NCBI RefSeq assembly: GCF_030144855.1
Contig: NC_082707.1
Coordinates: 30,752,001 to 30,816,000 of the forward strand
Direction: 5' to 3'
Length of the DNA stretch: 64,000 nucleotides
Origin: Hypanus sabinus
Lineage: Eukaryota
The notes under the pieces are model-generated. The model saw only the letters and a list, made by a program, of their open reading frames with translations. It did not search any database and had not been told where the DNA came from. The translations under genes were made by a program, and so were the position numbers. Shown piece after piece: positions 1 through 64,000 of the stretch; positions within the stretch are counted from its first letter, which is position 1, and the number at the start of each line of letters is the position of its first letter.

Positions 1-984
1 TATACCCCTCCATAGGCGTGCCTGACCTGCCGAGTTCCTCCAGTGTTTTGCGTGTGTTGCTGTAATAGAATATTCCCCAATTGTCTGGATGAACGAATTT
101 AAGAATCATGCAGGCCAATGGGACCCATTTGATGACGCTATATCCACCAGTTCAAGCATTTCACCCCTGCACTACCAGCTCACTGGGACAGAGCTGTACG
201 CCACCTATAAAATGCAGCACAGAAAATTACAAGCGTTTCTTTAATAAATCTAAAGCCACCAGCAGGATCAGGACATCAGTGGAATACTAACGCTATGTCC
301 CATAATTTATGCATCAACCTGACTTGCAAAAGTATTGGCATGCCTACAGTGTCGCTGTCAAAATCCTCGCCCTTACGCACGCAGACCGCAGCAATGGAAG
401 AAGTTGATTGGATACCATCTTTTCAGGAGCAAATCAGAATGAGGAATGAATGGAGTTCTGACCAACGATGTCTAAATCCTGTAAATCTTATGAATGATTT
501 TAAAATATATACTCACATATTACAAATATGTGTACGTTTACCAAACCTCATTAGCTGGTGAAATAATCTTTTTTTGCCTCAGAGACCTACATGTAGCAAT
601 GGATTTGACTAAAGGCTGTGATTTCATTTGCAAAAGAAGTGCGGGGACTAATTCACAATGCCGGATTACAAATCACTTTTGATTTTCCTTATTTGTTACT
701 TATTGCTAAGACTTTGTCAAAAAGATGAATGAAACATTACTCCTAAATAATGTAATGATTTGTAAAAGACAGCCTCCAAGTGTGGAATCATTTTTGACAT
801 ACATAATTCAAAGAGCTTTCTAAAAGAAGTTTTTGAAATTATTCCACTTTTTCAGTTCCCTCTACAATATTACACTTTTTTGTGACTCAGAATGTAAAAT
901 AAATGCCAGACAAGAACAATATAAGCTGTAGAACTTTTGACTTTACCTGTAGGTTTTGATCGCAAAACAGTACCTAATAAAGTA

Positions 985-1650
985 GCTAAAGTGACCAATA
1001 GACTTTGATTTTTGTAGCTCAGTGTCTAGTTGATACTCATTTCATCAATACGACGAGCTACAGTTATTACTCAAAGGAAATGATTTTAAAATACTGTAGG
1101 TATTATTAACCTTTCACCAATTGTATGAGATTTTCCACAATTTGCTATCATTTTGGAAATGTTATAAGAAGCAATGAGACCACTATCAGGTCATTTTTAG
1201 CTTTCTTGGCAAATCACTCGAGTATGCAACGCTTTTCAAATGCTCCTTTCATCTTCTGGAACTGAGCAATACCATAAGTAGCCTTTTCAGGGTGTCTATT
1301 ACGGAAGTGTTCCTGCCATCTTGTTGGTTTCATGGCTTCATTAGACAGTACCGTATTACAAATAAGACACATGGGGCGTCGCTGATCTGACGGGAATGGA
1401 ATAAAACCACACTCCAGGTATGTGAACAACAACACACACAAAATGCTGGTGGAACACAGCAGGCCAGGCAGCCTGACAGCGCTTCTCCCGATAGATGCTG
1501 CCTGGCCTGCTGTGTTCCACCAGCATTTTGTGTGTGAATTTCCAGCATCTGCAGATTTCCTTGTGTTTGCTCCAGGTATGTGACATTGTATTGACCACTT
1601 TCTGTTTCTAAGCAGGATTAGAATTCAAGGCTTCACCACTTTTAGGCTCA
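985..1650 (-). mobile_element. hAT/Buster (Charlie-type) transposase remnant
   Basis: QYNVTYLECGFIPF..PMCLICNTVLSNEAMKP (BED-finger region), GLIASYNIS..GKSHTIGERLIIP, PLSNNTVARRIDEM; stops and deletions. Possible terminal repeat CAGGGGTGTTTCAA (minus) at 4208-4195. Confidence 0.85.
1426..1569. mobile_element. Short palindromic Penelope-tail insertion with 14-bp TSD
   Basis: TSD CTCCAGGTATGTGA at 1412-1425 and 1570-1583; perfect 40-bp inverted arms at 1433-1472 and 1497-1536; same sequence family as the Penelope tail at 20330-20420. Confidence 0.85.
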
Positions 1651-2068
1651 TAAAGATCGTACCGTATATATTTATTCATCATTAATGGGGCTTAATTAAA
1701 ATCAAAAATTAACACAAACTAGGGTTGTCTGTCGGATGTTGACGACGGCAGCAGTTTGATACGGGTGGAATGACGGTAGAAGCACACAAAGTAACGGCGA
1801 GGCGAAGATGAAGGTGGTCATAACAGTAAAAATTACGCTGACAAGGATTGGAATCTGTATGTCAGTCGGGATAGAGCTGGTGTTCGGCAAGCTACCTTTA
1901 TACTATTCCAGTTAGCGTGGCTGACCAATCACGTTAGGACTCAGCCCCAAATATGGTTCTTGACCGCACCTGTGAAGCCGAGGTCGCTTTGAATACCTCG
2001 GTGTTGGCAAGTTGACTGATTGTCTGTATTTCACTGTATGGTTCCAGACAGCACTGTATCACCGTATC

Positions 2069-3638
2069 AGGTGGCTCAGGAAATTGCGGATGCATTGGTA
2101 ATAGGTGGCTCAGGAAATTGCGGATGCATTGGTAATCATTTTCCAATGTTCCTTAGATTCAGGATCAGTTCCTGAAGATTGGAGAGTGGCTAATGTTATC
2201 CCACTTTTCAAGAAGGGAGGGAAGGAGAAAACGGAGAACTATCGCCCTGTTAGCCTAACGTCAGTCGTAGGGAAGATGCTTGAGTCCATTATTAAGGACG
2301 AAATAGTGGCACATCTTGATGGCAGTAATAGGATTAGGCCGAGCCAGCATGGATTTACCAAGGGCAAATCATGCTTGACTAATCTGTTGGAGTTTTTTGA
2401 GGGTGTAACAAGGATGTTAGACGAGGGTAAGCCAGTGGATGTTGTGTACCTAGATTTTCAGAAGGCATTCAATAAAGTGCCACATAGGAGATTGGTGAGT
2501 AAAATCAGAGCTCATGGCATTGGGGGCAGGGTTTCAACATGGATAGAAAACTGGTTGGCAGATAGAAAGCAAAGGGTAGCAGTGAATGGGTGTTTCTCGG
2601 ACTGGCTGGAAGTGACTAGTGGGGTACCACAGGGCTCTGTATTGGGACCACAGCTCTTTACGATTTATGTCAACGATTTAGATGAGGGCATTGAAAACTA
2701 TATCAGCAAGTTTGCTGACGATACTAAACTGGGTGGCAGTGTGACATGCGAAGAGGACATTAGGAGAATACAGGGAGACTTGGATAGGCTGGGTGAGTGG
2801 GCAGATACTTGGCAGATGTCATTCAATGTGAATAAATGTGAAGTTATCCACTTTGGAAGCAGGAACAAGAGGGCAGAGTATTGTCTGAACGGTGTAGAGT
2901 TAGGTAAGGGAGAAATGCAAAGAGACCTAGGAGTCCTAGTTCACCAGTCAATGAAGGTGAATGAGCAAGTGCAACAGGCAGTGAAGAGGGCAAATGGAAT
3001 GTTGGCCTTTGTTACAAGGGGAATTGAGTACAAGAGCAAGGATGTCCTTTTGCATTTGTACAGGGCCCTGGTGAGACCACACCTGGAATATTGTGTACAG
3101 TTTTGGTCTCCAGGTTTAAGGAAGGACATTCTGGCAATTGAGGAAGTGCAGCGTAGATTCACTAGGTTGATTCCTGGGATGGCAGGGCTGTCTTACGCAG
3201 AGAGATTGGAGAGATTGGGCTTGTACATGCTGGAATTGAGGAGATTGAGAGGGGATCTGATTGAAACGTTTAAGATAATTAAAGGATTTGATAGGATTGA
3301 GGCAGGAAATATGTTCCAGATGTTGGGAGAGTCCAGTACCAGAGGGCATGGATTGAGAATAAGAGGTCAGTTATTTAAAACAGAGTTGAGGAAGAGCTTC
3401 TTCTCCCAGAGAGTTGTGGAGGTGTGGAATGCACTGCCTCAGAAGACGGTGGAGGCCAATTCTCTGGATGCTTTCAAGAAGGAGCTAGATAGATATCTGA
3501 TGGATAGGGGAATCAAGGGATATGGGGACAAGGCAGGGACTGGGTATTGATAGTGAATGATCAGCCATGATCTCAGAATGGCGGTGCAGACTCGAGGGGC
3601 CGAATGGTCTACTTCTGCACCTATTGTCTATTGTCTAT
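2069..3638 (+). mobile_element. CR1 LINE, 5'-truncated, intact RT ORF (2105-3550)
   Basis: [35 protein letters not shown]; 3' tail (CTATTGT)n. Confidence 0.96.
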
Positions 3639-3879
3639 CATTGTGCGGCCGGCCTTCTGTAGAGAAGGTTGAGAGGGTGCACCTGACTTAAATTCCTTGA
3701 GCTCGTTCCGTGCTGCGAGTCAAGGGGAATTGTTGGGCACCCTGGTTGCTAATTTGTGCATCCCCAATAAAGTATGTTTGGCTGGTAAGGTAGGATGAGG
3801 TTGCTGAGTATCAGACCCATTGTGATGGCGAGTGCTCATAGCCTGCAAAGCTAGGATTCTTCCTGTGTTCCAGTACCAA

Positions 3880-4102
3880 TGTGGTGAACTACATATACCT
3901 CTCTGGACACGCCCCCCCCCCCCCCCCGCTGACTGCTCCTGTGGCTCCTCCCACTGACCCCGGTATAAAGGCGATTGGGGCCTGAGCCCTGCCCTCAGTC
4001 GCCAGGATGTAGCATGGTGGTCAATTCCTGCTTGTTCTTTCTTCCAGTCAATAAACACCTATATCTCGCCTCTTATCGCAGAGAGTTATTGATGGTGCAT
4101 CA
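3880..4102 (+). mobile_element. Solo LTR-like element
   Basis: TG...CA termini, TATAAA 3964-3969, AATAAA 4050-4055, 223 bp; no TSD seen. Confidence 0.6.
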
Positions 4103-4593
4103 GTCTCATCCTTTGTTTTTGAAAAGCCTGCACTAACAGTCGGTCAGGACGAGTGCCTCAAGTTAGGGGGCCGCTTACTATCCCCCCAAGAACCTTGAAA
4201 CACCCCTGATGACTTCTATTTCCCCGTGTGGGAATTACTGCACTAATTTGATGACTATTTCCAGCACGTTCGGATCGTGTTTCAGAAACATCAGCTTGTA
4301 TGTGCGGGTACTAAGTCTGGGCAACAGAATCTCAAATCTTCTCGCTGTTAGACCTTGTTCTCGCAAGTCAGGTAGCAGCAATGCCCGCCCCACATTAAAA
4401 AAAATCACGTCCTGAGTCGTTCTCAACTCCATGGTGAGAGTGAAGGTGAAGAGAGGCGTCCCAAAATGTAACCTTAGTTTTATGAATAAATCTTTGCAGC
4501 CAACATTGAAAATCGCATGTAGGTGGCAGATGATAATACCAGACAGAGGATCACTTTTTTCTGCCCTGAAGTGGAAAATACAACTCCAAGAAG

Positions 4594-4787
4594 ACCACAA
4601 CCTTGCCGTAGGGTTTGGAGGCTTACAAGCCTCAATGGCCTGGACAGCTATGTTGGCTGAAGTCAGGGCTTTATGCTTTGGCTCTTAGGAGGGTCACCCA
4701 TGCCGAACAGGTGCCTCATCCGGTGGTCCACCGGTTTTCCAGGCTCACGGGTTCGGCTCAGGGCTAACTGGTAAAACAGAATTGTTA
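4594..4787 (+). mobile_element. RTE-clade LINE 5'UTR-like fragment
   Basis: Contains ...TCCAGG..GGGTT..GGGCTAAC..GTAAAAC and GGGTCACCCATG, resembling recalled RTE 5' motifs. Confidence 0.5.
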
Positions 4788-5039
4788 AAATACTTCCAAA
4801 ATCTGTGTGCGATGGTATTCCTGAGTCGCACGACTGACAGTAGTGAGAACCCTGAATGTTTTGTCTGTACAACTACATATCAAATCAATAAAGGCAAGCA
4901 CTCAGAGGTAAAGTTAACTTGTGTATTCTCTTTGCAGAGAGAGCACAAGGGTAAGTTTTCGGTCAATGATTGCTGCTAAGGGGATCCATTGCGCTAAAAG
5001 AAAGATCCGTGTATTGCACTGAGATGGAGGATCTTCACC

Positions 5040-5390
5040 GCTGCCCGAAAGTGGCAAATACAGACGCTCCCTTTGTGGCTGCACTGGGCGGAAACGGGGC
5101 TGACGTCATAGTGTTAGGGACTATCTCCATTTGTAACCGAAAAGTGGAGCGCAGCGAAGAGGCAGCGGTTCGGGGCCCGGGCTGAGTGGGGAGATCGCCT
5201 GCCTGCGACTTCCATTGAGCGAAGAGGTTTCAGCCCGGGGCCTTTCTTGCATGAGGAGTGCGTAGTTGCAGTGGACGCGCTCCGGAGAGCGGGCTGGGTC
5301 GGGGCGGGCCGGGCTGAGCCGAGCCTCGAGGCCGCAAGGCCCTTGTGAGGAGCGGAGCAAGCCCGGGCTGCGCGTCCCGCAGGGGGCAGG
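5040..5390 (+). promoter_or_regulatory. ZNF639 CpG-island promoter/5'UTR with full CRE
   Basis: GC/CpG-rich; palindromic TGACGTCA at 5101-5108; GGGCGGAA near 5086; CTCF-like CCCGCAGGGGGCAG at 5376-5389. Confidence 0.65.
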
Positions 5391-5448
5391 ATGAGCGAAA
5401 GTGGCAAGAGGAAGAGAAGGAAGAGTTTAAATCCCTCGCGTTACTCAG
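5391..5448 (+). CDS. ZNF639: ZNF639 coding exon 1 (basic NLS-like segment)
   Basis: ATG at 5391 in a CpG-rich region, 58 nt, donor CAG|GTATAA, phase 1. Confidence 0.88.
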
Positions 5449-8400
5449 GTATAAGCTGCAGGGGTGGATGAAGAGGCTCAGAAATACAAATAGAGGGTAA
5501 ATTAATCCCAGGGATAGGGCATAAGGGACCGGGGGAATGGCGTTGCATGGACTTGGGCTGGTAAGTAAGGGAAATTGGAATTGCTTTATTATTGTTCCGA
5601 GATTCTGCGGTAATTTTAACTCGCATATTGTTAATACAAATGAGATCATTGGGTAAAACAATAACAATGCAGAATAAAATGCAACAGCTACAGAGAAAGT
5701 GCAGTGCAGGTAAACGATAAGGTGCAAGATCATTTCAAGATCGGTTGTGAGCTCAAAAGTCCATCTCATAAGTTAGGAGTCATGAGTTAGTGTTTAGGGT
5801 TTGTGTCTAGGCCGGGCTTGACGGTGGAGACTGGTTCTTTAGAGGTGAGTGAGGGTGGGAGATGGCAAATAGTACCCTGAAGTGGAGATGTCAAAGGTGA
5901 GATGAAATGACTAAACCAAAGTCCCACATATATTCTCATCCTGTGTTAAAGTGTCATAGAAAGGCATTTTGTCATCTCCGTTGTCCTAGCTAGAATTTTT
6001 AAAATACCTTCTTGAGGAACTCACTCTAGCAGTGTCTCCCACAGATATAGTTTGACCTGCTAAGTTCCTCCAGTAGACTGCAGTTCGTGGAGTCTAGCAC
6101 AAAAATAATGTGCGTCTATAAACTGTTCAGTCGTGATTACAGTGTGAACACTATAGCACTGGACAGCCCATTCTACCCACGATGCTGGGCCAGTCTTGAT
6201 GCTGATTAAACTAAATGTACCTTTATTCCCTTCATATTCTTGTGTCCATCAAAAAGCTTCTAAAACTCCAGAAACTGTCTGATTCAAATACTGCCCCATC
6301 ACTCTCTGTATAATAAAATTGCCACTTGCATCACCTACTCTTCCTTCCTGGTCTCTGGTGGTTGACATTTCTATCTTAAGGAGGAGATTCTGACTGTACC
6401 TCACCAAAGATTTCTGGAAATTAACCTCATAATTTAAAAAAGAAACTATCAGGTCGCCCCTCAGCCTCCAGGAGAATAACCCAAGTTTGTCCTTGTTGCT
6501 CATTCCCTCTTAACCAAGTGTTAACCTGGTAAACTTATTCTACACTATTACCACAGTGTCCACCTCCTTCCTACAAGGGGGCAAGCAGAAGTGCACACAG
6601 TATTCCCACATGTGGTGAAGTACTGTTGAGTGTAAAATGATCATTATGTTCCCTGCAATTCTGAAATCGCTGTGGCATTTATACTATTGTGAAATAGGCA
6701 GAGAATGTCATTTAGGGCCTTTATCATCATTATATACCATGTCATATGGTGTAGGCAATCATGGTCTTTTGGCCGTGCTTGTTCTTGGCAAATTTTTTCT
6801 ACAGACATGGTTTGCCATTGCCTTCCAGGTGGGCAGTGTCTTTACAAGGCAGGTGACCCCAGCTATTAACAATACTCTTCAGAGATTGTCTGCCTGGTGC
6901 CAGTGTTCGCATAACCAGGACTTGTGATATGCACCAGCTGCTCATATGACTGTCTACCACCTGCTCCCGTGGCTTCACGGGACCCTGATCCGGGGGTGGA
7001 GTTGTGGGAGCTAAGCAGGTGCTACACCTTGCCCGAGGGTGACCTGCAGGCTAGCAGAGGGAAGGAGGGCCTTACACCTCCATTGGTAGAGACATATCTC
7101 TACCAAAGCCTGAATGTAGGGCCTTATCTAAACATAATCCCATTTTTTTCTAATTACTTAGATGCATCTGTGCTTAATTTTCTCAGTGACAAAAAAAACA
7201 TGTCTTCTGAAATGCAACAGAAGAGGAGCATTTCAGTAAAGCTTTTAATAGCTTAAAGACACCCTTCAGATTTCTAAGTGGAATGTGCACTAGAATAATG
7301 ACTTTGCATGTGTATTTTTCCAGGAAATTTTTAGTAGGCAATCTACCTTTAACTGGATTAGTTCCCAAAATAAGCGTCGTTTCTCTTTCAGGGTTAGACT
7401 CTACAGTTGAAGATGAACGAGAAAGCAGTCCTGAATACTGTACACATTCAAATGATTCACAAGGTAGGATAAAATTGTTAATGAAGAACATTTTGTACTT
7501 GTGAGCATTGTTTTTCCAGGAGGTGCAATTTTGCACTCCCTCATTGCTATTCTGAATTGTACATTTATGGTTGCAGAAGGGAAACAAAAACTAGATGTTT
7601 CTTAATGACTGACAACAGCTCTGGAAAAGATGCATCCTTCGAAACAGAAAAAAGTTCACATTAAATTGGTTTATTATTGTCACATGAAGCAAGGTGCAGT
7701 GGAAAACTTCTCTTGCATACTGTCCATAAAGATCAATTCCTTATAACAGTGTGGAGTGTTACAGTACTGAGGAAGTGCAGTGCAGGGAGATAATAAGGTG
7801 TAAGGGGATAATGAAGTAGATTCTGAGGTCAGGGGTCCAGTTTATTGCACTAGGGAATTATTCAGTGGTCTTATACAAGCAGTCCTTGAATCAGGTGTTG
7901 CTTGTATTTAGGCTTTTGCAACCTCTTCCTGCTAGGGAGAAGAAGAGAGATTGTCAGGGGTAGGTGGGATCTTTGGTTATACTGGTGGCTTTACTGAGAC
8001 AGCAACAAGTTAAGGCAGCGTCCATGGAGGGCAGCTAGGTTTCCATGGTGTAGACACAGCTTGGCACGATTCTCTGCAGTTTCTTGTGATCATGGGTGGA
8101 GCAGTTACCGTACCAAGCCGTGATGCATCCGGATGGGGTATATTCTACAGTGCATTGATAGTCAGGGTCAGTGGGGACATGCCAAATGTCGTGAGCCTCC
8201 TGACAAAGTAGAGGCACTGCTGAGATTTCTTGGCTGTGTGATTGGACCAGGGCGATCTGTTGGTAGTGTTCACTCATAGCAACATGAAGCTCTCAACCCT
8301 CTCAGCTTCATGTACATAGGAGCAAGTCCACTGACCCACTTCCTGAGGTCATTGACCTGCTCTTTAGTTTTGTCAACTTTGAGGGAAAGGGAGTTGTCAT

Positions 8401-10281
8401 GACAACATGCCACTTGAGCTAGTGAAACCTTAGAGACATTTGCTTTCTCCCCTTCCGGTAACTTTCTCACTCAGTCCTTGCTTTGTAGCAATGAACCATG
8501 CTGGGTTAGATTTCTAATGTCGGCTGTTCTTTGGATCGTGGTGACTGTGTGTGATTTGAGACAACCGGGGCTTGGCTTTCAGAGTACTGCCCAGGTTTAT
8601 TGCAGAATGGCAACCTGTTTTAGAAGAATGGCACAATTACATAGCCAGTAGTATTACATTGCCTCACAGTGCCAATGTTCTGGGTTCAGTCCCGATCTTG
8701 TCGATGTGTGGAGTTTGCACGTTCTCTGCCTGTGACCATGTACTAATTCTCCTGTCACTCCACATGCCAAAGACATGTAGGTTAATCAGTGACTGTAAAT
8801 TTCTCCCAGTGTGTAGATTAGTGGTAAGAGTTTGAGGGAAATGCATAAAATAAAAAAGGGATTAAAGTAGGATTGGAGTAAAAGATGCTTGATTTTCAGT
8901 GTGTGTGCGCAGTAAACAAAACATTGTGTACAGCTCTCGAAACTCTACTGTTCTAAAAAGCCATGCAGTTTTCACTTCTTAAAACATCATCTTCTTTTCC
9001 ACCATGATCGCAACATGGGTGGGGAATACTTAAATCTTGTCCTTGTAAGTTTGGGGGGGTGGGCAATGAACTAATTTCCAAAATAAGGTCTTTAAGTACA
9101 TCAAAATGTTTCCTGTTTGCTTTTCAGACCTGTACATGACAGTGAGGCCAGTAAACGCTGTTTTGAAAGGAACTAACAAGAGGCAGTGTGGGATTGAAAA
9201 CTGGAGCCTTTTTAATGACCAAGATGGAAAATTTAACACCTACCACTCTGAACAGAGCATTTCTCTCTCCAATAAACACCAAGATGATACCACAGAGAGT
9301 TCAGTTAGTGATGGTTCTGACAGACGGGACAAATCTCCTTGCATGGGAATACTTTACCAGCACAAGTGGCCTCTGCGAAAACCATCCTGCGATGGACTCT
9401 ACAGCTGTGAGCACTGCGACTTCAACAGCAAGTACCCGCTCGAGCTGAAGCAACATGTTATTCTCAGGCACACCGACACTCTGTCTAACATCTGCCCAGT
9501 CTGCAAGCGTGAATTCCTAACGTACAGCCTGCTCCACAAGCACTTGCAGGCCCACGAGACGGAAGAGCCGAGTGCTTGTCAGCTATGCAGCCACAGTGCT
9601 GAAAACCCCAAGGAGCTTGAGTTACACGTGGCAGATGCCCATATCGGTGAGTATTTGTACTGGTGTGAGCAGTGCAACATTCACTTCTGCAGCACCAGTG
9701 ACCTCCATCTTCACCTGCAGCAACACGACGGCGATGAGGAGTACCTCTGCCAGTTCTGTGAGTACGGTACGGATGATGCTACTGAGCTGCATGGCCATGT
9801 CCTTGCTGAACATGCATACAGCCTCATGGAGATGAATGACACCTCTGAAGATGGACTTCATGGAGCAGCTGGCTTTCTGAGTAAAGTGAGCTTTGACCGG
9901 GACCGAAATTTCTTTATATGTCAGTCCTGTGGCTACAGGAGCCGGCTGTTCGCCAACGTCAACAGGCATGTAGCTATCGAACATGCCCGATTCTTTCCAT
10001 TCGTGTGCGACGATTGCGGAAAGGGGTTTTGCAACACGGCAGAATATGACAAACACTTGAACTTGCACTCGTCTCAGGAGATTTATTTGTGCCAGTACTG
10101 CGATTACTCTACGGAGCAAATTGCAAACCTTCAAGCACACATCGATGTGGGCCACACTGCAGCTTTACCGTACAAATGTGAGATGTGCATGTTGAGATTT
10201 ACAAGCAACAGTGAGCTCATGTGGCATCTTGCTAAACACAAACAGAACAATGAGCAACTATGCTATCAGGTTTATGATTAA
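5391..10281 (+). CDS. ZNF639: Zinc finger protein 639 (ZASC1), spliced; model join(5391-5448,7187-7235,7324-7463,9128-10281), 466 aa; internal exons tentative
   Basis: Exon 1 MSESGKRKRRKSLNPSRYS resembles the ZNF639 N-terminus (KKRKRKTLHPSRYS). The last exon has nine C2H2 fingers with ZNF639-type strings KWPL, YWCEQC, KVSFDRDRNFFICQSCGYRSRLFANVNRHVAIEH, VCDDCGKGF. All introns GT-AG and in phase. Confidence 0.9.
6147..6616 (-). mobile_element. Old CR1 3' fragment
   Basis: LGLFSWRLRGDLI remnant; CR1 3'UTR motifs. Confidence 0.7.
6721..7105 (-). mobile_element. SINE-like element with RTE/BovB-type tail
   Basis: Plus-strand TTCTTGGCAA...GGTTTGCCATTGCCTTCC resembles the complement of the Sauria-SINE/BovB tail; ends in (TGA)n on the minus strand. 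Confidence 0.5.
7187..7235 (+). CDS. ZNF639: ZNF639 candidate internal exon
   Basis: ttttctcag acceptor and TCA|GTAAAG donor; phase 1 in, phase 2 out, fits the 7324 acceptor. No recognisable protein similarity. Confidence 0.4.
7324..7463 (+). CDS. ZNF639: ZNF639 candidate internal exon (alternative acceptor at 7392)
   Basis: tatttttccag acceptor, open frame ...GLDSTVEDERESSPEYCTHSNDSQ, donor AAG|GTAGGA phase 1 matching the 9128 exon. Confidence 0.6.
7663..8413 (-). mobile_element. Rex1/Babar LINE 3' fragment
   Basis: [17 protein letters not shown] and NSLSLKVDKTKE remnants. Confidence 0.75.
8625..8900 (+). mobile_element. V-SINE (HE1-like tRNA-derived SINE)
   Basis: GGGTTCAGTCCC B-box-like motif followed by V-domain GTGTGGAGTTTGCACGTTCTC. 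Confidence 0.65.
9128..10281 (+). CDS. ZNF639: ZNF639 terminal exon, nine C2H2 zinc fingers
   Basis: ORF 9106-10281; acceptor tttgcttttcag ending at 9127; TAA at 10279-10281. Confidence 0.95.
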
Positions 10282-11961
10282 GCATCTTTTAAACTTGCAA
10301 TCTTGACTATAAATGTAGAAGTTAAAGCAAAAGTTGGAAACACAATTAGCCTTTTGTTTCTATTTGGGAGAGTATTACCTTGGAAGAATACCATGTAATT
10401 TATCACAAGTCCTTCTAACTCCTATGAATTTTGTCCAGTGTTTTACCATGTGCACTAAATGAGCTTATGCAGTCAGCTTCGTGGGTGACTTAATTTAAAG
10501 ATGTATAGCATTTTAAATTGTGTTCAAATTTTGGTGATTGTGGCGTCATGTCTGAAGGTTGAGAACAAAACAAGAAATCATTCCAAATCCCAGGACATAA
10601 AATGTGAACATTTTAACATCGTGAAATGTGGCTACATATGGAGTTCTTGTTCTTGCGTCTGGGAAGTAGAAGCAGCGAGAGAGTAGATTTTCTGCTATGG
10701 GTGCATTTGGTGATCTAGATGTCATTTTCATTTGTTTTATTTTCTCAAGTTTCTCCTCGAACTCACTTAAGTATCATCAAATGCATATAATATTTCAGTA
10801 AGAGCTTTTTGCTTTAAATTATGCTCTTTTATCATGATTGAGTGGTAACAGTGTTGATTCATTAATCTGGCTCAGGTTCATGCCAAAAATAAGCATTTTA
10901 ATCTGTTTCCTTACCACCTGCAAATAACTGAATTCTAAAAAATTAGCTGTTTTTAAAAATAACCAGAATCCTTTGCTACTTGTAAGTTGTTCTTCAGTAA
11001 ATTGCTAGACTCAAAAATCACGTACAACTTGCCTGTTATAGCTGTAGACAGAACACCAGCTTAATTTAACAACTCTGAGAAGCACCACAAGCGGAACCAA
11101 TCTGAAGAAGCTTACAGTGGTTCTGTTGATTTGTTCTGTGAATGTGGTCCGTATTGGCTAATGGTGCAATGATTTTTCAGTCGGTCCTAATTTGCTCTTG
11201 GCTTTCCTCACTTTAATAATAACTTGACAATATTGTGATATACAAGTATGCACAACTGAAAAGAGATTCTGGGCTCACCTTCCTGTAAAATCATGGCATG
11301 ACTTTAAGTAATTTACAAGTTTTTACTTTTCCATTGGTCTGGATTTGGGAAACAGGACTCCTGCAGCTTTGTGGGCATTGCATTGATGAGAAAGGAATGA
11401 GTGTTAGCAAATATACAGTTAAATGAAAGAAGTGAACCGCAAATCAATCATGGAGTAATTTTGGTTGTGTTGTTCTCAGTCGACCAGAAATAGACACTGG
11501 GGGTAAGGAGTGCTTTGAACAAATTTGTATAATTATGTAACAATATTACATCTCGGTAATATTTAATTATCCCAGGAGTGATAACAGAACTTATATTGTC
11601 TTACTACATAAAACTAATTTTTCAGATCCAACATTAATATTTTATTTTGTAATGATACTGTCCTTATTTTTTTTACGCTCCTTAGGAATAATGTTTCTGC
11701 TGATGCAGAAACATGTCCTTTACCTCTAACCAACACTTGTACCATTAAGTGTAAAGTTCCTTTGCCACAGTTCAACTTTGTGGCTTGTGATCTGTGCCCT
11801 GCTTTTTTGAGAATAGGGGTAGAGTATATTCTTGAATGATACTTGTCCAGTGCACCTCTAACTTTTTCTTGTTCTGTTTTAACTTTCCATACCCACTTCA
11901 TAAGTTTACTGCTGAAAAACAATTGTGCAATGTGAACCTTATTATTTTTCTGTTTTTTAAA

Positions 11962-11967
11962 AATAAA
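11962..11967 (+). terminator. Candidate ZNF639 polyadenylation signal
   Basis: AATAAA downstream of the stop in AT-rich, TE-free sequence; alternatives at 13509 (AATAAA) and 13912 (ATTAAA). Confidence 0.4.
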
Positions 11968-14744
11968 TTAAAGAAGCATCATTTCTAGTGGAGGAAAGTC
12001 ATTTGGATTTGGTCTGGTCTATGTAACGAATTGAAGTTAAGTGGCCTGCATTCAGCTGGTCAGAACATAGCTTAGCTGTGTGGACACAATGGTAAAATGC
12101 ATACTTTGAAGATGATACGGAAATAATATCTGCTTCTAGTGGCTTCAAGAGGTCCATCAGAACATTTTGGCTAATTTTCTGATGATTTGCTGACATCCAT
12201 TAATCCCATTAATCTTGATGGGATTTAGTTCACAGACTACATGACAAACTTGTACCACTGTTCTAAAGTGGTCTGCGTGAAATGTTGCTCTCTTCCTCTT
12301 ATCTCTATCTTGGTTGAGTTTGTTGTACAGTGATGAAGATTGTGTCAGTGATGGAGTAAATTATATCACTTTTGAAATAAGCTTTACCAGCTCAGTAGAG
12401 ACTATGGTAACTGATTCATTGTATTCAGTGTGATTATGCTGTTACATGTGTGAAGTGCTCAACTTGGCTTTGAATTCTTTACATTTATGTGGAAAAGTGA
12501 CCTATTCTTAAGACTTAGGTGTCACATGCACATGCAATTGTGTACTTAATTGAGCTGAACTGTATCATGCATGTACTGTGCCATATCAGACAAAGGAAGT
12601 ACATTCTTTAACAAAATATGGGACAAAATCCATTAACTCATTTTAAAATACTATGTACTTCAGATCAGTCTGACTGACAACTTCCTATTCTCTAAAGCTG
12701 TGCAAGATTTTACGAAGAGTTTGTTCAGCTCCATAAGTAAGAGTACCCTTCTAAAGTGAATCATAATTTACCCAATCAGGCAGAAGACAGAAGTATAACA
12801 ACAGAAAATTACGTTATTAGACAAATTGACAATCTTGTGATGAGCACTGGCAACAGAAAATGGTCTTGGCATGGACACCATTTAATGTGAAGAGAAAAAA
12901 ACTACATCAAAACACTTAATTTGAATTCAAAACCAGTATAGCATTTACAGTTTAAGCACAGACTATGCACAGTGATTTTATTTAAATGATATTGATGGGA
13001 TCTGTAAATGTATTAAACTTTACAATTTTAAAACGTGTCAACTTACTCATATTGAAGATCTAATACAAAGTAATTCTTGCAATAGTTAACAGAAGGACTG
13101 GAGTTTCTTTTACATGCCATGTGTTTTGTGCTACAAATTTACTGTTTTAAAAAAATATAACCCTTCTCCCAAAATTACAGAGTTTTAAAGCTTGTATAGT
13201 TGTTAGCGACTATAATATTCAGCTGGAATTTTATCTTGTAGATAATGGCTGAATGAGCTGACAAATTTGATTTGAACTTGGTAGATCAAATTTATTCCCA
13301 AATGTAATCACTTTGCTCTGCAGCTCAGAGCAAATTAATTCTTTTGATACACAAGCTCATGAGTGTATAATGTAAAACCTAATGTGATTCAGTGATTGGT
13401 AGTAATATAACCCAGACCCTTCAAAAGTAAATGGGATTTTAGAAGGGGAGCTAAATGTTGTAGTGGAATTGCGTTAAGATAGTGGTGAAGGAAGTGATAC
13501 AAATTTGAAATAAACACTCGCTTACTGACCTTTGGTTACTCTTTCATTGTGTTAAGTGATTACACTCTTAAATGCACAATATGCAAAATGTAAATTAGGA
13601 TTCTCAGTCATAGGTTCTCTTGAATTTCTGTGGGAAAGTGACAACTGCCTTACACCATTAAAGTATTTGATATCTTGTACATGCAATATTAATTGACAGT
13701 TTGTAAAGATCTGGCAAGTATCTTGGTAATTATTTTTGTACATCCCTGTTCTTGATTGTGTTTAAATGAGAAGGCATGTAAAATATTGTAGCATTGGATA
13801 GTAATCTATCAAATTAACTGACAAAGTTGTGGAATAGATATTTTTAGTGTGAGCAGGAAATATGCTGTAATCTGTTGTGGAAGCTATACTGTAGTATTAT
13901 AAGATAATGGTATTAAAATATTTTTTGCACTTTGACATGATTCTTCATTTTAAACACCACAATCAATTTAGAAATTCTGCATAGTTATTGCAATTTCTAG
14001 ATATTTGCTCACCACAACATACTTAGAAAACATGCTTATTCTAGTGAAAGTGCTTCACAAAAGTGTTATCAAACAAAATTTGGCCAAACTCTATGCGGTG
14101 TTAGGGCAGATGACTAAATACTTGGTGTATTTTGGGGGAGGATAAAAATGTATAAATTTGCAGTGTGGTGATTGGTATCCAGAGAGGCATAAATATTGGT
14201 AAAGAAGATTAATGCTGGCCACCTTGGAAATTATGCCATGAGATCTTTTCTAGCTGAGATTGGGCTTTGATTTAATGGCACATGTATGGGGAATTCACCT
14301 GAAATACAGGATTCCCTGAATATTGCACAGTCAGCGTAGATCATTGTGGACATCTCTGGAAGAGGAAATATAAGAATAACCTGTTTCTGAACCACATGTG
14401 CTAGGGCCTGAGCATTGACTGATACCTTACAGCTGAGATCCATTGGCTGGTCCCTGTGCTGCATGAATGGGCAAGCAGAAGTTCAGAAGCTGCTCTGTGT
14501 TCTTTTACAGCTGTGTGCCCTGTATTGTAAAGAATAATAGTATGGGCAGAAGGTGAGGTACCTGCATTTGCTTGACAATTAACATGGCCAGTGGGAAAGC
14601 AAGAAATGGGAACAGGACAAAGAGAACTTGATCCAATTATGCCATTCAATGTGATTTTGTATATTTAAAAATCCACTTTATTGCCCTATCCCCATATTTC
14701 TTGATGACCAAAATCTCTTCATGTCAGAATACAGATCTATAATT

Positions 14745-15345
14745 CCTTGGGAGTGGTGTCACAGGTACATAGAGTTGTAAGGAGAGCTTTTGGCCAGTTG
14801 GCCTACATAAATCAAAATACTGAGTACAGGAGTTGGAATGTTATGTTGAAGTATAGACATTGGTGTGGCCAAATTTGGAGTACTGTGTGCTGTTCAAGGC
14901 ACCTACCTACAGGAAAGATACCACTATGACTGAAAGAGTACAGAGAAAATTTTCAAGGAATTTGCTGGGATATGAGGCCCTGAGGTTATAGGGAAAGGTT
15001 GAACAGTTTAAGAGAATGAGAGGAGATCTTGTAGAGGTGTACAAAATTATGAGGAGTATAAAGGTAAATACATATACAGGCTTTTCCCTCTGATGCTAGG
15101 TGAGACTGGAACTAGAAGTCATAGGTTTTGGGTGAAGATGAAATATTTAAGAGGAACCTCTGCACTCGGAGGGTGTTGAAAGTGTGAAATGAGCTACCTT
15201 AGTGGAAGTGTTTGATGCAAGTTCAATTGCAACATTTAAGAGATGTTTGGAAGGCTATGGTCCAGGTACTGGTAGATGGGATAGGCAGAAGTTGACATAG
15301 ACCAGATGGGCTGAAGCGTCTGTTTCTGTGTTGTACTCTTTGACT
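14745..15345 (+). mobile_element. Old CR1 3' fragment
   Basis: Frameshifted RT C-terminus (RMRGDLVEVYKIM) and CR1 3'UTR. Confidence 0.75.
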
Positions 15346-15512
15346 CTTATAAAACCAAAAAATGAATTTATACATGCTATGTACTTCAAAAGACATCCTT
15401 GTCTGTGTTAGCTGATGCATCCAAGCCAATAATTAATGAAAATTTTAATCGAGCATCTTTTAGTATCTCAGGGCAATGAAACGCTTTTAAGAGCGAATGA
15501 AATAATCTTAAA

Positions 15513-16780
15513 CTATAAGACATAGGAGCAGAATTAGGCTATTCACCCCTTCAAGTCTGCTCTGTCATTCCATCATGGCTGATTTATTATCCATCTCAGC
15601 TGCATTCTCTTGCCTTCTCCCCATAACTTTTGATGTCCTGGATAATTAAGAACCCATCAACCTCCACTTTGAATACAATACTCAAATGACTTGGCCTCCA
15701 TAATCGTCTATGGTGAATTTCACAAATTCACAACTCTCTGGCTAAATAAATTCCTCTTAACTCTGTTCTAAATGATCATCCCTCTATTCTGAACTGTCTC
15801 CTCTAGTCCTAGACTTTCTCACTACAGGAAACATACTCTCCAGATCCACTCTATCTAGGACTTCTAATACTCACTAGGTTTCAGTGAGGTTCCCCCGCAT
15901 TCTTCTGAACTCCAGTGCGTTCAGGCCCAGAGCCATCAAGTGCTCCTAATACATTAACACTTTCATTCCCAGAATCATTCCAGTTAACTGCCCCGGGCCC
16001 TCTCCAATGACAGCACGTTTTTTTTAAGATAAGGAGCCCAAAACTGCTCCCAATACTCAAAATGGTGTCTGACCAATGCCTTATAAAGCCTCAGCGTTAC
16101 ATTAGAACATCTGAAAGATTTTTGACAGCAGGCCATTTGACCCAACACAAAGCTTGCCAAAGTCCTATCACGTAGTGTGTTGAAACAACTATCGAATTTA
16201 GATTTGAAAGTCTCCAAGTTACTACTCTCAACTACACAACTAGGTAGTTTGTTCCATGTGTCCACAACTTGCTGAGTAAAGAACTGCTTCCTGATGTTAG
16301 TCTGAAATCTCCACTTATGCTCCTGTATCCTCGTTGACGGATTAATTTTGAAGTAGTAGCTGGCATCCACCTTGCTTATACCCTTAATAATTTTGAACAC
16401 TTTTATCATGTGTCCTCTCGTTCTACGTCTACTTGGGATAAAAAGATTTAATTATTTCAACCTTTCTTCACAGCTCATGCCCTGCATACCTGGAATGAGT
16501 CTCGGCACCCTTCTCTGAACTCTCTCCAGTGCCTTCACATCCCTCACAAAATATGGAAATCAAAATAATACACAGTATTCAAGGTGTGGCCTCACAAGCA
16601 CATCCTACAGCTTAAGGAGAATGTCTAGACTTGAACTCGACGGAGCGCATTATATAGCGTTCTGTTAGCCTTCCGATTTGCTTCCGGTCATTGTCAAGGT
16701 GTTGATAGTGATGAATCTACCAGGGCACCCAAATGATTCTCATGCAGTGCACTTGTATGCTTGTATCTAATATTTCTACT
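15513..16780 (-). mobile_element. Two abutting CR1 3' fragments (junction near 16103)
   Basis: LYKALVRHHFEYWEQFWAP and IKVFKIIKG...VVDTWNKLP; two separate 3' tails. Confidence 0.8.
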
Positions 16781-16784
16781 TCGG

Positions 16785-17110
16785 GTAGATGGAGTTCGTC
16801 AGCCTGGGAAGGCAGTCCATCTGAGAGAGGGAAAACTCAGATTTCAAACCTTCGCTGCCTTGCGGCCATAACCACTCATGGGAAAGGCTTCAGGAGTAAA
16901 CCCTGAGGACAAATCCGGAGCTGGAGTCCCTAAGGCAGTCCGACGTTGCCTTCAACCTCGTTCTGTCAACTCCTGCGACGACACTGGTGCCAAGCTGTAT
17001 GGGCCCTTGCCCTTCCCTTGAACAACATCGGTGGCATGGAGAGGGGAGACTTGCTGATGGTCTTCCATACAACCTTGCCCAGGCTTGTATCCTGGAAACC
17101 ATTCCAGGCG
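16785..17110 (+). mobile_element. RTE-derived non-autonomous element / 5'UTR (AviRTE/BovB-like)
   Basis: GGAAGGCAGTCCATCT..GGAAAACTCAGATTTCAAACC..GCTGCCTTGCGG..GGGAAAGGCTTC resembles recalled RTE 5' ends. Confidence 0.55.
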
Positions 17111-17229
17111 CAGAATCGGGTATATATCACTTGCATACTGTCGTGAAATGTGTTGTTTTTCGTGCATTGCATGGATTAGGATATTAAGAAGGGATTTTAG
17201 GAAGATTTCCTTTTCATCTGGAGGAGGTG

Positions 17230-17489
17230 GTTTGAACCGGCTATTGAAACAACCACTTTAGCTCATTGGGATAAAGACAACCCGCGGACGGGGAATCAGA
17301 ATCTGACGGCCCACGAAAGCCCGGACATCTCCGACCGAGACACCGCACGGAACCGGAAATACGCGCCGGGGATTGAGCCTGTTGGCGGGAGTTTGCCGGT
17401 AACGATCAGTGCCTCTTTATCCCCGTTAAAAGCCCGGGTGCTGGGACTACCTGCCGAACTGATCCATCCCGGGCCGGAGCAGGAGGCAG
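17230..17489 (+). promoter_or_regulatory. RFC4: RFC4 promoter and non-coding exon 1
   Basis: CpG-rich island with ETS CCGGAA (17353-17358) and E2F-type TTGGCGGGA (17382-17390), as expected of a replication gene; donor GCAG|GTTGGT after 17489. Confidence 0.65.
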
Positions 17490-18132
17490 GTTGGTCTATT
17501 GGCCGCCCGTGGTGGGAGAGGCGCAATGTGAATGTCTGGCCTCTGTAATGGGGTCGGGAAGGAGAGTGGGGGGTCACTGGGTTCTCGGGTGGAGTGCATG
17601 CTGTATTTTTTTTGGAGGTGAGGGGGGCAGTTCAGAAGCTGCTCTTGGGAGCCGGTATATACGAGGGTTGGGTGGGGGATGCTTCTCTAGCAGGGGTCGG
17701 ACTTGTACAATACAGTTACTGGAGTCTCGGGTCTGTGAATGGAATTGGGAAATAATGTATGACGTCAAGGGTTAATGGATGCACTCTGGTTGTGGATGTT
17801 GTTGGGGATGTTAATATTTATTATGAAGTTCCTATTGTGCATTTGCAAAAAGTAATGTTTAAAAAGAATCCTGTAATTTATCTTTAAGCCATAATGCGTC
17901 ACCATGCAGTGCCTCAGCATTTATATTTCCAGATGTTTCCTTGACTTGTGATATAGAAACTATCCTAAGAGCAGCAAAATGTGTTCTTTAAGGAACACCT
18001 GACCCTTTCAGGCAGCTGGATTTTCTGGTCACTGCTGATTCACTCTGGTAGAATACTTGACTCAATTTGATGTTTCAAGATTTGTGAGTGCAACATTTGT
18101 CACAGTCATGAAGAAGAGTCTTGGGCTGAAAC

Positions 18133-19285
18133 ATAAGACATAGAAACAGAATTAGGCCATTTGGCCCATTGAGTCTGCTCCACCGTTCAATCATGGCTGA
18201 TGAGGCCCACTTCCCAGCCTTCTCCACATTAACTTTGATGTCATGTCCAATCAAGAACCTATCAAGCTCTGTTTTAAATACACCAAATGACTTGGTCTCC
18301 ACAGCTGTCTGTGGTAATACATTCCACAAATTCACCACCCTCTGGCTAATGAAATTTCTCTGCATCTGTTTTAAATGGATGTCCCTCATTCCTGAGGCTG
18401 TGCCCTCTTGTCTTAGATTCCCCCACCATAGGAAACATCCTTTCCACATTCAAAAGGTTTAAATGAGATCTGACCTCATCCTTCTAAATTCCAGTGAGTT
18501 CAGACCCAGAGCCATCAAAAGTTTCTCATATGATAACTCTTTCTTTCCCGGAATCATCCTTGTGAACCTCCTCTGGACCCTCTCCAATGCCAGCACATCT
18601 TTTTTAAGATGAGGAGCCCAGAACTGTTCACAATACTCAAGGTGAGGCCTCACCAGTGCCTTATAAAGCCTCAGCATCACATTACTCATCTTGTATTCAA
18701 GCCCTCTTGAAATGAATGCTAACATGGCATTTGCCTTCCTTACCACCCACTCTACCTGCGTTGACCTTCAGGGTGTTCTGCACAAGGGCTCCCAAGTCCC
18801 TGTGCATCTCAGACATTTCGGTTTTCTCCCCATTTAGAAAATAGTCTGCATATTTATTTCTACTACCAAAGTGCATGACCATGCATGTTGCATCATTGTA
18901 TTTCATTTGCCACTTTCTTGCCCATTTCCTAATGTCTTAAGTCCTTCAGCAGCCTACCTATTTCCTCAACAGTACCTGCCCCTCCACCAATCCTCATATC
19001 ATCTGCAAACTTGGCAACAAAGCCATCTATTCCATCATCTAAATCATTTTTATACAGTATAAAAAGGGGTATTTCCAAAACCAACCCCTGCGGGATACCA
19101 CTTGTCGTTGGCAGCCAACCAGATAAGGATCCTTTTATTCCCACTTGCTGCTTCCTACCACTCAGCCATTGCTTTAACCATGTTAGTAACTTTCCTGTAA
19201 TACCACGGGCTCTTAACTTGGTAAGCAGCCTCATAGGCCTCCTGAAAATCCAAAATATTCAACATCCATCACATCCCCTTTACCT
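18133..19285 (-). mobile_element. CR1 fragment, RFC4 intron 1
   Basis: Fragmented RT ORFs ([20 protein letters not shown]). Confidence 0.9.
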
Positions 19286-19294
19286 ATCAATATC

Positions 19295-20420
19295 TACCCC
19301 ATTTGTTTGAAGAAAGTGGGAGGAGCCAAAGGAAAAATTATTTAGAGGATAAGTTCTGCTAGGCGGAGGAGAGTGGTGGTGCAGGGGAACTGGTTAGGCC
19401 TGTTGTAGCTATGGGCACTCAGATGGGTCCCAGGTATGTCTACCTGTTTGTCAACTAACTGGAACAGTCTATTTTCCAAGCCTACACCGGTGGCTGTTCT
19501 GCACTTTTCCTGTGCTACATCGACGACTGTATTGGTGCTGCTTCCTGCACCCATGATGAACTCTTCGATTTCATCCACTCTGCCTGCAACTTCCACCCTG
19601 CCCTCAAATTCAGCTGGTCCATTTTTGACACCTCCCTTTCCTTTCTCAATCTCACTGTCTATACCTCCTGAGAGAGCTTATCTGCTGATATCTGTTACAA
19701 ACCCACGGATTATCACAGCTAACTGAACTACTCCTCATCCCACCCTGCTGCTTGTAAAAACGCCATCCCCTTCTCTCAATTACTCTATCTCAGCTGCATC
19801 TTCTCTCAGGATGAGGCTTTTCATTCTAGAACGAAGGAGATGTACTCCCCGTGTGGCCTCCTGTATATCGGTGAGACCCAACATAGATTGGGAGACCACC
19901 TTGCCGAGTATCTACGCTCCATCTGCCAGGACAAGCGGGATCTGCCAGTGGCCACCCATTTTAATTCCACATCCCATTCCCATTCTGATATGTCCATCCA
20001 TGGCCTCCTCCACTGTAGTGATGAGGCCACAGTTGGGTTGGCGGAACAACACCTTGTATTCCATTTGGGTAGCCTCCAACCTGATGGCATGAACATCCAT
20101 TTCTGAAACTTCTGGTAATGCCTCCCACCGTTTCCCATCTCCTTTTCCCTCTCTCACCTGATCTCCTTGCCTGCCCATCACCTCCCTCTGGTGCTCCTCC
20201 CTGCCCCCCCCCCCTTTTTCTTTCTTCCATGGCCATACCCTCCTCTCGCCTTTTAAACGTACTGCTCATCTTTCTTTTTCTCCAGTCCTGCCGAAGGGTT
20301 TCAGCCCGAAATGTTGACTAATTTTTTCTATAGATGCTGCCTGACCTGCTGAGTTCCTCCAGCATTTTGTATATGTTGCTTTGGATTTCCAGCATCTACC
20401 GATTTTCTCTTGTTTGTGTG
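19295..20420 (+). mobile_element. Penelope-like element: RT and GIY-YIG remnants, inverted 5' piece, terminal repeat with hammerhead motif
   Basis: VAMGTQMGP; YIDD at 19516-19527; YKPTD; GLLYIGET..RLGDH..PVATHFN..QPDGMN (19840-20106); tail 20283-20420. Confidence 0.9.
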
Positions 20421-21049
20421 TTGAGATTTAAACCTGCCGCCTCTAGTTTATTATCTCATCACTTGAAATCTAGGTGGATGCCCATTGTATTACATTGTTA
20501 GTTCATGGCAAATAAAAAGACAAATTGCCCTGCAGACTGCAGTGATGGGCATCCTAAAGGCCTGGTTTCTAAAACGTGTTGCCTTGGGCATTCAGCCTGG
20601 AATTCAGAGCAATAGAAGGAAATGTAGAAATGGGAACTTATGGATTATCTCACAAAATGAAATGTCCATCATTTGCTAGAAGGAAAACAGACCTTTTTCA
20701 TCCTTGGGTCACCTCGACAAACTTTCTTGTTAGTTAATCTGAAGTGTAATTACAGTTTTATAAGGAAATAGAGCAGCCAAGTTGTACACAGCAACAACTG
20801 ACCTATCAGTTAATCGGATTTGTATGATGTTGAATGTGGCTGGGACAATAAATGAGCATTTGTACTCTTCTTCAGAGTGAGGAAGGCTCATTAATCTTTA
20901 TTGCTATCAAGTTGAGACCGGTTTTATCATGCATGGATATTGACAGCCTCTATTTTCAGTGTTGCTTTTGTTGTGTCAGTGCTTTTCTTCCCTTGGAATT
21001 TCTTAGAAGAAAAATTTAAACCTTTGTAATTTTTGCTTAAAGGTGAAAA

Positions 21050-21168
21050 ATGCAAGCCTTTTTAAAAGGAGCTGGTGTGATCGGCACTAAACCTACAAGA
21101 GAGAAAAGCGCAGCAGGAACCAGTGGCGAAAACAAGAAGCAAAAATCCGTGCCATGGGTGGAAAAATA
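21050..21168 (+). CDS. RFC4: RFC4 exon 2 (start codon)
   Basis: MQAFLKG...VPWVEK; acceptor ends 21042, donor TA|GTAAG. Confidence 0.95.
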
Positions 21169-24100
21169 GTAAGAAACGGACTGCACATGATGCTTTATAT
21201 AGTGTTTCCACATCACATGGAGTGTCCCTTTCCCTTGTAAATTGGGGAGGAACTCTATCTATAATTACAAATGCCCAACTTGTGTGTGCAGACTGTACAT
21301 TTGGCAGACCAGCAGGATGAATTTGCCAATTGTTGTGAGACCGTAGGCATTTCCTGACGGGTAGGAACTCAATTCACAGCCATATGTCCAAGTTGTGTAC
21401 TGTCCACTTTGCAAGTCCCATTTGTAATCATGGCAGCTCGTATTTTTTCAGAGCTGATTAATAATAAAATCTATTTGCATGCCATCTGAAATATGATTTA
21501 AAGAGTCCCAACACATTTTACAGGAGTATGTGTCAATAACTTTGTGGAGGTGATGGGTGTGGTGGGGTGTTGTTGGACTTCTTTGATTTACCTTTTGAAT
21601 GGTGAAAGGCCCAGACGAGTAGATGTGGAAAGGATGTTTCCCATGGTGGGAGAGTCTAGGACAAGAGGGCACAGCCTCAGGATAGAGGGACGCCCTTTCA
21701 AAACAGAGACGCGGAGAAATTTCTTTAACCAAGGGATGGTGAATTTGTGGAATGTGTTGCCACGTGTAGCTGTGGAGGTCAGGTCATTGGGTTGTTTAAG
21801 GCAGAAATTGATAGGTTCTTGATAGGTCATGGCATTAAAGGCCAGGATCTGGGGTTGAGGAGGAGATAGTTTTTTTTAAAAAAAAGTTTCAGCTATGATC
21901 AAGTAGCAGAGCTGACTCGATGAGCCAGATGGCCTAATTCTGCTCCTGTGTCTTATGGCCGCCTTTAGGGTATGACTGGTTGAAGCAATCAAGTGTGCAA
22001 ATAAGGAATAAGTTACAATTAAGGACCTAGAACGTCTTGGCACCTCAGGGCTGGGGAAGATTAGAGAGCATGAGGGAGGTGGTGGTGGACACAGGAACTT
22101 TCGCAACACTAGGAGGCGTGTAGATGAGCATCCACATGTCAAGGGTTTAGATGAATTGTGTAAAGGGGATTATTATAAATGGGTACGGGGTCGGCCTAGC
22201 CATGTGTGACGAAGGGCTAGTTTCTGTGCTCTACAAATAAGATCACAAGGATGGAAACTAAAACTGAATCGTTGATTAACTCTGACACACTGCAGGTCAG
22301 GCATAGGAGTAACGTGTGTGTAAAGCCAACTTTCTTTTAATTGGAGGGAAAATTGGTAATGAAAATTTGCAAGCTGCTTGACTGTACAGATCTTCCAGAC
22401 AGTTCTGGATTTTCACATAATACAACAAAAATTAAACTACACTCTTGTTGCAGCATGCGGCCTATTTTGTGGTTTTTGTTTGTACAGTTAAGGAGCAAGT
22501 GGTGCTTTTAGAACATGAATTTCTATCTAGCTGTAGCCTGTCACATTCACCTGTACAATAACATTGATTTTTTTTTTGAAAGATTAGCTTTATTTGTCAC
22601 AAAAAAACATGAATGCATCATTATCGAATCAGTGAGGGGTGTGCTGGGGGCAGGTTGCAAATGTTGCTACACTTCCAATGCTAACATAGCGTGACCACAG
22701 CTCTCGAATGTTAACTGTATGTGTTTATAACGTAGGAGGAAACCGGAGGAAATCCACATTATCATAGGGAGAAACTAGCCCTTTGTCCCACATGCCTGTG
22801 CTGTACTTATTTATAATAATCTCACGCTTCCAACACTAACATTACATGTCCACAACTCACTAATGTTAACTGTACATCTTTGTAATGTGGGAGGAAGCTG
22901 GAGCACATGGAGAAAACACTCAATACAAAGTCCTTACGGGCAGCTGCGGGATTTGAACCCCGACCAGTGATCGCTGCTGCTGTAAAGTAATTGAGTTAAC
23001 CACTGCCACGCTGTGCCGTCTGCTGCTGCAGCATGCTTCTTGCCATCAGCTTCTGAGCTTATTATGAAACTGTATCATTACTGGTTGGCTTCATAAATCT
23101 CTAGCCCTCTTAACAGAATAAATATCTCAGAAGGTGACTGCAGGAGAAATATTTTTAATTTAGGCCTTGTCTAATTGGTGGATGCAGTCAAGGGAAAGAA
23201 TTATTTTTACAGTCTAATCTGTATGGAGAACATGTCTAATATTAGGAGCTTGTGTTATGGAAGATCAGGAATGTAAACACATTACATCGTTTGCATTTGT
23301 AACATTTCCCCATTGCCGTGCAGTAGAAATATGTCTAGCTTGGTAAATAGGGCAGTATTGCGATGTTGAATGAGAATTCCTTGAGGGAGAATCCGTTGTC
23401 AAAATACGGATTCTGAAAATTATGTTGAAGCCTTATCTGAAGCCATTGATTGGGGGTGGGGGGAAAACATAATTGTGACTCTATTTTAAAAGTATTGACT
23501 TCCCAATCATGCTGGTCAAGGACTACATCTGCAGCATGCTTCCACCCACACTGGACCCCTACAATTCGCCTACCAACACAACCGATCGACAGACGATGCA
23601 ATACCCACAGCCCTACACACATCTGGAGAAGAAGAATACTTATTTGGGAATATTGTTCTTGGACTAGAGTTCAGCATTCAACACCATAATTCCCTCCAGG
23701 CTCGACAAGTAGCTCAGAAACCTCTGCCTTCACCCTGCCTTGTGTAGCTGGATCGTGGACTTCCTGTCAGATCGCTGGCATGTTGTAAGAGTGGGCTCCC
23801 TCACCTCCACCCTTCTGACCTCAACACAGGTGCCCCCAGGGTTGTGTGCTAAGCCCCATTCTTTACTCTCTGTATACTCATGACTGCATCGCCACCCATA
23901 GCTCCAAAACTAGCTAATTAAATTTGCTGGCAATACTACACTGATTGGCCTAATCTCAAATAATAATGAGACAGCCTACAGAGAAGACATCACCCTGACA
24001 CAGTGGTGTCAAGAAAACAACCTCTCCCTCAACGTCACTAAAACAAAGTAGCTGGTTGTGGACTACAGGAGGAATGGAGACAGGCTAACCCCTATTCAAA

Positions 24101-27100
24101 TCAATGGATCTGGGGTTGAGAGGGTGAACAGCTTTAAGTTCCTTGGCATACACATCACCAAGAATCTCACGTGGTCTCTACAGACGGTTAAAGAAGTTTG
24201 GTGTGGGGCCCCCAAATCCTAAGAACTTTTTATAGGGGCACAATTGAGAGCATCCTGACTGGCTGCATCACTGCCTGGTATGGGAACTGTACTTCCCTCG
24301 ATTGCAGGATTGTCAGAGTGGTGCGGACAGCCCAGCACATCTGTAGATGTGAACTTCCCACTATTCGGGGCATTTACTGAGATGTGTAAAAACTGCCCGA
24401 GCAATCACTAGGGACCAGACTCACCGCAACCACAAACTGTTCCTGCTGATACCATCCAGTACTGCAGCATAAAAGCCAGGACCAACAGGTTCCAGAACAG
24501 CTTCTTCCACCAGGCCGTCAGACTGATTAATGCTGATACAGTTGTTATATTGACAGTGCATACTATTTATTATAAATTGCACATTTAGATGGAGACATAA
24601 CGCAAAGAGTTTTACTCCTTGCATATGAAGGAAGTAAGTAATAAAATCACTTCAATTCAATAACTCTGCTGTACCTGTGAAACACCTCCCTTCCTGTCCC
24701 CCTACTCCCTTATATAAATGAAAAGTGCAAAGGTTCATTTATTATCAGAGTTTACAACTCTGGAAATTCTTTAATTCACCAGGTAGCCATGAAAACAAGA
24801 AAGAAAAAGAAAGGCAGCATGATTCCCACAAAAAAAACAAACGGCACATTAACCCCCAAATCCCTCCTCTTCCTCCCACACAAAAAAAAAGCGAACAAAG
24901 CTTGTATTTGAGCTACGTGCTAGTCTCCTGCAGAGGTCACTTGAATAAGAGATGACAGCCTTCAGTACATACTGTTTTAATCCTCATTGCATCAAGACAG
25001 GTGCAGTTTATATATGAAACAAAGAATAATATATTGGAAACACTTGGCAGTTCAATGGCATCTGTGGAAAGGGAAATAGTTAATATTTTGGGTCTGCTAC
25101 ATCTTTCCATCATCCCTCTCAACCCCATTCTCCTCTCCCTGACGCGCTGAATAATCAAGAACTTGAAAGGATGTCTGGGGCTCTGGGTAGTGGAGGGGAA
25201 GAAGTAATGGATCAAGTGTTGCATCTGCCGTGTTTGGGAAGGTGCCATAAGGGAGAAAGCAGACCAGGCAGTCAAAAAGGTAGAGGTGCTTCTGAAATGC
25301 AGGAGGGAAGTGGGAAGCGGAAAGTGTGTTTGATGGAATCTTGTTGAAAATGGGAAGGACGATCAGTTGACTGTTGGCCATATCCCATAGCCCCACTATT
25401 GGCAGCACACAACGCAAACGAGCAAATTCACCATCCAACTGAGCCATTGACCTACTTGACCTGGCCCTTCCTTGTCACAAGTATTCTTTTGTCCCTCCAT
25501 CAAATGCAACTTAAAGCTGGCCTTCTCAGTTTTGGGGAAAGGCCTTCTAATTGTTACTCTATCTGCATATACTGCCTGACCTGCTAAAGTGTTTCCAGCA
25601 TGTTGTTTTTGGTTTCAGATCTGCAATGTTTGCATTTCTCCCTTTATGCGGTGGGGTATTCAGTGAGTATGTGTATGTACTACAGTTGCCCTCTAAAGTT
25701 TGTCTTGCTAACTTTTGTCGTCATCATACAGTCGGCCAAAATGTGTGGCTGAAGTTGCGTTTCAGGAGGAAGTTGTGTCTGTGCTAAAGAAGTCTCTGGA
25801 AGGAGCAGATGTGAGTGGCATTTATAGTTTCAGCTATAGAAGTTGTATTCATTTATATTTCAACACCTTGGTAAATGGGAGAATTAAACCATCTAAGTGA
25901 CTGTTAATGTTTTTAGTTGCATCAGCTCGTCAAATTTATGGGAGATTTTAATTTCCCTGGTATTGACTGGACCATCCAGAATTTTAAGAGCGTGCACAGA
26001 GTGGAATTTGTGGAGTGTGTCCTGTGTCAATATACTGTATATAGAGGAGCCTGCTAGGCAGAGCGTGACACTGCACTTCCCCCTGGGGAATGGGATAGGG
26101 TAAGTGGCTGAATTGATCGGTGGCAAGAACTTTGGGTCCAGTAATTCTGCTCTGAGTAATTTAGCGCTGTATGAAAAGCAGTTCACAATTCCCAGGCCAC
26201 TTGGGGGGATGCCCGTTTGTGTAAAAGTGAGACAGATCCTTGCGAGTGTTTAACCAAAAAGTATGTAATAAGTTCTAAGTGGGCTTAGAGCTGAAAACAC
26301 ATCTAAGGTAAAAAGATAACATGATACAAAGGTAGCTAGCCAATCTGAAAATACATCTATTTGCAATTGCCTGTTACAGCTTCCCAACCTGCTTTTTTAT
26401 GGGCCCCCTGGGACAGGGAAAACTTCCACGATATTGGCTGCAGCAAGAGAACTCTTCGGGTAAGGTAACTTGCATCTTGTCAACCAGAAAGTGCCGGAAA
26501 TGCTCAGTAAGCCAAGCAAAATCAGTAGGGAAAGAAACACTTATTGTTTTGAGTTGATGTCCTTCCGTCGTAACTGGAAAAAGCTGGAAATAAGCTTTGA
26601 GGTGCAGAGAAAGGGGGAAGGGGGAGAGAAAAAGTGCCATGTTAGGCTAAAATTAAGATTTAAGATGTATGGGATCCTTGGTGACTTGGCCACTTAGATT
26701 CAAGACTAGCTTGCCCATGGAAGACAGGGTAGTGTTCTGGTTTCACTCTATTAGTGGTCCAGTCCTCATTAAGGGATCGGCGGTGGAGAAGATCAGGAAA
26801 CTCCTAGGTGTTATTGTATCAGAGGATCTGTCCTGGGACCATCACAAAGAAGGCACAACAGCGTCTCTACTTTCTTAGACATTTGCATAGATTCGGTATG
26901 TCATGAAAAGCTTTAACATGCTTATAGATATACTGTGGAGAGTATCCCAACTGGTCGCATCATGGCCTGGTATAGAAACCCCGAAGGCCAGGGATGGAAA
27001 AGGCTACAGAAAGTTGTGGCCCAGTCCGTCATGGGCAAAGCCCACCCCACCATTGAGCATGTTTACAAGGAGTGCTGCCACAAGAAAGCAGCATCCATCA

Positions 27101-30100
27101 ACAAGAAACCCCCCCACCATCCAGCTGCGACTCTTCCCGTTGCTACTGTCGACAAGAAAGCACGAGAGCCTTGGATTCCTCACCACCAGGTTCAGAAACA
27201 GTCATTGTCTTGCAACCACCAGGCTCCTGAACCATCAGGGATAACTACGCTCAACTCTGAACTGATTCCTCAATTCAAGGATTCTACAATTCGTGTTCTC
27301 AGTATTTATTATTTGCATGATGTCTTTTTTTTTGCACTTTTCTTTGTTAGTCTTGGTTTATGTATGGTTCTAAATGAATTCTATTGTACTTTGCTTTCCT
27401 GTAAATGCCTGCAAGCAAATAAATCTCAAGGTAGTATATGGTGATATATACATACTTTTAATCTGTACTGGGACCTCTGCTGTTCGTGACCCCTGTAAAT
27501 GTCTTGAACGCTCAGGTTTTGAAGCTTACTGATTAGTACAGGGGATGGTGGTGTTGAATCCTGAGCAATAATCAATATATCAGCCCACTATTTATATTTG
27601 GAGTTATGTGGAAGCTTAGGAAAGGGTGCAGCAGGCTACGTGCAAAAGTAAGAGTTTGGACAAACTAGTGTTGACTTTTGGAGTATTGGAAGCCGACGGG
27701 AGACCTGATTGAAGTTTATAAGATTAGGTGGGGTGTACATAGAACAGACAGCTGTTACCTCCTCTCCAGGATTGAAGTCTTAATATTAGTGGGCATGTGT
27801 TTAAAATGAGAAAGGGAAAGATGAAAGAAGAGGCATGGGATAAGCTTTCCTTTAACCGTGTGTCGGTTGCCTGGAATGTACTGCCAGGGTTGGTAGTGGA
27901 GGAAGATGTAATAGAGGCATTTAAGAGACTCTTGGATTGGCAGAGGAATATGTGGAGAATGGGAGGGTATGGTCCATTAATGTAACGGGAACTCATTAGC
28001 TTAATCAGTTCAGCATGACGTCTTGGGCAGAAGGACCTGTCCCTGCGCTGCATTTCTCTATGCTCTAACAGAGACTTTTGAAATTGGATGAAAGGCAAGA
28101 ATGAATAAATAATGAAAAGGATTGAAGCAAAAATGCTGGTCATTCTCTGCAGGAAGAGGCGATACATATACTTCTGTTTATATCAACGGTGATTGAAGTG
28201 GAGTGGGTTGAGAGTTTCAAGTATCTTACAGTGAATGTCACAAATAGCCTGTCCTGGTCCAACCATGTAGATGCTGAGGCATCAGCACCTGTACTACTAC
28301 TTCAGGCTGAAGAAATTTGTCAGCTCTCCTTTGACTTTTTATTGATGCACCATAGAAAGCTTCGTATCGGGATGCATCACAGCTTGGCACGGCAACTGAT
28401 CTGTCTGAGCGCACGAAACTGCAGAGTTGTGAACACAGCTCAGCACATCGTGGAACCCAGCCTCCCCTCATTCAACTCTATCCACACATTTCACTGTCTC
28501 AGTAAAGCAATCAGCCAAATCTAAGACTCCTTGTAAATGTGCTCACTGGTGGGGTGGGGTGGGCTTTGCCCACGATGGACTGGGCCACAACTTTCTTTAG
28601 CCTTTTCCATTCCTGGACATTCTCTGTTCATCGCCCTTCCCAAAGTTTGAAAGCATGTTCCACCAGGCTCATGGACAGCTTCTATTCGATTGTTAAAAGA
28701 TAATTCAACAGTCTCCTAGTACAATAAGGTGGAGTTTTACCTCATTTACCTCATTATAGACTTGCAATTTATTGTCTGCCTGTACTATATTTTCTTTAAC
28801 CATGGCACTTTATTCACATTCTTTTATTGTACTACCTCAGTATACTGATGTGGTGAATAAACCAACAAGGTAAGATGGGTAGTAAAGGTGATAAAAGTTT
28901 GGACTGAGAAAGTGCAAATGGGGATAAATAGAACAAGAAACAATTCAGCCAAGAGAAAAACTGAATACGAAATTATCTTTTTCTACATTTTGCTGCCTAT
29001 TTTCTAACTTTTTCCAGTTTTGAAAGACCATGGACTTGAACTAATTGTTTCTTTCTACAAGTTCTATTTAGATTCAATGTGGTATAATGAATCCCTATTA
29101 TCAAAGGCAGCATATATTTTTGATTTCTGGTTAGAGCAAAGCTAAGTCTGGGTCACATCTCCGTCTACAATCTAATAAAAATCAACTTCTTAAAATCAGT
29201 ACTTAATGATCCCTTTCTAAAGATATTCTTACTGGGGGAAGGTGGATCAGTAACTCTTTTTGGTCTTAATATAGTACTCTTTTTATATATAATTTTTCTT
29301 ATAAAGTGTGACATTCTTGCTAAGCTTTTTTTTTTCCTTCATAATCCTTCATGTGTATCAGTATGGAATTATTGATCATAGATCTAAGTCTGTTATTTCC
29401 ATTCCAGCATATTTTGGTAATTTCTCCAAACCTATTCCCTGAATTTGAATAATTTTTTTAGCTGTTCGGTGTTTAAAAGGGTAAAAAGAATAAAAGCATT
29501 TATGTTTCAGATCAATCATATTGTGATACACCTGGCACCTTTGTTCTGTCCAGTTTGTAACAGCAATATCTATATTTAGTAAAGCATTTTGAGGGTTTAT
29601 AATCTTTATGATGCACATCACCCAAATGATTGTACCTTCCTAGAGTGGATAAAATTAATTCCCATCACATCCCATCTGTAGACCTGAACTTTATCGCAAG
29701 CGAGTTCTCGAGCTGAACGCCTCTGATGAACGTGGGATCCAGGTTGTGCGAGAAAAGGTGAAGAATTTTGCACAGTTGGCAGTAGCAGGATCTCGTGCAG
29801 AGTAAGTACTAAATTTTTAGTGCTGTTCTAAAAGGTGGTTCTATTATTGTTGAGCTTGCAGCAGTGTAACAGGTTCAACAGGTTGCTGTTCCTTAGAAGC
29901 ATCACCCATCCTTCTCTGAAGCTAAGTGTAAACTCCAGTGCTTTTCTCTCACTTTATAATGCATTGAGATTATTTGCCTCAGTTATTCACTGTAATTAAA
30001 GTTCTGCATTCTACCAAGCCTGGTAGATAGAGGATTCACAGGAATTTCCTACTGGCTTCTTGAGTCACTATCTCAACACTATAGTCACCACCTTTAGCTT

Positions 30101-33100
30101 CTTCCATATATGGAATCATCTCCAAATATAATCTGTCATCTTTCATAATCTTAGAGTCTTCCTATCACATTGTTCTTTAGCCTAAAGGAAGGATTCTCAG
30201 CTTCTTCAGTCTTTTCTGACCTACCCTATCGTAGCAAATCTTGTTTGCATCCTATCCGGATGCATCACGGCCTGGTATGGCAACTGAAGGCTTGTGTCTG
30301 CAAGCCAACATCACCACCTCTCACACATGCTTCTCGCTGTCTCAGGAAGGCAGTTGACATAATTGAGGACTTCACCCACCCCAGTCATTCTCTCCTCCTC
30401 CTTCCCCCCCCCCACCAGAAGATGCAAAAGCCTGAAAGCAAGTTACCACCAGGCTCAAGAACAGTTTCTACCCCATTGTTTTAAGACTAGTGAAATAAGA
30501 TGGTCCCTCAACCTCACAATGTACCTTGCAATGGCCTGTCAGCACTGTTCTTTCTCTCTAACTAGCACATCATTCTGTTCTCTGTTCATTGTTTTAATTT
30601 ATACTACTTCACTGCACTCTTCTAATGAACTGATTGATGTGAAAGGTGTGCAAGATCAGCGTTTGACTGTACTTGGTAGGTGTGACAATAATAAACCAAT
30701 TATTAGTACTTCAACATCCCTATTATAATATGAGACCCTACATAACTAAATGAAGAAACTTACTCCATCCCCTCTTTGATTTCTCTGTCTTTTTTTTCCA
30801 ATTAAAGATGTTTCTCTACATGGTTTGCGAATCTCTACTGTTCAGATTATTTTGACCTCTATTTTATATTGACTCCTTTTCTTTCCCCGAATGTTTCTGT
30901 GGACTACCCATTCCCTTACTAAACATTTTGCAATTAAATGTCACAGTGTCTTCTGTATTGTTGCATTAATGTCTTGTGTTGCACTCTGCAGAGGTGCTAA
31001 TTACAGCTGAAGTTGCCATTTGTAATGGAAATGATTAATTAGCTTCTAATTATTATAAACTCAGTGGAGGAAAGAAAGTTAAATAAACTCATTCATCAAA
31101 ACACACTTATCCTCGTAGTTTCACAGCTCTGTAAATGGTTCCTCTTACGAATCTGACTCTTACCGCAAGTGTTCCCAGCTTGAATGTTTTTAATCATTCC
31201 TGTCATGCCTTTTCTTCCAGTGGGAAACCTGCTCCTCCATTTAAGATAATCATCTTGGATGAAGCTGACTCCATGACAAGCGCTGCACAGGCTGCCCTTC
31301 GACGCACAATGGAAAGGGAGTCAAAAACCACACGGTTTTGTCTCATCTGCAACTACATCAGCAGGTAGGAGAGCCATAACTAAAGAAATGTTTCCTTGAA
31401 GGGATGGCAGGCAGAGTAACGTACTTTTTACTAAACAGACTTTAATTGCCTGTCAATAAAGTCTAGAACTATAGTATGGAGTTATTCTGAACTCAAACAT
31501 TTAGTTCTGAAAGCAGAGAATTTATTTTCCTTTCATAATCAATATGTAATAAAGGTTCATTGTCCCTTATCGGAAATGCTTGGGGCTGGAAGTGTTTCAG
31601 ATTTTGGAGTATGTAATGAAATAACTAGGAATCACAATCTTTTCTGGTTCCAAATTTATATGCTACCGGTAATTAGTCCTTGTCTTGCACTTCATCACAA
31701 ATATGTACTTGACAGTAAAAATCATTACATACCTTAAGTATGACTTGTGCAAGGTAACAAAGGCAGCAGAGTGGCTTCGGGGAAATGCCTGAATCGGCTA
31801 TTGAGAAACAACAAACAATGGCAGGCTTTCAGTCTCCACCTCTGATACAGAGTTTTGATTAAAAGGTTATAGAGCACAGTATTTGTATTTTACCTTGTTT
31901 TTATAAGGGGTACTCAACCTATACAAATGTTGAATTACTCTGAGATGATTCTTGCTACTTAATGGAAAACCCTAATGTTGGATGAGTAGATAGATTGGGT
32001 GTTGTCATTTATAACACCTTCCGATTGCAGGAGACTTGTAACTGCCCATTTCCATTCACTAGTTTCTAGCAGACTAGTAAGATGATATTGAAACAGTTCT
32101 CAAGGGAGTCTAGAAGAATATTGTGGTCAATTGTGTTGAAAGCAGCACTTAGATATAGAAGAACTGGAACTGAGACTCGTTCGGTATTAGTGTGAAGCCT
32201 AAGGTTGCTGATCTTGGTAAGGGCTCTGTTCCATGCTGGGATTTGCCCTAAAACCCGACTGAAACTTTTTGTAGAACATTGTCCTCATTCAGAAAGATGT
32301 TGAGTTGGTTCAGAATTAGTTTCTCAGGAATCTTGCCCTGGAAGAGAAAATTTGATTATAGGCCTGTAGTTGGCCTATACCTTGCTATCAAGATTTGGCT
32401 TTTTAAGTAGAGGGTTGACAGCCACAGTTTTGAAAATGTCTGGGAAAACTTCATTTTCAAGGGATGCGTTAAGAATTGAATTGAGTTGACTTTATTATTT
32501 ACATCCTTCATATACAGGAGTAAAAATCTTGACATCTTCGTTCAAATGTGCAATTATAGTAATTTATAATAAATATTATGTACAACAAGATAGTCAATAT
32601 GACATAAATACGGGTACATCAGCATGAACTAAGCAGTCTGTTGTCCTGGTGGAAAAAACTGTCCCTGAACCTGTTGGTCCTGGCTTTTATACTGCGGTAC
32701 TGTTTCCCGGATGATAGCAGCTAGTACAGTGTGTGGTTGGAGTGACTCGGGTCTCCAATGATCTTTCAGGCTCTTTTTACACACTTCTCTTTGTAAATGT
32801 CCTGAATAGTGGGAAGTTCACAGCTGCAGATGTGCTGGGCTGTCCGCGCCACTCTCTGCAGAGTCCTGCAATTGAGGGAAGTTCAGTTCCCATGCCAGGC
32901 AGTGATGCAGCCAGTCAATTGTGCCCATGTAGAAAGCTCTTAGAACCTGGGGGGCCATATTAAAGTTCTTCAACCATCTGAGGTGAAAGAGGCGCTGTTG
33001 TGCCTTTCTCACCACACAGCCGGTATGTACAGACCACATGAGATCCTCGGTGATGTTTATGCCGGGGATCGTAAAGCTGTTCACCCTCTCAACCCCAGAT

Positions 33101-36100
33101 CCATTGGTGTCTATAGGGATTAGCCTATTTGCATTCCTCCTATAGTCCACTACCAACTCATTTGTTTTTACGACATTGAGGGAGAGGTTGTTTGCTTGAC
33201 ACCACTGTGTCAGGGTGATGACTTCCTCTCTGTAGGCTGTCTCATTATTATTTGAGATTAGGCCAATCAGTGTAGTGTCATCAGCAAATTTTATTAGCAG
33301 ATTGGAACTGTTGGTGGCAACACAGTCATGGGTAGACAGAAAGTAAAAGAGGGGGCTTAGTACACAGCCCTGAGGGGCACCTGTGTTGAGGGTCAGAGGG
33401 GCAGAGGTGAGGGAGCCCATTCTTACCACCTGTCAGACCTCCCGGCGATCTGACAGGAAGTCCAGGATCCAGCTACACAAGGCAGGGTGAAGGCCGAGGT
33501 CTCTGAGCTTCTTGTCAAGCCTAGAGGGAATTGTGGTGTTGAATGCTGAACTGTAGTCCAAGAACAGCATTCTTACATAAGCATTCCTAACTTAATAGTG
33601 TTTTCAATTCTGAGTCCTTAAAAGGTGTGGTATGGACAGGGTCAAGACAGCAGGTAAACTGTTTACACTTTGTTACAATTTCTTGTGGAGTTTTGATTCA
33701 GGAATACTTGTAAATTTTGATAGTTTAACTGTCTTTTTACAAGGTTGGCTGTAGAGTTTACTTGTACTGTAGTCATACTGAACCTAATGGAACAACATTT
33801 GCAAATTCCTTACATTTTGTGACAGATGTTTGACTGAGGATGTTGTAGGTTATGGCAGGGTTCAATAGTTGGTTTATAGTTAAGAATATTCTTGAATCGT
33901 CGCTATTCTTTGTAATAATCTTGCTAAATGGTCTCTTAAAGGAGGCTAGTTTTTTTTTGGAATATATTATGGTGGACTTCTAGTCCAGTTTTCAACCACT
34001 TTCTTTCAGCTGCTCTGCGTAATCTCTTGAGTTCACAGACAGAATTGTTTAACCACGGTGAAGTTTTTCTAAGTGCTTTCTTGTTCACCCTAAATGGTGC
34101 CACTGTGTTTAATATATTTATCAACTTATTCTAGAAAGAATCAACCATTTCATTTACTGAGCAATTTATCTCACATGGGTCAGATAAATGAGGCAGCTCA
34201 GACAATTTAGGTTGTGTTGTAGCATCAAGAAATTATTAACTAATTTACTTCATGGTCTTGGTTCCAGGCAGAGAATGTCAAAAAGTACACAAAATGATAG
34301 ATATAGTGGTATCTTACAGAGAGACGTTAATAACCTTAACCCTTTTGTCATTACTAAATCAAGTGTACTTCCAAGTGTGCTCAGTGGCACGATTGGCAAG
34401 ATCTAGGCTATCTAGTAAGCTCATGACTTCAGTTGCCATAAAGTTTGCATTTGAGAGATCATTAATATGAATCTTTAAATCACCAGGGATGGGAATCCTG
34501 TTGTAGTTCAATATAATAAAGGATAAAGCAGGCATTGGATTTGGGAGGACAATAAATGACAATGCAAAGGACAGGATCTGTACCACACCACAAATTTTGA
34601 ATGTATACCTACAAAAATGCCTTGAAAATATCCTTAATATTACTTGTAGTATTTATTAAGTCCTCCTGGTTCCCTGATTAAATTCTTTCCTGCTTATTTA
34701 ATATTTCACAAGGGACATGTCCAATTTTAACTTTGTAATCATTATATAGGCTTTTTTTTACATTTGTGACTAAATTTGCAACATTTCCTGTCATCCCCAA
34801 TAACTGCACTCAAAGTTACTCATCCCATCTGCTGCCTAAAATTGTTATAATCAGCCTTCCAGTACGCCAACCACCGCCCCCACCCCCCACCAACCCATTT
34901 AAAACTTTCACTGGAAGTTCCATCATATCCTCATCATTCTATATTCAAGTTCTCAGAAAAGTAATTCTCAAATGCTGTGATAGTCTCTACTTTCATTGCC
35001 CAGATTATTGAGTGTTTCAGACTCTTGACTATCATCTGATGGGAAAAAAAATCTACCGAGCCTTTGTGGATCCCATTTACCTTAATATTCTGGATCAGCC
35101 TACCATGAGGAATTTTCCATGTGGACAATATCTGTTGCCCTATTGTCATCAATCATCTTCATCACTTAAACTCAATCAAGTTTATAAGGTGTGACCTCTG
35201 CTGCACAAAGCTATGCTGTCTTTTATATTTTAATTCAATGCAAATCATGAATCATCAACACATGGTTTCATTTATCTATAACTCAATTGAAACTCAGTGA
35301 CTTTTCTCCTGTGTTTTAGGATAATTGAACCATTGACGTCACGTTGTTCCAAATTCCGGTTTAAGCCTTTGACAGACAGTATACAAGAAAAGAGGCTGCG
35401 TGACATCTGTGAGAAGGAGAATGTCAAATGCAGCAATGAAGTAAGTTTTATACAATCTGGAATTGTATGATACATTTCAAACGCAACTTTTGGTTTGGAA
35501 GCCAATGTGATTGTAACTTTGTTATGTTAGAGGTGAGGGTTGTAATGCTAGCTTTACTACAGCAAATAACTATTTCAAGATCTGTTTTATTACTTCCTTT
35601 TTGGGATTAAATTGTGCAGGTTAAAAATTCCTGTTGGAAGAAATCTATAAACATGATCTGCAAATGCAGTGAAACTGCATTTGAAACAGGGGGTGCTACA
35701 TTGGCTTGCCTAGATTGTGTGATTGTATTGAATGTAAATTTGAGTTGGCAAATATTTTCAATTTGCTGTTGTGATTTTGTTTTAGACAATCAATATGCTC
35801 ATCAATGTATCAGAAGGTGACTTGAGGAAAGCAATAACTTACCTTCAATGTGCAACAAGACTTACTGGAGGAAAAGACATTACTGAGCAAGTCATCATTG
35901 AAATTTCTGGAGTAAGAAAACTTTTTCTCATCTATAAGATAGAGGTGGATCTGCAGGAAACTATATTGTAAAGCATTTCTTCAGAGGGCCATCTTGTCAT
36001 AGTGATATTACTCTTTGATGTACTCAGATTTTCTGTCAATCAGCTCATTCCATTGATAGCTAAGAATTTTTTTGAGTGGTTTTTCTGTTGAAGTTCTCTT

Positions 36101-39100
36101 TTTAAGAGCAGTTTCTAATTTAAAGGCTAAAAATGATCAATGCTGTGAATATGCATTTTTAATAACTGTAGCCATATTTATTTCTATTGGTGGGTTCTGT
36201 ATTTTCAAAAGTTAAGACTAACCCAAAGCAAAGAATGCTTGCTATTCTCTTCCTGGAAATGAGCATATTTCTTCAATTACTTCATGGTGTGAGAGGTCAT
36301 TTATCAGATGTGGAAAATACACCAATGGAGTTTTGATTCTGAGCTAGCAACCATGGGTCAGGAGTTCATGTCTCACTATGGTAGAGGCAAAATAAATCCA
36401 GACTTTTGATATGATATAAAGACAATAAAAAGTATCATTACATTTCAGGAAGGACACATGTGACCCCTATCTTGTAGGTTGTAATGGTGATTATCAATTA
36501 GGATTTATATCTGTGATGAAGTTGAAAGACTACTTGGAACTGTCAGGCTAATATGCAAGTTTCCTGTCACCTTTAAGCAATCCAATTTCCTACTAACTTC
36601 ACAGGTTCTCATTCATTATGAACCAGCAAAGCTGTGTCTGCCATTCTATGATACTTTGCCTTGTGCTGTTGGCATTGAGACTTTACCAGTATATTTTTTT
36701 TACTTTTCTATTGTCTCATATTTATTCAATTCTCTTTCAATCCCACTTCGGCAACAATCTGAATTAAGAATTGTTCATTTGTATTTTTGTTTCCCCAGAC
36801 TGTGCCAACTGATATAATTGATGGTCTTTTAGTTGCTTGTCACAGTAGTTCATTTGAGAAACTGGAAACCATGGTAAAGGTGAGAACTCTTAATTTAATC
36901 AAATATTGGGCAGAGCTTTTGACAGCCTGGCCATTAAAGTCAAAGATGAAAATGCCCCAATATTGTTTTATGAAAAGAAATACTGGAAAGTTAATTACAT
37001 CAAGCTAATTACCAGGTTTGTAGAATGACAACCTAATACAACCAAGTAGAAAGCTAATAGTGACATATTTAAAACTTTCAAACAAGTTTTCCCATCAGAT
37101 TGGGGGATGTGATAGTCAAAAATGCTTTTATTTTAATCTAGATGAAGATTAGGTATTTGGGATGGAAAATATATTTGTTCAATTCAACCATTCTTTCCCG
37201 TGCAATAGTAAATAATCAAAATTTTACTGTCATGTGTATAAAATAGCCTTTGTTAAAATTCAGTGTACAGTGAACATCTGCAGCGTTTTTACTTTTTTCC
37301 TGAAATGTTAAGTCACCATACTGATGAAAACATTCCTTTAGACAGTGATCCTTTAAACACTGAAGCTCCTTATCCAGGGAATATAAAAACTGACTGTAAA
37401 AGCTTTTATAGATATGTGAAGACAAATGTAGGTCCTTTACAGTCAGAAACGGGTGAATTGATCATAGGGAACAAAGACATGACAGACCAATTGAATAACT
37501 ACTTTGGTTCTTTCTTCACTAAGGACATAAATAATCTTCCGGAAATAGTAAGGGACCGAGGGTCCAGTGAGATGGAGGAACTTAGGAATATACATGTTAG
37601 TAGGGAAGTGGTGTTAGGTAAATTGAAGAGATTAAGGCTGATAAATCTCCAGGGGCAGATGGTCTGCATCCCAGAGTGCTTAAGGAAGTAGCCAAAGAAA
37701 TAGTGGGTGCATTAGTGATAATTTTTCAAAACTCCTTAGATTCTGGATTAGTTCCTGAGAATTGGAGGGTGGCTAATATGACCCCACTTTTTAAAAAAGG
37801 AGGGAGAGAAAAAGTGGGGAATTATAGACCGGTGAGTCTGACATCGGTAGTGGTGGAAAATGCTAGTCAGTTATCAAAGATGTGATAATAGCACATTTGG
37901 AAAGCGGTGAAATCATCGGACAAAGTCAGCATAGATTTGTGAAAGGAAAATCATGTCTGACGAATCTTACAGAATTTTTTGAAGATGTAACTAGTTGAGT
38001 GGATAGGGGAGAGCCAGTGGATGTGGTATATTTAGACTTTCAAAAGGCTTTTGACAAGGTCCCACACAGGAGATTAGTGTGCAAACTTAAAGCACACAAT
38101 ATTGGGGGTATGGTATTGACGTGGATAGAGAATTGGTTGGCAGACAGGAAGCAAAGAGTTGGAGTAAACGGGACCTTTTCAGAATGGCAGGCGGTGGTGA
38201 CTGATGGGATACCGTAAGGCTCGGTTGTTTACAATACATATTAATGATTTAGACGAAGGAATTAAATGCAGCATCTCCAAGTTTGCGGATGATGTGAAGC
38301 TGGGCGGCAGTGTTAGCTGTGAGGATGATGCAGGGTGACTTGGATAGGTTAGGTGAGTGGGCAAATTCGTGGCAGATGCAATTTAATGTGGATAAATGTG
38401 AGGTTATCCACTTCGGTTGCAAGAACAGGAAAACATTTATTATCTGAATGGTGGCCGATTAGGAAAAGGGGAGGTGCAACAAGACCTGGGTGTCATTGTA
38501 CACCAGTCATTGAAGGTGGGTATGCAGGTACAGCAGGCAGTGAAAAAGGCAAATGGTATGTTAGCATTCATAGCAAAAAGATTTTGAGTACAGGAGCAGG
38601 GAAGTTCTACTGCAGTTGTACAAGGCCTTGGTGAGACCGCACCTGGAGTATTGTGTGCAGTTTTGGTCCCCTAATCTGAGGAAAGACATTTTTGCCATAG
38701 GAGTACAAAGAAGGTTCACCAGATTGATTCCTGGGATGGCAGGACTTTCATATGAAGACTGGATCGACTAGGCTTATACTCACTGGAATTTAGAAGATTG
38801 AGGGGGTATCTTATTGAAATGTATAAAATTCTAAAGGGATTGGACAGGCTAGATGCAGGAAGATTGTTTCCGATGTTGGGGAAGTCCAGAATGAGGGGTC
38901 ACAGTTTAAGGATAAAGGGGAAGCCTTTTAGGACCGAGATGAGGAAGAACTTCACACAGAGTGGTGAATCTGTGGAATTCTCTGCCACAGGAAACAGTTG
39001 AGGCAGTTTAATTGGCTATATTCGAGTTAGATATGGCCCTTGTGGCTAAAGGGATCAGGGGGTATGGAGAGAAAGCAGGTACAGGATGATCGATCAGTCT

Positions 39101-40338
39101 GGATCATAATGTATGTTGGTACAGGCTCAAAGGGCTGAATGGCCCACCCCTGCACTTATTTTCTATGTTTCTATCGTATGAATTCCTTTCACAAGACTTC
39201 AGTTCACCAGCATCTCAGAATATGCTTACTGGTAAACAATTGTGAATGGTATTTGGTTGCAACTCTGTTCTTTTGGATAAAGGAATGTATATAGTACAAA
39301 TCTGATCAGAATCCTCTATTAGCTTCTGCATTATCATATTGGCAATGACTCGTGCTCTTTATCTGTTTAACAAATGCCTGTTTCTGTAGAAAATATGTCA
39401 TTGTACTGTGCATGACTCAATGAGAGTAGGGTCTTGTTTCTATTTCCATGGTATGCATTTAAGAGAACATTTTTTTCATCCATTCTGTCAGAACGTGATT
39501 AATGAAGGTTATGCTGCAACACAATTAATCACCCAGCTACATGATGTCATCGTTGATAAAGATGATCTTAATGACAAACAGAAGTCTGCCCTCACACTAA
39601 AATTGGCAGTAAGTATGTCTCCTTTATAAATTTAGAACATGTTGGCAAGCTGTTGATTTGTGCTTATCCAGTAGTCAAAATCTTATCCTTAGATGATTTT
39701 GATCCCCACAATTATGATTTTGATAAAAGATGTAATGAACAAGTTAATGGTAGTTACCCTAGAAATAGCTTTTAATAGCATGGATCTACTTTTCCTGGTA
39801 TTCAAAGATGTAATTGTTTAAAAGCAAGTATTTCTTTTAGCTGCCATAGTTTAACAGAGTACACCACTTTTTTGTTGTTAGGTGTGATTTTATTAAAAAT
39901 TATAACTGATGTCCTTTTAATTTGTCCTGGTTTCATATTTCTGAATCCAACAGCTGTTCTATGACCCAGCACCAAATCCTGCAAAACAAAAATGCAATTA
40001 ATTAAAATTTTGCATTTTGAATTGTACAGCAGTATTTTGCTGATTGAGTTTAGTTCTTCAACTGATCAGAAAATTTATTTTTTTCTGCAGTGAGGAACAA
40101 TGGGTTGAAAAGCCTTGAAATTGTTCCTGCATACTTTCTAAAGGGTTCTTATTTGTTTTGGTGTTAGAGCTGCATTGAAATGTAACAAATAAACTGGAAA
40201 GCATGGCATAGTCTTACATTAATTTTTTTAATGGGTTGTTTTTTCCAGGAAGTTGACAAGTGCTTGGCTGATGGCGCTGATGAGTATCTGCAGATGATTG
40301 CTCTTTGTGCAGTTATTATGCAACAATTTACACAATAG
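21050..40338 (+). CDS. RFC4: Replication factor C subunit 4 (clamp loader AAA+ ATPase), spliced, 358 aa
   Basis: join(21050-21168,25732-25810,26380-26459,29682-29801,31221-31364,35320-35440,35786-35911,36799-36879,39492-39608,40249-40338) = 1077 nt, open, all GT-AG. Motifs [39 protein letters not shown]. Confidence 0.97.
21592..21957 (+). mobile_element. CR1 3' fragment, RFC4 intron 2
   Basis: [30 protein letters not shown]; CR1 tail. Confidence 0.85.
22585..23015 (-). mobile_element. V-SINE-like fragments (two tandem partial copies)
   Basis: Plus strand GTGGGAGGAAGCTGGAGCAC (V-domain complement) and GGATTTGAACCCC (B-box complement). Confidence 0.55.
23505..24661 (+). mobile_element. Rex1/Babar LINE fragment, RFC4 intron 2
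   Basis: [30 protein letters not shown] remnants; tail (TTCAA)n. Confidence 0.88.
25732..25810 (+). CDS. RFC4: RFC4 exon 3
   Basis: [26 protein letters not shown]; AG/GTGAGT. Confidence 0.95.
26380..26459 (+). CDS. RFC4: RFC4 exon 4 (Walker A)
   Basis: [26 protein letters not shown]; AG/GTAAGG. Confidence 0.95.
26745..27460 (+). mobile_element. Rex1/Babar 3' fragment
   Basis: [21 protein letters not shown] remnant. Confidence 0.75.
27690..28065 (+). mobile_element. Old CR1 3' fragment
   Basis: [19 protein letters not shown] remnants. Confidence 0.65.
28175..28860 (+). mobile_element. Rex1/Babar 3' fragment
   Basis: [28 protein letters not shown]. Confidence 0.7.
29682..29801 (+). CDS. 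RFC4: RFC4 exon 5
   Basis: [31 protein letters not shown]; AG/GTAAGT. Confidence 0.95.
30230..30700 (+). mobile_element. Rex1/Babar 3' fragment
   Basis: [30 protein letters not shown]. Confidence 0.65.
31221..31364 (+). CDS. RFC4: RFC4 exon 6 (Walker B)
   Basis: [31 protein letters not shown]...CNYIS; AG/GTAGGA. Confidence 0.95.
31552..31921. mobile_element. Tigger4/Zombi-like MITE (pogo superfamily)
   Basis: Imperfect TIRs AGGTTCATTGTCCCTTAT / ATAAGGGGTACTCAACCT, TA on both flanks; subterminal GAAATGCTTGGGGCTGGAAGTGTTTCAGATTT. Confidence 0.7.
31930..34585 (-). mobile_element. L2 LINE remnant split by a Rex1/Babar insertion
   Basis: [14 protein letters not shown] (about 32100-32160), [24 protein letters not shown] (33936-34124), endonuclease-like GDLKIHIN (about 34470). 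Confidence 0.75.
32476..33586 (-). mobile_element. Rex1/Babar LINE fragment, RFC4 intron 6
   Basis: ORF 32818-33429 [18 protein letters not shown]; same family as 23505-24661. Confidence 0.9.
35320..35440 (+). CDS. RFC4: RFC4 exon 7 (SRC motif)
   Basis: [17 protein letters not shown]; AG/GTAAGT. Confidence 0.95.
35786..35911 (+). CDS. RFC4: RFC4 exon 8
   Basis: [23 protein letters not shown]; AG/GTAAGA. Confidence 0.95.
36799..36879 (+). CDS. RFC4: RFC4 exon 9
   Basis: [27 protein letters not shown]; AG/GTGAGA. Confidence 0.93.
37375..39174 (+). mobile_element. CR1 fragment, RFC4 intron 9
   Basis: Frameshifted RT ORFs ([26 protein letters not shown]); tail (TTCTATGT)n. Confidence 0.92.
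39492..39608 (+). CDS. RFC4: RFC4 exon 10
   Basis: [19 protein letters not shown]...[11 protein letters not shown]; AG/GTAAGT. Confidence 0.95.
40249..40338 (+). CDS. RFC4: RFC4 exon 11 (stop)
   Basis: [29 protein letters not shown]. Confidence 0.95.
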
Positions 40339-40541
40339 TTAATAAATTTTTGAGCTACAGAACTTTTCTTATCAAGATGTGCAAGTACAATTTACACCAA
40401 AACCACGTTGAACCTGATGACATTTTTAACTACATAAATTCTTTAATACTGCCAACATACCCATACATTAGTAAGACTTGCTGTATGTACATGTTTGGAA
40501 TTAAGTTTATGATATTGTGATGTGCACTTTGTGCACAGAAA

Positions 40542-40547
40542 AATAAA
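40542..40547 (+). terminator. Candidate RFC4 polyadenylation signal
   Basis: AATAAA about 200 nt after the stop; another AATAAA at 40341-40346. Confidence 0.5.
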
Positions 40548-42791
40548 TCTTTGACTGAAATTTGGCCCAAGCTTAGAATCTTTAAACCAAGTTTTTGCTC
40601 CTCTGTCCTAACACTACTTCTATTTTCTTCAGTCATACTCTTTGGGAAAAAGTCAGGCTTTACCTACGAGTATAGTTAGTACATGCATATTTTTGTACCT
40701 TTATGCGTGTTCCAACAAAGCCTTATGGTCAGCAGTAGCGATTATTTCTTCTATCAAACTTATTGCTTGCACACTAAAGTCAAAGCTTTGGAGGTTCAAA
40801 TCCCACTCAAGTTACTATCTGCATTGCCAAACCAGCTGTAGGCTTTGTCCATTTCTGTTCATCCTGCAGCAATTCAGGTACAGTAAAATTCAGGATGCAT
40901 TGTGGTTAAAATATAAAATGCCTAATTAATGTGAGTGGCTGGAAGCATAGCTTTTGACTGCATTCTGAAAAGGAATTGGCATCCTTCTAGCTACAGGCAT
41001 CTTAATCCTTTAAAACCTACTTTTCATTGCTTTCAGTCAGGATGAGGATTTTAAGCTATTAAAGTTGCATTGGCAGAAATTAAAACAATTTCAATTTCCT
41101 GTCCCATTTCCTGTACCAGTTTTCTATAAATCTAAATTATAACACTGCTTTTCTAAGCCACTGACTGTTAGGTGACCAGAATAAACTCTGCATCATCATC
41201 AGAACCCCACAAATTTAACACTAGCAGGCATGGATTCATGTATTATAGAACATGATATAGTATCCCCATTCACTGGAAGTTTAAACTTGCACCTCATGAC
41301 CCTCATCCTTCAGTTACAGTAATATGATCCTTGCTTAACCACCCATAGAAAAAAATCACCCACAACAGTATTTTTTCACCTCTACATTGATCAGCCACAC
41401 CTGTGTAACATTAGATTTGACATTTTTCTTGACTAAGGTTTCTAAAAGATTTAAGTTTTTTTCTTTTACCAAATTAGCAGTTATGTCGTACCCTTTTCAA
41501 AAATTAAGGCATAAATTGCAGTTACACTACCTTATATATAAGTGCCAACACAACTTTCTACAAGCATCATTTACACAACCAGCTGAACCTCCTAGCAACT
41601 AACTTGTTAAATATCAAAACAGCCATGCAATTTTTTTTGCTCCTCCTAACAAAGAGGTCAACAATGCATGCTCAAATCAACTTTAATAGCTTTACATGCC
41701 AACAATTTGAATTCAAAATGCAATTCAGCAGAATTATAGCACCCAAACAGTCCTGTTCCAAAAGACCTAATCATATATTCAATTTGCATATGGAATACTT
41801 GAAATTCTAATTGCATATTGAGCCATGGTGCATGCATAGCTTAAATCTAAATGGCAACCACAATTAGTGGGATAATTGTATGTAACCCTCAAGTATTAGT
41901 GTCACTTATTCAAAAGCACAGCAGGAATGACCCTGTAATATCAGCTTATTTTGCTATATTTTATACCACAAAAATTGTGCAAATATGCACCATTACAAAT
42001 CTACGGCTAATATTTCCTATACATCAACTCTCCATAAGTATTAATGACATGGTTTAAAAGTTGAAAGATGTGTATTTTTACTATTGAGCAGTCTGTACAA
42101 TCTCCTAGTCGGTTGTCTTTCAGAGTAAACATAAATATTCAGAAGATGGGTAGCGATAGAATACATAAATTAGAACAGCCCATATACAATAAACAAAACT
42201 ACAAAGTTACAAAAATAAAGATGCAATGCAGGAATGCAGTTACAACATCCAGCTTCTTTCCAAACTAGTTCCAAATCTTATTTGCACACATATCCTGGGC
42301 AAACAGCTACTGGGAAGCCAAAACTGTGCAGGTCTTTGCACAACTCAAATGTCTTATTAATACAAATACATGTAGTAGATTACTCTAGAAAAGTGCACAT
42401 ACATTACCAGTTGATTGGCAAGCTTCATTTTAAAATAGTTGTAGATATGCCAGTTTGACATAATTGGCTGATTTAACACAGCACTTGAATTTTTTAGTCC
42501 ATAAGTAAACTATTAAGTGATAAAGAATATCAAACAGAAATGCTACTACAGAACTTTCAAAACACTGAAGGGCATATACATTTAAACACCCCATGACTTA
42601 AACTTCCCACCCCAGCAGTCAACACCATAAGAGGATTATAACCAAAGGCCTTCCTCAAGTCACTTATCACTGCTGGATTTCTGATCCTGTTTGCACATGG
42701 GAGAAGAAATTCAACAATTCTGGTGAAGCAGCACAACGCACCATGTAGCCTGATAATTCAGCAGCTGCAAATGCAATTTCTCATGCCATCA

Positions 42792-54235
<11,444 letters not shown>

Positions 54236-54600
54236 CTTGACCAACCGCTCCTCCACACGCCCTTTAACTGAAAGGAAGCACTCAGCCCGTCCTGGCCTTC
54301 TTTATACCGTCGCCGCCGAGCCACTTCCGGTGAGGGGCCAAAACCTCGCCTACAAGCCGCCAACCAGTCCGCTCAGAAACGGCCTCGCTGCCAACCCGCC
54401 GATGGGTCCGAATCGGACACTGTTTATACCGGGGCTGCTGCTTCCCGCTTATCTTTGGCCAAGGCGCTATTTTCCGCAGCGGAGGAATATCGCCTTGGGA
54501 AAAACCGATCCGAGCACTCCGCACTGACGGGGTTTCTCCAACTGCCCCTTGTGTAGGCCACGCCCCCTTTGCCCCGCTCCCTCCCCCACCCTCCTGTCCA
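54236..54600 (-). promoter_or_regulatory. EIF4A2 promoter/5'UTR: TATA box, pyrimidine initiator, ETS and GC boxes
   Basis: Minus-strand TATAAA at 54306-54301; CTTCCTTTC starts 28 nt downstream (54278); ACCGGAAGTG at 54331-54322; CpG island extends into intron 1. Confidence 0.7.
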
Positions 54601-54802
54601 CTGTATCAATGGTCCTTGAGACTGGGCCCAAATGGACAATTGCTGGGGACTTATCAGCTTTTTACCTTCAGTTCCCCCAATAACTGCAACTACAGTTATT
54701 TCAAATGTAAAAATCATAAATGATTTACCCTTTCTTCAATTCTGCAGCATTATTTTTAAATCGTGAATCATTCTTATAAACTAGATGCCCTGATCTCTTG
54801 AG

Positions 54803-54965
54803 TAACACACACAAATTACTAGCGTAACTGATGCAGGTCAGGCAGCATCTATAGAAATTAATTAACAGTCGACGTTGTGGGATGAGACCTTTCTTGAGTC
54901 CTGCATTTTGTGTGTGTTTGTGTGTTACTTTGAATTTCCAGCATTTTATAGGTTTTCTGGTGTTT
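54803..54965. mobile_element. Inverted Penelope-tail element with degenerate hammerhead motif
   Basis: Minus arm 54803-54900 (GGTCTCATCCCACAACGTCGACT) abutting a plus arm GCATTTTGTGTGTG..GAATTTCCAGCA. Confidence 0.7.
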
Positions 54966-56511
54966 ATGATCCTGATCTCTTGGATGGGTTTTGTCGCAAA
55001 TGAGTCCGGCTGTGCAACTTGCCATTGAGTCCTGGAGAAGCACCATCATACAGGACTTAGCAGTATTCTCATTCGTATTTGAAAAGGCTGTAGGTTTAAA
55101 TCCTATTCCAGTGACCTGAGGAGGTGTCACACTGATGAAGTACTATTTATTGAATAAAGTGAAAAAAATTATGGTTTGAATACACTCATTCGATGTAGAA
55201 AATCGACAGGGTTCATTTGGCACAGGGATGCAGCAGGCAGTGTTTACTGAATCACAGTTCCAAAGATCTGCATTCAGTCCTGAACTGGACTGCTGCTGGT
55301 GTGAATTTGCTTTTTTCCTATTGATCATGTGGGTTTACATACGCCAAAAGACATACTGGTTAGTAGGTCAATTGCCTGCTGTAAACTACCACTAACATAA
55401 GTAGGTAGGAGAAATTGGTGGAGGGAGTGGGTGGGGAAGTTCAAGGACGTGAAAGAGAATAGGTCACATGGAAAATATATGCGAAGTAATAAAAATGTTC
55501 TGAGTTGGCATGTGTCCATGGGCCAAAAAGTCATGATAAAATATAAATGTAAAGATAGGTGAAGGAATCAGAATCAGGTTTATTATCACTGGCACATGTC
55601 GTGAAACTTGTTATATAACTCTACATACTATTTTGATATGGGCTCTATATTACTACTTAAACATATTTAACAAAAGGCAGATGGTATTTTCACTGATTCA
55701 TTGTCAAATATTATTACACACTAATTCCCTCCTCCCCCACACTCCATGCAAGTACTATATACAGACACACACACGCACAAAATATTGGGTTAGTTGCACA
55801 TTGTAAGAATTTGATGTTGCAATTAGATTCTGAAATATATTTTAGAATTGTTCGTATATTTCAAATGTTCTTTGCAAAATGAGGAGCAGATGCAATGAGA
55901 TGAGCATGAATATGTTGGAGTGAGAGAGACCAGTTTGAACTCAGATAGATTTTAAGATTAACAACTCGAAGTATTGCACGTGCACAGACCAAGGCAGTTG
56001 AGGAGTTAAGGGCATTACAATAGATTGATAACATAGAAACTGAACTTTTGGCCTAACATGCTTGTGCTTTTAAGCCTCTTTGTTCATTTAGTCTTATTTT
56101 CAAATCTGTCCAATCCTTTCTTCATTACAACTTCAGGCTCCACTTCAGAGAATTTAAACAGAAATGTGATGACACCACACCATTGACTGATTGTTGCTTT
56201 ATTCAGATATCTTTTGGATGAGATATTAAACTGACTCAGTGTGGGTAAAATATCTTGTGAGTAATGAGATGAAGATTGCACTCAGGAAAGCATTGAACCA
56301 AAGGAATTCACTTGTTTGGCACCAGTTTGTAGTGAGATTAAATCTGTGGAAGTTTGGTTGCTGTGTTCCCTAGATTGTGACAGTAATCACACTTTAAAAA
56401 GCATTCTGATGACTATCAAGTCCTTGGATTGTACTTTTTCTTTCTCAACTTGTACTAGTGTGATTAAGGTCATTTTATAACTTTTGTATAATTTATGTTA
56501 ACTTAAAGCAT

Positions 56512-58059
56512 TAGACAATAGACAATAGGTGCAGAAGTAGATCATTCGGCCCCTCGAGTCTGCACCGCCATTCTGAGATCATGGCTGATCATTCACTATC
56601 AATACCCAGTCCCTGCCTTGTCCCCATATCCCTTGATTCCCCTATCCATCAGATATCTATCTAGCTCCTTCTTGAAAGCATCCAGAGAATTGGCCTCCAC
56701 CGTCTTCCGAGGCAGTGCATTCCACACCTCCACAACTCTCTGGGAGAAGAAGCTCTTCCTCAACTCTGTTTTAAATAACTGACCTCTTATTCTCAATCCA
56801 TGCCCTCTGGTACTGGACTCTCCCAACATCTGGAACATATTTCCTGCCTCAATTCTATCAAATCCTTTAATTATCTTAAACGTTTCAATCAGATCCCCTC
56901 TCAATCTCCTCAATTCCAGCGTGTACAAGCCCAATCTCTCCAATCTCTCTGCGTAAGACAGCCCTGCCATCCCAGGAATCAACCTAGTGAATCTACGCTG
57001 CACTTCCTCAATTGCCAGAATGTCCTTCCTTAAACCTGGAGACCAAAACTGTACACAATATTCCAGGTGTGGTCTCACCAGGGCCCTGTACAAATGCAAA
57101 AGGACATCCTTGCTCTTGTACTCAGTTCCCCTTGTAACAAAGGCCAACATTCCATTTGCCCTCTTCACTGCCTGTTGCACTTGCTCATTCACCTTCATTG
57201 ACTGGTGAACTAGGACTCCTAGGTCTCTCTGCATTTCTCCCTTACCTAACTCGACACCGTTCAGACAATACTCTGCCCTCTTGTTCCTGCTTCCAAAGTG
57301 GATAACTTCACATTTATTCACATTGAATGACATCTGCCAAGTATCTGCCCACTCACCCAGCCTATCCAAGTCTCCCTGTATTCTCCTAACGTCCTCTTCG
57401 CATGTCACACTGCCACCCAGTTTAGTATCGTCAGCAAACTTGCTGATATAGTTTTCAATGCCCTCATCTAAATCATTGACATAAATCGTAAAGAGCTGTG
57501 GTCCCAATACAGAGCCCTGTGGTACCCCACTAGTCACCTCCAGCCAGTCCAAGAAACACCCATTCACTGCTACCCTTTGCTTTCTATCTGCCAACCAGTT
57601 TTCTATCCATGTTGAAACCCTGCCCCTAATGCCATGAGCTCTGATTTTACTCACCAATCTCCTATGTGGCACCTTATCGAATGCCTTCTGAAAATCTAGG
57701 TACACAACATCCACTGGCTTACCCTCGTCTAACATCCTTGTTACACCCTCAAAAAACTCCAACAGATTAGTCAAGCATGATTTGCCCTTGGTAAATCCAT
57801 GCTGGCTCGGCCTAATCCTATTTCTGCCATCGAGATGTGCCACTATTTCGTCCTTAATAATGGACTCAAGCATCTTCCCCACGACTGACGTTAGGCTAAC
57901 AGGGCGATAGTTCTCCGTTTTCTCCTTCCCTCCCTTCTTGAAAAGTGGGATAACATTAGCCACTTTCCAATCTTCAGGAACTGATCCTGAATCAAAGGAA
58001 CATTGGAAAATGATTACCAATGCATCCGCAATTTCCTGAGCCACCTCTTTTAGAACCCT
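56512..58059 (-). mobile_element. CR1 LINE, 5'-truncated, intact RT ORF
   Basis: Nearly identical to 2069-3638 (10 aa differences over 481 aa); same tail. Confidence 0.96.
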
Positions 58060-58708
58060 TGTGCAGAAGTCTAAGGTACACATAGAGCTAGGATGCCTAA
58101 CACTTTTGCACGGTACTGTAGTAAATTTATGTATTGTACTGACTGCTGACACAAAAATAAAATTCATGATGTGTATGGGTGATGATAAACCTAATTCTGA
58201 TATGGGTCTCTGCTGGGGACTGGGAGTGGGAAGGGGGGCAGGGAGAGGGGAATCCTGGTTGGGAAAAGGGGAAGGGAGAAGGGTGGGAGCAGGAAGCACC
58301 AGAGGGACATTCTGTAATGATCAATATTCCAGTTGTGTGGTGTCAAACAGCCTTGTCTGGTGTCTCAGGGCTGGGTGTGTTTGCACCCATGCTACCACCC
58401 ACCCCACTCTCCCATCATTTATACCCTGTGTGCATATGTATACCTGTAACAATAAACTTGAACTTGAACATGAGTGATTGAGATATCCAGAAATGATAAA
58501 TTTATGGGTTTTGATCACCATATAAATGCATTCTGCCTATTAAATCTTTCCTGATACATATTATATTTGTCTGTCAATAATCAGGGTAACATTAGTAACT
58601 TGCTTTTGCAACATTTTAAGGAGAAGTAAAGGTTGAGGATTCTAAGAGGTGCTGGTGGAGAACACTGGGAGACCAAGCAGATGGTTTCAGAGCCTTTGGT
58701 GACTCTTT

Positions 58709-58805
58709 ACTCCTGGTGAAGGGTCTTGGCCCGAAACATCGACTATCCCCCTCCATAAATGCTGCCTCACCTGCCGAGCACTTCCAGCACATGTGTGTGC
58801 TACTC
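58709..58805 (+). mobile_element. Penelope-tail repeat with hammerhead motif
   Basis: CTGGTGA-AGGGTCTTGGCCC-GAAACATC-GACT followed by ATGCTGCCTCACCTGCCGAG arm. Confidence 0.75.
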
Positions 58806-58914
58806 TGAGAATGAAATAATTGTTACTCTAGATCTGATGCAGCATATATTAAAACACACTAAATATCAATACATAAGACAGTTTATATTCATATACTGAT
58901 CATATGTACTCTAT

Positions 58915-59290
58915 GTAGGGGTAAAGATTTTATCAAAGTGCACGTGTCACAATGTACTCCCCTGAGATTAATTTTCTTATGGGCATTCACAGTAAATTAT
59001 AAGAAACTCAATGGAATCAATGACACTGCAAAGACGGACAAACAATGTTCAAAAGACAAAATGCAAAAACAAAAAGCAAAATAGTAATTATAAATAAATA
59101 TTGAGAACATGAGATGAAAGGTCCTTGAAAGTGAGTCCATAGGTTGTGGGGCAATGACGGGGCAAGTGAAATTGAGTGAAGTTATCTGCCCCCTCTGGTT
59201 CAAGAGCCTGATCGTTGAGGGGTAATGAATGTCCCTGAACCTGGTATTGTGGGACCTAAGGCTTTTGTACCTCCTTCCCAGTGGTGATTT
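58915..59290 (-). mobile_element. Rex1/Babar 3' end fragment
   Basis: PLGRRYKSLRSHNTRFRDIHYPSTIRLLN. Confidence 0.7.
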
Positions 59291-60583
59291 TAGATACAGG
59301 AGTGACTGTACCTTGGGTGACTCTGACAAGAAGTGATTCGGATTGTGACAATAAAGGGCCAGAAATGAGTTTTCAAGATTATATCTAGTTAGATATATAA
59401 TTCAGAGAGATTAACAAATGCCTTAGGGAACTCAGTTGCTGCTCAGAGTAACCGGATACAGGATCTCTTTGGGTTCAACGTGGCCCAAACTGGCATTATG
59501 ACTTAGGAACTGAAAGAATTCCAATTACTAAGGTGTGGTCGGATCGGGAGAGTCATGTCCTTATTATTAACATATATTAAAAAGGAAACATTATGAAAGT
59601 ACAATGTTGAAGAGTGGACTTGTTGCCAGTATAAAGTTGACCTTTAGAAAGAACGGTAACAGGGCGTACATGTTCTATAAAATTGCCTGACAGCGTAAAA
59701 TGAGTCATGTTTGGCCAGTGAACTTATTAAGTTTCTTCCTTCTCTGAGATTCATTACAGGTAAGTAATCAAATAATTCAGGACCTGTCAGAAGAAGTAGA
59801 AGCAAGCAAATTGTATTTAAAACAAACCTGTATTTAAGACTCATAAAAGCAAAACTGTCATCATTCACGGCCATTACACGATGAAACCGACACCATTTTA
59901 AAAGAGTATACGTGTTCTGTTAAACACTTAAAACCAGAAACATTTGCCAGCCACTTGCTGTTTCCCCACAGGGATCACTCATCTGCAAACTCTCCAGTTT
60001 AGTATGCAGAAGTCATTGATCTAAAAACAACCCAAGATGTTCATCAACTGTTTCTCAGTGTAAAAAAGGTAAATTAATATGCTCGTTACGAGGTGCAAAT
60101 GAACAGCATTCTGTAGAATAATTGTTGCCTAGCAAATTTTCTAGTGCTGAAAAAGAATTTTAATGTGAATTCTGGACTTGTCTAAAATATTATAGACACT
60201 AAAATAATTTACTTTTGTATTTGAAGTAGTATGTAACTTCAGCTTCTTTGTTGTGTCTTTAGTATAGTAAGATATTTAATTTTTAAGTTAAAAACTGTGC
60301 TATTGACTCACTGATCTGATGTTTGTGAGAATTATTCAATCTAGCTGTCCGCTTATCACTGTTGCTCAACCCCATTGATCTCCGGGAATAATGCCTGATA
60401 GGAGCTGGCTTTAGTGTGCACAACTTAGATAACCAAATTAATTTGGCAGTTATTTTCGAAGTCAACAGGGAGTGCTGTCATCTCTGTGTGAATCTGAATC
60501 ACTATGATATTAATTTACCAACTGCACCAAAGGTGGTGATTGATATTGCAAATAAATCCTTGAATTTAATGAACTGGTGAAAT

Positions 60584-60597
60584 TGCCACCAGGTGGC
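60584..60597. promoter_or_regulatory. CTCF-like motif
   Basis: TGCCACCAGGTGGC matches the CTCF core; palindromic GCCACC-A-GGTGGC. Confidence 0.4.
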
Positions 60598-61479
60598 TTT
60601 GCACAGGAAATCTGTAGGGATGAATTGCTTGTGCTGGACTTGGTACCGATAATATTTGTCCAAACTACGTAAAGCATGCTTTTAGGGTTAATGAGTTATC
60701 ATCACACTTTAACATCGTAATTTGCAAGTCGTTTTGCTTTTGCCTGTGTGACACCTCTCTGCCTCTTTATCGGGGAAAGAGAGAGACACTGTGGCATGTC
60801 AAATTGTCGGGTGAATGATAAGTTTTTGTTGTACAGCCTATCATGGTCTTTCTTGGGGGCTTTGCTGTTGCTTGCTTGGTGGGTGGTGGGTGCTGATGCT
60901 TTTTGCTGAAATAAATGGGGGGAGGAGGAGGGCTTGATGCTTTTCTGCTGCTTGTACATGAATGGGGGCTTTGAAGATCTAATATTTTTACTATCACTCG
61001 TTCTTTGGGTACTCTTCTGTTTCTGTGGAGAGCAAGAATTTCAGGTTGTATATTGTATACGTTCTCTGAGATTAAATGGAACTATTGAATTGAATATCCT
61101 GTGTGCATTTCAAGTGGGCATTTGCAACATTGTCAGGTCGCTCCATGGGGCAATTTGAGTAGAAAGAACTACAAGCCTTGGTATAGCTTTCAGATCATTC
61201 CAAAATACTGGACGGCCAATGTAGATTCAACATGCTTTATTAAAGTGACAGTGATATGTTTTCCACAAATAGCAATGTGATAATGACCAGATATTCTGTT
61301 TTGGTAATGTCGATCATGAAATAAATATCCACCTATTATGGGTGATATCTCAATTGCTCTATAGTACTTACCCATGTCATTTCAAATTGCAGAGTCATCT
61401 GTGATTTGTGAAATTCACATTTGTGAAATTCAGCAACTCCAGCTTCACTACTGCACAGGAATTCTAAAGATTTAATGAA

Positions 61480-62250
61480 CCTGTAAGGTGAAGGAACAGA
61501 AACAGGAAATGGAAATCATTATATCTCAAGACCTCATGTGGAGGAACCATAACCCCTTCATCAATAAAAAGGCTGGGCAGATACTTCTGCTGGTACTTCT
61601 TACGGCAGTTGGTAAATTTCAATTTTCCCAGAAGATGCTGGTGCAAGTCTACACTATGACTCACAGAAATGCCATCATAGAGAGTGTTATCACAGTCATT
61701 ACTGTCTGGTTTAGTGCAGCATCCTCTCACAGAATGTAGAGTAAACTGTCAGGAAGGCTGAAAAGTTAATTAGCTGCAGTCTACCATCACTGCAGGACTT
61801 GTATGTGTTCAGGAGAAAGAAGAAGGCAGGAAATATCATTCTGGGCACTACCTAAAAAGCTGCATTTTTCAAAAGTTCCCTTCTGAAAGTGCTATAGGGC
61901 TATTGAAACAAAAATCTCGCACAATCTTAAAAGTTTATTTCCCCAAGGCTGTTAATCTGATCAACCATTCTCATTAACCCCCACCCTACCCCCCTCTATC
62001 TATTATACCCATCACTGCGCTATAGACACTTCAAAACATTTTTTACTGTAAATGCATGCTGGTATTTATGAATTTATTCACATTTTATTCCGTATCTGTC
62101 CTTGAACCTCCCGACTTTATTTTTATATAATTCTTTATTCTTTATAAATGTTGAATGGTGTTTTTTGTTGCATGTTGTGCCCCGACCAACACATCGCAGC
62201 AAATTCCTGATATGTACATGTAAATATATATGGCAAATAATTGATGTTAA
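61480..62250 (+). mobile_element. Rex1/Babar 3' fragment
   Basis: IISQDLMW..KKAGQ..AIIESVITVITVWF remnants. Confidence 0.7.
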
Positions 62251-62825
62251 TATGTTTCAGTTATACTTTAGCTTTAGGGATCCTTTGCAGAGGAAGCCAA
62301 TGTTGTTCAATTTTATTTAACGTCATTTCTTGTACACAAGTGTAAAGGGGAATAAAATAGTTGCTATTCCAGAGCTGATGCAGCGTATAAAAACACTAAG
62401 ATAAAGAACATAAAAATTTAAAAACCACAATAATATAAATACATAAGATAGCTTATATACACAGATTGATTATACTTACATGAAGTGACGCTAGCTACAG
62501 GAGTGTCTGTAAATAAGGTGACTCAGACAGAAACTGATAAAGCCCTGGTGATGGAGTGGGTTAGTGGGTGGAGGTGTTGATCAACCTTATTGTTTGTGAA
62601 AGTAACTGTTTTTGAATCTGATGGTCCTGGTGTGGATGCTACGTCACCAGCTCCCTGATGGGAGTGGGACAGCATTTCAGTCCCTCAAAAGCAGTCAATC
62701 CCAGTCTGAGACCCCAAAGAAAAGATTATGCATGAAAAAAGGTGTGAAGAACATTTGTCATCACTCAATCTCAACTGCCAACAAAATTAGGTCTTATTCA
62801 CATAAAACAAACACAAGTTTAACTT

Positions 62826-62925
62826 CACACACAAAATGCTGGTGGAACACAGCAGGCCAGGCAGCATCTATAGGAGAAGCACTGTCGACGTTTTGGGCCG
62901 AGACCCTTCGTCCCTCCGTCAGGGC
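62826..62925 (-). mobile_element. Penelope-tail repeat with hammerhead motif
   Basis: Minus strand GACGAAGGGTCTCGGCCCAAAACGTCGAC; its 40-bp arm is identical to the 1433-1472 arm. Confidence 0.8.
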
Positions 62926-64000
62926 TAATATCACTTAGGAAGCAAATGGCCAAGTCTTTTTACAAACTATACAAGAAATATTTAGAATATTTTGATAAAC
63001 CAGGAATGGATTGGAAGTCTCTCCTATTCTAGAGAATATGAATAAAATTTGGCAGATTAAGTTGCAACTTCATGTTTTACAATACATAAAGGACTCCAGT
63101 CTCCAAAGCTGAGTGAATGCTGAAGTTAGAGTTCATGCACTTTTCTCTTGTGTTTCCACAGTCAGGATTATGGTTCACATTAACAAAATCAAAGTTCAAG
63201 TTTGAAGGCAACATTAACAGCCAATGCACAGCAATTTCATTGTGAACCTGGCACATTTGACTTCATAATGTCTGTTGTGGTGAAAGGGTGTTACTTCGTT
63301 TAAGATCTTAATCTATTGACATGACTAAAGCTGTTAGTAGTAAGGGTAACTGAGAGCTGTACTGTTGTAATAAACTGCTGCTGGATCTACACCAGCCATA
63401 TGCTTCCCAACACTTCTTGAGTGAGGGTGATTCCATCCAGACTGAACAAGGGGTTTGAGGGATGTGCCAAACACCAGTTAGTGTGAAAAGTAGCTTTTAA
63501 GTCCTACTTGGAACAAAGATATAAAAATATGAAATTAAATCAGAATATTGCTTTAGAAAACTCGTCGTCACAGACTCAAATCCAAGGAATAACAATAAGA
63601 ACCAGTGATTCTCTCATGGCTCATACCTGTCGAACCAATCATGAGAGAAGTATCTGATAGTTATAAGAACTGCTTTTGACTGTCACCCAGGATACCTGCA
63701 TAAATAACTTACAGGTATGTGCAACAAACAAGGAAGAGTTGCTCTGCCTCTGAAATGTTTGTGTCTGGGCTGTGCTTTCTTTGCATGTTGTAATTCCCCT
63801 TGTAATACGGATAAGTGAGGCCAAGAATTCAGCTCACAGAGAGTGTATTGGCATTCACTGTTGCTGGGCAACAATTATTGTTTTAACAGATTAATAAAGT
63901 AAAAGCCAAATGAACAGAAGGATAAAAATTATTTTATCATCATAGGATTTGTTGTTTCACCTTCTGTAGTAACTTTGAACTATGCAATCTGAGCAATGGA

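What the first reader, a model, noticed from the sequence alone, without database searches (positions are those of the whole stretch)
20283..20319. Dispersed family of minimal hammerhead ribozyme motifs carried by Penelope tails
Seen: five related motifs at 20283-20319 (+, attached to the Penelope RT/GIY-YIG remnant), 58709-58744 (+), 62884-62923 (-), 54867-54900 (-) and 18104-18134 (+). Their consensus is AGTC-CTGACGA-AGGGTCTCGGCCC-GAAACGTC^GACT. This gives stem I AGTC/GACT, core CUGANGA, stem II GGG/CCC, GAAA and a GUC cleavage triplet, with stem III reduced to the palindrome ACGT. Established: Penelope-like elements carry minimal type I hammerheads that can cleave as dimers. Each copy here has a different core lesion (CTGCCGA, CTGGTGA, AAAAC, ATGAAGA). 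Inference: an intact ribozyme ancestor gave rise to an abundant non-autonomous ribozyme-bearing repeat in this genome. Two copies are sense-oriented inside RFC4 intron 1.
Basis: partly seen in the sequence, partly recalled or inferred. Interest (0 to 1): 0.8.

Follow-up and report, generated by a model that had tools for sequence, protein, structure and literature searches.

The report
Penelope retrotransposon tails with hammerhead motif
The five motifs are real but decayed copies of the 3' end of a very abundant Penelope-like retrotransposon, which carries the minimal hammerhead ribozyme motif already known from such elements, so this is an ordinary case of a known kind.

Summary

- **Copy numbers in this 4.04-Gb genome.** The helix II to cleavage-site 23-mer occurs 28,617 times. 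A fully intact 28-nt motif (CUGANGA, one extra nucleotide, GGGUYUCRGCCC, GAAA, CGUH) occurs 13,821 times.
- **Position in the element.** The motif lies about 270 nt after the stop codon of an ORF with reverse transcriptase (RT), a CX4CX2C linker and a GIY-YIG endonuclease, and 55-125 nt before the element's end. Copies show Penelope-like element (PLE) hallmarks: graded 5' truncation, head-to-head inverted partial copies and an optional 3' extension.
- **Match to the known motif.** Its sequence features fit the minimal PLE hammerhead of Cervera and de la Peña 2014 (PMC4209133); cleavage itself could not be tested.

- CTGCCGA at 20288 is a subfamily trait, not a private lesion. It was seen in 28/28 sampled relatives and in 2,021 exact 16-mers.
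- The short copies are truncated PLE insertions, not a separate non-autonomous family.
- I found no stem covariation in the hammerhead helices.
- Copy 5' ends are not enriched at the cleavage site.
- Rfam does not detect the motif.
- The RNA data were contigs only and showed nothing about cleavage.

Verdict: a new member of a known kind, of low interest. The A6C subfamily adds to published hints that cleavage is dispensable for PLE spread.

The parts
19294..19402 (-). Inverted partial copy of the PLE RT region, joined head-to-head to the 5' end of the forward copy.
   Evidence: blastn against long copies L044 and L052: 78-82% identity, reverse orientation, adjoining the point where the forward copy starts.
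19404..20201 (+). 5'-truncated PLE coding remnant. It holds the C-terminal part of the RT, an internal deletion of about 470 nt at 19843, and a GIY-YIG endonuclease remnant at 19840-20106.
   Evidence: blastn to L044/L052. The ORF reads CGLLYIGETQHRLGD. Better copies give Pfam GIY-YIG at E=5e-4 and RVT_1 at E=9.5e-4.
20284..20319 (+). Hammerhead-like motif of the older subfamily B. Helix I is AGTC/GACT, the core box is CTGCCGA (A6 to C), there is an extra A, helix II is GGGTTTCAGCCC, then GAAA and TGTT (decayed from CGTC).
20320..20417 (+). 3' tail of the element: a linker, the conserved block GATGCTGCC...CAGCATTTTGT (ATG at 20334), and the optional 3' extension TTTCCAGCATCT...
   Evidence: The block is 95% identical between subfamilies.
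58709..58799 (+). Short truncated copy. The motif at 58709-58744 has CTGGTGA and ACAT, followed by the short-form tail.
62826..62926 (-). Copy of the young subfamily A. It has a 7-nt duplication inside the core box (CTGACGGAGGGACGAAGGG) and G12 changed to A (AAAA), followed by the short-form tail.
   Evidence: 92% identity to L044/L052.
54810..54903 (-). Strongly decayed copy (CTCAAGA, ACAA) with its tail.
54900..54964 (+). Inverted tail fragment joined head-to-head to the copy at 54810-54903.
18104..18131 (+). 5' part of a motif (AGTC-ATGAAGA-A-GAGTCTTGGGCT-GAAACAT), cut off where a minus-strand LINE ends.
   Evidence: LINE homology covers window 18129-18200. The LINE RT lies at 18929-19234(-), RVT_1 E=4e-5.
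1412..1583 (+). Mini-insertion of the same family without a ribozyme core. The forward tail runs from GACAGCGC (the first bases after the cleavage site) to the 3' end. It is preceded by a 40-nt perfect inverted copy of the tail block and flanked by a 14-bp target-site duplication.

Best explanation
**What the motifs are.** They are decayed copies of the 3'-terminal module of a very abundant EN+ Penelope-like retrotransposon. The CX4CX2C linker suggests the Neptune type. They were laid down by target-primed reverse transcription, which leaves 5'-truncated copies that often carry an inverted partial copy at the 5' end.

**What the module holds.** It carries the minimal type I hammerhead motif that PLEs have in their terminal repeats. 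Helix I has 3-5 bp. The core is CUGANGA followed by one unpaired A. Helix II is 4 bp, closed by G10.1-C11.1. Then come GAAA and ACGU in place of helix III.

**How it probably works (inferred).** In source elements two such motifs would pair through ACGU to build helix III and cut after GUC. This would happen weakly and probably with help from the element's protein, trimming read-through or tandem transcripts.

**Is cutting needed?** Probably not for spread. One subfamily of a few thousand copies amplified with A6 changed to C, and the youngest and largest subfamily has only 3 bp in helix I. The adjoining tail block is more conserved than the hammerhead, and I take it to be the RT recognition and initiation signal.

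**Window copies.** None of the five has an intact core, so none should cleave.

**My odds.** PLE-tail hammerhead motif: 0.9. The motif is catalytic in vivo in source elements: about 0.5. Cleavage is needed for transposition: about 0.2.
For: **Abundance and intact copies**
- The 23-mer occurs 28,617 times against 0 for the reversed control.
- 32,526 copies keep AGTC, the extra A and helix II. Of the first 100 listed, 65 have CUGANGA.
- 13,821 copies keep the whole 28-nt motif.

**PLE context**
- Long copies carry an ORF with an RT piece (YIDD), a CX4CX2C linker and GIY-YIG upstream of the motif.
- The RT piece has 40,621 first-look candidates in the genome.
- The nearest Atlas clusters carry RVT_1, GIY-YIG and HTH_animal, with a score of 0.98.

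**PLE hallmarks**
- A 5'-truncation series.
- Head-to-head inverted copies.
- An optional 3' extension of about 45 nt.
- These are the hallmarks described in PMC8557442.

**Motif features named in PMC4209133**

**Conservation between subfamilies**
- The hammerhead is 84% identical and the tail block 95%, against 53-57% in the flanks.

**Evidence that cleavage is dispensable**
- A6C occurs in 28 of 28 subfamily B copies and in 2,021 exact 16-mers.
- Published work on the Anolis PLE found that ribozyme mutants still insert in vitro (PMC11167929).
Against: - No Rfam hammerhead model matches even an intact copy at E up to 10.
- Pfam hits to RVT_1 and GIY-YIG lie below the curated cut-offs.
- There is no compensatory change in helix I or II between subfamilies.
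- Folding energy is no better than for shuffled sequence, with z between 0 and -1.2. The monomer's predicted best fold pairs core GACG with CGUC, which is an inactive fold.
- Copy 5' ends are not enriched at the cleavage site: 108 there against 62 and 117 at control boundaries.
- I retrieved no full-length element with an upstream repeat, so the two-repeat arrangement is not shown here.
- Cleavage itself is untested.
Confidence: 0.85

Rival explanations
1. The hammerhead-shaped block is kept as a structural or protein-binding part of the 3' module that the PLE reverse transcriptase recognises. Catalysis would be irrelevant or vestigial in this family.
For: - A subfamily amplified with A6 changed to C.
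- The largest subfamily has only 3 bp in helix I.
- 5' ends are not enriched at the cleavage site.
- The neighbouring tail block is even more conserved, and it shows one U-A to A-U swap in a small hairpin.
- The Anolis PLE ribozyme needs the protein and is dispensable for insertion in vitro (PMC11167929).
- Naiad PLEs thrive without hammerheads (PMC8557442).
Against: - The dominant subfamily keeps every catalytic core base.
- The variation between variants falls at the free positions: N7, loop 2 and H17.
- Within the N7-G8 CpG, the harmless TG form is about three times as frequent as the inactivating CA form in the listed sample. That fits selection on G8 in source elements, but a founder effect would also explain it.
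Confidence: 0.3
2. The short copies form a distinct non-autonomous family (retrozyme- or SINE-like) that carries the ribozyme and is mobilised in trans by PLEs. This is what the first reader inferred.
For: - Most copies are short.
- Retrozymes derived from PLE repeats are described in vertebrates, including one cartilaginous fish (bioRxiv 10.64898/2026.07.22.740005).
- A 74-nt tandem array of tail sequence exists on contig C77.
Against: - Copy lengths form a continuum running into the ORF.
- No shared 5' boundary or head sequence was seen.
- Neighbouring motifs were in opposite orientation, head-to-head, not in tandem.
- The C77 array lacks the ribozyme core.
Confidence: 0.1
3. The resemblance to a hammerhead arose by chance in an ordinary repeat.
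For: - Rfam finds nothing.
- The folding z-scores are not significant.
Against: - A minimal-hammerhead descriptor gave 18 hits, all from this family, in 336 kb. It gave 0 in five shuffles.
- Every feature of the published PLE motif is present, and at the expected place in a PLE.
Confidence: 0.02

Closest known systems
Minimal hammerhead motifs of metazoan Penelope-like elements (Cervera and de la Peña 2014, PMC4209133)
   Same: - Type I topology with CUGANGA and GAAA boxes.
- One unpaired nucleotide between A9 and G10.1, and a G10.1-C11.1 pair.
- Helix III replaced by a palindrome, so only a dimer can form it.
- A short helix I.
- Located in the terminal repeat of an RT/GIY-YIG element.
- Thousands of dispersed, mostly solitary or oppositely oriented copies.
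   Different: - Helix II has 4 bp with a 4-nt loop, not the 6-8 bp described for Schistosoma and Drosophila.
- Sequence heterogeneity is low: one family with a few variants in my sample. The paper stresses many consensus families full of covariations.
- One subfamily has a mutated A6.
Poseidon element PAc of Anolis carolinensis and its hammerhead (PMC11167929)
   Same: - A PLE with a hammerhead in the repeat and a 3' tail signature where reverse transcription starts.
- The published finding that cleavage is not needed for insertion fits the A6C subfamily here.
- No evidence for cut ends in the RNA data.
   Different: - In PAc the ORF begins at stem II and the cut site lies 26 bp after the start codon.
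- Here the motif lies about 270 nt after the stop codon, and an ATG follows the cut site by about 19 nt. Whether that ATG starts the ORF of full-length copies is not shown.
Animal non-LTR retrozymes (PMC7229834; bioRxiv 10.64898/2026.07.22.740005)
   Same: Type I hammerheads related to PLE repeats. Both are abundant in non-mammalian, non-avian vertebrates.
   Different: Retrozymes are tandem repeats of ribozyme-bearing units that give circular RNAs. Here copies are dispersed, 5'-truncated or head-to-head, and no tandem array of complete units was seen.

Membership tests
PLE minimal hammerhead (min-HHR) | Catalytic boxes CUGANGA and GAAA, with a U-H cleavage dinucleotide | tested here: met
   Met for the family: 13,821 copies match CTGANGANGGGTYTCRGCCCGAAACGTH. 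Not met by any of the five window copies, which read CTGCCGA, CTGGTGA, a disrupted box plus AAAA, CTCAAGA plus ACAA, and ATGAAGA.
PLE minimal hammerhead (min-HHR) | [quoted passage not shown] | tested here: met
   An A is present in all 51 aligned copies.
PLE minimal hammerhead (min-HHR) | G10.1-C11.1 pair closing helix II | tested here: met
   G-C in 16/16 subfamily A copies. In subfamily B, 21/28 are G-C and 6 are G-T.
PLE minimal hammerhead (min-HHR) | Palindromic 15.2-16.2 (helix III possible only in a dimer) | tested here: met
   ACGU in the common sequence. It decays through its CpG to AUGU or ACAU in older copies.
PLE minimal hammerhead (min-HHR) | Helices supported by compensatory changes among families | tested here: not met
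   Helix II is identical in both subfamilies. Helix I differs by non-compensatory changes: A-U to A.A and C-G to U.G. Only two subfamilies of one family were sampled.
PLE minimal hammerhead (min-HHR) | Located in the terminal repeat of a PLE | tested here: met
   The motif lies about 270 nt after the stop of the RT/GIY-YIG ORF and 55-125 nt before the element's end. A second, upstream repeat in a full-length copy was not retrieved.
PLE minimal hammerhead (min-HHR) | Self-cleavage after H17 (as a dimer, or with protein help) | not testable with these tools
   Only contigs of RNA libraries were available. They span the site and cannot show RNA ends.
Rfam hammerhead families | Match to a curated covariance model | tested here: not met
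   No hammerhead hit at gathering score, or at E up to 10, on window copies or on an intact copy. The models expect a helix III hairpin, which this motif lacks.
EN+ Penelope-like element | Single ORF with an RT followed by a C-terminal GIY-YIG endonuclease | tested here: met
   - L052 holds a 472-aa open frame ending in GIY-YIG (E=3.5e-3). L044 gives GIY-YIG at E=5e-4. L051 gives RVT_1 at E=9.5e-4. All three are below the curated cut-offs.
- An RT piece with YIDD lies upstream in the same orientation.
- Atlas neighbours carry RVT_1, GIY-YIG and HTH_animal.
EN+ Penelope-like element | Insertion structure: 5' truncation, inverted 5' partial copy, optional 30-40 bp tail extension | tested here: met
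   compared with the description in PMC8557442.
Neptune clade of PLEs | CX2-5CxxC motif in the linker before the endonuclease | tested here: met
   L044 reads YPCKQNKCYTCPY just upstream of the GIY-YIG. No phylogeny was made, so the clade assignment is tentative.
Non-LTR retrozyme | Tandem repeats of ribozyme-bearing units | tested here: not met
   Among the first 100 places listed in each, neighbouring motifs were head-to-head, never in tandem. The 74-nt array on C77 lacks the core. This is a sample, not a genome-wide census.

The most novel reading that the evidence does not exclude
In this genome the hammerhead motif of PLEs is kept mainly as part of the reverse transcriptase's 3' recognition module, not as a working ribozyme. 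The natural A6C subfamily of a few thousand copies, and the lack of copies starting at the cut site, would then be a fossil record showing that self-cleavage is dispensable for PLE amplification in vivo.
Probability: 0.3. Interest if true: 0.5.

Novelty: new member of a known kind. Interest (0 to 1): 0.25.

Why it matters
Hammerheads in PLE repeats have been known since 2014, so the main point adds only another family, in a large genome that looks like a cartilaginous fish's (not identified here).

What is still open is what these ribozymes do. Published in vitro work suggests that cleavage is weak, depends on protein and is not needed for insertion. This genome offers a natural comparison. 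A young subfamily has an intact core but a 3-bp helix I. An older subfamily of a few thousand copies spread with a mutated A6. Natural copies of both could be tested side by side.

For annotation, the motif and the tail block are useful markers of PLE 3' ends, which standard Rfam scans miss.

Tried and rejected
- **Rfam.** Scans at gathering score and at E up to 10, on window copies and on an intact copy, gave no hammerhead hit.
- **Pfam.** The window ORFs gave nothing for the PLE part. Better copies gave only sub-threshold RVT_1 and GIY-YIG.
- **Folding.** The energies of the hammerhead and tail segments are not better than shuffled sequence. Cofolding two copies predicts strand-swapped helix II rather than the textbook dimer. 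This did not settle anything.
- **Fossil test for cleavage.** Among copies anchored on the linker (21,909), I counted those whose homology breaks exactly at the cut site and compared them with breaks 3 nt downstream and 4 nt upstream.
  - The counts were 108, 62 and 117, so there is no enrichment.
  - The controls are inflated by palindromic junctions and by a tandem array.
- **RNA evidence.** All 24 runs found are kept as contigs. Three are on record as RNA libraries and hold part of the repeat. Their contigs span the cut site but cannot show ends, strand or transcription. No conclusion either way.
- **Other hammerhead families.** A descriptor scan of the 336 kb I held found only this family. 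A genome-wide scan was not possible.
- **Consensus.** I made no consensus of the coding part of the element. Comparisons used natural copies and per-column counts of the non-coding tail.

Full report
**1. Observation.**

The five motifs are present at the stated places and strands. The flagged copy reads AGTC (20284-20287), CTGCCGA (20288-20294), A, GGGTTTCAGCCC (20296-20307), GAAA, TGTT, GACT (to 20319).

A 16-nt helix II plus GAAA pattern with up to 3 mismatches occurs 4 times in the window. The expectation is 0.40, and none of 100 shuffles reached 4. The sequence that follows the motif, ATAGATGCTGCCTGACCTGCTGAG, occurs 4 times against 0 expected.

The 18104 motif agrees with the family at 24 of 31 positions. 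It stops where the 3' end of a minus-strand LINE begins: LINE homology covers window 18129-18200, and the LINE RT lies at 18929-19234(-). It is therefore a cut remnant.

**2. The family in the genome.**

The window's assembly has 4.04 Gb.
- The 23-mer GGGTCTCGGCCCGAAACGTCGAC, with at most 1 mismatch, occurs 28,617 times. The reversed control gives 0.
- AGTC, 7 free positions, A and GGGTYTCRGCCC together occur 32,526 times. Of the first 100 listed, 65 have CUGANGA in the free positions and 7 have CUGC.
- The complete motif CTGANGANGGGTYTCRGCCCGAAACGTH occurs 13,821 times.

**3. What carries the motif.**

Thirty loci show a shared upstream sequence of varying length, from over 1,500 nt down to a few nt. 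This is a 5'-truncation series.

Long copies have, upstream and in the same orientation, reading-frame pieces with PLE features:
- KIHK...RPIVS and FLRYIDDCIG, which are RT motifs.
- YPCKQNKCYTCPY, a CX4CX2C linker.
- CGLLYIGETRRRLGDRFVKHLRS, a GIY-YIG motif.

Pfam gives GIY-YIG at E=5e-4 and 3.5e-3 and RVT_1 at E=9.5e-4. All are below the curated cut-offs. A 472-aa open frame in L052 runs from the RT region to the end of the endonuclease. The RT piece has 40,621 first-look candidates in the genome. The nearest ESM Atlas clusters carry RVT_1, GIY-YIG and HTH_animal at a score of 0.98.

The stop codon lies about 270 nt before the motif, and the element ends 55-125 nt after the cut site.

About 30% of independent loci have a reverse-complement partial copy joined head-to-head at their 5' end. 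In the genome listings, neighbouring motifs were always minus then plus, never in tandem. About half of the young copies carry an extra 3' extension of about 45 nt, TTGAATTTCCAGCATCTGCAGATTTCCTCGTGTTTG.

High 5' truncation, an inverted 5' copy and an optional short tail are the published structural hallmarks of PLEs (PMC8557442). The CX2-5CxxC linker points to the Neptune type (same paper). I made no tree, so this assignment is tentative.

In the window itself, the forward copy at 19404-20417 has an internal deletion of about 470 nt and an inverted partial copy at 19294-19402. The 144-bp palindrome with a 14-bp target-site duplication at 1412-1583, noted earlier in this scan, is a mini-insertion of the same family. 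It has a tail only and an inverted arm of 40 nt.

**4. Is it the known PLE hammerhead?**

Cervera and de la Peña (PMC4209133) list features that were not part of their search descriptor and that recur in PLE motifs:
- a G10.1-C11.1 pair;
- a palindromic 15.2-16.2;
- a short helix I;
- location in the terminal repeats;
- many solitary or oppositely oriented copies.

All of these are met here. A descriptor with these features gave 18 hits in the 336 kb I held, all from this family. Five shuffles gave none. Rfam's hammerhead models do not see the motif. That is expected, because it has no helix III hairpin.

**5. Subfamilies, and what they say about function.**

Relatives of the flagged copy form an older subfamily B, about 85% identical to it.
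- **Subfamily B.** The core is CUGCCGA in 28 of 28 sampled copies, and the 16-mer AGTCCTGCCGAAGGGT occurs 2,021 times. Loop 2 is UUCA and helix I has 5 bp (CAGUC/GACUG).
- **Subfamily A.** This younger and much larger subfamily has CUGACGA and loop 2 CUCG. Helix I is only GUC/GAC, followed by A.A and U.G.

From general knowledge of hammerhead mutagenesis (recalled, not checked here), A6 is one of the invariant core bases and its replacement strongly lowers cleavage. A subfamily of a few thousand copies thus spread with an impaired core.

Helix II is identical in both subfamilies, and the helix I differences are not compensatory, so I found no covariation for the hammerhead helices.

The segments differ in how well they are conserved between the two subfamilies:

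| Segment | Identity between A and B |
|---|---|
| 3' UTR upstream of the motif | 53% |
| Hammerhead | 84% |
| Linker | 57% |
| Tail block GAUGCUGCC...CAGCAUUUUGUGUG | 95% |
| 3' extension | 84% |

The only two differences in the tail block are a U-A to A-U swap in a small hairpin, CUG-[U/A]G-UUC-C[A/U]-c-CAG. This amounts to one or two events and is only suggestive. I infer that the tail block is the most constrained part. It is likely the site where the RT binds and starts, as shown for the Anolis element (PMC11167929).

**6. Tests for cleavage in vivo.**

If cut RNA were a common template, many copies should begin exactly at GAC. Among 21,909 copies anchored on the linker, about 93 of the first 100 run through the cut site.

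I counted copies whose three preceding bases all differ from the family sequence:
- 108 at the cut site;
- 62 at a boundary 3 nt downstream;
- 117 at a boundary 4 nt upstream.

The controls include palindromic junctions and a tandem array. There is no clear enrichment.

The RNA data gave nothing usable. All 24 runs found are kept as contigs. Contigs in three RNA libraries span the cut site, but they cannot show ends or prove transcription. Folding energies are not better than shuffled sequence, and the monomer's best predicted fold pairs core GACG with CGUC.

These negatives agree with the published absence of reads ending at the PAc cut site, but they do not exclude weak cleavage.

**7. Gene context.**

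RFC4 lies on the + strand. Its ATG exon is at 21050-21166 (MQAFLKG...VPWVEK), with Walker A at 26401, DEAD at 31255 and SRC at 35339. EIF4A2 lies on the - strand between about 42.9 and 53.4 kb, with SNORA81 and SNORD2 in its introns.

The copies at 18104 and 20284 are sense to RFC4 and lie just upstream of the ATG exon, which is preceded by a likely splice acceptor. Whether that places them in intron 1 depends on an untranslated first exon that I could not locate.

**8. Verdict.**

The reading as a PLE-borne minimal hammerhead is right, and the kind has been known since 2014. PLEs occur in all vertebrate lineages (PMC4350176), and PLE-derived ribozyme repeats were recently surveyed in vertebrates, including one cartilaginous fish (bioRxiv 10.64898/2026.07.22.740005).

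The idea of a separate non-autonomous repeat is not supported, and neither is the idea that each copy was damaged independently. The modest added value is the A6C subfamily and the strongly conserved tail block. Both bear on the open question of what PLE hammerheads are for.

Noticed in passing
G000 contig C77, about 35.1-39.8 Mb (not fetched): Tandem arrays with a 74-nt period made of the tail segment that starts 4 nt before the cut site (GTTCGTCGACAGTGCTTCTCCCTATAGATG...). This is a satellite derived from the PLE tail without the ribozyme core.
   Followed up: no
G000 contig C1, 9.3-10.5 Mb (L023-L027): Near-identical copies (98.6-99.9% over 3 kb) of one head-to-head insertion recur every 85-100 kb. 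This points to a large tandem segmental duplication.
   Followed up: partly
window 20332-20368 and all family copies (alignment A1, columns 176-219): The tail block GATGCTGCC...CAGCATTTTGTGTG is 95% identical between subfamilies, against 53-57% in the flanks. Its only two differences are a U-A to A-U swap in a small hairpin. An ATG about 19 nt after the cut site opens a frame (MLPGLLCSTSIL...) that runs to the element's end.
   Followed up: partly
window 1412-1583: A mini-insertion of the same family: two 40-nt perfect inverted arms of the tail block around 24 nt, with a 14-bp target-site duplication CTCCAGGTATGTGA. The forward part starts at GACAGCGC, the first bases after the cut site.
   Followed up: yes
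genome-wide junctions: Head-to-head junctions recur at short microhomologies: the palindrome AGAAGC|GCTTCT, CTTCGTC|GAC and GGCAG|GAC. This suggests template switching at preferred sites during PLE insertion.
   Followed up: no
window 15984-19234 (-): A LINE with an RT remnant (RVT_1 E=4e-5) and a very abundant 3' end (...GGGCCAAATGGCCTAATTCTGTTTCTATGTCTTAT). That 3' end has 2,130 first-look candidates in the genome.
   Followed up: partly
window 46177-46343 (-) and 53137-53207 (-): SNORA81 (90.8 bits) and SNORD2 (70 bits) lie in introns of EIF4A2, which runs on the minus strand convergent with RFC4.
   Followed up: no
runs X1-X24: The 3' module is held at 22-89% of sampled words by runs labelled with eight different coded organisms, so the family seems to be shared by several species.
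   Followed up: no
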